Part shown: piece by piece, positions 1 to 64,000 of the stretch
Position numbering within the stretch: the stretch's first letter is position 1
How the letters are laid out: each line of letters opens with the position of its first letter
Source: Alphaproteobacteria bacterium
GTDB lineage: Bacteria > Pseudomonadota > Alphaproteobacteria > Bin95
Reading direction: 5' to 3'
NCBI GenBank assembly: GCA_964291285.2
Contig: OZ219787.1
Coordinates: 1 to 64,000, forward strand
DNA length: 64,000 nt
Program-made: the position numbers and the translations under genes
The notes under the pieces: model-generated
What the model saw: only the letters and a program-made list of their open reading frames with translations
Database searches by the model: none
Told to the model about the DNA's origin: nothing

Positions 1-36
1 ACACTGCCGGCTTCCCTCGGTGGAACCTCTCGATAG

Positions 37-366
37 TCACCGGGCAATTCCCGTGAACAAGGCAAGCGCGCGATTCACCGCTACCATGTCGGCATCGTCA
101 AGATGTCCGAAAACCTGCCCGATGCGGCGCGTTCCCGCCGAGAAGATCTGATCGATCATGACATAGGAGCGCGTACGCAGACCGTTGCTCCCGGAGGGTT
201 CTACCGGCACGCGTATCAGTGGAACGTCGAGCTCGGTTGAAGTCAGCAATACGACTGTGACCGTCGACGTCAGTTGGGCGAAAAGGTCCGACTGGATCAC
301 CAGCGCCGGGCGCGGTTTGCCGTGTTCGCCCTGCAGCGCAACGGTAACGAGGTCGCCGCGCTTCAC
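37..366 (-). CDS. Type II toxin, PemK/MazF family endoribonuclease
   Basis: MKRGDLVTVALQGEHGKPRPALVIQSD matches the PemK/MazF N-terminal motif; overlaps antitoxin stop. Confidence 0.92.
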   Translation of the reverse strand: MKRGDLVTVALQGEHGKPRPALVIQSDLFAQLTSTVTVVLLTSTELDVPLIRVPVEPSGSNGLRTRSYVMIDQIFSAGTRRIGQVFGHLDDADMVAVNRALALFTGIAR

Positions 367-614
367 TCCTTGTGTCCGGCTTCAAGGGCGTCCAGATGTT
401 CGGCGAGATCGGCGGCAGCGGCGTCCATGAATTGCATGAGCTCCGGGTCGGAACGATTGGCTGCATCGACGATCGCTGCCTGGCGGGCGCACTCTTCGGC
501 AAAGCCGGGGGCGCGGGTATCGGGAACCCAGATCTGTATCGGCCGCAGTCCCTGCGCCCTGAGGCCGGCCCTGCGCTTCTCTATGCGCTGCGCACTGGTG
601 GATGCAGGGGCCAT
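363..614 (-). CDS. Antitoxin, DUF3018/MazE-like
   Basis: LRAQGLRPIQIWVPDTRAPGFAEECARQ is typical of DUF3018; 4-bp overlap with toxin. Confidence 0.9.
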   Translation of the reverse strand: MAPASTSAQRIEKRRAGLRAQGLRPIQIWVPDTRAPGFAEECARQAAIVDAANRSDPELMQFMDAAAADLAEHLDALEAGHKE

Positions 615-735
615 AGCGTACTTCCCAATGAGAGCATAGTGCTACATGTAACGCATTTGACTGTTGTGGGGAAGGTCCCCGGGTCGACTGGCGGGCGGAG
701 CCTTGGAAACGTCATACTGGCCGCCAGGATCGCCC

Positions 736-3700
736 TTATAGGAGCGAGAGACCGCCGTCTTCCTCTTGGGAGATGTTGCGTTTGGCGTTCTCGGTCTGCT
801 CTTCTTCGTCCGTCTTCTTCTTCTTTTCCTGTCCGGGGTCCGGGGTGAGGTTGCGACCTGTCTCCGGGGCTTCTTCGGTTGCTTGCGTCCTGTCCTGGTC
901 CGGGGAAGCGGCGCTTTCCTGACGGGTCCGCCTGGAGGCCTCAATCAGGCGCTCGGAAAGGGATGAGCCGTCGTCGCCGAAGAAGGCGCGGTTGGCGAGG
1001 CGAAGATGCGCGTGGAACCGGCCGAGGCCGGTCCGGAGCGAAGTGACGGACAGTTCGCCTTCGAGTTGGCCGAGCTCGGTGTCGAGGCGGTCGACGGGAG
1101 GCAGTGCGGCCATCCTGTTTTCGAGTGCGGTGAGCGCCTGTTCCAGATCGACGATATGGCGTGCGACGCGGACGTTCTCTTCGGGCAGTGCCGTGTCGCA
1201 GAGGCGTTGGACCTGGTCGCGAAGGCGAATGAGGTCCCTGGCGGTGCCGGCGATATTCTCGTCCAGGCGCTGGTCGATGGTCGCGATCGTGGCGAGGGTG
1301 TCGGCGGCGAGCCCTTCCAAGGCCGCGAATTTCACGCCATTCCGTTCGAGCTCGGGATCGAAGGCATCGGACCCGGCGGCGACGGCCTGGCCGAGCTTCC
1401 GGCCGGTCTCGCGGAGCCGGTCGAGGTGGGCGTCGTCGTAGAGAGCCGGGAGCCCTCCCTCCCTCATGGTCCGCCGCAGATGGCCGCGCAGCTCGACGGC
1501 CTCGCTGGTAAGCTCGAAGAGCTCGGCGGCCGGGGTTTCTATCTGGTGGCGGTATGCGGCCCGGAAGTTTCGTTCGAGGCGCGCGATCATGGTGTCGCCG
1601 AGAGCGCTGTTCGCCCGGGCGGCGTAGTGGGCGAGGTAGGGATCGATCTCGTCTGCGGGCGGGAGGTGGTCGACGATCTTCTGCAGCGCCTCTTGGCGCT
1701 CGCGGATGCCGGTCCAGTCCAGGTTGGGGTCGTGCGGCCCGCTGGTGGCGGCGAAGAGCGCTTTCGCGTCCTCGTGGGTTTCGGCGATGAGGCGGATGAG
1801 GTTGCGGGCCTGGCGGTCGTAGCGGTACGCGGTGCGCTGGTCCTGAAGGATGGAGTTGAGGGTGAGCTGCGAGGATTCGGGGACGGTGCGTTTCTGCAGG
1901 GCTTCGGAGATGCGGTCGACCGCGGCGCGCCAGCCCGGGACGTGGATCGGGAGGATGTTTCGCTCGCGGGCCTGGTCGGCGATCGCGCGCCATTCGGACT
2001 CGAAGGACCTGAGGTGCTCGTCCTGGGAGGGTGTAGCGGCCGCTGCCTTGAACTCGCGCTGGCGCTCCGCGTATTCGTGGATCCAATCGACGAGGCCTTC
2101 GCGGGTGATGCCGGCGCGGTCCGCGGCCTTGCGGTGCTGGTGGCGCTTGACGATGCGCCGGAGCGCCTGGCGGGCCCGGTCGAGGAGGGAGCGGTGGGTC
2201 CGGAGCGCTTCGAGATATGTCGGACTGCGGACGGCGCTGGCTTTTGCGGCGAGGCGCTCGCGTTCCGTGACAGCGCGGTAGCTTTTCTTGATGGCTTCGA
2301 TGGTCTCGGAGAGCTGCTCGTATGATTCCGTGTGGTTGCGGTCGACGGCGTCCTGTTCGGCGGTGCGGATGAGCTCGTCGAGGAAGGGCGTTTCGCGGTC
2401 GGGTGAGCGGTTGGCGCGCAGCCAGTTGACGGCTGACAGGCTTCCGGGCGGGCGGGGCCGGACCGCGCGCTTGTAGTAGCCGGCGGGTGCGTGCGGTGTT
2501 GCCTCTTCGGGATCGGCCGGGGGCGGCGTTTCGAGTGCGCCGGCGCGGTCCTCTGGGGAGAGGATGAAGTCGAGTGCGGCTTTTTTCGGGTCGGACCGGG
2601 ACCATAGCGTGGCGAGGTGGTCGAGGACGTCTTCGTCCGTGGTGTCGCGCTGGTGTTCGTATTCGGGGCGCCTTTCGGCGACCGTCATCCGGATCGGCTC
2701 GCTGTTCACATAGACGTCGAGGCGGTCGCGGTGCCGGGTGAGGCTCGGATAGACGGTCTCCAGCGCCGGGCGGTCGTCGGCGAGGACATAGGCATGGTCG
2801 ACGGTCGCGCCCTGGGCGGAGGAGAAGGTGAGCGCATATCCGTAGTCGAGCCTTGGCAGTCCGTGAAGGCCCGCGCCGGGGCTCCAGTCGCGGACCTGGT
2901 CGGGATCGAAGGTGAAGAGTTTCCCGTCGTCCCTGCGGGCGGTGATGACGTGCCGGACCTGCCCGCTCTTGTTCCGAATGGGGTTGCCTTCCGTGTCCCT
3001 GGGCGTCTCGATTTTCTCGACGGTGACGAGGTTGCCGGTGTCGAGGCCGAGGTCTCGGCAGGGAGTCCGGATGACGAGGCGCTCGCCGGTCGTGACGAGG
3101 ATCTTGCGTGGATTGCTGTGCCGGGTCTCGGAGTTGTCGCCGGCGACGGTGATCGTGACTTCGCCGGTGCGCTGCTCTTCGGTGAGGGCGCGCTTGCGCA
3201 GATGCGGGGTGAGAGCGCCGATCTCGTCGTGGGTGCGTGCGATGACGAGGGTGGACCGATCGGGCGCTTCCTGGCGGTGTCTGTCCCAGTCCTCGACGAG
3301 CTGCAGCAGCGTCTCTTCAAGATGGGCGCCGAGATGGAACCGGTCGCGTTCCCGGTAGGCGGCGATGGTTTTTGCGACGCTCTCCTTCGCTTCCTGCTTG
3401 TCGTCGACGAACCCGTCTCGCAGGTTTGACGAGGCCGTGATCTGCCAGGGGACGAAGCGGGGCGCGTCGCTGTCGGCGCGGTATTCCTGGACGATCTGCT
3501 CCCGCTCGGCATGGGTCATCGCCGCCAGGCGTTCGCGCGCTTCGGCCGCGGTGATGCCTTTGGTGTGAACGAGGACGTCCTCGGCGTCCGCGCGTTGGCG
3601 CCGTATCTGGGTGACGAGGACGCTTCCGGTGACGCTTCGCAGGAGACGCAGTCCCGGCCCCGCTCCGATGGGTTGCTGCTGCCTGGTATCGCCGGCCCAG

Positions 3701-5430
3701 ATGATGCTGGCGCCGGTCTCCTCGGCGATTTCGAGGAGCTGTGCCGTGTGCTCGACCTGCAGCTGTCCTGCTTCGTCAACGATGATGAGCGACGTCTCGT
3801 CGAGTTCGAGCTGGCCCTTCCGGTATTTGTTGAGGAGCGTCATCAGGCACCAGGCCGGGATATGCGCGACGGCCCCGAGCGCGTTCGCGTTCCGCCAGGC
3901 CTGGGCGGTGCCGTAGACCTTCCAGCCCGCTTCGCGGGCGATGTCCGCGACGGGCGTGAGCGTCGTCGTCTTGCCCGAGCCGGCGGCGCCTTCGATGACG
4001 GTGTTGCGGCCTCCGGTGGTTGCGATCCGGACCGCCCTCGCCTGCTCGGCGCTCAGCGGTTCCCCCTTTTCGGTCAGCATGTCGAGGTGGCTGTTGACGA
4101 GTTCGGGGGGGATATCTTCGGAGGGCTGGACGGCGAGGGACTGTGCGAGGCGTCGGATATCGCGCTCACGGTCGAGATGCGCCCTGGTTGTGAAGACCCG
4201 GGTCTGGGCCATGTTTGCCTTGACGTCGGGACCTTCTCCCCAGCGGTCGAGTTCGAGCACGTCGCGGCGGTCGAGGACCTGCGATGCGACGGCTTCGATC
4301 TGCTCGGGGGCGAGCAAGCCGGGCATGATGTGGGCGATCCGCTGCATGACATCGGTGATGTGCCAGACCGCTTCGTTCTGCGTGAGCGCGCCTGGAATCT
4401 TCTGGAGGAGTTCGCGGACTTCGGCTTCGTCCTCCTCGGTGATGCTGTGCCGGGGCATGGCGTCGAGGACGGCCTGGACGTCTTCGACGAACCGGGCGCG
4501 GTCGAAGGCCCAGAAGAGAAGGCGGCCGACGGGATCGAGGCTGTGGTCCTTACCGGCTCGCGTGGCCTTGTTGATGCGTTGAGCGCCCGTTGGGTTGTCG
4601 GAGGTGGAGAATCCCTGGGCCTTTGCCGCGCTGACAATTTGCTTGCGTCGGGTGGACCAGTGATCCTGGAGGTCTTCGGGCACCCCGCGTATCCGGAAGA
4701 ACTCGCCATCGCGGCCGTGCCGCTCGACGGCGAGGCCGAGGCGCTGGGTGATGTTCCAGGCGAGCGCCAGGCGGTAGATGGAACCGGCAGTCTTGTACCA
4801 CTCGTAGAGCGGCTTCGCGTGCAGCGATCGCCACTTGCCGTCGTCGGCAAGCGCGGCGTTGAAGACGATGCAGTGGGTATGGAGCTGCGGCTCGTTCTCG
4901 CGCGATGACTGATGCTGGAAGGTTGCCGCCATGATCTTGGCGGGGAGGTCTTCGAGCTCTCCGTCATCGCCGCGGCGCCGGGTCCATGCGCAGTGTTTGT
5001 TGACGATGAGGTCGAGCGTGGAGCGCACGGCGTCGTCATGGGCGCGGGCGAGCTCGCGGTGCATGTGGTCGTCTTCGCCATGCGCCATCGCCCAGAGGGT
5101 GGAGACGGACTTGTCGGCGCTGAAGGTGAGGTCGAACGCGGCGACCCGGGTATCGCTGCCGGCGTTGCGGGTGAGCTTTACCTCGTCGCCGAGGTCGTTC
5201 GGGTCGTCGGGATTGAAGGGCGCGTAGCCCTGGTGGAGCCGGTAGAAGGCTTTGGCGTCGACGCGGCGCCCGTCCTCCAGGCCGAACAGCCCGTGCGGGT
5301 TGTACCAGACGCCGTCCGGCTCCTCGCCGCCGGTATAGTACTCCCCGGCCGGCCGGTGCGATGCCTGTGAGTGGATGTAGTAGTCGGCGGCGTCCCGGGA
5401 GCTTGAGACCTGTGCGAGGGTTCCGACCAT
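736..5430 (-). CDS. MOBF (TrwC/TraA-type) conjugative relaxase-helicase
   Basis: N-terminal DYY...EYY tyrosines, FDLTFSADKSVS, HxxSRxxxPQLHTH HUH motif, helicase GAAGSGKTT / DEAG / YALTFSSAQGAT; long C-terminal extension. Confidence 0.93.
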   Translation of the reverse strand: MVGTLAQVSSSRDAADYYIHSQASHRPAGEYYTGGEEPDGVWYNPHGLFGLEDGRRVDAKAFYRLHQGYAPFNPDDPNDLGDEVKLTRNAGSDTRVAAFDLTFSADKSVSTLWAMAHGEDDHMHRELARAHDDAVRSTLDLIVNKHCAWTRRRGDDGELEDLPAKIMAATFQHQSSRENEPQLHTHCIVFNAALADDGKWRSLHAKPLYEWYKTAGSIYRLALAWNITQRLGLAVERHGRDGEFFRIRGVPEDLQDHWSTRRKQIVSAAKAQGFSTSDNPTGAQRINKATRAGKDHSLDPVGRLLFWAFDRARFVEDVQAVLDAMPRHSITEEDEAEVRELLQKIPGALTQNEAVWHITDVMQRIAHIMPGLLAPEQIEAVASQVLDRRDVLELDRWGEGPDVKANMAQTRVFTTRAHLDRERDIRRLAQSLAVQPSEDIPPELVNSHLDMLTEKGEPLSAEQARAVRIATTGGRNTVIEGAAGSGKTTTLTPVADIAREAGWKVYGTAQAWRNANALGAVAHIPAWCLMTLLNKYRKGQLELDETSLIIVDEAGQLQVEHTAQLLEIAEETGASIIWAGDTRQQQPIGAGPGLRLLRSVTGSVLVTQIRRQRADAEDVLVHTKGITAAEARERLAAMTHAEREQIVQEYRADSDAPRFVPWQITASSNLRDGFVDDKQEAKESVAKTIAAYRERDRFHLGAHLEETLLQLVEDWDRHRQEAPDRSTLVIARTHDEIGALTPHLRKRALTEEQRTGEVTITVAGDNSETRHSNPRKILVTTGERLVIRTPCRDLGLDTGNLVTVEKIETPRDTEGNPIRNKSGQVRHVITARRDDGKLFTFDPDQVRDWSPGAGLHGLPRLDYGYALTFSSAQGATVDHAYVLADDRPALETVYPSLTRHRDRLDVYVNSEPIRMTVAERRPEYEHQRDTTDEDVLDHLATLWSRSDPKKAALDFILSPEDRAGALETPPPADPEEATPHAPAGYYKRAVRPRPPGSLSAVNWLRANRSPDRETPFLDELIRTAEQDAVDRNHTESYEQLSETIEAIKKSYRAVTERERLAAKASAVRSPTYLEALRTHRSLLDRARQALRRIVKRHQHRKAADRAGITREGLVDWIHEYAERQREFKAAAATPSQDEHLRSFESEWRAIADQARERNILPIHVPGWRAAVDRISEALQKRTVPESSQLTLNSILQDQRTAYRYDRQARNLIRLIAETHEDAKALFAATSGPHDPNLDWTGIRERQEALQKIVDHLPPADEIDPYLAHYAARANSALGDTMIARLERNFRAAYRHQIETPAAELFELTSEAVELRGHLRRTMREGGLPALYDDAHLDRLRETGRKLGQAVAAGSDAFDPELERNGVKFAALEGLAADTLATIATIDQRLDENIAGTARDLIRLRDQVQRLCDTALPEENVRVARHIVDLEQALTALENRMAALPPVDRLDTELGQLEGELSVTSLRTGLGRFHAHLRLANRAFFGDDGSSLSERLIEASRRTRQESAASPDQDRTQATEEAPETGRNLTPDPGQEKKKKTDEEEQTENAKRNISQEEDGGLSLL

Positions 5431-5439
5431 TGCCGGGGC

Positions 5440-5643
5440 TCAGCGTTCGACCTTGCGGGCGTGGTGGGCGGTGCAGAAGGCGCGGATGGCCTGCTGGATC
5501 GCGCGGCTCCGGGATATGCCGAGCTCGGCAGCGGTGATTCTCAGCGACTGCAGTTCGTAGTCGGTGAGATAGACGTACTGGCGCTTTCTGGACGTCGATG
5601 TTGGTCCGAGCCGACGGGGCTGGAATTTTCGAGCGGGCGTCAT
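5440..5643 (-). CDS. Ribbon-helix-helix relaxosome accessory protein (CopG/TrwA-like)
   Basis: RQYVYLTDYELQSLRITAAELGISRSRAIQQAI beta-helix-helix pattern directly upstream of the relaxase. Confidence 0.7.
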   Translation of the reverse strand: MTPARKFQPRRLGPTSTSRKRQYVYLTDYELQSLRITAAELGISRSRAIQQAIRAFCTAHHARKVER

Positions 5644-5659
5644 GTGGCGGTGTCTTGGT

Positions 5660-5900
5660 GCTCGGAGTTGCGAAATGCACCCATTTCGTTTGAGCAATTT
5701 TTGTGAAGAAAATTCCGGGTATTGAGGGAGTTATTTACGCCGAAGTGTTCCAAAACACATCCATGTGCAAGGGTGTGTGAACCAATTTGCTTGTTATCAG
5801 GCAGGGTCATGATGGGGTTCGCTACGGGATGGGATCATGGAAGGCATGATGATGGAAGATGGAGATGGGGGCAAGGGGTTGCGAAATGGAGTCCTGAGAG
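5660..5900. other. Candidate oriT region
   Basis: Low-GC gap between divergent mob-like genes; perfect IR CGAAATG-N4-CATTTCG (5671-5688), IR ACACATCC-N8-GGGTGTGT (~5755-5778), direct repeat GTTGCGAAATG (~5667, ~5878). Confidence 0.55.
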
Positions 5901-5957
5901 GGATATAGGATGTCGATGAATCCGGGCATGGATGAGAAGAAAGGAAGGAGGAATCAA

Positions 5958-6239
5958 ATGGTGCAAAATACCAACAAAGGTCGTCGTAATCGCAGGAGAC
6001 AGGTCAGGGAGGCAGACATAGACTTCGAAGGGATCGCAGAAGAACTTGCGAAGGTAAAGCCGAAGACGATCATGGTGAGCGATGCTCTGGAACGTCTGAT
6101 TGCGGATCTTTCCAAGGGTCGGGAGCGTGGGCTTCTGGTGGAGCAGATCGTAGAGATATGCCGGAAACGCGGTCTCGATGTGGACGAGGAGGAAGTGCGG
6201 GAGACGCTGGAAAACGCGGCGGAGCGAGCGGCGGGATGA
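5958..6239 (+). CDS. Small helical protein divergent from the relaxase, MobC-like
   Basis: AGGAGG RBS; ALERLIADLSKGRERGLLVEQIVEICRKRG resembles oriT-flanking MobC-type proteins. Confidence 0.55.
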   Translation: MVQNTNKGRRNRRRQVREADIDFEGIAEELAKVKPKTIMVSDALERLIADLSKGRERGLLVEQIVEICRKRGLDVDEEEVRETLENAAERAAG

Positions 6240-6354
6240 GGCGTTCGCGTTAGGAAAGAGTATTTCAAAGATGCAGGAAGCGGGGCGATACAAAGTAGTG
6301 ATCGTCCCGCTTTTGATTCTGGCGGGGCGGTGTCGAGATACCCGAACGCGGAGC

Positions 6355-6387
6355 AAAAAAGGGGCCGCCGCTGGGAAGCGACGGCCC
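6355..6387 (-). terminator. Rho-independent terminator (family copy 1)
   Basis: GGGCCGTCGCT-loop-AGCGGCGGCCCC followed by T6 on the minus strand. Confidence 0.8.
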
Positions 6388-6393
6388 GTGGTA

Positions 6394-6921
6394 TCAGGCG
6401 AAACTCGGATTGGCGTGTACGTGTTCGACGACGCGAGGCAGAAGCTCGGAGGGATCGGAGACCTCGAACCGGGTCACCGGGTCCGACAGGATGAGGACGG
6501 AGTACAGGGCGCCGTCGGGAGCGCCGGCGTCGGCGAGGGTTGCGATCTCGCCGATGCGTCGGCCGCCGCGGTGGATGTGGGACTGGGCCGGGGAGACGCG
6601 GTGGAAGCAGATGCCGGTTTCGGAGGAACAGCCCGGGCAGGCAGGGGGGTGGTCGCCGCGCGGACGGAGCGCAAGGGGGCCGGATTCGTCACGGACGCCG
6701 TCCTGGTCAAGGCGAAGAGTAAGCAGGGGTTCGCCGTCTGCGAGGCCCGCAGGGGAGGCCCGGTGGATGCTGTAGACGGCGCCGTATTCGCGGTACTGGT
6801 AGAAGCCGAGGAGGATGTCTTCGTAGGCGAAGAACAGGGCATCGTGTGGGTACGATCCCGAGCGGGCGTGCTGGGTGTCGGTGGCCGGAACTGCGTATTT
6901 GACGATGTACGAACTGGCCAT
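6394..6921 (-). CDS. Hypothetical protein (175 aa)
   Basis: GGGAGG RBS, ATG at 6921, followed by a terminator. Confidence 0.7.
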   Translation of the reverse strand: MASSYIVKYAVPATDTQHARSGSYPHDALFFAYEDILLGFYQYREYGAVYSIHRASPAGLADGEPLLTLRLDQDGVRDESGPLALRPRGDHPPACPGCSSETGICFHRVSPAQSHIHRGGRRIGEIATLADAGAPDGALYSVLILSDPVTRFEVSDPSELLPRVVEHVHANPSFA

Positions 6922-7255
6922 GGGAACCTCCCGGGTTTGAGTTGCCAATGCGAAGCTTTGCTGTTCTTCGGTGGGTCGGAGCCTCATCCGCGGGCGTGAG
7001 AGAGGAGGGCGCCGAAGGCCCCCAGGGCGGCGGGGGAGAGCGCGAGAAAGAGCGCGAGGGAAAGTGAAATGCGGCCGGCTTCGACCAGAGGTTCGAGCGC
7101 CTGCGCGGAGCAGATCGCGTAGGGAATGCCGGGGAGGAGGAAGCAAAGGAGGAAGCGAACGGGTGCGGGGCGCATCGGTGATCTCCCGGAATTAGGTTCA
7201 TTGCCGGAAGAGTTTTCCTGCGACTCTCGGAATGCGAAGGACCGGGAGAGGCGGC

Positions 7256-7287
7256 AAAAAAAGGCCGCCGCTGGTTAGCGACGGCCC
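7256..7287 (-). terminator. Rho-independent terminator (family copy 2)
   Basis: Same stem as 6355-6387, T7 tail. Confidence 0.8.
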
Positions 7288-7323
7288 GAGTTGGGGAGGG
7301 AGGAACGAAGGGGATGACGGTGC

Positions 7324-7758
7324 TCAGAAGGGAGGAGCGTGGGGGTCGATGCCGCCGTCGTTGACGCCGGTGGGTTCCGGCGCGGCAGCAGCCTGCTGGG
7401 CGCCGTTCGGCTTGTCGAGGAAGGAGACCTGGCTGCCCGGAACGATCATGATCTCGGTCGCGTAGCGGTCGGTCTGCTCGCCTTCCTTGCGGTAGCTGCG
7501 GGTCTGCAGCTTGCCCTCGACGTAGACGAGGCGGCCCTTGTGGGCATGCTTCTCGAACATCGAGACGAGACCCTCGGAGAAGGTGACGACCTGGTGCCAC
7601 TCCTGGTCGTTGACGCGCTCGCCGGTCTGCTTGGAGACGTAGCTCTCGTCGGTGGCGACCCGCAGTTTGGCGATCCTGGTGCCGTTGGAGAGGGTGACGA
7701 TTTCGGCGTTGGCGCCGAGGCGGCCGATGAGTGCGACCTTGTTCAGTCCGAAAGCCAT
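7324..7758 (-). CDS. ssb: Single-stranded DNA-binding protein, copy A
   Basis: LNKVALIGRLG...EWHQVV...VYVEGKLQTR OB-fold motifs; AAGGAGG RBS. Confidence 0.95.
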   Translation of the reverse strand: MAFGLNKVALIGRLGANAEIVTLSNGTRIAKLRVATDESYVSKQTGERVNDQEWHQVVTFSEGLVSMFEKHAHKGRLVYVEGKLQTRSYRKEGEQTDRYATEIMIVPGSQVSFLDKPNGAQQAAAAPEPTGVNDGGIDPHAPPF

Positions 7759-7848
7759 GATGGCCTCCTTGTTTGACGATGGCTGAAAGAGAACCGACCG
7801 ACCTGATCGTCCGACCCGGTCACCGCTCGGTTCGAAGAAGCGCAAGCT

Positions 7849-8301
7849 TCACTCAAACTCATTTGCCGAGGCGGCGCCCCGGGCGATGGAGGGAGTGAAG
7901 AGGGGTTCGGCGATTCCGGGATCGGGGGTGGCGTTTGTCGGCAGGGCGAAGGTGACGATGAGGACCCGCAGGATGACGACGGTGACGATGACGGCCGCGA
8001 GGAAGCGGTAGATGCGCCAGGCCAGGCGGCCGAAGCGGAGGAGGTCGTCTTCGACGGCGTAGAGGTATTCGACGACGCGGCGGTGCAGCGTGAGCGGGCG
8101 GGGGAACGGCGGCACGGGATCGCAGCGGTCGAAGTCGAATTTGATGGTGGGACGCCGGCCGGCGAGGACCTCGGCGTTGTGGTTGCGCACGGCGCTGGAG
8201 AGGACGGCGTGGACGGCGGCGTCGGTTTCGGGGAGGTCGGAGGGACCGAGATTGACGACGGCAAGCGTGCCGTCCGGCGAGGTGGCGATGCGGAATGTCA
8301 T
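7849..8301 (-). CDS. Hypothetical protein with one C-terminal TM helix
   Basis: GGGAGA RBS; hydrophobic FLAAVIVTVVILRVLIVTFAL; stop codon lies inside repeat A. Confidence 0.65.
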   Translation of the reverse strand: MTFRIATSPDGTLAVVNLGPSDLPETDAAVHAVLSSAVRNHNAEVLAGRRPTIKFDFDRCDPVPPFPRPLTLHRRVVEYLYAVEDDLLRFGRLAWRIYRFLAAVIVTVVILRVLIVTFALPTNATPDPGIAEPLFTPSIARGAASANEFE

Positions 8302-8381
8302 GAGCGGTCTCCCGGCGTTCGGTTCGCCGGGCGAACGGCTTTCCTGTGGCTCAGGGACAGTGCGGGACGCGGGTAGGCGGC

Positions 8382-8413
8382 AAAAAAGGGCCGCCGCTGG
8401 GTAGCGACGGCCC
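8382..8413 (-). terminator. Rho-independent terminator (family copy 3)
   Basis: Same stem as copies 1 and 2. Confidence 0.8.
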
Positions 8414-8449
8414 GAGTTGGGGAGGGAGGAACGAAGGGGTTGACGGTGC

Positions 8450-8884
8450 TCAGAAGGGAGGGGCGTCGGGGTCGATGCCGCCGTCGTTGACGCCGGTCGG
8501 TTCCGGGGCGGCAGCAGCCTGCTGGGCGCCGTTCGGCTTGTCGAGGAAGGAGACCTGGCTGCCCGGAACGATCATGATCTCGGTCGCGTAGCGGTCGGTC
8601 TGCTCGCCTTCCTTGCGGTAGCTGCGGGTCTGCAGCTTGCCCTCGACGTAGACGAGGCGGCCCTTGTGGGCATGCTTCTCGAACATCGAGACGAGACCCT
8701 CGGAGAAGGTGACGACCTGGTGCCACTCCTGGTCGTTGACGCGCTCGCCGGTCTGCTTGGAGACGTAGCTCTCGTCGGTGGCGACCCGCAGTTTGGCGAT
8801 CCTGGTGCCGTTGGAGAGGGTGACGATTTCGGCGTTGGCGCCGAGGCGGCCGATGAGTGCGACCTTGTTCAGTCCGAAAGCCAT
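8450..8884 (-). CDS. ssb: Single-stranded DNA-binding protein, copy B
   Basis: Identical to copy A except H/D in the tail. Confidence 0.95.
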   Translation of the reverse strand: MAFGLNKVALIGRLGANAEIVTLSNGTRIAKLRVATDESYVSKQTGERVNDQEWHQVVTFSEGLVSMFEKHAHKGRLVYVEGKLQTRSYRKEGEQTDRYATEIMIVPGSQVSFLDKPNGAQQAAAAPEPTGVNDGGIDPDAPPF

Positions 8885-8974
8885 GATGGCCTCCTTGTTT
8901 GACGATGGCTGAAAGAGAACCGATCGACCGAGCCTTGCGACCCGGTCATCGTTCGGTTCGAAAAAGCGCAAGCT

Positions 8975-9145
8975 TCACTCAAACTCAGGCCGGATGTTGT
9001 CGGCGGGACCGATCCAGAGCGGGGGAAGCACGTCGCGGATCTCGCGGGTGGACAGGCCGATTTCCGCGAGGAGTTCCGAGGTGTTTGCCGGTTCGTGCTC
9101 CGCGGACGTGGGAGCGGGATCGCGTTCGAGGGTATCGATATACAT
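8975..9145 (-). CDS. Small hypothetical protein (56 aa; not in ORF track)
   Basis: MYIDTLERDPAPTSAEHEPANTSELLAEIGLSTREIRDVLPPLWIGPADNIRPEFE*, purine-rich RBS; stop codon lies inside repeat B. Confidence 0.55.
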   Translation of the reverse strand: MYIDTLERDPAPTSAEHEPANTSELLAEIGLSTREIRDVLPPLWIGPADNIRPEFE

Positions 9146-9335
9146 GGCAGCCCTTTCTTCTGCAGCCCGGTAATCCAGGCGGTTGCTGAGTTGGGGCTTT
9201 CCTTAATCTTGGTGGCTGAGGGAGCGCGCTCAGGAGCGGTGAATGCAGGGGCGCGGATCGTGCGAGGCGCGGCTGAGGGGCAGGGTTATGCCGGATTGCA
9301 CGACCCTGCCGTTCCACCTTCAGGTGCAAGAACGG

Positions 9336-9791
9336 CTACCCGGCAGGGGCTCCGTAGATGACGACATCTGTATGGTCGAGGGAGGCCATGTGGCGGAGGA
9401 TCAGAGCGCGGACGTCGGGCCATGGTAGGCCGCCGAGGCCGCAGCCCAGGGGCGGAATGGCGATGGAACGGATGTCGTGGGCGGCGATGACGCCCGCGAG
9501 GGCCGTGAGGCCGTGGGCCACGTCGTCGAGGCGGCTGGCGTCGCGCCAGTGGCGCTTGGTCGGGAAGTTGACGATGCAGCGGGGCTGCGGCGAGTGGGTG
9601 TCGAAGAGGTGCATGCGGCCGGGGACGAGCTCGCCGGCGCGGCAGGCCTTGGCATAGGAGAAGAAGTTGGCCGGAAACCGCTGCTTGAATTGAAGCGCTA
9701 GGCCCTTGCCCATGACGCCGACGCAGTTGACGGGGTTGACGAGGGCGTCGCAGCCGGAGTCGAAGATATTGCCCTTGGGGAAACGGATCAT
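9336..9791 (-). CDS. Stand-alone macrodomain protein (DarG N-terminal-like ADP-ribosylhydrolase)
   Basis: ALVNPVNCVGVMGKGLALQFKQRFP, VNFPTKRHWR and SIAIPPLGCGLGGLPW motifs; CAGGAG RBS. Confidence 0.88.
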   Translation of the reverse strand: MIRFPKGNIFDSGCDALVNPVNCVGVMGKGLALQFKQRFPANFFSYAKACRAGELVPGRMHLFDTHSPQPRCIVNFPTKRHWRDASRLDDVAHGLTALAGVIAAHDIRSIAIPPLGCGLGGLPWPDVRALILRHMASLDHTDVVIYGAPAG

Positions 9792-9860
9792 GGCGGAGCT
9801 CCTGGAAGGGAATGAACGTAGGAATCCCGGCTTTGCTATCGCTTGCTGACGGTCCGGCAG

Positions 9861-9892
9861 AAAAAAGGCCGGCGCTCCGGAGAACGCCGGCC
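9861..9892 (-). terminator. Rho-independent terminator after ssb copy C
   Basis: GGCCGGCG stem followed by T6 on the minus strand. Confidence 0.75.
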
Positions 9893-9916
9893 GGCTGAAA
9901 GGTTCGACTTTGGAGG

Positions 9917-10363
9917 TTAGCCCTGGAGGCCTTCGTCGTTGATGAGGTCCTCGGCGGGCGGACCGTCGGGCGGCGGCGCGGCCGCCGGGTCGGTGCCCTG
10001 TGGCGCCGCGTCGTCGCGGCGGTCGAGGAAGATGATCTCGCCGCTCGGCGGTATCACGATCTCCGTGGAGTAGTGGTCGTTGCCGTCGCGGTCCGACCAC
10101 TTGCGGGTCTGGAGCCGGCCGGAGGCGAAGATGCGCCGTCCCTTCCTGCCGTGCTGTTCGAGCAGATTGACGAAGAACGGATGGTAGCTCGCGACCCGGT
10201 GCCATTCGGTCCGTTCGCCATACTCTCCGGTGGAGCGGTCCTTGAAGCGCTCGGAGGTCGCGACGGAGAGCGTCGCGACGCGGCCGCCGTTCTGGAACGA
10301 ACGGATTTCGGCATCGCGTCCGAGGTTACCGATGACCTCGGCGCGATTGAGGGATTGTGCCAT
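9917..10363 (-). CDS. ssb: Single-stranded DNA-binding protein, divergent copy C
   Basis: LNRAEVIGNLGRDAEIR...TEWHRV...GRLQTRKWSDRDG; lacks the PF tail. Confidence 0.92.
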   Translation of the reverse strand: MAQSLNRAEVIGNLGRDAEIRSFQNGGRVATLSVATSERFKDRSTGEYGERTEWHRVASYHPFFVNLLEQHGRKGRRIFASGRLQTRKWSDRDGNDHYSTEIVIPPSGEIIFLDRRDDAAPQGTDPAAAPPPDGPPAEDLINDEGLQG

Positions 10364-10506
10364 GGATGTGTGAACTCCCTGGTGCACTGGTTGTCGGGCC
10401 GCAGGGAGATTCTGGACCTTGGGGAGTAGGCAATCAATGGGAACGGAGTGTGCGGTGTCTGACGAATCGGCGGCGAGATCACCTGCAGGTGCAAGGCGGG
10501 GCCCTA

Positions 10507-11358
10507 GGCAGAATCGACATTCATCGCATCCAGAGGATAGCAGAAGCGATGTGTATGAAGGCGAGGAAGTATATTGCTTTTCGGTCGTATCGGGTTGCGA
10601 TGCGGCGGAAGTGTTTGATCTTGTTGAAGTAGCGCTCGATGCGGTTTCGGTGTTTGTAGATTTCGGCGTCATAGCCGATGAGACGCTTTCGCGTTGGATT
10701 GCAGGGGATGACGGCCTCGGCCTCGATGTCGGCGATGCGGTTGCGGATGGCATTGGCGTCGTAAGCAGCGTCGGCGAGCACATGGCGGGGCCGAAACCCC
10801 TCCATCAACGCCAGGGCCTTTGGCGCGTCGCCGGCCTGTCCGGGCGAGAGGATCACGCGGAGCGGTCGTCCGAGAGTGTCGCAGGCGATGTGTATTTTGG
10901 TCGTCAGTCCGCCTCTGGAACGCCCCAGAGCCTGATCCCGGCCCCCCCTTTTCCGGTCGCCGCCTGTTGATGCGCGCGCACGATGGTGCTGTCGAGCATG
11001 AGATAGCCATTGTCGCGATCCGCCGTCAGGGTATCGAACACCCTCTCCCACACGCCCACTTTGGCCCAGCGTGTGAAACGCTTGTGCACCGACTTCCACT
11101 TCCCATAGCGCGGCGGCAGGTCGTGCCAGTGGGCGCCCGAACGAAGCACCCACAGAACCGCGTTGACGAACAACCGGTTGTCTGCTCCCGAACGCCCCGG
11201 ATCGCCCGGCTTGCCCAGAAGCAGACCTTCGATGCGGACCCACTGCGCATCCGTCAGCTCATAGCGCTTCACCATACGCCCAACTCCAACCGAAAATCAG
11301 TTGGAGCGTCATGAATCACATAATGTCTTCCCAGGGAATCCTGTATGTCGATTGAACC
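10507..11358 (-). mobile_element. IS5-family (IS427-group-like) element, 852 bp, copy 1
   Basis: IRs GGCAGAATCGACAT / GGTTCAATCGACAT, TA duplication; orfA 10904-11275 and orfB to 10521 joined by a -1 frameshift at AAAAGGGGGGG. Confidence 0.93.
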
Positions 11359-11630
11359 TAGTGGACCTGGCTGGGGTCCAGGTCATGGAGCTGGTCTGCC
11401 GCGCGGGCCTGTGCGGCGATGCGTCGAGCGTCTTCGCGTGTCTGGCCGAGAGGGGCGTTGAAGCGGTCGCAGAGCTCGAGCGCGTCGGCCATGTTCGTGG
11501 CGTGGAGGTCGGTCGGGATGTAGCCGGGGACACCGTCGATGGTGATGACGACCTGGATGAGGTCGGGCGTGTCCGTCGGTTCGGGAACGAATGCGTAGGT
11601 GATTTCGGGCGGAAGGCCGTGGAAGGGCAT
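11358..11630 (-). CDS. Hypothetical protein (90 aa)
   Basis: AGGGAG RBS, MPFHGLPPEITYAFVP...; IS5 sits in its TAG stop. Confidence 0.65.
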   Translation of the reverse strand: MPFHGLPPEITYAFVPEPTDTPDLIQVVITIDGVPGYIPTDLHATNMADALELCDRFNAPLGQTREDARRIAAQARAADQLHDLDPSQVH

Positions 11631-11695
11631 GGCTGTCTCCCTGTGGGAAGGGCGGTGACTATAGTGCCGGCCCGGAGTGGGGAGAATCCCCGAGC

Positions 11696-12087
11696 TTACG
11701 CAGGACCGGGCCGGCGCCCGATCGGGTGGAGGAAGGCCATGGCGTGCGCCGCGGCCTCGCGGAGTTCGCGCGGCGTTGCGAACGGGCCGCGAAGCTGCCA
11801 TTCCGGCTCGCGGTGGTCGCGGCGGGTGAGCCACCAATGTCCGTTGTAGGCTGCGTCCACACTGCAACGCTGGTCGACGAACAGGGTTTCGAGTGTCCGC
11901 TTCGTGGGGTTGTCGTGCAGGTATTCGCCGCGTTCGGCGTGATCGACGATCGCGCGAAGGTGCGGTCGCATTCTCGCCCAGGGCGTGGCGTCCAGCAATA
12001 CGGTGAGGCGGTTCGGAGTGCGGCCCTTCCAGTCGCTGGACGGGCGCCACATGCGGCCATCGAAGTGGAGCGGACCGCAGGGCGTCA
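11696..12087 (-). pseudogene. 5'-truncated hypothetical gene cut by the IS1-family element
   Basis: Open frame (...TPCGPLHFDGRMWRPSSDWKG...) runs directly into the left inverted repeat. Confidence 0.6.
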
Positions 12088-12185
12088 GGTAGTGTCTCAC
12101 TTTGACTTTGTGAGGCCAAATCGACCCTGTTCGCATCGTCCCCAAGCGGTGATACCATCGCCGCGTCTGGCAAGGAGGAACGACG

Positions 12186-12425
12186 ATGCCCACAGGACCG
12201 CAGGGGCAGAAGCGCCCGGCTGACGTGATCAGCAATGCCGTGCATGTCTGCAAGATCGCAGTCGGCGACATCGAGGAAACCCTTGAGGAGCAGCCCCGGC
12301 AGCCGAACAAGGCCAAGGGCGGCCGCGCCGGAGGAAAAGCCCGCGCGCGCGCGATGACGCCCGAACGGCGCAAGGAGATCGCCCAGGCCGCGGCGGCAGC
12401 GCGGTGGGCCGATGCCAAAGCGTAG
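12186..12425 (+). CDS. Small basic protein at the left end of the element
   Basis: AAGGAGG RBS; KRPADVISNAVHVCKIAVG...GGRAGGKARARAMTPERRKEIAQAAAAARW. Confidence 0.8.
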   Translation: MPTGPQGQKRPADVISNAVHVCKIAVGDIEETLEEQPRQPNKAKGGRAGGKARARAMTPERRKEIAQAAAAARWADAKA

Positions 12426-13704
12426 TACCCCCCCCCCAGGGAGTCCGAATTGGGCTAACCAGACAGTCTGGACCGGCGACAATCTGAACATCATGCGAGG
12501 CATGAACAGTGCCTCGGTTGACCTCATCTATCTCGACCCGCCTTTCAACTCGCAAGCCAACTACGCCGCGCCCATCGGCAGCAAGGCCGCCGGGGCTGCG
12601 TTCAAGGATACCTGGACGCTGACGGACGTGGACGCCGAGTGGATCAACCTCATCGAGGCGAAGCACCCGGCCCTGTATCGCGTTCTGCTCGCCGCCATGA
12701 CGGCAAGCGACAAGGCGTATCTGGTCTATATGGCGGCGCGGCTGCTGGAGATGCACCGCCTGCTGAAGCCGAGCGGCACCATCTACCTGCACTGCAATCA
12801 ATTCGCGTCTCACTACCTGAAGCTGGTGATGGACGCAATTTTCGGGCGCGGGAACTTCATCAACGAAATCGTGTGGAACTACGGCACCCCGTCCGGGGGG
12901 CGCGTCGGCGGCAAGAAGCCCGTGAAGGTGCATGACTGTCTTCTGGCCTATGCCTCGGAATACGGGAAGCACTTCTACGCGCGGCAATACACGCCCTATA
13001 CGGACAGGTATCTGCGCTGGTTCCGGCACAAGGATGAAAAGGGCAGGCCCTACCGCACCCGACAGCGGGCCGGAGGGATCGTCCGCCAATACCTCGACGA
13101 AAGCCCTGGTATGCCGCTCTCGACGGTCTGGTCGGACATCATGCAGCTTTCCAGCCGCCGGGGATGGTTCCCGACGACCAAGGGCAAGGAAGAGACCGGA
13201 TACCCGACACAGAAGCCGCTGGCGCTTCTTCGCCGAATCATCCTTTCGTCATGCCCGGCCGACGGCATGATCCTCGACCCGTTCTGCGGCTGCGCAACAA
13301 CGTGCGTTGCGGCACAAGACGCGGGGCGGCAATGGGTGGGGATCGACATATCCCCGAAGGCTGCCGAGCTTGTCCAGACTCGGATGCGTGACGAGCTGGG
13401 CATGTTCTTCAAGGGCACGGTCCGCACCGATCTGCCGGAGCGCACGGACCTAGTCCCGCTGCTTCCGTACAACCACCCGAACAACAAGCGTCACCTTTAC
13501 GGCGAACAGGCGGGATACTGCCGAGGCTGCCAGCATCACTTTGAGCTTCGGCACTTTCATGTGGACCATATCATTGCGCGGGCCAAGGGCGGGACCGACC
13601 ACATCAGCAACCTCCAACTCCTCTGCGGCGCCTGCAACGCCGTGAAGGGCGACCGGGGGATGGAGTATCTGCGGGCCAAGCTCCAGCTCCCCATGGCAGC
13701 ATAA
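12412..13704 (+). CDS. N4/N6 DNA methyltransferase (beta class) fused to a C-terminal HNH endonuclease
   Basis: LIYLDPPF (motif IV), YPTQKP, LDPFCGCAT (motif I); CRGC...HVDHIIARAKGGTDHISNLQLLCGACNAVKG HNH. Confidence 0.92.
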   Translation: MPKRSTPPPGSPNWANQTVWTGDNLNIMRGMNSASVDLIYLDPPFNSQANYAAPIGSKAAGAAFKDTWTLTDVDAEWINLIEAKHPALYRVLLAAMTASDKAYLVYMAARLLEMHRLLKPSGTIYLHCNQFASHYLKLVMDAIFGRGNFINEIVWNYGTPSGGRVGGKKPVKVHDCLLAYASEYGKHFYARQYTPYTDRYLRWFRHKDEKGRPYRTRQRAGGIVRQYLDESPGMPLSTVWSDIMQLSSRRGWFPTTKGKEETGYPTQKPLALLRRIILSSCPADGMILDPFCGCATTCVAAQDAGRQWVGIDISPKAAELVQTRMRDELGMFFKGTVRTDLPERTDLVPLLPYNHPNNKRHLYGEQAGYCRGCQHHFELRHFHVDHIIARAKGGTDHISNLQLLCGACNAVKGDRGMEYLRAKLQLPMAA

Positions 13705-13758
13705 AGATAAAATGACATTGTGCTTGACAGTGTGCAATCGTCCTTTATCTTCAACGCC
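13704..13758 (+). promoter_or_regulatory. Sigma70 promoter of the transposase inside an imperfect palindrome
   Basis: TTGACA (13724) - 16 bp - TATCTT (13746); flanking IR AAGATAAA...TTTATCTT; ATG 7 bp after the -10. Confidence 0.6.
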
Positions 13759-14670
13759 ATGAACAAGCTCTCAACCGCCAAGCGCGCTCACATCCTCCAC
13801 ATGCTCGTCGAGGGTGTGTCGATGCGGGCCATCACGCGGATCGCGGATGTCTCGATCAACACCGTCTCCAAGCTGCTCGTGGACGCGGGCCATGCCTGCG
13901 CCATGCACCACGACCAGGCAGTCCGGGAGGTTCACGCCCGCCACGTCCAGTGCGACGAGATATGGGCCTTCTGCTACGCCAAGAAGAAGAACGTCCCCTT
14001 CGCCCTGAAACCTCCCCCAGGCGCGGGCGACCTCTGGACATGGACCGCTCTCGACAGCGACTCGAAGATAATCCTGTCCTACCGGTTCGGCACCCGCGAA
14101 GCCGACGTTGCCCTCGACCTCATGGACGATCTGCGCTCGCGGCTGGTGAACCGGGTGCAACTGACCACGGATGGCCATGCCGCCTATCTGGAAGCCGTCG
14201 AGGGCGCGTTCGGGGGCGACGTGGACTATGCCCAGCTCGTGAAGCTCTACGGCGTGCTGGAAGCGGGCAAGGAGGCGTCCAAACGCTACTCGCCTTCGGA
14301 GTGCGTCGGCATCATCAAGAAGACGGTCGAGGGCTGGCCCGAGCCGGAGAAGATCAGCACGTCACACGTCGAGCGCCACAACCTCACCATGCGGATGGGG
14401 ATGCGCCGGTTCACGCGGCTCACCAACGCCTTCTCCAAGAAGGTCGAGAACCATATCCACATGAGCTCGCTGTTCTTCTGCTTCTACAACTTCGTGCGGG
14501 TCCACAAGACGCTCAGGGTGACGCCCGCCATGGCCGCCGGCGTGGACAGGAGCCTGCACGACATGGAGTGGATCGTCGGCCTCATCGACGCCGCCGCGCC
14601 GCCACCGAAGAAGCCTGGTCCGGCGAAGGGGACACGCTACCGCACCCGCAACAATCCCTGCGGCGCATGA
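13759..14670 (+). CDS. IS1-family DDE transposase
   Basis: N-terminal HTH (GVSMRAITRIADVSINTV), QCDEIWAF, TTDG, STSHVERHNLTMRMGMRRFTRLTNAFSKK. Confidence 0.9.
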   Translation: MNKLSTAKRAHILHMLVEGVSMRAITRIADVSINTVSKLLVDAGHACAMHHDQAVREVHARHVQCDEIWAFCYAKKKNVPFALKPPPGAGDLWTWTALDSDSKIILSYRFGTREADVALDLMDDLRSRLVNRVQLTTDGHAAYLEAVEGAFGGDVDYAQLVKLYGVLEAGKEASKRYSPSECVGIIKKTVEGWPEPEKISTSHVERHNLTMRMGMRRFTRLTNAFSKKVENHIHMSSLFFCFYNFVRVHKTLRVTPAMAAGVDRSLHDMEWIVGLIDAAAPPPKKPGPAKGTRYRTRNNPCGA

Positions 14671-14894
14671 CAACCCTCATCGTCATCGTGGGCGGCGCGG
14701 TGCTGCTCGGCCTCCTGGGCATGGTCGCTGGACGCAATGCCCCGAGGCCGGAGCAGCGGCCGGACCCCGGCCCGCGCTGCACGGCCCCAGGCCCGTATGG
14801 CGAGATGCCCTGCGGTGCGAGGGCGACCCACACGGTGAACGGCGAGCCGCGCTGCCGACGGCACCGGAACACGAGGGAGACCTACCGTGGATGA
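14667..14894 (+). CDS. Small membrane-anchored protein with a Cys/His motif
   Basis: ATGA overlap with the transposase stop; TM helix then C-x10-C-x13-C-x2-H. Confidence 0.6.
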   Translation: MTTLIVIVGGAVLLGLLGMVAGRNAPRPEQRPDPGPRCTAPGPYGEMPCGARATHTVNGEPRCRRHRNTRETYRG

Positions 14895-15168
14895 GGACAC
14901 CCGGAAGATCGTCGAGATGGCCTACGACGGCACCGCCGAGACCGCGTTCATCTTCGAGTTGGCGCAAGCTCTTCGAGAACTCGCCCAAATCCGTGGCTGT
15001 GCAACTCTCGCAGCAGATCTTCTGTCACGCCTGACCGAAGCATCACTTCCCTCAACGTTGTCCGAGGACGAAAAAGCACGGCTCCGCACGATGCGCAAAC
15101 TTCTGATTTCAGCCGTAGGGAGCCTCCTGCATCAGGAGATGTTCGGTAACGATCCGACGATTCAGTAG
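14887..15168 (+). CDS. Hypothetical protein (an antisense alternative exists at 14948-15172)
   Basis: GAGGGAG RBS and overlap with the upstream ORF; competing minus-strand ORF has a GGAGG RBS and CxxC. Confidence 0.45.
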   Translation: MDEDTRKIVEMAYDGTAETAFIFELAQALRELAQIRGCATLAADLLSRLTEASLPSTLSEDEKARLRTMRKLLISAVGSLLHQEMFGNDPTIQ

Positions 15169-15226
15169 CCATGGGAACCTCCATCTGGCTTGTGATCGCC
15201 CAGTAAAGTCAAAGTGAGACACTACC

Positions 15227-18200
15227 GGCCAGCAAGCCTCTGAACCTCACGGCGACGCGGGGCAGCGGGGACCAGTACACGCTCGACTGGGATGCGCCGT
15301 CGAACAGCGGCAGCACCATCACCGGCTACCAGGTGCGGTACCGCGAGCGCGGCACAGGTCCGTGGACCGAGTTTAACAATCTCGTCACCACGGTCCCCCG
15401 CACCACCACGTCCCCGGCATTCTCGGGCAAGGCCTGGGAATTCCAGGTGGCGGCGGTCAACTCGGAGGGGACCGGCGCCTACTCGGACACCGCCATCCTG
15501 CCCGGTCCGCCGGGCGCGCCGGGAAATTTCCGGGTTACCGACATATCCAACCAGAACCAGGACGTGCTGGCGTGGGACGTTCCGTCCGACAACGGTGGCG
15601 GCCAGATCACGGGTTACAAGCTGGAGCGCCGTCAGATCGGTCAGACAGCCTGGGAGACGGCTGTGGACAAGGGTGCGACGCAGCGGACCCACAACTACGG
15701 CAAGGCGTCGTGGGGCGTCGGCTACGACTACCGTGTGCGGGCGGTGAACAGCGCCGGCGAGGGCGCCAACTCCAACGTGATAAAGGTCGGCGGCCGGCCG
15801 ACGTTGAAGTCCGGCGCCGCCGGGACGCCCACGGCCACGCCGGCCACCGACCGCGTCGCGGTGACCCTCGACTGGTCCGGCACGCTCGACCAGAACGGCG
15901 GCAAGGCCATCAGCGAATGGCGCTACCGGTACAAGCCGTCCAGCAGCAGCGCGTGGTCACAGGTCAACAACATTGCCCCCGGCACGACCAGCGTGACCGT
16001 CGAGGGCCCGCCTCTGCTCCCCGGCATCGCCTACGACTTCGACGTGATCGCGTGCAACGAGGACCGCTGCAGCTTCACCAGCCCCGACGCCACAGGCGCC
16101 ATGACGCTCGACCAGGCCACCGCATCGATCGCCAACGCGGCGGCGGACGAGGGCGACGCCATTACCTTCACAGTCACCCTCTCTTCGGCGCGCACCTCGA
16201 ACGTGACGCTCAACTGGGCGACCTCGAACGGCAGCGCCACGGCGCCCGCCGACTACACGGCGACGGCGAGCGGCTCGGTGACGATTCCGGCGGGGCAGAC
16301 CAGCCGGACCTTCATGGTCCAGACCGCCCCGGACGCGCTCGACGAGGACGACGAGACCTTCACGGTGACGCTGAGCGCGCCCTCGGACGGGCTGCCGGCG
16401 AGCGTGTTGCTGGCCCAGGACCCCACCGCCACCGGCACCATCACCGACGACGACGCCCCGCCGGTGCTGTCGATTACCTCGCCCAGCGTGAACGAGGGCG
16501 ACAGCGGCACCACGGCGATGACGTTCGAGTTGACGCTGGACGCCCCGAGCGGGCGCGAGGTGGCGGTGGGTGTCGACTTCGCAAGAGAGGACTCCACGGC
16601 TACGGAGGTCGTCGACTATTTGTGGTTTGTAGGGCACTCGGTGACCTTCATGCCGGGCGAGACCGCCAAGACCTACAACGTGACCGTGAACGGGGACACA
16701 ACTGTCGAGGAGGACGAGACCGTCGTGGTGCAGTTCAGCATCACAAAAGCGGTATTCGACCCCAGCCTAAATGCAGATACCGAAACCGTCATGGGCCTCG
16801 CGTTCGCCGACGTTACCGGCACCATCCTCAACGACGACACCGCGCCCACGACCATCGCGCTGAGCGTCAGTCCGACGAGCATCAACGAGGGCGATACCGC
16901 GACCGGGGTCACGCTCACCGCGTCCTTCCCGCCGGGCAGCGGCACCCTGGCCACCGCCACCGACCTGGTATTCACCGGCGCCGGCACCGCGACGCCTGCC
17001 GACGACTATGCGTTGACCGTCGGCGGCTCCGGCGAACTGACCATACGAATTCCCGCCGGCGCGACCAGCGGTACCAACGCCAACACGGTCACCCTCTCGC
17101 CGGTCAATGACGACGACCCCGAAGGCGACGAGACCATCGTATTCAGCGTCGCCACGCCGCCGTCCGGCTTCACGTCGGTCAGCCCGGCCACGTTCACCAT
17201 CGTGGACGACGACCAGTCGGCGAGGGTCTCCACCACCCACCCGTCACCCCTGACGGAGGCCGGGCTGGACGGGGCGCGGCTGACCGTGGACCTCGTGGGG
17301 ACGGAATACATCTCCTCGCTGGCGCCGGGCGATTTCGGCCTCCTGCCGCAAGGCACCGCCGGGCTGTCCGTCGCCTCGGTCGACCGGCGGAGCAACACGC
17401 GTGCGGTCGTGACCCTGGCCTTCACCGGCAATTTCGCCGCGGACCTCGACTTGCAGGTCGCGGTGGGCGGCTCGGCGCACACGGCGGCGAGCACGTCGCT
17501 GACCACGGCCGCGGTCACGGTCACGCAGGCGCCGAAGCCGGGGCAGGTGACGAACGTGGCGGCCACGGGCGGGCCGGGCAGCCTGGCGGTGACCTGGCGG
17601 GCCGCCTCCAACGCCGACGGCTACACCGTGTCCTGGTGGCCGACCGCATCCCCCGGCGACGTTGAGAGCCGGCGGGTGGCCGGCGGCTCGATCACACGCA
17701 CGGACATAGGCGGGCTGGCGGGCGAGACCGGCTATTCGGCGCGGGTCGTGGCGAACAGCAACCATGCCCCGGACGGCCCCCCGTCGAACACCGCCTCGGC
17801 GATCACAGAGCCGTCAGACGCCATCGTCTCCGGCACCGACCCCGCGCCGCTGACGGAAGCGAACCTGGACGGCGCAAAGCTTGTCGTGGAGTTCCTGGAC
17901 CAGCCCTATCTCGCCTGGTGGCGCACCCTGCAGGTCGGCCAGTTCACCGCGAGCGGCGTCCCCGGCGTGCGGGTCAGCGCCGTCGAGCGCCTGTCGGACC
18001 GGCAGGCGCGGCTGACGCTGGCCTACGACGACACCGACTTCGACACGGACCGGAGGCTGCGGATCGCCATCGACGGGCTGGCGTTCAACTCCGGGAACGA
18101 CATCAGCGCCGCGACCGACGTGCGGGCGGTGGTGGAAGCGCCGCCGGCGCGGGTGCGGAACGTGCGGGCGACCGCCGGCACGCAGCGGGTCCGGGTGCAG

Positions 18201-21200
18201 TGGGACGAGGTGCCGACCGCAATCGAGAACCTGGACCTCAACGTCTACAAGGTGCAGTGGAAGGAAAGCGCAGCGTCCGGCGGCTGGCGCGAGCGCAGGG
18301 TGCGGGGCTCGCAGACGGCGCTGACCATCGGCGCGGCTCCCGGCACCGGGTACACGGTGCGGGTCGTCGCCACCCGGCACAAGGCCCCGGACGGGCCGCG
18401 CTCGGCGGAGGCGCAGGCGACGACGCCGGCGTTCGGCTACCGCGTCAAGGGCACCGAGCCGGCGCAGCTCACGGGCGTCAACCTGAACGGCGCCGCGGTG
18501 ATCGTCGAACTGCAGGGCGCGGAGTGGAACCTTGGCCTGCCCCGGCGCCTCTTCAGGCTGTCCGGCCTCGACACCGGCGTCCGGGTGGAGCGGGTGGAGC
18601 CTGTCTCGCGCTCCGAGGCGCGGATCGTCCTCGGCCACCGGGGCCCCAGCATCACGGAAGACGGCGCGCTCACGATCACGATCGACGAGGACACCTACTC
18701 CTGGAACGGGGACCTCACGGTCACCGTGCCGGTCAAGGCGCCCGGCCACGCCAGCGGCGTGCGCGTCAGGGAGACCACCGACACCACGGTCACGGTGGAG
18801 TGGGACCGCTTCGAGGGCGTCAACGTCTATTACCAGGTGCGCTGGAAGGAAAGCGAAGCGGACGGCGGCTGGCGCGGGCGCTGGATGCGAGGGTGGAGCA
18901 ACCCGAAGAGCATGCCCTCGTACCGGATACGCGACCTGACGCCGGGCACGGAGTACACCGTGCAGGTCCGGTACTACGACCGGGGCGGCGTCGGCTTCGG
19001 CCGGTGGACGACCGCGACCATGACGCCCGGGGAAACGGAGACGCCCGGGGGCGATTTCGAGGTAGCCCAGAACCAGACGGCCGGCGTCACGGTCGCCGCC
19101 GACGACCCGGTGCAGGTCGGGGAAGGCGGCGAGGCCGGCTACACGGTGGTGCTCGACGGCCGGCCCGCGGGCGACGTCACGATCGCGGTGAGCAGCGACA
19201 ATGCCGACGTGACGGCAGAGCCGGCGAGCCTCACCTTCACTCCCGACAACTGGCAGACGGCGCAGACCGTGACCGTGAGCGCGGCCCATGACGGCGACGC
19301 GGCGGACGAGGCCGCCACCCTCAGCCACGCGGTCAGCGGCGCCGACGGTTACGCCGGGATCGCCGTCGCCTCCGTCGCCGTCGTCGTCACCGACGACGAC
19401 ACCGCCGGGGTGACGGTGAGCGAGAGCACCCTCAGCCTGGAGGAGGGCGGCAGTTCCACCTACACGCTGGTGCTGGACACGCAGCCCGTGAGCGACGTGG
19501 TCATCTATCCCACAGCCCACGGCGACGGCCTGACGGCAGCGCCGTCGGAGCTCACCTTCACGCCGCAGAACTGGAACCAGGCGCAGACGGTCACCGTCAG
19601 CGCGGCCCACGACGGTGACAAGCTGGACGGGCAGGGCATCATCACCCATTCGATCCTCGTTCCGCCCGAGTCCGCCTACGCCAGCGTCGGCGTGGCCGGC
19701 ATTGCCGTCAGCGTCGACGACGACGATTTGCAGGCGCTGGCGGCCCAGGAGGCCCCGCCGCCGCTATGGACGCTCACGCTGGTGCGCGAGGACCGGCCGT
19801 TCACGACAGTCGCCGAGGCGGACGCGGAATATCCCTCGACCTTCCTGCGCCTGGAGCGCGGCGCCTCGACCGCGCCGATCCCCGACTGGCTGCCGGTGAC
19901 GGTCGGCGGCACGGCGGCCAGCCCGGCGGACTACGAGTTCAACCGGGGCAACCAGTTCCGGGGCATCACCCGCAAGAGCGACGACCTCATGCGCGGCGCG
20001 CGGAAGATCACCGTCAGGGGCGATGCGCTGGACGAGGGCGCGGAGACGATCACCTTCTCGGTGACCGTCGAGGGCGAGACCCTGACCGCGACGCTGGACA
20101 TCGTCGAGGAGCCCCTGGCCGCGGTGGCCGATGCGTCGGTGCAGGAGGCCGCGGGCGCGGTGCTCGGCTTCCGGGTGACGCTGGCGCCGGCGCCGGACGG
20201 CCCGGTGACGGTGGACTGGACGACCGCGGACGGCAGCGCCGCGGCGGGCGCGGACTACACGGCCGCCTCGGGCACGCTCACCTTCGCGGCCGGCGACACG
20301 GAGAAGACGATCTCCGTCGCGGTGCTCGACGACGACATCGACGAGGGCGCGGAGACGATGACGCTCAGGCTCTCGAACGCCGCGGGCGCGGTGCTCGGCG
20401 ACGCGGAGGCGGTGGGCACCATCGCCAACACCGACCCGATGCCGCAGGCGTGGCTCGCGCGGTTCGGGCGCACGGTGGCCGACCAGGTGATCGATGCGGT
20501 GACGGCGCGCTTCGAGGCCGCGCCGCAGGCGGGCTCCGCGGTCAGTATCGCCGGGCAGGCGATGGGCGCGGGCGGCTCGCCGGAGGCGCGGGCGGCCTGC
20601 GCGGCGCGGCCCCCGGCGCACCGGGACCGGCACGGGATCGACGCCCCGGCGGACGGCAACCGGGCCGGGTTCGGCGCCGGCGCGGGCGGCCCCGGGGAGC
20701 GCTGCCGGTCCGAAATGCGCGCGCTGACCGGGCGCGACCTGCTGACGGGGTCCTCGTTCTCGGTCACCGGCGGCAGCGCGGAGGCCGGCTTCGGCACGGT
20801 CTGGGGCTCGGGGGCGGTCACCCGCTTCGACGGGCGCGAGGGCGGCCTCACGCTCGACGGCGAGGTCCTGAGCGCGCTGCTGGGCGCGGACTTCCGGCGC
20901 GACCGGGCGGTGCTGGGCCTCGCGCTGGCGCACAGCCGGGGCGACGGCTCCTACCGGGGCGCCGGCAGCGGCGAGGTGGAGTCGACGCTCACCGGCCTCT
21001 ACCCCTACGGGCGCTACGAGGCGGGCGAACGGCTCTCGCTCTGGGGCATCGCCGGCTTGGGCGCGGGCACGCTGACGCTGACGCCGGAGGGCGGCGGGGC
21101 GGTCGAGGCCGACACGGACATGGCCATGGCCGCGGCGGGCGCTCGCGGGGTGCTGGCCGAGGCGCCGGACGGGGGCGGTCCCGAACTCGCGGTCAAGTCC

Positions 21201-21926
21201 GACCTGCTGTTGCTGCGCATCTCGTCCGACGCCGCGCGCGACGGCGCGGGCGGGCGGCTCGCGGCGGCGGACGCCGACGTGACCCGGCTGCGGCTCGGGC
21301 TGGAGGGGAGCTGGGGCGGCGTCGGGACCGAAGGCGGCGTCACGCTGACGCCGACGCTGGAAGTGGGGCTGCGCCATGACGGCGGCGACGCCGAGACCGG
21401 GTTCGGCGTCGAGGCCGGCGCCGGGCTCGCCTGGACCGACCCGGCGAGCGGGATTGCGGCCGAACTCAGGGCCCGCGGCCTGCTGGCGCACGAGGCCGGC
21501 GGGTTCCGCGAGCGCGGCGTCTCCGGCTCGTTCGCCTGGGACCCGGCATCGGGCTCCGGCCGCGGGCCGTCGCTGACGCTGACCCAGACCCTGGGCGGCC
21601 CGGCTTCGGGCGGCGTGGACGCGCTGTTCCGCGACGGTGCGCTCACCGGGCTCGACGCGAACGGCGACGGGTTCGGCGCGCGCCGCTTCGAGACGAAGCT
21701 CGGCTACGGCTTCGGCGCGTTCGGGGACCGGTTCACGGTGACGCCGGAGGCCGGCTTCGGCCTCTCCAACGCCGGCCGCGACTACCGCCTCGGCTGGCGG
21801 CTGAACCCCTCGGGCGGCGGCTCGTCCCTCGAACTCCGGCTGGAGGCGACGAGGCGCGAGGCCGCCAACGACAACGGCGCGGAGCCCGAACACACGGTCG
21901 GGGTGCGGCTCAACGCGCGCTGGTAG
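15227..21926 (+). CDS. Giant FN3/Calx-beta surface adhesin with autotransporter-like beta-barrel, 5'-truncated
   Basis: FN3 repeats (W..P.....ITGY.V.YR), Calx-beta (DGSAAAGADY, DDDIDEGAET), C-terminal barrel ending in W; no signal peptide, frame begins at the transposon IR. Confidence 0.88.
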
Positions 21927-22080
21927 GCGCCGCCCGGCTCATAACTGCGGTGCCGGGTTACGACTCATGAGAGGTCGCGCTCCACCGTCGCCCCGGCCCC
22001 CGCCTTCGAGCATGTGAAGGAATCGGACTTGTCGGGCGTTGCATTGCCCGTCAGACGGGAAGCAGCCCCGGCCTGCCTCA

Positions 22081-22655
22081 AACCGCCTGCCCCCGCGAAG
22101 GCGGGGGTCACCCCGGACTTGATCCGGGGTCCAACTCCGGCTCTCCCGGCGGCCTCGGGCGGTCCAATCCTGTTTCGAACGGCCGCGGCGGGCGCAAACG
22201 GTCAGGGATGGACCCCGGATCAAGTCCACTGCTGTCCGGTTTAGGTTTTCTGGACAAGGTGCATGGCCCGGGTTCAACCGGGTTTCGAAGGGTCCAGTGG
22301 AATCGAGGCTCGGATTGGCCGCCAGCGTCCCTCATCCTGAGTAGCGCCGGCCTTCGCCCCGCGAAGGCTGGCATGTATCGAAGGACCTCCGCCCCCACCG
22401 CCGTCACCCCCGCGAAGGCGGGGGGCCATCCCTGACCGTTTGCGTCTGCCGCAGCCGTTCGGAGCGGGACCGGACCGCCCGTGCCGGCCGGGAATGTCAG
22501 GGATGGGCCCCGGATCGGGGTCCGGGGCGACGGGTGGGGTCTGCACCGCCACCGTCCCCCAACCGCCTGCCCCCGCCGAGGCGAGGGTCACCCTCCGCTC
22601 GGTTTCGCCCTGGCGGCTGAACCGGACAGCAGTGGATCAAGTCCGGGGTGACGGT
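22081..22655. repeat. Cluster of nested REP/REPIN-like palindromes
   Basis: GTCACCCCGGACTTGATCCGGGGTCCA doublets, CCCCGCGAAGGCGGGG and CTCATCCTGAGTAGCG...TATCGAAGG units. Confidence 0.8.
22227..22634. mobile_element. Non-autonomous MITE (408 bp) inserted in a REP arm
   Basis: 18-bp TIR CACTGCTGTCCGGTT(T/C)AG and 9-bp TSD GATCAAGTC (22218-22226, 22635-22643). Confidence 0.82.
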
Positions 22656-22779
22656 GTTTGTCTGTCCTCGTCCCGTTTCGACACAGGCGGCTGTTGCTCC
22701 GATTCCGTCACACGCTCCTTCGCGGGGGCGACGAAAAGGGGCGGCTGTCGGCACAGGTTCCGATCAATGACCGTTGGTA

Positions 22780-23526
22780 TCAGTGGTCGCTCAGCAGCGC
22801 GCCGCAGCCGTATATGCGGTCGTCGAACCCGTTGGCCCGGTAGGCGTGCCAGGCGAGCGCCGCGTTGACGGCGACCACCGGCTTGCCGAGCCAGCCCTCC
22901 GCCTCCGCCGCCAGCCGCACCATGGACAGGTTGGTGCCCACCTGCAGGATGGCGTCCACGTCCGGGCCGTCGATCCCGCGCAGCGCGCCGCGCAGCTCGT
23001 CCGGCGGGACCGCCGCGATGGCCGTGGCGCTCGCGCATTCCAGATCGACGGAGCGGACCACCGGGAAGCCGGACTCCTCAAAATAGCGGACGATCTGCCC
23101 GCGCATGACCGGCTGGTAGGGAGAAAGCACCGCGATCCGCCGCGCGCCGAGCGCCTCCAGCGCCGCGCTGCACGCCTCCCCGCCGGTGGTCACGCCCAGC
23201 CCGCAAAGCCGCCGGGCGCGTTCGAGGAACGCCGCGCCGCCCTCCCGTCCGCCCCAGAAGGTCGGCGCCGACATGCCCATCACCAGATAGTCCGGCTCGC
23301 AGGCCATCGCATCGCGGACCGCCGTCCCGAAGGCGCGGTCCACCTGGCCGAGGAGCCGCTCGAAGGCGTCGTCCGAGTCGAGCGCCGGGTTCTCGAAATA
23401 CATCCGCCCGGCGTGGAAGGTGACGCCCGGAATCCGCAGCAGATGGTTGAAGTCAGCCTCCACCATCGTGTTGGTGGCGGGCACGATGACCGCGATCTTG
23501 GCGCGGTATCCGGCGACATCGGGCAT
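22780..23526 (-). CDS. Asp/Glu racemase superfamily protein (maleate isomerase/arylmalonate decarboxylase-like)
   Basis: IVPATNTMVE, LGARRIAVLSPY, LQVGTNL, LGKPVVAVN. Confidence 0.85.
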   Translation of the reverse strand: MPDVAGYRAKIAVIVPATNTMVEADFNHLLRIPGVTFHAGRMYFENPALDSDDAFERLLGQVDRAFGTAVRDAMACEPDYLVMGMSAPTFWGGREGGAAFLERARRLCGLGVTTGGEACSAALEALGARRIAVLSPYQPVMRGQIVRYFEESGFPVVRSVDLECASATAIAAVPPDELRGALRGIDGPDVDAILQVGTNLSMVRLAAEAEGWLGKPVVAVNAALAWHAYRANGFDDRIYGCGALLSDH

Positions 23527-23669
23527 GGCGTTCGGGGCGCCTCCCCGGCGCGCGGTGCAGCGGTGCGGTCCCGGACAATCGCAGGAAGGCGGGCGCCGCG
23601 CCAGCCCGGCGGCTTGGCGGCCAAGCCGTCCATGCCCTAATCTCCGCCCGGTCAGCGGGAGGAAAGCCG

Positions 23670-24566
23670 ATGTCCGACGGAATCGTTTTCATGGACGGCG
23701 ACTACATGGCCCCGGAAGAGGCCAGGATGTCGATCTTCGACGCCGGGTTCATCTGGGGCGACAGCGTCTATGACGTGACCTCCACATGGAACGGCTGGTT
23801 CTTCATGCTGGACGAGCATCTGGAGCGGTTCCAGCGGTCCTGCGAGGGCTTCCGGCTGGAGAACCCCTATTCCTTCGAGGAGATGCGCCGCATCTGCGCG
23901 GAATGCGTGGAGCGCACGGGCCTCGCGAACACCTATGTGAAGATGCAGATCACGCGCGGCGTGCCGCCGATGGGCGTGCGCGACCCGCGCGGCCTGGAGC
24001 CGAGCGTCACGGTGTATGCCGTCCCCTATGTGTGGATCTGGGGCGAGGACAAGTGCCGCAACGGCGCGACCCTCCATGTGAGCGGCGTCGAGCGGGTGTC
24101 GTCGAAGGCCATCGACCAGCGCTTCAAGAACTACAACCGGGCGGACCTCGTGCAGGCGCGCCTGGAGGCCTACGACCAGGGCTGCGACGACGCAATCCTC
24201 GCGGGCCCTGACGGCTTCCTCTCCGAGGGGCCGGGCTTCAACGTCTTCGCCGTGCTCGGCGGCAGGGTGGCGAGCCCCGACTACAATGTGCTGGAAGGCG
24301 TGACGCGCCGCGCGGTGCGCGAGATCTGCGAGCGCGAGGGCATCCCGTTCGAGCTGCGCAGGATCCGCCCCGAGGAGCTCGAAGAGGCGAGCGAGGTGTT
24401 CGCCAGCACCACCGCCGGCGGGGTCATGCCGATCACCGGGGTCAACGGCAGGACCGTCGGCAACGGCCATGCCGGCATCGTCACGAGCCGCATCCAGTCG
24501 ATCTACTGGAGCGAGCGCGCGGCGGGCTGGCACGGCGTCAGGCCCGCCGACATCCTGGCCGGCTGA
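23670..24566 (+). CDS. Class IV PLP aminotransferase
   Basis: DAGFIWGDSVYDV, FKNYN, SEGPGFNVF, LEGVTR, STTAGGVMP. Confidence 0.9.
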   Translation: MSDGIVFMDGDYMAPEEARMSIFDAGFIWGDSVYDVTSTWNGWFFMLDEHLERFQRSCEGFRLENPYSFEEMRRICAECVERTGLANTYVKMQITRGVPPMGVRDPRGLEPSVTVYAVPYVWIWGEDKCRNGATLHVSGVERVSSKAIDQRFKNYNRADLVQARLEAYDQGCDDAILAGPDGFLSEGPGFNVFAVLGGRVASPDYNVLEGVTRRAVREICEREGIPFELRRIRPEELEEASEVFASTTAGGVMPITGVNGRTVGNGHAGIVTSRIQSIYWSERAAGWHGVRPADILAG

Positions 24567-24572
24567 CCGGCC

Positions 24573-26135
24573 GTGGACGGCGTCCCCCGTTCCGTGAGCG
24601 GCTATGACGACGAGTTCGACGTCGTCGTGGTCGGCTACGGCTTCGCCGGGTCCGTCTCGGCGCTGGAGGCGGCGCGCGCCGGGGCGCGGGTGCTGCTGGT
24701 CGAGAAGACCGGCGTGCCCGGCGGCATCTCGATCTGCTCCTACGGCTCGGTGCGCTGCGCGATGGACGCCGGGAAGGCCCGCAGCTACCTGGCCGCCACC
24801 AATGGCGGGCGCACGCCGGACGGCGTGAACCGCGCGCTTGCCGACGGCATGGCCCTGCTGGAGCCCTATGTGCGCGACCTCGCCCGGGTGAACGGGGCGG
24901 AGATCGGCACCAGCGTCGAGGCCGGCAAGGCCGGCGGCAACTACCCCCTGCCGGGCTTCGACACCTTCTACCACACGACCGTCCACGCGGTGCCGAACTT
25001 CGATGCCCGCGCGGTCTATCCCTGGGCCAACGGCGCACCGGGCGGGCCGATGCTGTTCAGGATCCTCGACGACAATCTCGCGAACGAGGATGTCGAGGTG
25101 CGGCTGAACACGCGCGGGCTGCGCCTGCTGACCTCGGAGGACGGCTCCGAAGTCCGCGGCATAACCGTGTCGGGCCGCGACGGCATCCGCCATGTCAAGG
25201 CGCGGCGGGGCGTCATCCTGGCCTCGGGCGGCTTCGAGGGCAGCGCAGAGCGGCAGGACCAGTTCTGGGAAGGCCGGCCGGTCCTGCCGGCCGCGGCGCG
25301 GCACAACACCGGCGACGGCATCGCCATGGCCCAGGACCTGGGCGCCGAGCTCTGGCACATGTGGCATTTCCACGGCGCCTACGGCTTCCGCAGCGCCGAC
25401 CCGGACTATCCCTACGGCATCAGGGTCAAGCGCCTGCCCGACTGGCGCCCCGCCGCAGACGGCGGCCACGGCGACCCCGGCGTGAAGATGGCCTGGATCC
25501 TGCTGGACAGGGACGGGCGGCGCTACATGAACGAATACCTGCCCTACACCCACGACACCGGGCACCGGCAGATGCAGCTCTACGACACGGTGCGGCAGGA
25601 CTATCCGCGCATTCCGAGCGCCATGATCTGCGACGAGAACGGGCGCCGGCTCTATCCGCTGGGCCAGCCCACCTCCAACGACGAGGGCGTGAGGCTGGAC
25701 TGGAGCGAGGACAATCTGGCGGAGGTCGCGTCGGGCACGCTCAAGCGGGCGGACACGCTCGCCGCGCTCGCGGATGCGCTCGGCCTCGACCCGGCCGCCG
25801 CGGAGGCGAGCGTCCGGCGCTGGAACGAGTTCTGCGCGGCCGGGCGCGACGGGGATTTCGGCCGCCCGCCGGGGACGATGCTGCCCATCGACACGCCGCC
25901 CTATTACGGCGCGCCGATATGGCCGGTGGTGTCGAACACCCAGGGCGGCCCGGTCCACGATGCCGGCCAGCGGATCGTCAACGTGTTCGGCGCGCCGATC
26001 CCGAGGCTCTATGCGGCGGGCGAACTCGGCAGCGCCTTCGGCCACCTCTACCTCTCCGGCGGCAACATCGCCGAATGCTTCGTCTCCGGCCGCATCGCCG
26101 GCGCCGGCGCGGCGGCGCTGCCGGACTGGGGATAG
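24573..26135 (+). CDS. FAD-dependent oxidoreductase (fumarate reductase/KstD flavoprotein family)
   Basis: DVVVVGYGFAG, GVILASGGF, NTGDG, NTQGGP, LYAAGE. Confidence 0.88.
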   Translation: MDGVPRSVSGYDDEFDVVVVGYGFAGSVSALEAARAGARVLLVEKTGVPGGISICSYGSVRCAMDAGKARSYLAATNGGRTPDGVNRALADGMALLEPYVRDLARVNGAEIGTSVEAGKAGGNYPLPGFDTFYHTTVHAVPNFDARAVYPWANGAPGGPMLFRILDDNLANEDVEVRLNTRGLRLLTSEDGSEVRGITVSGRDGIRHVKARRGVILASGGFEGSAERQDQFWEGRPVLPAAARHNTGDGIAMAQDLGAELWHMWHFHGAYGFRSADPDYPYGIRVKRLPDWRPAADGGHGDPGVKMAWILLDRDGRRYMNEYLPYTHDTGHRQMQLYDTVRQDYPRIPSAMICDENGRRLYPLGQPTSNDEGVRLDWSEDNLAEVASGTLKRADTLAALADALGLDPAAAEASVRRWNEFCAAGRDGDFGRPPGTMLPIDTPPYYGAPIWPVVSNTQGGPVHDAGQRIVNVFGAPIPRLYAAGELGSAFGHLYLSGGNIAECFVSGRIAGAGAAALPDWG

Positions 26136-26144
26136 GTCCGACGC

Positions 26145-28319
26145 TCAGCTCTCAAACGGCGCGGGGTCGGCGAAGCGGTCGAGCACGTTCTTCGTGATGC
26201 GCGAGATGTTGTTGTCGTAGTTGTTGTGGGAGAGGCTGCCGCAATAGGTGATGGAGCCGACGGAGAACACGGCCCCGCCGGCCGCGGTCTCGAAGAAGGC
26301 CAGGTTCGAGCGCACCAGCGCCTCGGGCGGCTCGCCCGGCCAGGTCACGAGGTGGGTCAGCAGCTCCTCCGGCACCACGACGAAGGTGTCGCCGTGCTCC
26401 TCGGAAGTCGCCAGCACGAGCGTGTTGGGCGGCGAGCCGAGGCGCGTGTCCACCCGGTCGAGCTCGAAGCCGGCCGCGCCCCCGCCGGAGAGGCCGAAAT
26501 CGCCCAGTATGCGGTCCGGCACGCCCTCGAAGATCCAGGCGGCGCGCGGGTCGTCGGCGCCGGGGCCGCGCACATAGTATGAGCCGACGAACTGCCCCTG
26601 GGCCGAGAAGCCGACCCCGGCGAGCTTCTGCGGCGGGCGGTCGTTGCGCCGCCAGAGGCCGCCATACTCCCCGTCGAGCGCGTTGTAATACTCGCCCGGC
26701 TCCGCCGCCCAGGCGCGGATGCCGCCCTCGCCCCGCCGGATTTCCACGGCGCCGGGCGCGGCGTCGCTGACCGCCACCCGCCAGTAGAAGCCGTTGCCGC
26801 CGAGATACATGAGCCGCCCGCCCTCATCGAGGTGGCGCTGGAGGGCGTCGAGCGTGTTGGCGGTGTGGTATTCGGGATGGGAGCCGGTGAGCACGACGCG
26901 GTAGGACGAGATCAGGCCGTAGCCCTCGCGGTCCAGGTCGTGGTCGGTGACGAGGTCGAACTCGTAACCCTTCTCCTCCAGCCAGTCGATGAGGTGGGTG
27001 TCGCCCGGATAGTGGCGCATCCCCGAGCCCGCCTCGTCCAGATAGCTCATATAGCCGGACCGCTGGGTCAGCACCGGGCGGCGCTGCGAGGCGAAGGAAA
27101 TGCCGCTGCCGTCGGTGTGGCGGTCATAGGTGGAGAGGCCGTATTCCCGGTGGCGGTCGGCCGTGAGCCGGCGCGCGCCCCACTCCCGGGCGCGGGCCAG
27201 ATAGGCCTCGGTCGTCACGCCCCGCGCATAGTTGCCGTACACCGTGTAGGTGAAGGTCGGGACCAGCACGCAGACGGGCGTGCGCCGGGAGCCGCGCGGC
27301 GGCAGCACGAAGAAGGGGATCGAGTCCTCATGCTCCCCGCAGGAGAGCCGCACCGCATAGGAGCCGCTCTTGAGGCCGGCCGGGACCGTGTAGGCAAAAT
27401 CGGTCTCCCAGCCGCAGTCGTAGAGGTCGTCCTCGTGGAAGTGGATGGCCCCGTATTCCTCCGGCGCGTGGCGCCAGCACTGCTCCCGGCCGCTCCAGTT
27501 GGAGCCCTTCATGCCCCGCGTCGGCAGGTTCACAAGCTCGCCGTGCCAGCCGTTCGGCCCCGCATCGACCGCCCGCAGCGAGGAGATGTCGCGCGAGAAG
27601 TCCCAGTCGGCGACGATGTCGCCGCCCGGCGCGGCGCCCCGCGTGATCCGCGGGCGTTCGATCTTGCCGTTGAAATGGCCGCCGACCGGGCTTCCTCCGG
27701 CAGCGCCGATGAGGATGTCGCCGGCGATCCCGGCGCGGGGGCCGTCCACCTGCCCGTTCGCCGTTCCCGTGTCGTCCACCCGGGCGAAGGGCCGGAGCGC
27801 CTGCTGCCCGACCGAGACCGCGCCGGTCGCCGGGTCGATGCTCGCCCACACCCGGTACCAGGCGCGCGGAAGCATCGGCTTGCCGACGGCGACCGTCTCG
27901 ACTCCGTCCGTCGTCGCAACCCTGACGCATGCGCCCCGCTCGCCGTCCAGCAGGAGCGCGAAGCCGCCCGCCCCGCCGAGCCATGAGAGGACGCCCTGCC
28001 CCTCCTGCTCCGGCAGCGTCGGCCAGATCGTCGCGGACACGGTCAGGGCTTCCGCCTCCAGCCCCGCGCCCGGGATGCGGGCATAGGAGCCGAGCGCGGC
28101 GTCCTTCGCCCGCGAGGGCCAGGCGCCTTCGATGTCGGATGCGACCGCCTCCTCCTTGATGCCCGGGCCTGCCGGGTTCGGGTCCGCCGAGATGACGCGC
28201 ACGAGCCGCGCCCGGTAGGGCTCGGCGGAGCGGCTGCTCACCTTGAACGCGACAGTCTCGCCGGGGCGCGCCGACCAGCGGTCGGCATACCCGATCAGGG
28301 GAATCGTGTTGGGGATCAT
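26145..28319 (-). CDS. N,N-dimethylformamidase large-subunit family protein
   Basis: PTFTYTVYGN, GLSTYDRHTDGSG, GSHPEY, YLGGNGFYW, GAAGFELDR. Confidence 0.88.
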   Translation of the reverse strand: MIPNTIPLIGYADRWSARPGETVAFKVSSRSAEPYRARLVRVISADPNPAGPGIKEEAVASDIEGAWPSRAKDAALGSYARIPGAGLEAEALTVSATIWPTLPEQEGQGVLSWLGGAGGFALLLDGERGACVRVATTDGVETVAVGKPMLPRAWYRVWASIDPATGAVSVGQQALRPFARVDDTGTANGQVDGPRAGIAGDILIGAAGGSPVGGHFNGKIERPRITRGAAPGGDIVADWDFSRDISSLRAVDAGPNGWHGELVNLPTRGMKGSNWSGREQCWRHAPEEYGAIHFHEDDLYDCGWETDFAYTVPAGLKSGSYAVRLSCGEHEDSIPFFVLPPRGSRRTPVCVLVPTFTYTVYGNYARGVTTEAYLARAREWGARRLTADRHREYGLSTYDRHTDGSGISFASQRRPVLTQRSGYMSYLDEAGSGMRHYPGDTHLIDWLEEKGYEFDLVTDHDLDREGYGLISSYRVVLTGSHPEYHTANTLDALQRHLDEGGRLMYLGGNGFYWRVAVSDAAPGAVEIRRGEGGIRAWAAEPGEYYNALDGEYGGLWRRNDRPPQKLAGVGFSAQGQFVGSYYVRGPGADDPRAAWIFEGVPDRILGDFGLSGGGAAGFELDRVDTRLGSPPNTLVLATSEEHGDTFVVVPEELLTHLVTWPGEPPEALVRSNLAFFETAAGGAVFSVGSITYCGSLSHNNYDNNISRITKNVLDRFADPAPFES

Positions 28320-28421
28320 TGCGGGGCTCCCGTCCTTGCCCTAATGCGGGGCGGCCGGATCATACAACCATTTCGCCGACGGCCCTTCGAGGGCGGAGGC
28401 GGCGCGAGGAGGCCGGGACCC

Positions 28422-29915
28422 ATGCACACCATCATCCGGGGCGGGCGGCTGCTCGATATCGAACGCCATGCGGCGGAGCCCGCCGACATCCTCGTCGAGG
28501 GCGACACGGTCCACACGGTCGGTCCGCCCGGCATGCCCGCTCCCGAGGGCGCCGCAACCCGCGACGCGGGCGGGCGGCTGATGATGCCGGGGCTGGTGAA
28601 CGCCCACACGCACGGCCACAACAACCTCGCCAGGAGCTTCGGCGACCGCTGGAACCTCGAACTGCTGCTGAACGCGGCGCCCTGGATCACGGGGAACCGC
28701 ACGCTTGAGGACAAATACCTCTCCACCCTCATCGGCGCCGTGGAGATGGTGCGCAAGGGCTGCACCGCCGCCTACGACCTCAATTTCGAGTTTCCCGCGC
28801 CCACGCCGGACGGGCTGGAGGCCATCGGCCGCGCCTATGCCGACGCCGGCATGCGCGCCGTGGTCGCCCCGATGATGGCGGACCGGACCTTCTACCAGGC
28901 CGTGCCCGGCCTGCTTGACGCGCTCCCGGAGGCGGCGAGGCGCGATGCGGAGGCGGTGGCGGTCGCGCCGTTCGAGGCGAGCCTGGCGGCGTGGAACCGC
29001 GCGCTGCGTTCCTGGCCCTTCTCCCGCGACCGGGTCCGGCTCGCGCTCGCCCCGACCATCCCCCACCATTGCAGCGAAGCCTTCCTGAAGGCGGCGAAGG
29101 AAGCGGCGGCGGAGCACGGCGCCGGCTTCCACACCCATCTCGGCGAGTCGAAGGTGCAGGCCCATGCAGGAGTGCGCCTCTACGGCATGACCCAGACCGC
29201 CTATCTCGACCGCATCGGCGTGCTCGGCCCGGACTTCACCGCGGCGCATGCCGTATGGCTGGACGGCGACGACATGCGCCGGATCGCCGATGCCGGCGGC
29301 GCCGTCGCCCACAATCCGGGCTCCAATGCGCGCCTCGGCAGCGGCCTCGCGGCGGCCCGCGCGCTGCTGGATGCGGGCGTCAGGGTCGGGATCGGCACCG
29401 ACGCCTGCACCTGCTCGGACAATCTCAACATGTTCGAGGCGATGCGGGTCGCCTCGATGGTCTCGCGCGTGCAGGAGCTGGACCCGGAGCGGTGGCTGTC
29501 CACGGACGAGGTGCTGACGCTCGCGACGAAGGGCAGCGCCGGCGTGCTCGGCTTCGGCGGCGAGATCGGCGCGATCGCGCCCGGGGCCAAGGCGGACATC
29601 GTCTTCCTCGACCTCGGGCAGATCAACTATGTCCCGCTCAACGACCCGGTGAACCAGATCGTCCACGGCGAGGACGGCACCGGCGTCGAGTCGGTGATGA
29701 TCGGCGGGCGCATGGTGATGGAAGGCCGGCGCATGGTCACGGTGGACGAGGCGAAGCTCGCCCGCGACGCGGAAGCGGCGGCCGGGCGCCTTGCAGCCGC
29801 CAATGCGGACGCGCGCGCCGTTGCGGAAAGCCTGGAGGGGCCCGTGAGGAGCTTCGCCCTGGCGCTGTCCCGCGAGCACTACCACATCGAGCGCCACGCC
29901 CGCTGCACGCATTAG
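28422..29915 (+). CDS. Metal-dependent amidohydrolase (MtaD/AtzA-like deaminase family)
   Basis: PGLVNAHTH, HTHLGES, AHAVWL, GIGTD. Confidence 0.9.
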   Translation: MHTIIRGGRLLDIERHAAEPADILVEGDTVHTVGPPGMPAPEGAATRDAGGRLMMPGLVNAHTHGHNNLARSFGDRWNLELLLNAAPWITGNRTLEDKYLSTLIGAVEMVRKGCTAAYDLNFEFPAPTPDGLEAIGRAYADAGMRAVVAPMMADRTFYQAVPGLLDALPEAARRDAEAVAVAPFEASLAAWNRALRSWPFSRDRVRLALAPTIPHHCSEAFLKAAKEAAAEHGAGFHTHLGESKVQAHAGVRLYGMTQTAYLDRIGVLGPDFTAAHAVWLDGDDMRRIADAGGAVAHNPGSNARLGSGLAAARALLDAGVRVGIGTDACTCSDNLNMFEAMRVASMVSRVQELDPERWLSTDEVLTLATKGSAGVLGFGGEIGAIAPGAKADIVFLDLGQINYVPLNDPVNQIVHGEDGTGVESVMIGGRMVMEGRRMVTVDEAKLARDAEAAAGRLAAANADARAVAESLEGPVRSFALALSREHYHIERHARCTH

Positions 29916-30766
29916 GTTCAATCGACATACAGGATTCCCTGGGAAGACATTATGTGATTCATGACGCTCCAACTGATTTTCGGTTGGAGTTGGGCGTATG
30001 GTGAAGCGCTATGAGCTGACGGATGCGCAGTGGGTCCGCATCGAAGGTCTGCTTCTGGGCAAGCCGGGCGATCCGGGGCGTTCGGGAGCAGACAACCGGT
30101 TGTTCGTCAACGCGGTTCTGTGGGTGCTTCGTTCGGGCGCCCACTGGCACGACCTGCCGCCGCGCTATGGGAAGTGGAAGTCGGTGCACAAGCGTTTCAC
30201 ACGCTGGGCCAAAGTGGGCGTGTGGGAGAGGGTGTTCGATACCCTGACGGCGGATCGCGACAATGGCTATCTCATGCTCGACAGCACCATCGTGCGCGCG
30301 CATCAACAGGCGGCGACCGGAAAAGGGGGGGCCGGGATCAGGCTCTGGGGCGTTCCAGAGGCGGACTGACGACCAAAATACACATCGCCTGCGACACTCT
30401 CGGACGACCGCTCCGCGTGATCCTCTCGCCCGGACAGGCCGGCGACGCGCCAAAGGCCCTGGCGTTGATGGAGGGGTTTCGGCCCCGCCATGTGCTCGCC
30501 GACGCTGCTTACGACGCCAATGCCATCCGCAACCGCATCGCCGACATCGAGGCCGAGGCCGTCATCCCCTGCAATCCAACGCGAAAGCGTCTCATCGGCT
30601 ATGACGCCGAAATCTACAAACACCGAAACCGCATCGAGCGCTACTTCAACAAGATCAAACACTTCCGCCGCATCGCAACCCGATACGACCGAAAAGCAAT
30701 ATACTTCCTCGCCTTCATACACATCGCTTCTGCTATCCTCTGGATGCGATGAATGTCGATTCTGCC
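29915..30766 (+). mobile_element. IS5-family element, copy 2
   Basis: Same 852-bp element as 10507-11358; TA duplication; orfA 29998-30369, orfB to 30752. Confidence 0.93.
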
Positions 30767-30876
30767 TAGCGCGGCGGCCATGCGGCCTGCGCCGCCCGCC
30801 GCTTGCATGAGCAACCGGATAGACGGGTAACGGTTTTCCGTGTTCGTCCAGCTTCCACGCGGCCCGGCCGTTGCGG

Positions 30877-31941
30877 TCAGCAAGGCTTAGATGACGTTGC
30901 CTCCCCACGGCTGTACCGAGCAATTTCACAATAGCCGTCGGGGTAGCGCCAAACCCACTGGCCGTGCAGTTCGCCGTCCACATAGGGGCCTTCTGCAACA
31001 GCTCCATCGGCATAGCGCCAGACCCAGCGGCCGTGCCGCTTGCCATCGACAAAAGAGGCTTCCTCGATAATCCCGTCGGCGCGGCGAACGACCCAGCGGC
31101 CGTGCTGCTTGCCCCGCGCCAGCGTGCCCGTTGCCTGGTTGGAATTCCACTCCCAGGTTCCCTGCCCGACAGCGAGGCCATCCCGGCACGCGCCAGACCA
31201 TGCCGCCGTCTGGGGGGGATCGTAGTAGAAGGGATGGAAAATATAACAGCCGGGCCGGTCGGTGAGTTCCAGCCAGCATCGGGTGCCCTTGCTCATCCCG
31301 GCGCATTTGGGCGACAGGCCCGTCGCAGCGTCCCTGGACTCCTGGGCCGTCGAGACGAGCAGCGAGCCGTGGACGAAGGCGGTGCTGCCGTCCGGACCCT
31401 CGATGCGCCGCCATTCCCCCGCCTCGCCCGTGACATGCACCCGCTCGCCGGCCTCCAGCAGCCCGACTTTGGCATGGTCGGTGCCGGGGCCGCTGCGCAC
31501 GTTGGTCCGCGTCCGCGCCTGCATCCAGCGGTCGGCAGGCGCGATGCCGGGCGCGCGCTCCGCCTCGCCGCCTTCCTCCACGACCGTCTTCGTCACCTCG
31601 CAACCGAAGCCGGTGAAATCGGTAATCCGCGCCGGGCCGGAAAGCTCGCACTTGCTCATCTGGTGGCGGAAATGGACCGCGCAGCTTTCCGCCTGCTGCC
31701 TGAAGATCGGCAGGCAACCCGCATGTTCGCGGTTCTTCGTGTTGCTCACGAAATTCGTGTTCTGGCGGCAGAGCGCCATCTTGTTCTTTATCGCCTGCCG
31801 GCAGGCCTCGCGTTCGCCCGACACGTCGGAGTAGTAAACGCCGTCGATATCGCCGAATTTCGGCTTCAACTCCTTCGCCGAGGCCGCCGCCGCAAGCGGG
31901 GCGAGGAGGAGCGCAAGACAGGCCGTCCGGAACCGCAGCAT
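30877..31941 (-). CDS. Secreted protein: Cys-rich N-domain, SH3b domain, MORN-like repeats
   Basis: Signal peptide; TNVRSGPGT...FVHGSLL SH3b; repeated GKxHGRWVxRYADG. Confidence 0.8.
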   Translation of the reverse strand: MLRFRTACLALLLAPLAAAASAKELKPKFGDIDGVYYSDVSGEREACRQAIKNKMALCRQNTNFVSNTKNREHAGCLPIFRQQAESCAVHFRHQMSKCELSGPARITDFTGFGCEVTKTVVEEGGEAERAPGIAPADRWMQARTRTNVRSGPGTDHAKVGLLEAGERVHVTGEAGEWRRIEGPDGSTAFVHGSLLVSTAQESRDAATGLSPKCAGMSKGTRCWLELTDRPGCYIFHPFYYDPPQTAAWSGACRDGLAVGQGTWEWNSNQATGTLARGKQHGRWVVRRADGIIEEASFVDGKRHGRWVWRYADGAVAEGPYVDGELHGQWVWRYPDGYCEIARYSRGEATSSKPC

Positions 31942-32034
31942 CGGTCGTTCTCCACCAGGAGGGTCGCGCAGGATGAGCGATACGAAACCCTAGAGATATC
32001 CGACTTGCCGATGCAAGGCCCCGGCGCCCCTTTC

Positions 32035-32510
32035 CGTCACCCCGGACTTGATCCGGGGTCCATCCCTGACCGTCCGCGCCTGCCGCGGCCGGTGGAAGGC
32101 CGGCCAACCGCCGAGGCTGCCGAGAGAGCCGGAGATGGACCCCGGATCGAGTCCGGGGCGACGGTTGCGGGTCGTGCGGTGCAATGCCGACGCTGCAGAT
32201 GTGTGAAGCCGGCAGGGCTCGGGACCGGGGCGACGAGGAGGAGGCCGCGCCCTCTCCCCTCATCCTGAGTAGCGACCGCGTCAGCGGGCGCGTATCGAAG
32301 GACCGCTCCGAAACGCCGGCCGCCGCCCTTCGACAGGCTCAGGACAGGCCCCTTCGATACGCCGCTGGCGCGGCTACTCAGGGTGAGGGGGAAGGGAGCG
32401 CACCGAACCCGTCGCCCCGGACTTGATCCGGGTGACGGTTGCGGGTCGTGCGGCGCAATGCCGGCGCTGCGGATGTGTGAAGCCGGCAGGGCGCCAACCG
32501 GACAGCAGTG
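32035..32510. repeat. REP/REPIN cluster with a ~60-bp direct repeat and a solo MITE end
   Basis: Doublet 32036-32163; direct repeat ~32160/~32434; AACCGGACAGCAGTG at 32496-32510. Confidence 0.78.
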
Positions 32511-32533
32511 GCCAGGCGGGGGACAGCCTGCCG

Positions 32534-32968
32534 CTACGCCTTCTTCGCCCGCCTCCGCCTGCGGGGGCGGCGGCGTTTGCGCTCCAGGCCGTGGCGTTTC
32601 AGGAAGCTCTGCACCGTGCTCGCGCCGAACGAAGCCCCTTCGGCGGCCAGCGCATCGCGCAACCCCCTGACGGTAAGCGCCGGCCGGGCCGCCAGGATGC
32701 GGAAAATGCGCTCCCGCTCCGGCTCGATCAGCGACGGCCGGCAGCCGCCCTGCTTGCCGGGCTGCACATGCCCCCGCTCGCGGAACCGCCGCACCCAGCG
32801 GCGGACGCTGGACGCCCCCAGCCCGAACTGCCGGGCCGCGGCGGCGGCGCTCATGCCGCCATGCACCACCGCCGCCACCGCCCGGCCGCGCATCTCCAGG
32901 CCCACGGCCCGGCCCGGCTTCGGCCCGGGCAATTCGTCTTCCGCCGGGTTCCTCAACTCGTCCGTCAT
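32534..32968 (-). CDS. IS630-type N-terminal HTH protein without a DDE domain
   Basis: AAAGGAGG RBS; MSAAAAARQFGLGASSVRRWVRRFRERG...TVQSFLKRHG; Arg-rich tail then stop. Confidence 0.72.
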   Translation of the reverse strand: MTDELRNPAEDELPGPKPGRAVGLEMRGRAVAAVVHGGMSAAAAARQFGLGASSVRRWVRRFRERGHVQPGKQGGCRPSLIEPERERIFRILAARPALTVRGLRDALAAEGASFGASTVQSFLKRHGLERKRRRPRRRRRAKKA

Positions 32969-33258
32969 CGTTCCTCCTTTCCGCGCTCCGCGCCCGCCGC
33001 CGCCGCGACGGGCCGGGTTGAACCGGACATCCGGCCGTTCCGGGCGTTGCGGCGCGACCAGGTAGAACCGGATATGCGGCCGCCCCGGGCATCGCGGCGG
33101 CCGCACCTTGCCGGTTTGCCGCCCGGCCTTGCGGCCGCCGGCATTCCGGCTCCTCTTCGTCTGCGGAACGGAGGCCTCGCGCGCCCTTCGCGCGCTGCAT
33201 GCGGCCCCCGCCCCGCCATCCGTCAGGTCATGGCTGCGGCCCCGTTCTTCCCGTTTCG

Positions 33259-33291
33259 GAACTTATATAGAACAAACGGGAACAAAATCAA
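33259..33291 (-). promoter_or_regulatory. Alphaproteobacterial LexA box over a leftward promoter
   Basis: GAACTTATATAGAAC = GAAC-N7-GAAC (33259-33273); minus-strand TTGATT...TATA(TA/AG). Confidence 0.6.
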
Positions 33292-33443
33292 GCGAAAAAT
33301 GCGCCGGGCGGCGGCTGTCGGGACGAAAACACCGGATTGACCGCCAAATTGTCGCAACCTACACTGACCTCCGCATGCGCCGATGGAGCGCGCCGCCGTC
33401 CGGCGGCATTCGCGCCGCCGGAGCTTCAACGGGAGGTAGAACC

Positions 33444-34637
33444 ATGAAAAGACTGTTGACGATTGCCGCCGCCCTGGGCGTCGCGATGTCGGTCGGCACC
33501 ACCGCCGACGCCGCCGACCGGACGGTGAAGATCGCCGGTTTCGGCGCGATGTCGGGCGTCGTCCGCTCCTTCGGCATCAACACGGACGCCGTATTGCGCG
33601 CCGCCGCCAAGGCGATCAACGACGCCGGCGGGGTGAAGCTGGCCGACGGCTCCATGGCGCCGATCGAGGTCACCTTCGACGACGACCGCTGCAATGCCGA
33701 GGAAGGCATCTCGGTCGTGCGCCGGCTCGCCTCGGGCGACGCCGTGGTCGGCGTCGGGCCGACCTGCTCGAATGTGGCCGAGCCGCTGTTCGGCATCCTG
33801 CAGGCGAAAGCAGGCGACGAGGGCGACAGCGGGCTCCGGTTCCCGATCTTCACCGACACCGCGATCAAGGGCGGGCTGGCCAAGATTTCGGAATGGGCGT
33901 TCCGCAACGTCCCGAACGAGAGCCAGATGTACAAGAGCCTGTTCGAGTGGCTCGCCACGCAGCATCCGGACGCCAAGTCCGTCTATGGCGGCGTCGAGGA
34001 GGATTTCGCCCACTCGCGCTTCACCTGGTACAAGGTGATGAAGACGCGCTCGGCCGACGCCGGCTACGAGGTCAAGGGCGAGTCGAAGTGGCTGTTGAAC
34101 GACACCAACTTCACCACCCAGGTGCGCGAGATGAAGCGCGCCGGCGCCGACATCATCTCCATCTCGGCCCATCCCTTCACGACCTGCGGGGTGCTGAAGG
34201 AAATGGCCCGCCAGCGCGTGAAATACAAAGTGCTGGTCGGCCTGACCTCCTCCTCGTCGCTCGAGACCCTGAACGGCTGCGCCAAGCAGGCCGAGGGCAT
34301 CATCATCCCGACCTCCTTCGCGCCGGTTAACCCCGATGCGGTCGCCGCGGCCGACGCCGCCGCGGCGCTGGGCGGCTCCGCCGACCTGCACTCGGCCGCC
34401 GCCTGGGAGATCATGATGATCCTCAAGGACGTCATCGAGGCCGCCGGCATCCAGGCGACCGCCGACTCGGTGCAGGCCGACCGCCGGGCGATCCGCGACG
34501 GCCTGGCCTCGCTCAAGACGACCAAGGGCCTGCTCGGAGAGATCCAGCGGACCGCGGAGGGCGAAGCCGTCAAGCCCTATGTCTATGTCCATGCCGCTGA
34601 CGGCACCTGGGCCGTGCTGCACGACCCGAACGCCTGA
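33444..34637 (+). CDS. Branched-chain amino acid-type ABC substrate-binding protein
   Basis: Signal peptide; INDAGG, GPTCS, FTTQV. Confidence 0.9.
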   Translation: MKRLLTIAAALGVAMSVGTTADAADRTVKIAGFGAMSGVVRSFGINTDAVLRAAAKAINDAGGVKLADGSMAPIEVTFDDDRCNAEEGISVVRRLASGDAVVGVGPTCSNVAEPLFGILQAKAGDEGDSGLRFPIFTDTAIKGGLAKISEWAFRNVPNESQMYKSLFEWLATQHPDAKSVYGGVEEDFAHSRFTWYKVMKTRSADAGYEVKGESKWLLNDTNFTTQVREMKRAGADIISISAHPFTTCGVLKEMARQRVKYKVLVGLTSSSSLETLNGCAKQAEGIIIPTSFAPVNPDAVAAADAAAALGGSADLHSAAAWEIMMILKDVIEAAGIQATADSVQADRRAIRDGLASLKTTKGLLGEIQRTAEGEAVKPYVYVHAADGTWAVLHDPNA

Positions 34638-34702
34638 GTGACGGGCTGCGGGCCGCCTCTCCCGGCGGCCCGCGGGCGCCCTGACGCCGAAAGGCGGCTG
34701 CC

Positions 34703-35599
34703 ATGTCTGATTTCTGGTGGGACGTGATCGACCCGGTCCAGTCGGTGCTGGACGGGATGATGTTCGGGTCGATCTACGCCCTGATCGGCATCGGCTTCAC
34801 CCTGATCTTCGGGGTGATGCACAGGATCAACCTGGCCTACGCCGCCGCTTCCATCGGCGGGGCGTATGCCAGCCTGGCCGCGTTCCAGCTCCTGTCCGCG
34901 CCGGCCATCGTCGTGTTCCTCTGCGCCGCGGCGGCGTCGGGCGTCATCGGCTACCTCGTCTATATCTGCTGCTTCCGCTTCATCCCGACCGCAATGCCGC
35001 TCGCCACGCTGATGGCGTCGGTGGGCATGCTGATCCTGATCGACGAAGTGGTCGTCCATGCGACGGCGGGCATGCCGGAGCCCTATCCGGCGATGTTCGA
35101 CGACGTGATGATCGACCTCGAGCCGTTCTGGGTGCGCGGCGACCTGCTGATGATCTTCGTGCTCAGCGTCATCGCCATGCTGATCCTGCTTTACGTCCTC
35201 TACCGGACACGGCTGGGGATCGCGACGCGCGCGGTGGCCCAGCAGCCCTCCGCGGCGCAGCTTTGCGGCATCGGCCAGGAGCGCACCAATGCGGCCACCT
35301 TCGTCATCACCGGCGCGCTGGGCGGGCTGGCGGGCGCCATGGTCGGCGCCTCGGTCGGCATCCTCTCGCCGCTGCTCGCCCTGCCGCTCACGGTGAAGGG
35401 CCTCATCGTCACCGTCATCGGCGGCCTCGGCTCGATCCCCGGCGCCATCGTCGCCGGCATACTGGTGGGCGGGTTCGAGAACGTCTTCCAGTATTTCCGC
35501 GGCGTCACGGAGCGCGACATCTATGTCATGCTCCTGCTGTTCGTCTTCCTCACCTTCCGGCCGCAGGGTTTGTTCGGCCGCATCTCCTCAAGGGACTGA
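34703..35599 (+). CDS. Liv-type ABC permease (LivH-like) 1
   Basis: [26 protein letters not shown]. Confidence 0.92.
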
Positions 35600-35605
35600 A
35601 GCCCC

Positions 35606-36505
35606 GTGGATTTCTATTACGGCATGGCGCAGCTGATCGGCGTGCACACGCTGCTCGGCCTCTCGGCCTATGTCGTGCTGCTGACCGGCCAGGTCTCGAT
35701 GGCCCAGGCGGGGTTCTTCGCCATCGGCGCCTATCTGGCCGGTATGCTGACCGTGCTGGCCGGCTGGCACATCGTCCCGGCCATGCTGCTCGCCGCCGTC
35801 GCCTCGGCCTTCGTGGCCACCGTCGTCGGCTTCCCGGCGCTGCGCGTGAAGGGGTTGATGCTGGTCGTCGCCACGCTCGCCTTCGGCGAAGCGGTGCGGA
35901 TTTTCTGGTTCAACTTCGACTACCAGATCGCCAAGGGCAACATCCAGGTCGGGCCGCTCGGCGGCGAGGGCTTCAAGCAGATCCGCTATTTCCCCGAGAA
36001 CGGCTGGTCCACGGCCGATGTGGCGCTCTTCATCTGGGCCTGGGTGATCGCCGCGATGGTCGCGCTCTGGTGGATGGACCGCAGCCGCGTCGGCTCGGTG
36101 CTGCGCGCGGTCGGCGAAGACGAGCTCGCCGCCCAGTCGGTCGGCATCAACCTGACGGCCGTCAAGGTTTCGGCCATGGGGATCGGCGGCTTCATCGCGG
36201 GGCTCGGCGGGGCGATCTACGCCCATTACACCACCCATATCGAACATCTCAATTTCGGCGTTGTGCTGGCGACCTTCGCCATCGCCTATCCGATCCTGGG
36301 CGGGCTTTCCTCCGTGATCGGGGTGCTCATCGCGGTAATCTTCATCCAGGGGTTCCTGGTGGAGGTGCTGCGCTTCATGGGCGACTGGCGCAACCTCCTG
36401 TTCGGGGCGCTCATCGTGCTGGCGATGAATGTCCGGCCCGACGGGCTGTTCGACGCCCGCGCGATGCGCACGCTGCGCCGGCTCCTCGGCACCCGCGATG
36501 CTTGA
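35606..36505 (+). CDS. Liv-type ABC permease (LivM-like) 1
   Basis: [23 protein letters not shown]. Confidence 0.92.
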
Positions 36506-37244
36506 ACTCCACAGCCTCTCCAGGCATTTCGGCGGCGTGCGGGCCGTCGACGACCTCAGCCTGACGGTGGAGCAGGGCGAGATCTTCGGCCTGATCGGCC
36601 CGAACGGCTCCGGCAAGAGCACCACCGTCAACCTGATCTGCGGCGTGTTCCCGACCACCTCCGGCGCCGTCGTCTTCGAGGGGCGGGACATCACCGACGC
36701 CCCGTCGCACCGGGTCGTGGCCGCCGGCATCGGCCGCACGTTCCAGAACATCCGCCTGTTCGGCGACCTGACGGTCTGGCAGAACCTGTGGGTGGCGCAG
36801 AACTCGGTCGAGGAACGGCAGACCGGCCGGCTTGCGCGCTGGCTCGGCGGGCAGCGGCGCGGCCGGGACTATGCCGGGGAGCTGCTGAAATTCGCCGGCC
36901 TCGCCGACCGTGCGGACGAACTGGCCCGCAATCTCGCCTTCGGCGAACAGAGGCGGCTGGAAATGGCCCGGGCGCTCGCGGCCAGGCCGAAACTGCTGCT
37001 GCTCGACGAACCGGCCGCCGGCATGAACGCCGAAGAGGTGGGCCAGCTCGCGACCCGCATCCGGGCGCTGCGCGAGCACGGCATGACGATCCTGCTCGTC
37101 GAGCATGTCATGGAACTCGTCATGGGCGTGACGGACCGGATCGCGGTCCTCAATTTCGGGCAGAAGATCGCCGAGGGCGCGCCGGCCGAAATCCGGGAGG
37201 ACCCGGCGGTGCGCACGGCCTATCTGGGAACGGCCGATGCTTGA
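36498..37244 (+). CDS. Liv-type ABC ATPase (LivG-like) 1
   Basis: [26 protein letters not shown]. Confidence 0.93.
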
Positions 37245-37956
37245 GGTCCGGGGGCTGGTCACGAATTACGGGATGATCGAGGCGCTCAAGGGCGTGGACA
37301 TCTCCGCGGCCGAGGGCCGCATCACCTGCGTCCTCGGCCCGAACGGCGCCGGCAAGACGACCTTGCTGATGACGATCGCCGGCCTGCTCCGCCCGAGGCG
37401 CGGCAGCGTAACCTTCGAAGGCCGCACCATAACCGCCGCCTCCTCCGCGGCGGTCGTCCGCCAGGGCCTCGCGCTCGTGCCGGAAAACCGGCTCGTCTTC
37501 CCGGACATGACCGTGCGCGAAAACTTGGTCGCGGGCGCCTATACCCGCCTTGCCCGCGACCGCGGCGAAGCGATGGCCGATCTGGACCGGATGCTGGAGC
37601 GCTTTCCGGTGTTGAATGCGAGAGTGAACGCCAATGCCGGCACGCTCTCGGGAGGCGAGCAGCAGATGCTGGCCGTCGCGCGCGCGCTCATGACGAAGCC
37701 GCGCTGCCTGCTGATGGACGAACCGTCGCTCGGCCTGGCGCCCATGATCGTCGCGGAAGTCTTCGACATCATTCGGGAACTGAACGAGGACGGCGTCACG
37801 ATCCTGCTGGTTGAGCAGAACGCCCACATGGCGCTCACGGTCGCACACCATTTCTTCCTGCTCGACCAGGGCCGGGTGGCCTTCGACGGCGACCCCGGCG
37901 CTATGGCCGAGGACGAGGTCATACAGCGGGCCTATCTCGGGTCTGCCGGCGGCTGA
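37237..37956 (+). CDS. Liv-type ABC ATPase (LivF-like) 1
   Basis: GPNGAGKTT, LSGGEQQM, DEPSLGLAP. Confidence 0.93.
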   Translation: MLEVRGLVTNYGMIEALKGVDISAAEGRITCVLGPNGAGKTTLLMTIAGLLRPRRGSVTFEGRTITAASSAAVVRQGLALVPENRLVFPDMTVRENLVAGAYTRLARDRGEAMADLDRMLERFPVLNARVNANAGTLSGGEQQMLAVARALMTKPRCLLMDEPSLGLAPMIVAEVFDIIRELNEDGVTILLVEQNAHMALTVAHHFFLLDQGRVAFDGDPGAMAEDEVIQRAYLGSAGG

Positions 37957-37962
37957 GGCGCC

Positions 37963-38862
37963 ATGGCCGATTTCCTCCAGAACTGTCTGGACGGAATTGC
38001 CACAGGATCCGCCTACGCCCTGCTCGCGCTCGGCTTCACGCTGATCTTCGGGGTCCTGCGGCGCCTGAATCTTTCCTACGGCCCGTCTATCATGGCGGGC
38101 GTGTTCGCAGGCACTGCACTCTATACGGCATTCAACGCAGGGCTTGCCGAAATCGCGATCGCAACCGTGATCGGCGCCGTGGTCGTCGGGGCCTATATCG
38201 AGCGGCTTTGCTTCTGGGCCATCCGCAAGGACATGGCGGTGGCGTCGATGGTCTCCAGCTTCGTCATCTGGATGCAGATCGAGGAAGGCGTGACGCTCCT
38301 CTTTCCCGACCGGACCTATGCCTTTCCCGGCATACTCGTGGACGCGGTGGTCGAGTTCGGGCCTTTCTTTCTCCGCGCCTCCAGCCTGGCGATGCTCGCC
38401 ATCGCGGCCCTCGCCGTGCTCGGCCTGCTCGGGCTCATCTACCGCACGCATTTCGGCCTCGCCGTGCGCGCCGTTTCCGAGAACCCGGAGGCGGCGCGGG
38501 TCGCGGGCGTCAATACCGGCCTGGTGACGCTGATCGCCTTCGCCTGCGCGTCAGCGCTTGGCGGGCTCGCCGGCTTTCTGATCGCCGCGGGCGACGAGCA
38601 GATCACGCCGCTCTTCGGGCTCTGGGCGACCTTCAAGGGCCTCATCGCAATGATGCTGGGCGGCATGGGCTCGATTCCGGGCGCGGTGCTGGGCGGGCTC
38701 CTCCTCGGCGTCGTCGAGGCCAATGCGCTCTGGTATCTCGGCGTCGAGACGCGCGACCTCATCGCGTACATGCTGCTTTTCGCCGTGCTCGCATTCCGCC
38801 CGGGCGGGCTCATGGGCCAGGCCGCGCTCATGGCGCGGCGCGCGGCGGAAAGCCGGGTCTAG
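37963..38862 (+). CDS. Liv-type ABC permease (LivH-like) 2
   Basis: GSAYALLALGFTLIFG, LGGMGSIPGA. Confidence 0.92.
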   Translation: MADFLQNCLDGIATGSAYALLALGFTLIFGVLRRLNLSYGPSIMAGVFAGTALYTAFNAGLAEIAIATVIGAVVVGAYIERLCFWAIRKDMAVASMVSSFVIWMQIEEGVTLLFPDRTYAFPGILVDAVVEFGPFFLRASSLAMLAIAALAVLGLLGLIYRTHFGLAVRAVSENPEAARVAGVNTGLVTLIAFACASALGGLAGFLIAAGDEQITPLFGLWATFKGLIAMMLGGMGSIPGAVLGGLLLGVVEANALWYLGVETRDLIAYMLLFAVLAFRPGGLMGQAALMARRAAESRV

Positions 38863-38866
38863 GACC

Positions 38867-39775
38867 ATGCTCGACGACCACCTCATCGGCGTGCTCTCCA
38901 ACATGGGCATGATCTCCTTCATCGCCCTGTCGGCCTATCTGGTCCTTGTCGTCGGCGAGATTTCCTTCGGGCAGCAGGCCTTCTTCGCGGTCTCGGCCTA
39001 CGCCTCGGGCATCGCGTCGGCCATGTGGGGCTGGCCGTTTCTGGGAGCGGTGCTGTGGGGCGCGGCCGTTGCGGGCCTTGCGGGTCTTCTGCTCGCCATC
39101 CCGACCCTGCGCATAAGGGGGCTCTATTTCGCCATTGCGACGCTGGCGTTTGCGGAAATGGTGCGCCTTGCGCTCGAAATCTTCACCTACCAGGTTGAGC
39201 AGGACGGGGAGCTCGTCGGCCCCAACGGCTCCGAGGGATTCCGGGACATCCGCTACATCTACGAGGCCGACATTTCCGCTGGTGAGTTCCTGCTAGTCAT
39301 ACTGGCGCTGCTGGCGGCGACGCTCGCCATAATCCTCTGGATCGAGAGAACGCGCCTCGGCGCCATATTGCGCATGGTGGGCGAGGACCCGGTGCTTGCC
39401 CGCCTCCAGGGCGTCAATGTGAACCTCGCCAAGATCGCAACGGTTGCCGCCGCTGGACTCGTGGCCGGCATTGGCGGCGCACTCTACGCCCATCTCAACA
39501 CCTATGTCGAGCCGAAAATCTTCAATGTCATGCTCGGGGTGCACGGCCTCGCCTACGGCCTGATCGGCGGCCTCGGCACGGCATTCGGCCCGCTGCTGGG
39601 CGTCGCGCTCGATATCGGCGTCCTCGAATCGACGCGCGCCTTCTCCGGCTACCGCATGATCGTGTTCGGCGGGCTGGTCGCGGTCCTGCTGATCGTTCGC
39701 CCGCGCGGATTGCTGGACGAGGCCGCCGTTTACCGCATCCGCCGCTTCCTGCTGAGGAAACATGCTGGCGATTGA
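38867..39775 (+). CDS. Liv-type ABC permease (LivM-like) 2
   Basis: GEISFGQQAFF, ATLAFAE. Confidence 0.92.
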   Translation: MLDDHLIGVLSNMGMISFIALSAYLVLVVGEISFGQQAFFAVSAYASGIASAMWGWPFLGAVLWGAAVAGLAGLLLAIPTLRIRGLYFAIATLAFAEMVRLALEIFTYQVEQDGELVGPNGSEGFRDIRYIYEADISAGEFLLVILALLAATLAIILWIERTRLGAILRMVGEDPVLARLQGVNVNLAKIATVAAAGLVAGIGGALYAHLNTYVEPKIFNVMLGVHGLAYGLIGGLGTAFGPLLGVALDIGVLESTRAFSGYRMIVFGGLVAVLLIVRPRGLLDEAAVYRIRRFLLRKHAGD

Positions 39776-40514
39776 AGGGCTGACGGTCCGCTTCGGCGGC
39801 TTGACGGCGCTGGACGACATGTCGCTTCGCGCCGCCGACGGAGAGGTGCTGGGCCTGATCGGTCCGAACGGTTCCGGCAAGACCACGCTCATCAACGCGC
39901 TGACGGGCGTCTATCCGGCGACGGGCCGGGTCCGCTTCCGGGGCGAGGATCTGCTGGGTCTGCCGCCGGAGCGGATCGTGCGGCTCGGCCTTGTGCGCAC
40001 CTTCCAGAACTTGCGCGTCTTCAGACGCATGACGGTGATCGAGAACGTGCTCGCCGCACAGAACGGCATGACCGGCATCGCGCTCGCCGACCTCATCGGC
40101 GGCCGGCGCCGCGACGGAAGACGGCGCGAGCAGGCGCATGAGTTGGTCGAACGGGTCGGGCTCGGCAATGACGCCGACCGGCTGGCGGGCACGCTGCCGC
40201 TTGCAAGCCAGCGCCGCCTGGAGCTGGCGCGGGCGCTGGTTCGCGACCCCGCACTGCTGCTGCTCGACGAACCTTCGGGCGGCATGACCCCGGCCGAGAC
40301 GCGGGAGATGACCGGGCTCATTGCAGGGCTCGCTTGCCCCGGCCGAACCGTCATGGTGGTCGAGCACAAGATGGCGCTCATCACTGGCCTCTGCACGCGG
40401 CTCGCCGTGCTGAATTTCGGCAGGCTGATCGCCGAAGGCGTGCCCGCTGAGGTCCTGCGCCGGCCGGCGGTGGTCGAGGCCTATCTGGGCACCGAGGCCC
40501 CGGTCGATGCTTGA
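39762..40514 (+). CDS. Liv-type ABC ATPase (LivG-like) 2
   Basis: GPNGSGKTT, RTFQNLRVF. Confidence 0.92.
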   Translation: MLAIEGLTVRFGGLTALDDMSLRAADGEVLGLIGPNGSGKTTLINALTGVYPATGRVRFRGEDLLGLPPERIVRLGLVRTFQNLRVFRRMTVIENVLAAQNGMTGIALADLIGGRRRDGRRREQAHELVERVGLGNDADRLAGTLPLASQRRLELARALVRDPALLLLDEPSGGMTPAETREMTGLIAGLACPGRTVMVVEHKMALITGLCTRLAVLNFGRLIAEGVPAEVLRRPAVVEAYLGTEAPVDA

Positions 40515-41202
40515 GGTCCGCGACCTGTCGGTAAGCTACGGGCCGGTGCAGGCGCTGGCCGGCATTTCGCTCGAAGTGCGCGAAGGCGAAATCGTAGCCC
40601 TGATCGGCGCCAACGGCGCAGGCAAGAGTTCGCTCATCCACGCCGTCGCCGGCCTCGCGCCCGCCGCTGGCGGAAGAGTCTCCTTCCGGGGAGAGGAGGT
40701 GCTCGGACTGCCGAGCCATCGCATATTCCGGCGTGGCATCGCGCTGTGCCCCGAGGGGCGCATGGTACTGGGCGGCCTGACGGTCGAGGAAAACCTGAAG
40801 CTCGCCGCTCCGGGACGCCGTTCGTTCGCGGACCTCTACGAGCTGTTTCCGAGGCTCGGGGTGCGCGCATCGAGCCGGGGCGCCTCGCTTTCGGGCGGCG
40901 AAGCGCAGATGCTGGCCATCGCCCGCGCGCTGGCTCAGGAACCCCTGCTGCTGCTGCTGGACGAACCCTCGCTCGGACTGGCGCCGAACGCCGTGCAGGC
41001 CATCTTTGCGCTGCTGCCGCAACTCCGGGACCGGGGATTGACGATCCTCCTGGTTGAGCAAAATCTCGTCCAGGCGCTGAGGGCCGCCGACCGCGCCTAT
41101 CTCCTGGAGAGCGGACGCATCGCGCGGCAGGGCCCGGCGGAGGCGCTGCTGGGGGACGAAGGCATCGTCGAGCGCTATCTCGGTCTGGAACAGGAGGCCT
41201 GA
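40507..41202 (+). CDS. Liv-type ABC ATPase (LivF-like) 2
   Basis: GANGAGKSS, LSGGEAQM. Confidence 0.92.
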   Translation: MLEVRDLSVSYGPVQALAGISLEVREGEIVALIGANGAGKSSLIHAVAGLAPAAGGRVSFRGEEVLGLPSHRIFRRGIALCPEGRMVLGGLTVEENLKLAAPGRRSFADLYELFPRLGVRASSRGASLSGGEAQMLAIARALAQEPLLLLLDEPSLGLAPNAVQAIFALLPQLRDRGLTILLVEQNLVQALRAADRAYLLESGRIARQGPAEALLGDEGIVERYLGLEQEA

Positions 41203-41203
41203 C

Positions 41204-41623
41204 ATGATCCGCACAATGGCGCTTGCAGCCTTGGGGTTCGCATCCCTTGCTTCCGCCGCTCTGGCCGGTGAGCGCGCCGCCGCCGATGTGGCCTGCGAGC
41301 CGACCGCCGAGGCGCTCGTCTATTCCTGCACCATCGTCGTGACCGGCCGCAAGTCGACCGAGCCCGTCCTTGCGGAGGCGCTTTCCGTCAAGGCCGACAT
41401 GCCCAGCATGCCGATGGCGCACAATCTTCCTCCGGCAAGCGCCATGCCCGTCGAAGGCAAGCCCGGCCACTACATGGCAACGCTGGAACTTGAAATGCAC
41501 GGCGAATGGGCGTTGGCCATCGAGGTGGACGGAAAGACCGCGGAAACGGTCGCGCGCGTTCGCGACAAGGTCATCGTCAAGCGGACATTCGGCCGGGGAC
41601 ACGACGCCGCGCCAAAGCAGTAG
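41204..41623 (+). CDS. Exported YtkA/FixH-like Ig-fold protein
   Basis: Signal peptide; ADMPSMPMAH, PGHY, MHGEW. Confidence 0.7.
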   Translation: MIRTMALAALGFASLASAALAGERAAADVACEPTAEALVYSCTIVVTGRKSTEPVLAEALSVKADMPSMPMAHNLPPASAMPVEGKPGHYMATLELEMHGEWALAIEVDGKTAETVARVRDKVIVKRTFGRGHDAAPKQ

Positions 41624-41721
41624 GCGGCCGGTATGCCGCTGTCGGGGCCGCCGTGCCCGATACCGTCCGATGTGCTATTTGTCGGCTGACATTCGCCGGC
41701 TGAGGGGAGAACAGGAAAGCC

Positions 41722-42102
41722 ATGCTGACAAGACGCAATCCGGACTCCGTCCACGCCCCGCGCGGCTACTCGCATTCGGTGGAAGCGCCTGCGGGTGCCA
41801 CCTGGGTCTATATTTCCGGGCAGGTGGGCGTCAGGCCTGACGGCTCCGTCGTGGAGGATGCGCGCGGCCAGATCGACCAGGTCTGGGTCAATCTGGGCGC
41901 ACAGTTGGAGGCAGCGGGCCTGTCGCGGGAAAATATCGTCAAGATCAACGTCTTCCTCACCCGCCGGGAGGATATCCATTACTACCGCGAAAGCCGGGGC
42001 GCTTTTCTCGGCGACAACCCGCCGGCTTCGACGCTGTTGTTCGTGGCGGGCCTGGCCGACCCGGCGATGGTGGTCGAGATCGAGGCCATGTGCGTCAAAT
42101 GA
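41722..42102 (+). CDS. RidA/YjgF family protein
   Basis: YSH, YISGQVG, PASTL, VEIEA. Confidence 0.92.
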   Translation: MLTRRNPDSVHAPRGYSHSVEAPAGATWVYISGQVGVRPDGSVVEDARGQIDQVWVNLGAQLEAAGLSRENIVKINVFLTRREDIHYYRESRGAFLGDNPPASTLLFVAGLADPAMVVEIEAMCVK

Positions 42103-43457
42103 GCTTCGCCGCGCTCAGGGAGCGTTTCGGTACCCGGTTCAGCACCTCGGAGGCGGTGCGCGGCCACCATGGCAAGGACGCGACCTTCCATGCGCCGCAT
42201 CCGCCCGACGCCGTCGTCTTTCCGGAGACGGTGGAGGAGGTGCAGGCCATTGTCCGCGCCTGCCACGGGTCCGGCACGCCGGTCGTCCCCTTCGGCGCCG
42301 GCACCTCGCTGGAAGGCCATATCGGCGCGCTCGACGGCGGCGTCACCATCGACCTGACCGGTCTGGACCGCATCCGCGAGATCCATGACGAAGACATGAC
42401 CTGCTTCGTCGAGCCCGGCGTCACGCGCAAGCGGCTCAACGAGGAACTGCGCGCCACGGGGCTGTTCTTCCCGATCGACCCCGGCGCGGACGCCTCGCTC
42501 GGAGGCATGGTGGCGACCGGAGCCTCCGGCACCAATGCCGTACGCTACGGCACCATGCGCGAGAACGTGCTCAGCCTTGAGGTCGTATTGCCGGACGGGC
42601 GGCTGATCCGGACCGGCACGCGGGCGCGAAAGTCTTCCGCGGGCTACGACCTTACCCGCCTCTATATCGGTTCCGAGGGCACGCTCGGTATCGTCACGGG
42701 CATCCATCTCCGGCTCTACGGCATCCCGGAGAGCATTGCATCCGCCGTCTGCGCCTTCCCGTCCGTGGACGCCGCCGTGGACGCCGTCATCCTGACGATC
42801 CAGTCCGGGATTCCCGTCGCCCGGATCGAGTTGCTGGACGAGGTGCAGATGGACGCCTGCAATCGGTATTCCGGGCTGGACTACGCCGCCTCCCCGCACA
42901 TCTTCTTCGAATTCCACGGCACGCCGGCCGGCGTCGCCGAGCAGGCGGAGGCGACGGGCGCCATCGCGCAGGAATTCGGCGGGTCGGACTTCGCCTGGTC
43001 CACCACCACCGAGGAGCGCAACCGGCTCTGGCAGGCGCGCCACGACGCCTTCTTCGCCGCCATCGCGCTGCGTCCGGGTTCGGAGGGCTGGCCGACCGAC
43101 GTCTGCGTGCCGATCTCGCGGCTTGCCGAGTGCATCGCCGAGACGCGCGCCGACCTTGCCTCCGCGTCCTTCCCGACGCCCATCGTCGGGCATGTGGGCG
43201 ACGGCAATTTCCACGTCATCTTCGTCATAGACACGGAGGACGCCGATGAGGTCCGTATCGCGACCGAGCTGAACGACCGCCTGGTGCGCCGGGCGCTCGC
43301 CATGGGCGGCACCTGCACCGGCGAGCACGGCATCGGATACGGCAAGATGCATTTCCTGGAGGACGAGCACCCCTCGGCCCTGCCGGTGATGCGGGTCGTC
43401 AAGCGCGCGCTCGACCCGAAGAACATCATGAATCCGGGAAAGATCGTCCGTCTGTGA
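42099..43457 (+). CDS. FAD-linked oxidase (D-lactate dehydrogenase/GlcD family)
   Basis: FGAGTSLEG, FPIDPGADASLGGM, GSEGTLG, HVGDGNFH, GEHGIG, MNPGK. Confidence 0.92.
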   Translation: MSFAALRERFGTRFSTSEAVRGHHGKDATFHAPHPPDAVVFPETVEEVQAIVRACHGSGTPVVPFGAGTSLEGHIGALDGGVTIDLTGLDRIREIHDEDMTCFVEPGVTRKRLNEELRATGLFFPIDPGADASLGGMVATGASGTNAVRYGTMRENVLSLEVVLPDGRLIRTGTRARKSSAGYDLTRLYIGSEGTLGIVTGIHLRLYGIPESIASAVCAFPSVDAAVDAVILTIQSGIPVARIELLDEVQMDACNRYSGLDYAASPHIFFEFHGTPAGVAEQAEATGAIAQEFGGSDFAWSTTTEERNRLWQARHDAFFAAIALRPGSEGWPTDVCVPISRLAECIAETRADLASASFPTPIVGHVGDGNFHVIFVIDTEDADEVRIATELNDRLVRRALAMGGTCTGEHGIGYGKMHFLEDEHPSALPVMRVVKRALDPKNIMNPGKIVRL

Positions 43458-44029
43458 CCCCGAGGCTGCTAGCATTCGCGGGTTCCGTGCGCCGGGACTC
43501 GTTCAATGCCCGGCTGGCCCGTTTCGCCGCGCGCGAGGCCGAAGCCGCCGGCGCGGAGGCGCTGCTTCTCGATCTCGCGGAATTCGACCTGCCGCTCTAC
43601 AACGGCGACCTCGAGGCGGGGGAGGGCCTGCCGGCCGGCGCGGTCCGGCTGAAGGAGTTGTTCCTTGCCCATGACGGCTTCCTGCTCGCCTCGCCGGAGT
43701 ATAACGGCTCGATCTCGCCGCTCCTCAAGAACGCCATCGACTGGGTGTCCCGCCCCGTGGCCGGGCAGCCGCCGCTGGTCTGGTATGCGGGCAAGGTCGC
43801 GGGCCTCATGGCGGCCTCGCCGGGGGCGCTGGGCGGCTTGCGCGGCCTCGTGCATGTCCGGCAGATCCTCTCCGGTATCGGCGTCATCGTCGCGCCTGCG
43901 CAGCATGCCGTCGCGCGGGCAGGCGACGCCTTCGACGACGAAGGCGGCCTTGCCGAAGAGCCCCACGGCGCGGCGGTCCGGCGCGTCGTGGGGGAGACCG
44001 TCCGGCTCGCCGCGAAGCTAGGCGCCTGA
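43454..44029 (+). CDS. NADPH-dependent FMN reductase
   Basis: AGSVRRDSFN, SPEYNGS, LKNAIDWVSR. Confidence 0.92.
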   Translation: MTPRLLAFAGSVRRDSFNARLARFAAREAEAAGAEALLLDLAEFDLPLYNGDLEAGEGLPAGAVRLKELFLAHDGFLLASPEYNGSISPLLKNAIDWVSRPVAGQPPLVWYAGKVAGLMAASPGALGGLRGLVHVRQILSGIGVIVAPAQHAVARAGDAFDDEGGLAEEPHGAAVRRVVGETVRLAAKLGA

Positions 44030-44038
44030 CGGTCGCCG

Positions 44039-45841
44039 GTGGCCGGCCCGCCGATCTTCACCCTGCGCGAGGCCGAAATCGGTTTCGGCGGCGCAAGCCT
44101 GTTTTCCGACGCTGGCTTCGGCATTGCGCGCGGCGACCGCGCCTGCCTGATCGGCCGCAACGGATGCGGCAAGTCCACCCTGATGAAGGTCATCGCGGGC
44201 GAGCTGGAGCTCGATCTCGGCGAACGCTACGTCCAGCCCGGCATCCGCATCGCCTATCTGCACCAGGACCCGCCGGTCGATGCCGGGCTGAGTGTCGGCG
44301 ACTATGCGAGCCGTTCCCCGGATGACGGACCGCCCGCCCTCGACCATGCGGTCGCGGCGATGCTCGACCGGCTGGAACTCGACCCGAACCGGCACATGGC
44401 GACGCTCTCCGGCGGCGAGAGCCGGCGGGCGGAGCTGGCGCGCGTGCTGGCCGTGGCGCCCGACATCCTGCTGCTTGACGAACCGACGAACCATCTCGAC
44501 CTGCCCGCTATCGAGTGGCTGGAACGCCTCATTCGCGGCTATGAAGGCGCGGTCGTCACCGTCAGCCATGACCGGCGCTTCCTCGCGGACGTCACCGACC
44601 GCATCCTCTGGCTGGAGCGGGGCCGTCTGCGCCAGACCGCGCGCGGCTTCGCCGCTTTCGAGGAATGGTCGGAGGCGGTGATTGCGGAGGAACTCCGGCG
44701 GCAGGAGAAGCTCGACCGGCGTATCGCCGAGGAAACGCGCTGGCTGCATCGCGGCATCACCGCCCGCCGGCGGCGCAACCAGGGCCGCCTCGCCGCGCTG
44801 ACGGACATGCGCGAGCGCCGCGCCGCCATGCTCGGAGCCCCGCAGCGCGCCCGCATCGTGCTTGAGGAAAGCGAGATCAGGAGCCGCATGGCGATCGAGG
44901 CCAGCAATATCGCCAAGCAATATGGCGGCCGCACGATCGTCGAGGGTTTCAGCACCCGCATACTGCGCGGCGACCGGATCGGCATATTGGGGCCGAACGG
45001 GGCCGGAAAGACGACCTTGCTGCGCATGCTGATCGGGGAGCTCAGGCCCGATTCCGGCAAGGTCCGCCGGTCGGCCACGCTGCAATCCGCCTATTTCGAC
45101 CAGCGCCGCGCCTCGCTCGACCTCGATGCCACGCTCAAGCGCACGCTCTGCCCGGAGGGCGGCGACACCGTCTTCGTGCGCGGCCGGCCCCGCCATGTGG
45201 TTGGCTATCTGAAGGACTTCCTGTTCGATTTCGACCAGGTTGAAAGCCCGGTCGGGTCGCTGTCCGGCGGCGAACGCAACCGCCTGCTGCTCGCCCGCAC
45301 GCTCGCCCGGAAATGCGACCTGCTGGTGCTGGACGAGCCGACCAACGACCTCGACATGGACACGCTGGACCTCCTGGCGGACGTGCTGGGCGATTTCGAG
45401 GGCACGCTGATCCTGGTCAGCCACGACCGGGACTTCCTCGACAAGACCGTCGCGAGCGTCATCGCACTGGAGGGCGACGGCTCGGCGCACGAATTCGCCG
45501 GCGGCTACAGCGACTACCGCCGGAACAGACCGGCCGCTCAATCGCGGACGGACCCGAAACCGCGGCCGAAGGCGGTACCCGTCCGCCCGCGCGCACCGAC
45601 CTCCAAGCTCGGCTTCCGCCAGCAGCGGCGCTGGGACGAACTGCCCGGCGAAATCGAGCGCGCGCAAGGCCGGGCCGGGAAGCTGGAGCGCATGCTTGCC
45701 GACCCCGGCTTCTACGAGCGCGACCCCGAACGGTTCGCGCAGGCGGCGGAACTGCTGAGCGGTGCGCGGACCGAGATTGCAGCCCTTGAGGAGGAGTGGC
45801 TCGAACTCGCCCTCTTGCGCGAAGAGCTCGAAAAGGTCTGA
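44039..45841 (+). CDS. uup: ABC-F ATPase, Uup type
   Basis: Two ABC domains (GRNGCGKST, GPNGAGKTT), WLHRGITARRRRNQGR linker, C-terminal coiled domain. Confidence 0.88.
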   Translation: MAGPPIFTLREAEIGFGGASLFSDAGFGIARGDRACLIGRNGCGKSTLMKVIAGELELDLGERYVQPGIRIAYLHQDPPVDAGLSVGDYASRSPDDGPPALDHAVAAMLDRLELDPNRHMATLSGGESRRAELARVLAVAPDILLLDEPTNHLDLPAIEWLERLIRGYEGAVVTVSHDRRFLADVTDRILWLERGRLRQTARGFAAFEEWSEAVIAEELRRQEKLDRRIAEETRWLHRGITARRRRNQGRLAALTDMRERRAAMLGAPQRARIVLEESEIRSRMAIEASNIAKQYGGRTIVEGFSTRILRGDRIGILGPNGAGKTTLLRMLIGELRPDSGKVRRSATLQSAYFDQRRASLDLDATLKRTLCPEGGDTVFVRGRPRHVVGYLKDFLFDFDQVESPVGSLSGGERNRLLLARTLARKCDLLVLDEPTNDLDMDTLDLLADVLGDFEGTLILVSHDRDFLDKTVASVIALEGDGSAHEFAGGYSDYRRNRPAAQSRTDPKPRPKAVPVRPRAPTSKLGFRQQRRWDELPGEIERAQGRAGKLERMLADPGFYERDPERFAQAAELLSGARTEIAALEEEWLELALLREELEKV

Positions 45842-45851
45842 ATGGAGGCTC

Positions 45852-46251
45852 GGTCCAGAAGGCCGGACGGCCGCGCCGGGCACCCTGCCCGGTGAGGAAG
45901 GTCCGGGCTCCACGGAGGAACGGTGCCGGGTAACGCCCGGCGGGGGCGATCCCAGGGAAAGTGCCACAGAAAACAAACCGCCGGCCCTTCGGGTTCGCCC
46001 GCCGGCCGGCAAGGGTGAAACGGGGCGGTAAGAGCGCCCCGCGGCTCCGGCAACGGAGCCGGCAGGGCAAACCCCACCGGGAGCAAGACCGAATAGGAGC
46101 GGCAGGCCGGGGCAAACCGTCCCGGCCGGCGTCCTCCGCGTCGCCGCTCGGGTTGGTCGCACGAGGCGTCCGGCAACGGACGTCCCAGACGAATGGCCGT
46201 CGCCGCCCGGAAACGGGCGGTACAGAACCCGGCCTACAGGCCTTCTGGATC
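45852..46251 (+). ncRNA. rnpB: RNase P RNA (class A)
   Basis: GAGGAAGGTCCGGGCTC, AGTGCCACAGAAAA, GGTAAGAGC, GGCAAACCCC, ACAGAACCCGGCCTAC; terminal P1 pairing. Confidence 0.95.
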
Positions 46252-46499
46252 GTCCTCCTGGGGACATTGACAAGGTTCCGCGCCGGGAACCGGCGGTCTG
46301 TCGGCGGGCTCCCGCAGGGGCGATCAGGCGCAGCTGCAGGGCCCACTCCAGGCCGGTCTCCGCCCCGGTCGTTCGCAAGGCATTGCAACCTCCTTGCCGA
46401 TCCGTGGTCCCGGACGCCTCCGTTGCCGGAGGAGCATCCGTCGCCCGCGCATGATGCGCGCCCGCCCGCGCGTGCGCGCCCGCATGCGCGGGCCGGTTC

Positions 46500-46640
46500 G
46501 GAGCGGTCCCCTTCGACAAGCTCAGGACAGGCTTTCGATACGCGCCCGCTGGCGCGGTCGCTACTCAGGATGAGGGGCGGGGATGGCGGCCCGGACAGAA
46601 CTCTCATCCCGGGTAGCGGCGCCAGCCGCGTATCGAGGGA
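46500..46640. repeat. REP cluster (reverse complement of the unit at ~32256-32350)
   Basis: CTTCGACAAGCTCAGGACAGG and TTCGATACGCGCCCGCT...CTACTCAGGATGAGGGG. Confidence 0.75.
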
Positions 46641-47063
46641 TCCCCGCATGTCATGGAATGTCATGTTCCGTCATGCGATGTCATGATCTGCATGTGCGCG
46701 GCGCATATCCTGCGGCTCTTTCGGGCATGAAGCCGCCCTTTCCGGCAGGTTCCGGATACGCCGTCCGGGTTCTTCGACTTCGCGTCTTCTGCATGGGTCC
46801 GTCCTTTCGCTCCTGGTCCCTTCCATTTCCGTCGGCCCCGGCTGCAGCGGGACCCTAATTCGCGCCTAATGTGCGCAGGCGCCCGCGCCCGCCCGCGCGC
46901 CCTTCGCGGCGGCGCGAATCGCGCGCCTGATTGCGCCCGCGCGCGCGAGGCCCGAACGCAGGGCGCACGTCTCCCGTCAGCTTCCCGGGTGCTTTTTTCG
47001 CGCCGGCGCCGACGCGGAGGACAGGGCGGCCCCGCGAACGCCGCCTCCTTCCTCCTGCCCTAG

Positions 47064-49077
47064 CCCGACTTCCGCAACTCGGGGGTCATGAGGATGCTAA
47101 CTCATTGAATAGCCTTGATCGTCTCCCCGAGGGTCGGCACTACAAGGCGGCGAACGGAGAGGCGGCGCCGTGTGCCGTCAGGCGGAGATCCGGGGTGCGG
47201 GTTGCTGCGGCCAGGTCATGCCGAGCTGTTGCAGCAGTAGCTCGTGCTCCTTGTTCGGCCGGGTGTGGCGCGGCAGGACGAGGTGCCGGCCGTCGGTGGT
47301 TGGCAGATGGACGTCCACCATCTGGATGGTGGCGAAGGCCTCAAGGATGGCGCGTGGGGTGAGGCCCGGGGCGCGCGGCCGGGCGAGGTTCTTCAGGGTC
47401 ACCAGCAGGCAGTAGGCGATGAACGAGACGAAGATATGCGCCTCGATGCGCTCTTGGCGCTGATGGAAGATGGGGCGGATCGCGAGGTCGTGCTTGAGTT
47501 CCTTGAACGCCTGCTCGATCTCGACGAGCTGCATGTACAGATGCCACAGCGTGGCGGGGTCTTCGGCGACCATGTTGGATCGCAGCAGGTAACGGCCCTC
47601 GCGGCGGCGGACCTGGCGCAGCCGGTCGCGCTGCAGGCGGAATGAGAAGCCGTTGGCGGCGAGTTCGCTGTCGGTCCCGGGCACGGTGATGTCGACCAGG
47701 CTCCAGGCCCGGCCGGCCTCCTTCCTGGCGGCGCCGAGCTTGAGCAACAACTGATCCCGGCTGTTCGACTGCCCTTGCAACTCGGCCAATCGACGCCACA
47801 GCCTCTTCAGCCGGCGCCGGCGCATGCCGCGTTCCTTCACCTGCCGCCCCTCGCTGCGCACCAGGACGTAGAGCTCGCCATCCTCGACCAGAAGCTTGAC
47901 AGTCACGGACTGGCGCACCTCCTGCCAGGGCAGGCCCAGGAACACCTTCTCGAGCCGCGTCAGCCGGCCCTTGGGCGTGCCCACCAGGTAGCGCACCGGC
48001 GCCTCGCCCTCGCGCATCGCGGCCAGCGTCTCCTCGGTGGGGATGCCGCGGTCCATGATCCACACCCGCTCGGAGCGGCCATACTGATCCTCGATCTTCT
48101 TGAGGAACGCCGCCAGCGTGGTGTCGTCGGAGGTGTTGCCCGGCATCACCTCATAGGCCAGCGGAAAGCCCTGCGGCGTAACGATCAGGGCGATCACCAC
48201 CTGCACGCAGTCGGGCCGCTTGTCCCGGCTGTAGCCGAAGCGGCGCTTGTCATCGAACGGCGGATCGCTCTCGAAGTAGGTCGAGGTCAGGTCGTAGAGC
48301 AGCACGTCGAAGCGCGCCTCGAACAGCGTCGCCCAGCGGTCGCGCAGAAACGAGAAGAAGCCCTGCTTGTGCGCCAGCAGCTTGTCGAGACAGCGATAGA
48401 GTGTGTCGTCGGCGATCGCCCGCTCGCCACCCAGAAGATCGCGAAGCGCGCTGTGCTCATACCAGTGACGGTGAAGGCGCCACTCGCTGCCCGGGTCGAT
48501 CAGCCGGTAGCAGACCTGGATCTTCAGGATGTCCAGCCACCGCGTGCCTTGCCGGCTCGCCGGCAGCCGCTCTTCCCAGAAGCGGTCCAGGTCCAGGCGG
48601 TCCCACAAGGACAGCGCCAGCCAGCACGCCCCCCACTGGCGCGGGTCGTGAAGCGCCACCTGCGAGAGGTCGATCTTCACCACTTCGCAAGTCAGCGCCG
48701 GCGCCTCCCGGTCCTCGGGAAACAGCGCCATCTGCCGTGATCGCGACTTGCCCTCCACCACCTCGATCGAGCGGCACCACGCCGCTCGCTGGCTGTCGTT
48801 GATCTCCCCGAGATAGAGCACCTGACGCTGAACAACCCGACCGCCGTGGACCCGGACGTTCTCCACAACGCTCCAGTAGCGGTGCTCCTTGCCGTCCTTG
48901 AAGCGTCTCTTGCAGCGCACGAACATCAGCGCAGCGTCCGGATCTTCGCCAGCCCGATCAAGGGGGTAGGTCGGCACTACAAGCCGGTCCCGAGAGGTAC
49001 TGCACCGAAATCCGACACTTCTCGCGCCGGAAAACCGTCAAATCAGTCGATTCTCAAGCCGAGTTGCGGAAGTCGGG
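47064..49077 (-). mobile_element. IS1634-family element, copy 1
   Basis: TIR CCCGACTTCCGCAACTCGG, CTAG duplication; transposase 47178-48926 (YDLTSTYFE, GYSRDKRPD, MDRG, IEQAFKELK). Confidence 0.92.
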
Positions 49078-49829
49078 CTAGCGCCCCGTAACTCTCGGGC
49101 GTACTGCCTGGCGCGGTCCCGGGTGACTCTGTCCCGGGGCCGCGCCTCTTTTGAGGCGTCGGGCATTTCTCTGCCGCGTCCTTTAACGGCCGGTTCGACA
49201 CCTCCGGCGCATGGGGCGAGTACAATGCGGCGGCGACAGGCGGGGAGTCCGCAACCCTCCAGGGCATCGCCATCCGGTTCGTTGTGCCGGCATCGGTGGG
49301 CTGCGGCAGCGCCGCCGGTCCACTGTCCGGCAGCGCATCGTGGGCCGGCGCGATGGCCGGTGTGCAGGTCGAGAATGCCGGCGGCGCCTTCGAGCGCGAT
49401 GGTATCGCGGGTGCATTCTCCCTGAAGCGCGATTGACCGGCCGCGGTAAAGCCGGCCGTCCCGTTCCGCGATATCGCCGCTGGCGGTGAGCCGGCGGTTC
49501 CCCGTTCCCCGGCGGCACCGGCCCTTTTCGTGATGATGCACATCGCCTCGGCACCGCCAGTGCCGGCTTGCATGACAGCGGGTTCTTCAAAGCGGCTGCA
49601 ACGAGGCCGACAACCAACGCGGCTGCACCGGACACGGGCAGCCGGTTCATCGGAAACGGCAGGAGGCCGGAAGGCCCGGCTTCGTAGTCGGAGCCCCTGT
49701 CGAACCGCACCGAACAGTGATGCGCCGGCAACGTGACCGGACGCAGCACATGAAGGTGTGCTTGCAGATACATTTATTATTTTGTATTTTTTCAAGTAAT
49801 GCAATTGGCTTTACCGATGAATTAGCAGA

Positions 49830-50395
49830 ATGTCGTGCGCCGGATTCTGGGCCGGTGCGGCTTCCTGAGGACGGTGGCAGCCGGTGGCTGGCCGCCGGCG
49901 TCGTAAGCGGGGAAGATTTCTATGTTTGGACGCAGGCCGGGCATCGAGCCGCAGACAACGGGCACCGGCACGCCGTTCATCACCGCATGGCTCGCCATGG
50001 TGTGGCGCGAAGGAGAACACGATCCCCTGGAGGATCAGCAGACCGCCAGACGCCGATAGAACGCGCTCCCGGGCCTGTACGTCGTCCTTGAACTCCCGGT
50101 AAGGCGTTGCCAATAAAGGGCGTTCGGAGTCATGCTGGCGGCTGAGCACACGCTCAGGCGGGTGCCCCAGCTTGAGGTCAACACCGTCGAATCGGGCTGT
50201 GGCGGCGCGACCGGTGCCTTCCGGTACGAGGCAGCGATGGCGATAGGTGGGCTAAATCTCCGGCCGGCAGTGCGCGCGGCGGACCGGAACGCGTCCGTCT
50301 TTCCGGACAGGACGAGCAACTGCCGCCGGATTGCCGACGGACCGGGCCGGCAGAAGTGGCACGCAGCAGACGTGCTGGAACAGGCGCTCCCATGA
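49830..50395 (+). pseudogene. Degraded C-terminal fragment of an FAD/Fe-S (CCG-domain) oxidoreductase; 5' limit uncertain
   Basis: CQ*RAFGVM...VESGCGGATGAFRYE...NCRRIADG echoes CHQKAF...SGCCGMAGAFGYE...SCRxQI; in-frame stop and lost cysteines. Confidence 0.65.
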
Positions 50396-50970
50396 ACAGG
50401 TCCCGCCTCTTCCTGGCCGCGGTGTTCCTGGTAGCGCTGTCGCTGACTCCTGCGGCTCACGGACAGTCCGGAGAGCCTTCGGCAATTCCCGACGAGGTGC
50501 GCGCCTACGCCCTTTGGCAACAAGGCTACATATTGCACCTCAACGGCCGATACCGGGCTGCGGTCGACAGCTTTCGCGAGTCCATCGAGATTCTGCCCAC
50601 GGCCGAGGGGCACACGTATCTCGGCTGGTCGCTCAGCATGCTCGGGCATATCGAGGAAGCTCTTGCCGAATGCAAGAAGGCCATCGCGCTCGATCCGGAC
50701 TATGGCAATCCTTACAACGATATCGGGGCCTATCTGATCGAACTCGGCCGCCCGCACGAGGCGATCCCTTGGCTCGAGAAGGCGATCTCCGCCAAGCGGT
50801 ACTGTTGCTATCAGTTCGCGCATTTCAATCTCGGTCGTGTGCATCTGGGGGAGGGGAATCTTGACGCGGCGAGGCGCTCCTTCGAGCAGGCCTTGCGGCA
50901 CGATCCCAAATATTTGCCCGCACGAAAGGCTCTCGATTATCTCGACGCCGAATTCGGAAAACCGCTGTAG
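50392..50970 (+). CDS. Exported TPR protein
   Basis: Signal peptide; AEGHTYLGW, DPDYGNPYNDIGAYL, AHFNLGRV. Confidence 0.88.
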   Translation: MNRSRLFLAAVFLVALSLTPAAHGQSGEPSAIPDEVRAYALWQQGYILHLNGRYRAAVDSFRESIEILPTAEGHTYLGWSLSMLGHIEEALAECKKAIALDPDYGNPYNDIGAYLIELGRPHEAIPWLEKAISAKRYCCYQFAHFNLGRVHLGEGNLDAARRSFEQALRHDPKYLPARKALDYLDAEFGKPL

Positions 50971-51054
50971 CCGAGCACCCCGTGGCGCCTGTCGACGGAC
51001 GCTCATTTGACGCGCCCGCCGGGAGGCGTCAGTCTCCCGTCCCTGAGGAATCCC

Positions 51055-51816
51055 ATGGCGGAACTCGACAAGAGAGTAGCTATCGTAACCGGCGGCGCCC
51101 GCGGCATCGGACGCGGCTGCGCGCATGCGCTGGCCGAGCGCGGCCTGGCCGTGGCGCTGGTGGATGTACTTACCGCCGAGATGGCAAGCACCGCAGCCGA
51201 AATCGGGGCTATCGGCGTCCCGTGCCTTACCTTCGAGGCCGATGTCGCCGACCATATCCGGGCGAAAGAGGTCGCCGGCGGGGTCCTCGACGAATGGGGC
51301 CGGATCGACGTTCTGGTCAACAATGCCGGGCGGCCGATGCCGACGGGCATACTGGACCTTTCCGAAGAGCAGTGGGACGCGACCATCGATGTCAACCTGA
51401 AGAGCTGCTTCAATTACATCCAGGCGGTGGCGCCCACCATGCTGGAGCGCGAATATGGGCGCATCGTCTCGATGTCCTCCCTCAACGCCCATTCCGGCGG
51501 CGTGACAGCCGCCGTTTCCAAGGTCGCGTATGCTGCCGCCAAGGCCGGCATCATCGGCATGACCCGGGCACTCGCCAAGGAACTGGGCCCCCATATCGCC
51601 ATCAATTGCGTCTGCCCCGGGCTGATAAAGACCGAACTGACACAGAAGAACCCGGTCATCGCCACCCGCGAGCCGGAGCTGATCCAGGGAATCGCGCTCC
51701 ACCGCACCGGCGGTCCGCGCGACGTGGCTGAACTCGTCGCCTTCCTGGCGACCGTGGAGCCCTGCTTCGTGACCGGCCAGGACATCACCATCGACGGCTT
51801 CCAATGGAACCGGTGA
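51055..51816 (+). CDS. SDR family oxidoreductase
   Basis: TGGARGIG, NNAG, YAAAK. Confidence 0.93.
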   Translation: MAELDKRVAIVTGGARGIGRGCAHALAERGLAVALVDVLTAEMASTAAEIGAIGVPCLTFEADVADHIRAKEVAGGVLDEWGRIDVLVNNAGRPMPTGILDLSEEQWDATIDVNLKSCFNYIQAVAPTMLEREYGRIVSMSSLNAHSGGVTAAVSKVAYAAAKAGIIGMTRALAKELGPHIAINCVCPGLIKTELTQKNPVIATREPELIQGIALHRTGGPRDVAELVAFLATVEPCFVTGQDITIDGFQWNR

Positions 51817-51895
51817 GGGCTGGGGGACGGCCCCGAAAAGGAAGGAGGCGGGCCTGCCCGCCGCAACGGAACCGCAACAGGGAGACACACGAACG

Positions 51896-53461
51896 ATGCT
51901 CATTCGCCAAGCATTCCGTCTTTGCCGCATCGCCGCCGCCGCGGCGGTCGCATTCGGCGCCGTAACGACAACCGCGGCGGCCGGCGGCAAGTTCGTATTC
52001 GCCAACTCATCCGCCTACGACACGCTCGACCCCCATGCCGTCTTCGATGTCGGGCGGGTCGCCTCGCGCATCAACCTCTATGACGGGCTGATGCGCTGGT
52101 TCGACAATCCCCCGCATCTGGAGCCGTGGCTGGCCGAGAAGGTCGATATTTCGGAAGACGGGCTGACCTACACCTTCACGCTCCGGGACGCGAAGTTCCA
52201 TGACGGCTCGCCGGTGGAAGCCTCCGACGTGGTCTATTCCATCGACCGCATCCTTGCGATGAAGAAGGGTGCCTATTCGCTGTTCGAAGGCACGGTCGCG
52301 CCGGGCTCTACCCAGGCGCCCGACGCGAAGACGGTCGTCTTCAACCTCTCCAAGCCGTCGGCCATCTTCCTCGCCACGGTTCCGGAAATCCACGTCCTCA
52401 ACGCCGAGCTCGTGAAGGCCAACGAGGCGGGAGGCGATCTCGGCACCGCCTGGCTGTCGAAGAACGACGCCGGGTCCGGCTCCTTCCAGCTCAAGCGCTA
52501 CGACCCGGCCATCGGCTGGCAGGCGACACGTTTCGACGACCATTTCTTCGGATGGGACATGGTGGACAACCCGCTCGACGAGATCGAGTTCCGCACGGTC
52601 GTCGAAATCAACTCGCGCGTGCTCGGCCTGATGAACGGCGACTTCCACGGCACAGACGGCTACCTGCCGCAGGACCAAGTGAAGCGTCTGCGCACCAGCG
52701 AGCATGTGGTGGTGCAGGAAGAAGAGTCCATGCGGATCTTCTATTCCATCATCCACAACGGCCGCCCGCCGATGAACGACATCAACTTCCGTAAGGCGCT
52801 GAGCTACGCCTTCGACTATGACGGGTTCATCGACAACATCCTGTCCGGTTCCGTCGCCCGCAACCCGGTGCCGCTGCCGAACAATATGTGGGGCTCGCCG
52901 TCGGGCCTGGCCGGCTACACGCTCGACCTCGAAAAGGCGAAGGAGCACCTCGCCATGGTCGAGGGCGACATCCGGGAGATCTCGCTCGGGGCCCTGTCCG
53001 GCTACGGCCAGACGGAACAGGCTGCGGCACTGCTGCAGAACGGCCTGAACAAGATCGGCGTCAAGACCAAGATCGTTACCGATACCTGGCCCGTGGCTTC
53101 CGGCAAGATGCGCGACGAGCAACAGATGTACGACCTGCTGTTCCTGTGGAAGTCCACCTACTATGCGGACCCGAACAACTGGCTCGGCGAGATGTATGCC
53201 TGCGAGCAGATCGGCGCCCGCAACAATTCCTGGTACTGCAACGAGGAGGTGGACAAGCTGCTCTCCGAGGCGCGCGTTTCCACCGACCAGGACCTGCGCC
53301 GGGCCAACTACGAGAAGGCCAACCGCATCCTGATGGAAGATGCCGCCGGCATCTTCGTTTACAACACCAAGTGGTTCGGCCCGTTCAACAAGAACGCCAA
53401 GGGTATCCGCTTTTCGCCCATCGGCAACGGCCAGGAGATGCGCTGGGTCTCGATGGAGTAA
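51896..53461 (+). CDS. Dpp/Opp-type ABC substrate-binding protein
   Basis: TLDPH, YTFTLRDAKFHDG. Confidence 0.92.
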   Translation: MLIRQAFRLCRIAAAAAVAFGAVTTTAAAGGKFVFANSSAYDTLDPHAVFDVGRVASRINLYDGLMRWFDNPPHLEPWLAEKVDISEDGLTYTFTLRDAKFHDGSPVEASDVVYSIDRILAMKKGAYSLFEGTVAPGSTQAPDAKTVVFNLSKPSAIFLATVPEIHVLNAELVKANEAGGDLGTAWLSKNDAGSGSFQLKRYDPAIGWQATRFDDHFFGWDMVDNPLDEIEFRTVVEINSRVLGLMNGDFHGTDGYLPQDQVKRLRTSEHVVVQEEESMRIFYSIIHNGRPPMNDINFRKALSYAFDYDGFIDNILSGSVARNPVPLPNNMWGSPSGLAGYTLDLEKAKEHLAMVEGDIREISLGALSGYGQTEQAAALLQNGLNKIGVKTKIVTDTWPVASGKMRDEQQMYDLLFLWKSTYYADPNNWLGEMYACEQIGARNNSWYCNEEVDKLLSEARVSTDQDLRRANYEKANRILMEDAAGIFVYNTKWFGPFNKNAKGIRFSPIGNGQEMRWVSME

Positions 53462-53588
53462 CCGGGACCGGCAAGGCTCAGCCGGGGTTCCGGGCCGGTC
53501 CCGGAACCCTTGCGGCTCCGGTTCGGACAAGAGGGGACAAGGGCGGGGTCCGGCGGGAGCCGGCGCCTGACAGGATGGCCACATTCCG

Positions 53589-54593
53589 ATGCGCGAACTC
53601 GTCCTTACCCTCAACCGCCTGCTCTGGCTGGCACCCACGCTTCTCGGCCTTCTGGCCATCACCTTCACGATCAGCCATGTCATTCCGGCCGATCCCATCG
53701 CCTTCATCGCAGGCGACAATGCCAGCGCCGAGCAGATCGCCGCGCTCAAGGCCAAATTCGGGGTGGACAAGCCCATTCCGGTCCAGCTCTGGAACTATGT
53801 CATCGGCGTCGTCCAGGGCGATTTCGGCGTAAGCCTCTACACACAGCGGCCGATCGCTGACGATCTCGTTTCCCGCCTGCCGGCCACGCTGGAGCTCGCC
53901 TTCGTCAGCATCCTGCTCTCGGCCGTCATCGGCATCCCTCTCGGCGTCCTGGCCGCAGTGGATCGCAATTCCTGGCTCGACCATGTGCTCCGCGTCTTCA
54001 CCGTTTCCGGCCTCGCCATCGCCGCCTTCTGGCTCGCCATCCTGTTCCAGCTGTTGTTTGCGATGGAGTGGGGCGTGACGCCCCTTCAGGGCCGGATCGA
54101 CGGATGGGGCCCCGATCCCGTCACCGGATTCTTTCTGATCGATTCGGCCTGGGCCGGGGACTGGGAGGCCTTCCGCTCGGCAGCGCACCACATGGTGCTG
54201 CCCGCCGTCACCCTCGCCTTTCCCGCCATGGCGACGGTGATGCGCTTCACACGCGCCGGGGTGCTCGACGCCATCAACTCCAACTATGTCGATTACCAGA
54301 ACGCCATGGGCGTGCCCCGCCGGGTCGTCATATGGCGCTATGTGCTGAGGAACGCGCTCATCGGTACGGTGACGCAACTCGGCCTGATCTTCGGCAACCT
54401 GATCGCGAACGCCGTCGTTGTGGAAGCCGTGTTCGACTGGCCGGGCCTCGGGCTCTACGCCGTCAATTCGATCCTGCAATCGGACTACAACGCCATTATG
54501 GGCTTCACCCTCATCATGGGCGCGGTCTTCATCATCGCGAACCTGACGGTGGATATCGTCCACGGACTGATCGACCCGCGCGAAGCCGGCTGA
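53589..54593 (+). CDS. Dpp-type ABC permease B
   Basis: LPATLEL, VEAVFDWPGLG. Confidence 0.92.
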   Translation: MRELVLTLNRLLWLAPTLLGLLAITFTISHVIPADPIAFIAGDNASAEQIAALKAKFGVDKPIPVQLWNYVIGVVQGDFGVSLYTQRPIADDLVSRLPATLELAFVSILLSAVIGIPLGVLAAVDRNSWLDHVLRVFTVSGLAIAAFWLAILFQLLFAMEWGVTPLQGRIDGWGPDPVTGFFLIDSAWAGDWEAFRSAAHHMVLPAVTLAFPAMATVMRFTRAGVLDAINSNYVDYQNAMGVPRRVVIWRYVLRNALIGTVTQLGLIFGNLIANAVVVEAVFDWPGLGLYAVNSILQSDYNAIMGFTLIMGAVFIIANLTVDIVHGLIDPREAG

Positions 54594-55450
54594 TGGAAAC
54601 CGCCCGCTTCCTGCTGCGCAAGCTGGCCGCCGACAGGACGGCGGCCCTGGGCGCGCTCATCATCGTGCTGCTGGTCGTCGCCGCCATCGCCGCGCCGGTG
54701 CTCTCCACGCATCCGCAGGACATCTCCGAGTTCAACCCGCCGGGCCGCCTCCAGCCGCCCTCGGCCGAGCATTTCTTCGGCACCGACCGCATGGGCTCGG
54801 ACGTCTATTCGCGCATCCTGTTCGGCGCGCGGATCACCATAACCATCGCGGTTATCGCCATCGGCGTCAGCGTGCTGATCGGCGTACCGGTCGGTCTGGT
54901 CGCCGGCTATTACCGCAATTGGGTCTCGGATGCGCTGATGCGCATTTCCGACATTTTCTTGGCCGTGCCGCAGATCGTGCTTGCCATCGCCATCGCGCAG
55001 ACGCTCGGCCCTTCTATCGAAAATGTCATCCTTGCGCTTTCCGCCACCTACTGGCCCTTCTGGGCGAGGCTCGTCTATGCGGAAACCCGCTCGGCGCTCA
55101 ACGAAACCTATGTGGAAGCCTCCATCGCGCTCGGCGCCTCGCCCGGACGGATCATGCTCCTGCATGTGCTTCCCAATATCTCCTCGTCCCTCATCGTTCG
55201 CACGACCATCGGCATGGGCGGCACGATATTGACGGCCGCCACGCTGGGGTTTCTCGGCCTCGGCCCCCCGGCGCCCTCTCCCGAATGGGGGCGGACGATT
55301 GCCGAATCCCGGGAGTTCCTACCGGAAGCCTGGTGGTACGCCACGGCCCCGGGCCTTGCCATCTTCCTCGTCGTCATGGGCTTCAACCTGTTCGGAGACG
55401 GGCTGCGCGACATTCTCGACCCCCGCACCCGGCGGTCCTCCGATGGCTGA
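54593..55450 (+). CDS. Dpp-type ABC permease C
   Basis: HFFGTDRMGSDVYSR, LGFLGLG, GDGLRDILDPR. Confidence 0.92.
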   Translation: METARFLLRKLAADRTAALGALIIVLLVVAAIAAPVLSTHPQDISEFNPPGRLQPPSAEHFFGTDRMGSDVYSRILFGARITITIAVIAIGVSVLIGVPVGLVAGYYRNWVSDALMRISDIFLAVPQIVLAIAIAQTLGPSIENVILALSATYWPFWARLVYAETRSALNETYVEASIALGASPGRIMLLHVLPNISSSLIVRTTIGMGGTILTAATLGFLGLGPPAPSPEWGRTIAESREFLPEAWWYATAPGLAIFLVVMGFNLFGDGLRDILDPRTRRSSDG

Positions 55451-56462
55451 CCTGCTGACCGTCGCCGAACTGGAAGTGGGCTTCCAGACTGACCGCGGCC
55501 TGGCCCGTGTGCTGGACCGTGTGAATTTCCATGTCGGGCGCGGCGAGATCGTAGGTCTGGTCGGCGAGTCCGGCTGCGGGAAGACAACGCTCGCGCGCGC
55601 GATCCTGGGCGTGCTGCCGGCGAACTCCGCGCGCATCTCGTCGGGCGTCATCGACTTCGACGGGCGCAACCTGCTGGCGGAGAACCCGCAGGACCTCGCG
55701 ACGGAGGTCCGGGGACGGCAGATCACCTTCGTGCCGCAGGATCCGTTCTCCTCCTTCAATCCGGTCTTCACCATCGGCGCCCAGATCGACGAGCTGATGA
55801 AGTGGAAGTCGCCGGACGCCGAACCCGGCGCTGCCCGCCGCTACCCGCGCACGCGGCGCCGTTCGGATCGCGCGCGGGTCCTCGAACTCCTGCGCACCGT
55901 CCAGCTGCCCGATCCCGAGGGCATATTGAAGAAATATCCGCACGAGGTTTCGGGCGGCCAGCGCCAGCGGCTGATGATCGCCATGGCGCTCCTGCCCGAG
56001 CCCCAGCTCATCATCGCCGACGAGCCGACGACGGCGCTCGACGTCACAATCCAGGCCCAGATCCTGAAGCTCCTGAAGCGCCTTGCCGCCGAGCGCCGGG
56101 TCTCCGTCCTGTTCACCACCCACGATCTCGGCACGGCCTATGAGATCTGCGACCGCGTTACCGTCATGTATGCGGGGCAGGAGGTCGAAAGCGCGCCCTC
56201 GGACGATTTCTTCGCCGCCCCGCGCCACCCCTACACGAAGCGCTTGCTGGAATCCCTGCCGTCGCGCGAGCATGGCATCAGCGGCATACCCGGCCAGATT
56301 CCGGCACTGATCGACCCGCCGAGCGGCTGCCGCTTCCACCCGCGCTGCACCAGTGCGAGCACACGCTGCGCCGCCGCCCGTCCGGACGTGTCGGAGGCGG
56401 GGCCGGACCACCTCGTCCGCTGCCACCATCCGGTAGAGGCCGTGCGGGAGGCCGCATCGTGA
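55443..56462 (+). CDS. Dpp-type ABC ATPase D
   Basis: GESGCGKT, SGGQRQR, DEPTTALD, GCRFHPRC. Confidence 0.92.
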   Translation: MADLLTVAELEVGFQTDRGLARVLDRVNFHVGRGEIVGLVGESGCGKTTLARAILGVLPANSARISSGVIDFDGRNLLAENPQDLATEVRGRQITFVPQDPFSSFNPVFTIGAQIDELMKWKSPDAEPGAARRYPRTRRRSDRARVLELLRTVQLPDPEGILKKYPHEVSGGQRQRLMIAMALLPEPQLIIADEPTTALDVTIQAQILKLLKRLAAERRVSVLFTTHDLGTAYEICDRVTVMYAGQEVESAPSDDFFAAPRHPYTKRLLESLPSREHGISGIPGQIPALIDPPSGCRFHPRCTSASTRCAAARPDVSEAGPDHLVRCHHPVEAVREAAS

Positions 56463-57451
56463 CTGCTTCCGGTCCGGACCTGCTGCGCCTCGAAGACCTG
56501 GAGAAATATTTCCCCATCCGCGATGTCTGGAAGCGCCGCATCGGTTGGCTGAGGGCCGTGGACGGCGTTTCGCTCAATGTCGAGAAGGGCGAAATCCTGG
56601 GCGTCGTCGGCGAGTCGGGCTGCGGCAAGTCCACCCTCGGCAAGACGGTGATGGGCATTCACCGCCCGACCGGCGGCCGGATCGTCTTCGAGGGCCACGA
56701 CATCACGCAACTCAAGCCGTACCAGTCGCGCGAGCTGCGCCGCGACCTGCAATATACCTATCAGGACCCCGGCGCCTCGCTCGACCCGCGCTGGAAGATC
56801 GGCAAGGCGCTGGACGAACCGCTGGTCATCCATACCGATCTCGACAGCGCCGCGCGCCGGGAGCGGGTGCAGGATATCCTCGAGGCCGTCGGCCTTCCGG
56901 AAAGCCATCTCGACCTCTACCCGCATGAAATCTCGGGCGGACAGCAGCGCCGGGTGGGCCTTGCCCGCATCCTCACCCTGCAACCGACCCTTATCGTGCT
57001 GGACGAGCCCACTTCCGGACTTGATGTGTCCGTGCAGGCGACCGTTCTGAACCTCTTCCTCGACCTGCAGAAGCAGTTCGACCTCACCTATGTCTTCATC
57101 TCGCACGACCTCAGCGTCGTCCGGATGATCTGCGACCGCGTCGCCGTCATGTATCTCGGCAAGGTGGTGGAGCTGGGGCCGACGGAGCGGCTCTTCAGCG
57201 CCCCCCGCCATCCCTATACCCGCTCGCTGCTGTCCGCGATTCCCGAGATCGGCAAGCAGCGGATCACCGACACCTTCTGGCTGGAGGGCGAGCCGCCCGA
57301 CCCCGGCAATCTTCCCTCGGGCTGCCGGTTCCGCACCCGCTGCCCGCTGGCCGCGCCCGAATGCGCGGCCGAGATCCCGCCGCTGGTCGAGCACTTGCCC
57401 GGCCACGCCGACGCCTGCCTGTTCTCCGACCGCGTCGTCCCCGGAGGTTGA
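56459..57451 (+). CDS. Dpp-type ABC ATPase F
   Basis: GESGCGKST, DEPTSGLD, GCRFRTRC. Confidence 0.92.
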   Translation: MTASGPDLLRLEDLEKYFPIRDVWKRRIGWLRAVDGVSLNVEKGEILGVVGESGCGKSTLGKTVMGIHRPTGGRIVFEGHDITQLKPYQSRELRRDLQYTYQDPGASLDPRWKIGKALDEPLVIHTDLDSAARRERVQDILEAVGLPESHLDLYPHEISGGQQRRVGLARILTLQPTLIVLDEPTSGLDVSVQATVLNLFLDLQKQFDLTYVFISHDLSVVRMICDRVAVMYLGKVVELGPTERLFSAPRHPYTRSLLSAIPEIGKQRITDTFWLEGEPPDPGNLPSGCRFRTRCPLAAPECAAEIPPLVEHLPGHADACLFSDRVVPGG

Positions 57452-57470
57452 AGCGCCGCCCGGCGCGCCG

Positions 57471-58391
57471 TCAGAGTCCGGCCTGCTCCTTGCAGTAGCG
57501 GGCGACATCGGCGTGGGTCGCGAACCAGACGCCGGGTTTCGTGCGGATGTGCTGCACCAGCTCGTCCAGCACCTGGATGCGCGAGCGGTGGCCGATGAAG
57601 TGCGGGTGCATGGTCAGCAGGAACAGCCCCTCCTCCTCGTAAGCGCCGTCGAACTCCCGCCTGAACACCTCCAGCACGCCTCCCGGCGGCGTGTAGGGGC
57701 GCAAGCCCGAGAAGCGGTCCATCGACCAGTAGGGCGCGTCGTCGCGGATCCACTCCACCGGAAGCTCGACCACGCCGGTCGGCTCGTTGTCCTCCAGCAG
57801 CTCGTAGGGCTCGTCGTCGGCCATCAGCGAGGAGTCGTAGAGGAGGCCCATCTCCCGCGTGATCGCCAGCGTGTGCTCGGAGAAATCCCACGAGGGCGTG
57901 CGGATGCCGACCGGGCGGACGCCGCATATCTCCTCCAGCCTGTCGGCGGCGCGCATCTGCAGGTCGCGCTCGTCATCCGGCGGCAGCGCGGAGTTGAGCT
58001 CGTGAATCCAGGAATGGATGCCGATCTCGTGTCCCTCCGCGATCACCCGGCGCTGCTCGTCGGGATGCAGCATGGCGACCACCGCCGGCACGAAGAAGGT
58101 CGCCGGCACGCCGTAGCGTTCCAGCAGCTTCAGGATTCGGGGCACGCCGGCGCGTGCGCCGTACTGGCCCTGGCTGAGCTTGCCGGGCGAGCTCTCGGCC
58201 CAGCGCAGGGTCTGCGTCTCGTGGTCGGAGTCGAAGGACAGCGCAACCGCGCAGCGCGCCCCGCCGGGCCAGGACGCGGGCTTGAGCGAGCGACCGGCCC
58301 GCACCTTCTCCACGATCGGCCGCCAGTCGGCCTCCTTCCATTTCCAGGCTTCGGGCTGGTCCGGAACACCGGTCCCTTTATACTTGCTCAC
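57471..58391 (-). CDS. Polysaccharide deacetylase family (PuuE/PgdA-like) amidohydrolase
   Basis: ALSFDSD, ATFFVP, HEIGIHSWIHE, YDSS, TMHP; GGAGG RBS before GTG. Confidence 0.88.
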   Translation of the reverse strand: MSKYKGTGVPDQPEAWKWKEADWRPIVEKVRAGRSLKPASWPGGARCAVALSFDSDHETQTLRWAESSPGKLSQGQYGARAGVPRILKLLERYGVPATFFVPAVVAMLHPDEQRRVIAEGHEIGIHSWIHELNSALPPDDERDLQMRAADRLEEICGVRPVGIRTPSWDFSEHTLAITREMGLLYDSSLMADDEPYELLEDNEPTGVVELPVEWIRDDAPYWSMDRFSGLRPYTPPGGVLEVFRREFDGAYEEEGLFLLTMHPHFIGHRSRIQVLDELVQHIRTKPGVWFATHADVARYCKEQAGL

Positions 58392-58488
58392 GGCAGGTAT
58401 CCTCCGCTTTCCGGCTTCGCGCCGGGCCAGCATAGCATCGACGGCGCGGATGGCGGGTGCCCGGCCGCGGTGCCGCCGACCGGTCTCT

Positions 58489-60342
58489 TCATGCCGGCGC
58501 CGATGGCGCGACCGCAGCCGCGCTCTTGCACCGGGGCTCCTCGGGCGACGCTTCCTCCGCGCGATCCTCGTCGGCGTCATAGTAGCGCGCCCGGTGAAAC
58601 ATCTTGACGGGTCTCGGCATGGCTTCGCGGCGGGCAAGGGTGGCTTCGAGGTCCACCCGGTCGCCGGCGAGGACAACGCCATAGTCGCGGGCGGCGGCTT
58701 CCTCGGAGACGAAGCCGTCCAGAATGTCCGCCAGCACGTCTTCGGCCGGCCTGTCGGCAGGGTTGCCCCAGCCTCCGCCGCCCGGAGTGATAATGCGGAC
58801 CAGATCGCCTTTCCTCAGGCGAATGCCGTCGCCCATGGTCGGGATATCCCTTGCCTCGGGGCCGTCAGGGTTGACGACGACCCGACCCGGCGATCCCGCC
58901 AGCCCGCCATGGACCCCGAACGCCGGCTGGCGGCAATTGTCGAGCCGGATGCCGAAACGGGCCTCGTCCGACAGCACGCGGACATCCCGGACGATGCCGC
59001 AGCCGCCGCGCCAGCGTCCGGCCCCGCCGCTGTCCCGGTGGATGCCGAATGCTTCGATTTCGACGCCGAACTCTATCTCTGCGAATTCGATGGGGTAGTT
59101 CTCCTGGGCCACGTAATAGACCGCGTCGATGCCGTCGGCGAAGGTGCGCGCGCCGAAACCGACCGAGAGTCCCTCGATGCAGAGCGGCTCCGTGCCGTCG
59201 GCATTCCTACCCCGCAGATAATAGAGCACATAAACGCAGGGCGCCGCCGAGGCCTGCCCGCCCGTCGCCTGTGCAAGCGTGCCAAACAGCGCGCTGGTGA
59301 CGCGGATCATGGTGTGCGACCGCAGACCCAGAGGGGCCGGAAACCGGGGCGCGACCAGCGTGCCGGGTTTCTTGACGACGCTCTCGACCGCGCGCTCGAA
59401 ACCGCCGTTCATGCCGATGCCGGGCCGGTCCATGCACATCCAGAGGCCCAGCATGAATTTCGGCACCGAATCGTCCATGAGAAAGTTGATCGGCCCGTCG
59501 GCTTGGCGGTCGGACGCCGAGAAATCCATCTCGAGAGCGCCGTTCCTCTTCCGCAAGACCAGGTCGACAAAATAGGAGCGCTCGGTCACCGCGTCCGAGT
59601 CGATGCGGTCGCGAAAGGCATATTCGCCGTCGGGAATGCGGTCGGCGATCTCCCTGCGGAGCGCGCCTTCGTTCTCCGCCAGCATCGCCTCGAACGCGGC
59701 CTCGACCACCTCCACGCCGTAGCGCTCGACCGTCTCGGTCAGGCGGCGGGCGCCAAGGCGGCAGGCGGCCATGATGGCCTGGAGGTCGCCCCTGAGCATG
59801 TCCGGGAAACGCGAATTGCGCATGAAGATGCGCACGACTTCCCGGTTTTCTATGCCTTCGCGCACGACCCGCACCGGAGGAATCATGATGCCTTCCTGGA
59901 AAACGGACACCGCATGCGGGCTGATCGAGCCCGGGACCGATCCGCCGATGTCCCAGAGGTGGCCCCAGGCCTCCGCGAAGGCGAACAGCCGGCCCTCATG
60001 GAAGACGGGCATGACGAAAACCATGTCGGGCAGATGGCTGACGGCGCCGCCCGCCCCGTAGGCGTCGTTGTACCAGTAGAGGTCGCCGGGCCGCATAGTC
60101 CGGGCCGGATATTCTTCCAGGATCGCATCGACGAGATTGCCGGCCAGCGTGAGCGAGGTGGAGACCACAAGCTCGCCGCCGCTGTTCAGGAAGGCGGTGA
60201 AGTAATCCTTCTTCTCGCGGATGAAGGGCGACATGGCGGAGCGCGCGATCAGGGCCTCCATTTCCGAGCGAGCCCCGTTGAGCGCGCCCTTGATGAGCTC
60301 CAGCGTGAAGCGGTTGGGCGCCGGAAGGGTTTCGGACGTCAC
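58489..60342 (-). CDS. Hydantoinase B/oxoprolinase family subunit
   Basis: SPFIREKKD, NDAYGAGG..HLPD, HLWDIGG, DSGGAGRWRGG, TPGGGGWG. Confidence 0.9.
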   Translation of the reverse strand: MTSETLPAPNRFTLELIKGALNGARSEMEALIARSAMSPFIREKKDYFTAFLNSGGELVVSTSLTLAGNLVDAILEEYPARTMRPGDLYWYNDAYGAGGAVSHLPDMVFVMPVFHEGRLFAFAEAWGHLWDIGGSVPGSISPHAVSVFQEGIMIPPVRVVREGIENREVVRIFMRNSRFPDMLRGDLQAIMAACRLGARRLTETVERYGVEVVEAAFEAMLAENEGALRREIADRIPDGEYAFRDRIDSDAVTERSYFVDLVLRKRNGALEMDFSASDRQADGPINFLMDDSVPKFMLGLWMCMDRPGIGMNGGFERAVESVVKKPGTLVAPRFPAPLGLRSHTMIRVTSALFGTLAQATGGQASAAPCVYVLYYLRGRNADGTEPLCIEGLSVGFGARTFADGIDAVYYVAQENYPIEFAEIEFGVEIEAFGIHRDSGGAGRWRGGCGIVRDVRVLSDEARFGIRLDNCRQPAFGVHGGLAGSPGRVVVNPDGPEARDIPTMGDGIRLRKGDLVRIITPGGGGWGNPADRPAEDVLADILDGFVSEEAAARDYGVVLAGDRVDLEATLARREAMPRPVKMFHRARYYDADEDRAEEASPEEPRCKSAAAVAPSAPA

Positions 60343-62399
60343 AAGCTGCCCTCCGAGACGACGAGATTGCCGAAGCGGTCGGTGAGCGCAATTTGACCGG
60401 GGAGAAGGACGGTCGTCGAATCGAGCTGTTCGACGATAGCCGGGCCTTCGATACAGTGACCGGCAAGCAGGCTCTCGCGGCGATAGATGGGCGTGGGCCG
60501 CAACATGTCGTCGCCGGCGAGACAGGCGGGGCGCTCGCTGGACGGCTCGGGGCGTTCGACCGGGGCCGCAGGCAATTCCGGCAGATTGAACTTGTCCGTG
60601 ACCCCTGTGGCCTCGACCCGCTGGTTGACGATCTCGACCGGCGCCTCGGGCTCGCAGAAGGTGTAGAGCCGCTCGTGGAGCGCATGGAAGTCGGCGACAA
60701 GCGCAGCCAGGGTGCCTTCCGTGACCGGACCGCTGCACGGGACGGTCAACTCCACCCCCTGCTTTTCGTAGCGCATGTCAGCCGACCGGCGGAACAAGCG
60801 GCGGTCGGGTGGCATGCCGTTGGCTTCGAGGCAGCGGTCGGCCTCATGCGCCAATTCCGCGAAGACCGACTCGGTGGCAGCGGCATCGAAGGCGCCGGCG
60901 CGCTGCAGGCGTGTGACGGCGAAATCGTATCGAAGGTCCGTCGCCAGCAGGCCGATGGCGCAGAGAATACCGGGAAAGCGCGGCACAAGGACGCCCGCCG
61001 CGTTCAGTTCGCGCATGAGTTCCGCGCCGTGGACGGGGCCCGCGCCGCCGAAGGCAGCAAGCGTAAAATCGCGGGGATCGAGGCCTCGTTCGACCGACAT
61101 GATCTTCAACGCCCCGGTCATGTTGGCGTTGACCAGCTCCACTATGCCCCGGGCGGCGGCGATGAGATCCATGCCGAGCGGTTCGGCGACATGCCGGCGG
61201 ATCGCCGTTTCCGCCGCTTCCGGCGTCAACGCGACCTCGCCGTCGAGGAGCGCGGGCGGGATGCGCCCGAGCACGAGATTGGCGTCAGAAACGGTGGGTC
61301 GCTCGCCCCCCTTGCCGTAGCAGGCGGGTCCCGGATCAGCGCCAGCGCTCTCGGGGCCGACGCGAATCGCGCCCTGTTCGGTCACTGTGGCGACGGACCC
61401 GCCGCCAGCGCCGATGGTATGGATATCGATCATCGGGAAAGCGAGCGGGTGGTCGCCGACCCTGCCTGCGGTCGAAAGGGCGGGCTGGCCGTTCCGGATG
61501 AGCGCGACATCGGCGCTGGTCCCGCCCATGTCGATGGTCAGGAGATCGTCGATTCCCGCGGCCCGCCCAAGCCAGGCTGCCCCCAGAGCGCCGGCGGCGG
61601 GTCCGGAAAGCGCAAGATGCACGGCGCCGTGTGCGGCTTCCCCGGGCAGGCAGGCGCCTCCGTTCGATTTCATCAGTAACAACGGCGCTTCGACGGCGCG
61701 GCGGTCGAGCCCCTCGGAAAGCCGACCGATATAGTGCCTGACCACCGGTTGCACCGAGGCGTTCAATGCCGTCGCGACCGTGCGTTCATATTCACGGAAA
61801 ACCGGAAGAACATCGGCCGATAGCGAAACTTCGACGTCCGGGAGGCTTGACCGAAGAATCTCGCCCGCCCGGCGCTCATGGGCCTGGTTGGCGTAGGAGT
61901 GAAGCAGGACTACCGCAACCGCCTCGAGGCGGGCGGCACGAATGGCCTCCGCGGCTGCCTCGACTGCTGCCTCGTCCAGGGGCACCGCTACGGTGCCGTC
62001 GATGCGAACCCGGCCCGGCACCTCGAAGATGAAACGAGGCTGAACCGGCCGCTTGGGCTTTACCCAGGAAAAGAGATTGGCCGCGCGCGGGATTTCGGCC
62101 CGCCCGATTTCCAGCACATGGCGGAACCCCTTCGTGGTGACAAGGCTGGTGCGGACACCCTTTCCCTCCAGGATCGCGTTGGTGACGATGGTCGAGCCAT
62201 GCAGGACGGTCGCCACCTCCGCCGGGCTGACGCCGGACCGGTCGAGCATCCTGTCCACGCCCGCGAAGAAGCCGTTGGCAGGGGCGCTCGGCACTGAGGG
62301 CGACTTTGCGACATGAAGCGCGCCGCCGGCGCGGTCCGCCAGAATGACGTCCGTGAAAGTGCCTCCCACATCGAGGCTCAGCGCATAGCGTGCGGTCAT
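60339..62399 (-). CDS. Hydantoinase A/oxoprolinase family subunit
   Basis: DVGGTFTD, FREYER, SGPAAG, DMGGTSAD, GAGGGS, SAGADPGPACY. Confidence 0.92.
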   Translation of the reverse strand: MTARYALSLDVGGTFTDVILADRAGGALHVAKSPSVPSAPANGFFAGVDRMLDRSGVSPAEVATVLHGSTIVTNAILEGKGVRTSLVTTKGFRHVLEIGRAEIPRAANLFSWVKPKRPVQPRFIFEVPGRVRIDGTVAVPLDEAAVEAAAEAIRAARLEAVAVVLLHSYANQAHERRAGEILRSSLPDVEVSLSADVLPVFREYERTVATALNASVQPVVRHYIGRLSEGLDRRAVEAPLLLMKSNGGACLPGEAAHGAVHLALSGPAAGALGAAWLGRAAGIDDLLTIDMGGTSADVALIRNGQPALSTAGRVGDHPLAFPMIDIHTIGAGGGSVATVTEQGAIRVGPESAGADPGPACYGKGGERPTVSDANLVLGRIPPALLDGEVALTPEAAETAIRRHVAEPLGMDLIAAARGIVELVNANMTGALKIMSVERGLDPRDFTLAAFGGAGPVHGAELMRELNAAGVLVPRFPGILCAIGLLATDLRYDFAVTRLQRAGAFDAAATESVFAELAHEADRCLEANGMPPDRRLFRRSADMRYEKQGVELTVPCSGPVTEGTLAALVADFHALHERLYTFCEPEAPVEIVNQRVEATGVTDKFNLPELPAAPVERPEPSSERPACLAGDDMLRPTPIYRRESLLAGHCIEGPAIVEQLDSTTVLLPGQIALTDRFGNLVVSEGSL

Positions 62400-63145
62400 G
62401 GGCTGCCCATCACCGGCAGCGTTTGGCCGGTGATCCAGCCCGCCCGGTCGGACGCGAGGAACAGCACGGCATGGGCGATGTCCTCCGGCTTCCCGAGCCG
62501 GCGCATGGCGATTCCTTCGATGATTGCCGCCTGCTCTTCCGGGCTGCGCGCTTCCCACTGCCGGACATAGTCGGGCGAAGTCTGGGGCATCAGGCCGGGC
62601 GCCACCGTGTTGACGGTAATTCCGAACGGCCCAAGTTCGGAGGCAAGCTGGCGCGCCAGCCCGATCTGCGCCGTCTTCGCCGTACCATAGGAGTGGATGC
62701 CGGTGCGCGACACGCGCAGGCCCGCCCCGGACGAGATCAACACGATCCGGCCTTCGCCCTTCGCCTTCATGCCGGGTGCGACCGCACGCGCCACATGGAA
62801 GGCGCCGTCGACATTCACCGCCTGAATGGCGCGCCAGTCGGCGTCGGTGACCTCCTCCAGCGGGCCGGCGACCCGGCCACGCACGCCGCCGGCGGTGTGG
62901 ACCGCGATATCGACCGGGCCGATCCGGGCGATGAGCGCATCGACGGCTGCGGAATCGGTGACATCGAGGCCGTGGGCCTCGACCGGTAAACGGGCTGCCG
63001 CGGCGGTCTCCCGGACCAACTCGCTTTCGATATCCGCGACATGTACCTCCGCCCGCTCGTCGGCGAAAGCATGGGTGATGGCGCGGCCGATGCCGCGCGC
63101 CGCACCGGTCACGAGGACACGCTTGCCGGGAAACGAAATCTCCAT
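62396..63145 (-). CDS. SDR family oxidoreductase
   Basis: TGAARGIG, YGTAK. Confidence 0.92.
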   Translation of the reverse strand: MEISFPGKRVLVTGAARGIGRAITHAFADERAEVHVADIESELVRETAAAARLPVEAHGLDVTDSAAVDALIARIGPVDIAVHTAGGVRGRVAGPLEEVTDADWRAIQAVNVDGAFHVARAVAPGMKAKGEGRIVLISSGAGLRVSRTGIHSYGTAKTAQIGLARQLASELGPFGITVNTVAPGLMPQTSPDYVRQWEARSPEEQAAIIEGIAMRRLGKPEDIAHAVLFLASDRAGWITGQTLPVMGSP

Positions 63146-63215
63146 CCGATCAGCCCCGCCTTGCCCTGAGCTGCATTCCTACAGGCTACGCCCGAATTCG
63201 GGTCGTCTATGCTAA

Positions 63216-64000
63216 CCCGACTTCCGCAACTCGGCTTGAGAATCGACTGATTTGACGGTTTTCCGGCGCGAGAAGTGTCGGATTTCGGTGCAGTACCTCT
63301 CGGGACCGGCTTGTAGTGCCGACCTACCCCCTTGATCGGGCTGGCGAAGATCCGGACGCTGCGCTGATGTTCGTGCGCTGCAAGAGACGCTTCAAGGACG
63401 GCAAGGAGCACCGCTACTGGAGCGTTGTGGAGAACGTCCGGGTCCACGGCGGTCGGGTTGTTCAGCGTCAGGTGCTCTATCTCGGGGAGATCAACGACAG
63501 CCAGCGAGCGGCGTGGTGCCGCTCGATCGAGGTGGTGGAGGGCAAGTCGCGATCACGGCAGATGGCGCTGTTTCCCGAGGACCGGGAGGCGCCGGCGCTG
63601 ACTTGCGAAGTGGTGAAGATCGACCTCTCGCAGGTGGCGCTTCACGACCCGCGCCAGTGGGGGGCGTGCTGGCTGGCGCTGTCCTTGTGGGACCGCCTGG
63701 ACCTGGACCGCTTCTGGGAAGAGCGGCTGCCGGCGAGCCGGCAAGGCACGCGGTGGCTGGACATCCTGAAGATCCAGGTCTGCTACCGGCTGATCGACCC
63801 GGGCAGCGAGTGGCGCCTTCACCGTCACTGGTATGAGCACAGCGCGCTTCGCGATCTTCTGGGTGGCGAGCGGGCGATCGCCGACGACACACTCTATCGC
63901 TGTCTCGACAAGCTGCTGGCGCACAAGCAGGGCTTCTTCTCGTTTCTGCGCGACCGCTGGGCGACGCTGTTCGAGGCGCGCTTCGACGTGCTGCTCTACG
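63216..64000 (+). mobile_element. IS1634-family element, copy 2 (runs off the window)
   Basis: Same left end and transposase start (ATG 63367) as copy 1; preceded by CTAA. Confidence 0.92.

Follow-up and report, generated by a model that had tools for sequence, protein, structure and literature searches.

A probable IS1-family transporter insertion sequence with modular cargo and a putatively phase-variable methylase-HNH gene

Main finding

We analyzed a window of 64,000 nucleotides, the whole stretch of DNA under study, from the genome of an Alphaproteobacteria bacterium, and delineated an element of 3139 bp at positions 12088-15226 that carries five genes, all on the + strand. We regard this element, with good confidence, as a recently active transporter insertion sequence (IS) of the IS1 family with modular cargo, in which the methylase-HNH gene of the middle slot is most likely a contingency locus.

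Structure of the element and its genomic copies

The terminal inverted repeats both begin with GGTAGTG and are 100% complementary over 22 nt (Table 1); by our own arithmetic, a perfect inverted pair of this length is expected by chance about 1e-6 times in 4.5 kb. The perfect 22-bp ends claimed in a preliminary description of this DNA were thus recovered by the inverted-repeat search, and the gene order given there (orf1, methylase-HNH, the transposase gene tnp, orf4 and orf5, all +) was also borne out.

Table 1. Features of the element and of its flanks in the window.
Feature	Position	Strand	Details
Left flank 8-mer GGGCGTCA	12080..12087	.	Same as first 8 bases of L003 right flank
Left terminal inverted repeat GGTAGTGTCTCACTTTGACTTT	12088..12109	+	22 nt, 100%; same end type in 61 related elements
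orf1, 79 aa, basic	12186..12425	+	tblastn homologue in 60/61 complete relatives
Methylase-HNH fusion, 430 aa, middle-slot cargo	12412..13704	+	PF01555, PF01844
C10 homopolymer in methylase-HNH gene	12428..12437	+	16 nt past ATG
Predicted tnp promoter region, TTGACA-16-TATCTT inside 8-bp inverted pair	13704..13751	+	Promoter scan; position kept in relatives
tnp, single-ORF IS1-family DDE transposase, 303 aa	13759..14670	+	PF03400
orf4, 75 aa, cargo of the post-tnp slot	14667..14894	+	GC3 0.86 in frame
orf5, 93 aa, 8-nt overlap with orf4	14887..15168	+	12 relatives; sub-threshold profile matches
Right terminal inverted repeat	15205..15226	-	22 nt, 100%
Right flank: large fn3/Calx-beta repeat gene	15227..21926	+	Frame open up to IS end

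A nearly identical 3.1-kb unit with the same gene content occurs three times in the genome, as two complete copies and one copy (L003) that lacks the left 71 bp. Copy L002 carries ATGGGCCG at each flank, which is a perfect 8-bp target duplication. The window copy shows no target-site duplication, its flanks being GGGCGTCA and GGCCAGCA, and a clean insertion was seen in just one of the three genome copies (L002). The preliminary description had made recurrence of the 3.1-kb unit at other sites with target duplications a test of its proposal, and the three copies together with the duplication at L002 answer it. The ends enclose passengers without a role in transposition, and the unit moves as a whole, as is characteristic of transporter ISs.

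In contigs of the public runs X2 and X3, the flanks of the window copy continue on each side as non-IS sequence. The left 8-mer of the window copy recurs in the right flank of L003 (Table 1) and is absent at the right flank of the window copy, and this shared 8-mer is the sole support for an inversion model that links the two copies. When the left flank of the window copy was joined in silico to the right flank of L003, to see whether they had once formed one gene, the stop-free spans were no longer than those of controls in this GC-rich DNA. To the left of L003 lie a repeat and further small genes, not the 5' portion of the fn3 gene. The frame of the fn3/Calx-beta gene is open up to the right end of the window copy, so its 5' side is cut off by the element.

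Transposase, promoter and orf1

The transposase matched the Pfam IS1 model PF03400 (2.1e-9; 38.3 bits against a cutoff of 24.1), and IS1 was also its best transposase model in NCBIfam (1.8e-21), with 77 bits against a cutoff of 100, a score below the cutoff that marks it as a distant member of the IS1 family. Residues D66, D138 and E205 are invariant among 53 sequences, the N-terminus contains a helix-turn-helix, and relatives in public plasmid records carry the annotation 'IS1 family transposase'. The element thus shares with the IS1 family a DDE domain of IS1 type (PF03400 and the catalytic residues), ends of about 20-25 bp with GGnnnTG, which were also found in the relatives, and the duplication of 8-9 bp, which is present at L002 and in the relatives and absent at the window copy. 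The insA/insB' frameshift and the size of about 0.8 kb of classical IS1 were not found, and one ORF of 303 aa within 3139 bp indicates that the element is not a classical IS1. The single-ORF IS1-type transposase of the earlier claim stands, with PF03400 above its cutoff, and presumably resembles the single-ORF IS1 subgroups of ISfinder.

A sigma-70-like site (TTGACA-16-TATCTT, 13724-13751) is predicted upstream of tnp within an 8-bp inverted pair, AAGATAAA at 13704-11 and TTTATCTT at 13744-51, and is the sole one in positions 12000-15300 (shuffle mean 0.5). Its position is conserved, with CTTGNN in 60 of the 61 complete relatives described below and CTTGAC in 46. What had been called a palindromic promoter is therefore kept as a predicted promoter with a position retained in 60/61 relatives, whereas the 8-bp pair is weak evidence by itself.

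The small basic gene orf1 had been taken for a passenger; instead, it is a conserved core gene, with a tblastn homologue in 60 of the 61 complete elements (alignment A2). The protein gave no match in Pfam, NCBIfam or PADLOC, and the search of its profile against solved structures returned a chance-level match alone (E 0.47). Its AlphaFold model contains three helices (pLDDT 79), and in the Atlas it falls into clusters of unnamed families that are automatically labelled 'RNA-binding protein', which we use as a lead only. The predicted complex of the transposase and orf1 scored 0.13 against a mark of 0.32, a value that is uninformative in either direction. As a guess from conservation and position, orf1 may bind nucleic acids and serve the element as an accessory or regulator.

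Modular organization of related elements

Relatives were sought in a collection of species-representative genomes, which yielded at least 589 related stretches, and the best 80 loci were examined. Complete elements with the same end type and lengths of 1933-4790 bp were found in 61 of these best 80 loci; in the other 19 the scripted search gave no complete element, and contig ends or degenerate or false end pairs are possible there. The target duplications match in 8/8 positions in 60 of the complete relatives and in 7/8 in one, and they differ in sequence among the 61, with no evident target specificity. Among the closer relatives, four of six complete elements have perfect 8-bp duplications. 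The relatives occur in assemblies of Alpha- and Gammaproteobacteria, Acidobacteriota, Dehalococcoidia, Binatia, Nitrospirales and Syntrophaceae.

The relatives consist of four conserved modules, namely the left end, orf1, the tnp promoter with tnp, and the right end, and between these modules lie three non-homologous cargo slots with contents that are unrelated even where the transposases are closely related. When we compared four pairs of elements with tnp DNA identities of 78-91%, homology was confined to orf1 and the promoter with tnp, plus the ends, of which both were homologous in three pairs and the right one was not among the matches in the fourth. Five cargo labels placed on a quick tree of 53 transposase rows required 20 changes, compared with a minimum of 4 and a shuffled mean of 23.2. 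The gap between orf1 and tnp is at least 579 bp in all 61 relatives, and the slot behind tnp reaches 233 bp or more in 20 of them and 556 bp in the window element. The small ORFs in the left slots of the relatives did not cluster with each other, so they were not counted as a conserved gene.

The search across genomes that the preliminary description had called for hence returned constant ends with variable, defence-like cargo in 61 of the best 80 loci. Inverted repeats tight around the transposase, which it had named as evidence against a transporter, were not seen in the 61 complete relatives, which keep cargo inside their ends. Cargo does flank tnp on both sides as had been proposed, the post-tnp slot included, and a third one, which separates the left end from orf1, adds to the two described earlier. 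The recurring unit, the duplication at L002 and the variable cargo of the relatives all support the reading as a transporter IS.

Cargo genes

To describe the cargo, Pfam was applied to 141 ORFs of at least 88 aa from the related loci, and 63 of them had a match. The matches comprise a helix-turn-helix with peptidase M78 in 15 loci, P63C in six, STAND/AAA in three, and HigB, Fic, NYN and Abi_2 in two each (Abi_2 below cutoff), with single cases of PemK, HicB, AAA_21, FRG, SocA_Panacea and dCTP deaminase. As judged by these predicted families, genes of toxin-antitoxin, abortive-infection and other defence types are abundant in the slots. The methylase-HNH fusion is the cargo of two related loci, L047 and L083.

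In the slot behind tnp of the window element, orf4 starts in an ATGA overlap with the tnp stop, and its product is hydrophobic at the N-terminus and has Cys in its tail; no relative or profile match was found in Pfam, NCBIfam, PADLOC or phrog, and the Atlas gave nothing usable. The orf5 protein belongs to a rare family of small proteins with 12 relatives of 80-97 aa, and weak matches to antidote/repressor families stayed below threshold (PF21716, 0.0043, 17.3 bits against a cutoff of 27; phrog_4268, 8.9e-5). A word-indexed search returned only orf5 itself, a scan of metagenomes gave no relative, and a search of 400 further genomes of the class with alignment A4 did not find it. As for toxin-antitoxin families in the pair, orf5 has these sub-threshold matches only and orf4 has none.

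The methylase-HNH gene and its C tract

The methylase-HNH protein matched PF01555 (7.5e-38) and PF01844 (5.4e-12), and PADLOC recognised the methylase part alone (MTase_II, 1.6e-51). It is a beta-class amino-methyltransferase with the motifs DPPF, TQKP and FxGCAT followed by a C-terminal HNH domain, and these motifs and the C/DH/N/C residues of the HNH domain are invariant in 24 aligned homologues; judged by sequence, the SAM-binding and catalytic motifs of the methylase are intact. Paralogues are carried in the same genome by IS1595-family transposons (L121 and L122), and in other genomes the fusion adjoins IS1595 transposases at L124, L131 and L139. At 21 of the 27 homologue loci L125-L151, the search detected neither an IS1 nor an IS1595 transposase within 1.5 kb, and the plasmid search with the fusion gave no close fused relative, only methylases alone with at most 38% identity. 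The earlier proposal of a self-contained restriction-modification or addiction unit is plausible, and what is shown are the domains and their catalytic residues; fused methylase and nuclease would lose activity together, which is a poor fit to classical post-segregational killing. We give about an even chance to the view that the protein acts as a single-chain restriction-modification-like defence or as an epigenetic switch, with expression controlled by slippage.

The reading frame of the upstream ATG is in frame when the tract has ten C residues and out of frame at C9 and C12, and C9 brings a TAG into frame directly upstream. The tract length is 10, 10 and 9 in the three genome copies. In the public runs X1, X2 and X3 it is C10, C12 and C9, with no further indel in the element; these lengths were read from contigs in which the three copies are collapsed (depths 125-471), and homopolymers are error-prone. 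Across the 3.1 kb of the three copies and three runs, indels were confined to the C tract, a pattern that suggests phase-variable expression. At the same place, homologues in two metagenome-assembled genomes have C9 (L047) and G7 (L083), and an IS1595-borne paralogue in the same genome has 7.9 units of the 11-nt repeat GGCGACGCAGC. No repeat was found at the start of the IS-borne homologues L122 and L124, both downstream of IS1595 transposases, and L132; the idea that the repeat-less homologues are non-IS copies was dropped, since L122 and L124 lie behind such transposases. Homopolymers of at least 9 nt number 36 in the 6.1-Mb genome. The genome's own gene call for the methylase-HNH is 400 aa long and starts past the tract, making a tract-independent downstream start possible. 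Both a frame-setting 5' repeat (C10) and length variation among copies and samples, by which contingency loci are known, were found here, and we suggest that the methylase-HNH gene is most likely such a locus, predicted to be on at C10 and off at C9 and C12.

Alternative explanations

The 3.1-kb unit might be not one transposon but a small IS1-type element together with genes bracketed by a distant end, in a composite or one-ended arrangement duplicated by recombination, and the window copy without target duplication and the truncated L003 would agree with this. We find this highly improbable, because the 22-bp end has no further match inside any copy, near tnp included, the whole unit of L002 is enclosed by identical 8-bp repeats, and the same layout recurs in 61 relatives, with the duplications outside the cargo and at least 579 bp between orf1 and tnp in 61/61. 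A separate question is whether the tract differences are artefacts of sequencing or assembly, or neutral scars of slippage, with translation from M28 or M31 whatever the tract length. The error-prone nature of homopolymers, the collapsed copies in the contigs and the 400-aa gene call speak for it, as does the upstream ATG, which is out of frame as assembled in L083, L047, L121 and L132 and may not be the start. Yet the tract remains the sole indel site across copies and runs at the depths given above; C10, C9 and G7 sit at one codon position in three IS1-borne orthologues; the repeat unit of the IS1595 paralogue, 11 nt, is not a multiple of 3; and long homopolymers are scarce in this genome. 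Family homology (NW.NQT.WTGDNL) moreover begins upstream of M28, and a start at M28 or M31 would lose conserved residues. On balance, we think it unlikely that artefacts or neutral slippage account for the tract differences.

The role of the protein is a further point, as it could be an orphan methylase or phasevarion-like regulator, or could serve the transposon through methylation-coupled control or HNH nicking, with an HNH domain that has no part in defence. The fusion is cargo of two transposon families in one genome, IS1 and IS1595, and lies by IS1595 transposases elsewhere (L124, L131 and L139), a recurrence that would suit a transposon-tied function; a separate nuclease or specificity gene is absent, classical addiction is impossible for a fused enzyme, and phase-variable regulatory methylases are a known kind. 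The same slots in the relatives, however, carry defence or toxin-antitoxin genes rather than transposition genes, for most of the loci L125-L151 (21/27) the search showed neither transposase type within 1.5 kb, and the invariant metal-binding and catalytic residues of the HNH argue for a working nuclease. We therefore consider a regulatory or transposon-serving role possible but somewhat doubtful.

Proposed model and implications

In our preferred reading of a transporter IS with modular cargo, the transposase would bind the ends and insert the unit through an 8-bp staggered cut, as in IS1, with orf1 acting as an accessory or regulatory nucleic-acid-binding protein. Cargo would be swapped through recombination inside the conserved modules, the slot behind tnp would carry orf4 and orf5 as a two-gene module, and slippage in the C tract would switch the methylase-HNH. 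A bolder version, which we put forward only tentatively and hold to be rather less than probable, is that these elements form a dedicated modular shuttle for defence cassettes, in which orf1 would be a new kind of accessory that all members need, the slots would recombine, and the methylase-HNH would be an uncharacterised single-chain restriction-modification enzyme switched by slippage independently in each copy. If this bolder version were true, it would describe a multi-copy, transposon-borne epigenetic or defence switch outside host-adapted pathogens, and the 33 other long G/C tracts in the genome would mark a wider repertoire of contingency genes.

With one or two genes for defence or toxin-antitoxin functions on board, transposons of 2-5 kb would offer immunity genes an inexpensive and very common way to spread among distant bacteria. 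Their constant ends would ease the mining of the slots for new defence genes, as 78 of the 141 cargo ORFs have no Pfam family, and the conservation of a putative accessory gene within an IS1 lineage is relevant to the control of IS1-type transposition. A repeat-controlled methylase-nuclease would carry phase-variable DNA methylation into free-living high-GC bacteria and would tie switching to mobile DNA.

Comparison with known systems

Classical IS1 is about 0.77 kb long with insA/insB' and a programmed frameshift, its ends begin with GGnnnTG, and its target duplications are 8-9 bp; members of the IS1 family in ISfinder reportedly reach up to 4.6 kb. The window element shares with classical IS1 a DDE transposase of the Pfam IS1 model, ends of about 22 bp with GGnnnTG and a short target duplication (8 bp here). 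It differs in having a single-ORF transposase and an unrelated conserved orf1 lying 1.3 kb upstream, and its subgroup in having three cargo slots and a total length of 1.9-4.8 kb. Type IIG enzymes combine a PD-(D/E)XK nuclease with a gamma-class methylase. Like such Type IIC/IIG-like enzymes, the window protein has methylase and nuclease domains in one chain, but it joins a beta-class N6_N4 methylase to a C-terminal HNH and is known from sequence alone.

Transporter ISs (tIS) of the IS1 and IS1595 families were reportedly described by Siguier, Gagnevin and Chandler in 2009. They are IS-type elements with passenger genes inside their ends, according to the portions consulted of the sources (PMC3129680, PMC9330008, PMC7986276). 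The window element likewise keeps passenger genes within its ends, and the same genome has IS1595 transposons with a methylase-HNH passenger. Our search of the literature found no conserved orf1, four-module and three-slot layout, defence-rich cargo or repeat-controlled methylase-HNH. The preliminary description had spoken of an undescribed system; transporter ISs are already in print, so the kind is known, while the architecture of this subgroup and its switchable cargo look undescribed.

Tn7-like transposons have a constant core and highly variable, defence-rich cargo, as stated in the portion consulted of Benler et al. 2021 (PMC8649781), and to that extent they resemble the window subgroup with its constant transposition core and variable defence-rich cargo. 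However, Tn7-like elements are large, depend on several proteins for transposition and direct their insertion to attachment sites, whereas the window subgroup measures 2-5 kb and has one transposase and orf1. Phase-variable restriction-modification and methylase genes, including phasevarions and HpyAII, are described for host-adapted bacteria in the portion consulted of PMC7494987. As far as that portion goes, the likeness is that a gene for a DNA methylase or a nuclease gains or loses its reading frame through a simple-sequence repeat near the 5' end of its coding region. The difference is that here a methylase-HNH fusion is carried by a multi-copy transposon in a high-GC genome, with its switching predicted.

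Ends, genes and promoter of the window element

The window element, an IS1-family transposon of 3139 bp, carries the perfect 22-nt arms and five ORFs, all on the plus strand, so that the ends and the gene order given in the preliminary description were confirmed. Its transposase scored above the cutoff of the Pfam IS1 model (38.3 bits, cutoff 24.1), and the best NCBIfam match was also the IS1 model (1.8e-21), at 77 bits, which is under the strict cutoff of 100. The promoter-like site is the sole such site in 12000-15300 and, as read off the window sequence, sits inside an 8-bp inverted pair.

Features of the window element, its surroundings and a second transposon (L121) in the same genome (G000); tnp, transposase gene; methylase-HNH, fused DNA methylase and C-terminal HNH nuclease
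Feature	Position	Strand	Description
IS4/IS5-type transposase	10521-11275	-	two overlapping frames (DUF4096 part, DDE_Tnp_1 part)
Terminal inverted repeats	outer bounds of 12088-15226		22-nt arms GGTAGTGTCTCACTTTGACTTT, perfectly complementary
orf1	12186-12425	+	79 aa, basic
Methylase-HNH	12412-13704	+	430 aa; PF01555, 7.5e-38 (residues 36-321); PF01844, 5.4e-12 (residues 370-415)
C10 tract	12428-12437	+	sixteen nt past the methylase-HNH ATG
Sigma-70-like site	13724-13751		TTGACA-16-TATCTT, just 5' of tnp
tnp	13759-14670	+	303 aa, single ORF
orf4	14667-14894	+	75 aa; begins with ATGA, overlapping the tnp stop
orf5	14887-15168	+	93 aa; 8-nt overlap with orf4
fn3/Calx-beta repeat gene	15227-21926		at least 2197 aa; open frame reaching the IS end
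L121 element	L121 834-3326 (G000 C3:1312202-1314694)		2.49 kb, 38-nt imperfect ends

Family survey and modular architecture

Transposases 59-70% identical were found in 12 of 61 related genomes, G000 counted among them, and at least 589 stretches of a species-representative genome collection hold related ones. The best 80 of these stretches were kept, and a script searched them for matching ends and target duplications. At 61 of the 80 loci a complete element was recovered (1933-4790 bp, median 3114), whose paired ends match at 16-20 of 20 positions and whose target duplication was 8/8 in 60 elements and 7/8 in one. The 19 loci without a credible end pair, for which short contigs, degenerate ends and false end pairs are possible, were excluded from all later counts. 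Six complete elements from closer relatives gave a similar picture, with perfect 8-bp duplications in four. When we inspected the annotated records of four plasmids (Acidiphilium, Hoeflea, Methylocapsa and Mesorhizobium), the genes 5' of the transposase varied by record; the transposase was annotated as 'IS1 family transposase' in three and as 'helix-turn-helix domain-containing protein' in the fourth. In three of the records, small genes of about 60-80 aa, labelled 'hypothetical protein' or 'histone H1', lay still further upstream.

Of the 61 elements, 60 have an orf1 homologue 5' of tnp and in the same orientation; the tnp promoter is kept as CTTGNN in 60 and as CTTGAC in 46. The modularity was examined in four pairs of elements whose transposases are related (tnp 78-91% identical at the DNA level). 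Besides the ends, which match briefly on the left (25-100 bp) and on the right (about 25 bp) in three pairs each, DNA homology was limited to orf1 (about 95-240 bp) and the promoter-tnp region (about 915 bp), while the DNA between these modules was unrelated in all four pairs. Based on this confinement of homology, the elements have three slots. The slot between the left end and orf1 measures 78-1892 bp in the relatives and 98 bp in the window element; that between orf1 and tnp is never empty (579-3568 bp) and holds methylase-HNH in the window element (about 1.3 kb); and that between tnp and the right end measures 12-1079 bp (at least 233 bp in 20/61) and contains orf4-orf5 in the window element (556 bp). 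The preliminary description, which read the element as a transporter IS, that is, an IS carrying passenger genes, is upheld as to the cargo, but its reading of the small basic gene as a passenger is contradicted by the constancy of this gene, orf1, which is a core gene.

The orf1 product follows the pattern MPKGPxGxKRPADVIGNAVxVxxIATGE ... GGKARAxxLTPERRxEIAxKAAxxRW and is predicted to form three helices (pLDDT 79, pTM 0.35); family models placed it in no family, and a profile search of solved structures gave no relative. The GGKARA...RW motif at its C-terminus is shared with phrog_2384 and with P63C cargo proteins, in which it stands N-terminally, and it looks like a small portable module. 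The matches in the P63C proteins (L052, L059, L100, L114 and L117) lie on the minus strand just upstream of tnp. From its constancy and position, we would guess that orf1 encodes an accessory or regulatory nucleic-acid-binding protein. For orf5, 12 relatives of 80-97 aa were found among 1.8 billion representatives, indicating a real but rare family, and its likeness to antidote and repressor families was only sub-threshold. Sequence searches including Atlas returned no relatives of orf4, whose GC3 of 0.86 is coding-like.

Cargo of the related elements

Cargo ORFs were called crudely as the longest non-overlapping ORFs, which gave 187 candidates of at least 60 aa, some of them spurious in GC-rich DNA; an all-against-all BLAST placed these in 137 clusters, 116 of them singletons. 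When the 141 ORFs of at least 88 aa were scanned against Pfam, 63 had a match and 78 had none. HTH_3 with peptidase M78, usually beside an unknown partner gene, was found at 15 loci, P63C at six, STAND/AAA NTPases and ClpP/SDH-type proteases at three each, HigB, Fic, NYN, Abi_2 (below cutoff), DUF4760 and DUF6941 at two each, and PemK/MazF, HicB, AAA_21, FRG, SocA_Panacea, dCTP deaminase and Bro-N at one each. Methylase-HNH proteins 54% identical to that of the window were present at two loci, L047 and L083, and the latter has the layout orf1, methylase-HNH, tnp, which is the window element minus orf4-orf5. Slots also gather nested insertions, since transposases were found inside four loci (L046, L047, L061 and L081); two of these are of the IS4/IS5 type, one of the IS66 type and one is a second IS1-type fragment. 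The search across genomes proposed earlier yielded constant ends (61/80 loci) with variable cargo rich in defence-type genes.

The relation of cargo to transposase was examined by mapping five cargo labels onto 53 transposases in a quick maximum-likelihood tree. The labels required 20 changes, against a minimum of 4 and a shuffled mean of 23.2; as few changes arose in just 7 of 200 shuffles. Cargo therefore shows almost no link to the ancestry of the transposase.

Copies and mobility of the window element

G000 (5 contigs, 6.1 Mb) contains three copies of the window element, with 100% identity save one base: the window copy, a 3138-bp copy (L002) and a copy without the left 71 bp (L003). L002 has the identical 8-bp sequence ATGGGCCG on either side, so that the 3.1-kb unit does occur at another site with a target duplication, as the preliminary description had expected, and the element moves as a unit. 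Flank comparison revealed no target duplication at the window copy. The left flank of this copy ends with GGGCGTCA, and the same 8-mer opens the right flank of L003. Recombination between two inverted copies would produce exactly this pattern; the left end of L003 has been replaced by other DNA, so the reciprocal junction is absent for comparison. Beyond this truncated end (L003 about 4570-6066, on G000 C3), the sequence replacing the first 71 bp recurs about 1 kb further on, yields the same peptide-like stretch in two ORFs, and is adjoined by HicB- and HicA-like small ORFs.

On its right, the window element has cut into a large gene with fn3/Calx-beta repeats, whose reading frame stays open as far as the IS end and whose 5' part is therefore missing here. 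In contigs of X2 and X3, two of the three public sequencing runs containing the element, both flanks run on into non-IS sequence, which is also what lies upstream of the repeat gene, and the insertion or arrangement at the window site is therefore not common to all samples. The region is rich in IS, and the split IS4/IS5-type transposase sits about 0.8 kb to the left. Solitary sequences sharing 18-21 of the 22 bp of the end were also seen at G000 C3:228187, C3:964762 and C1:1208945, with no transposase match near them; these may be remnants or small non-autonomous derivatives.

Methylase-HNH and its repeat tract

Proteins with the methylase-HNH fusion form a large family. Among 8000 scored candidates, each of the 120 matches listed has both domains, with no name more specific than 'DNA methyltransferase' or 'HNH endonuclease'. 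An alignment of 24 members shows DPPF, TQKP and F-x-G-C-A-T to be invariant, along with C370, C373, D385, H386, N400, C405, C408 and N409 of the HNH domain. We leave its putative restriction or addiction role apart from the supported interpretation of the element.

A C10 tract near the start of the gene places the ATG in the frame of the conserved N-terminus (NWANQTVWTGDNL). With C9, that frame runs directly 5' into the TAG of orf1, and the conserved part has no preceding start. Tract length is the sole difference among the three G000 copies (10, 10 and 9). In contigs of one study with depths of 125-471, it was C10 in X1, C12 in X2 and C9 in X3; all indels within the element were confined to the tract, and the other differences in the compared stretch were substitutions only, at 14070 in X3 (inside the element) and 11268 in X2 (outside). 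The IS1-borne orthologues have C9 (L047) and G7 (L083) at the same position, both with the ATG out of frame as assembled.

The L121 element carries a methylase-HNH 45% identical to that of the window and, on the opposite strand, an IS1595-family transposase (PF12762, 1.1e-38). It is an IS1595-family transporter IS with three further copies in G000 (C3:2119347, C3:664813 and C2:1045193), four in all. Between its ATG and the conserved methylase start lie 7.9 copies of the 11-nt unit GGCGACGCAGC, which leave this ATG out of frame as assembled; one further unit would restore the frame. IS1595-family transposases are also found directly 5' of methylase-HNH in L122 (G000 C5:334000-339000) and L124 (C4:173852-178081 of another genome, G335), and near it in L131 and L139. 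Two related transposon families thus both carry methylase-HNH as a recurrent passenger. In L122, methylase-HNH is followed by a gene for an IS4-type transposase.

Several observations speak against a general rule: such a start repeat is absent from L122, L124 and the IS1-type L132, the remaining homologue loci examined have no G/C repeat at the tract position, and the source's own gene call begins downstream of the tract. Homopolymer lengths from assemblies are also error-prone. The most interesting new lead, in our view, is that a methylase-nuclease on a transposon is apparently under phase-variable control. Homopolymers of at least 9 nt number only 36 in the 6.1 Mb of G000, all of G or C, with a flat length distribution (9 to 16 nt) and no steep fall; the 33 outside IS copies may be further contingency loci.

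Comparison with known systems

Searches of open-access text turned up neither an IS1 subgroup that combines a conserved orf1 with three slots and defence cargo nor a methylase-HNH under repeat control on an IS. In the literature (PMC3129680, PMC9330008, PMC7986276), the transporter IS is an established concept, associated with a 2009 study of IS1 and IS1595 by Siguier et al. Defence-rich cargo, as in the IS1-type relatives here, is documented for Tn7-like transposons (PMC8649781). Furuta et al. (PMC2853133) described restriction-modification units that are transposon-like and have 8-bp duplications. The interpretation of the window element as a transporter IS, a kind already known, is supported.
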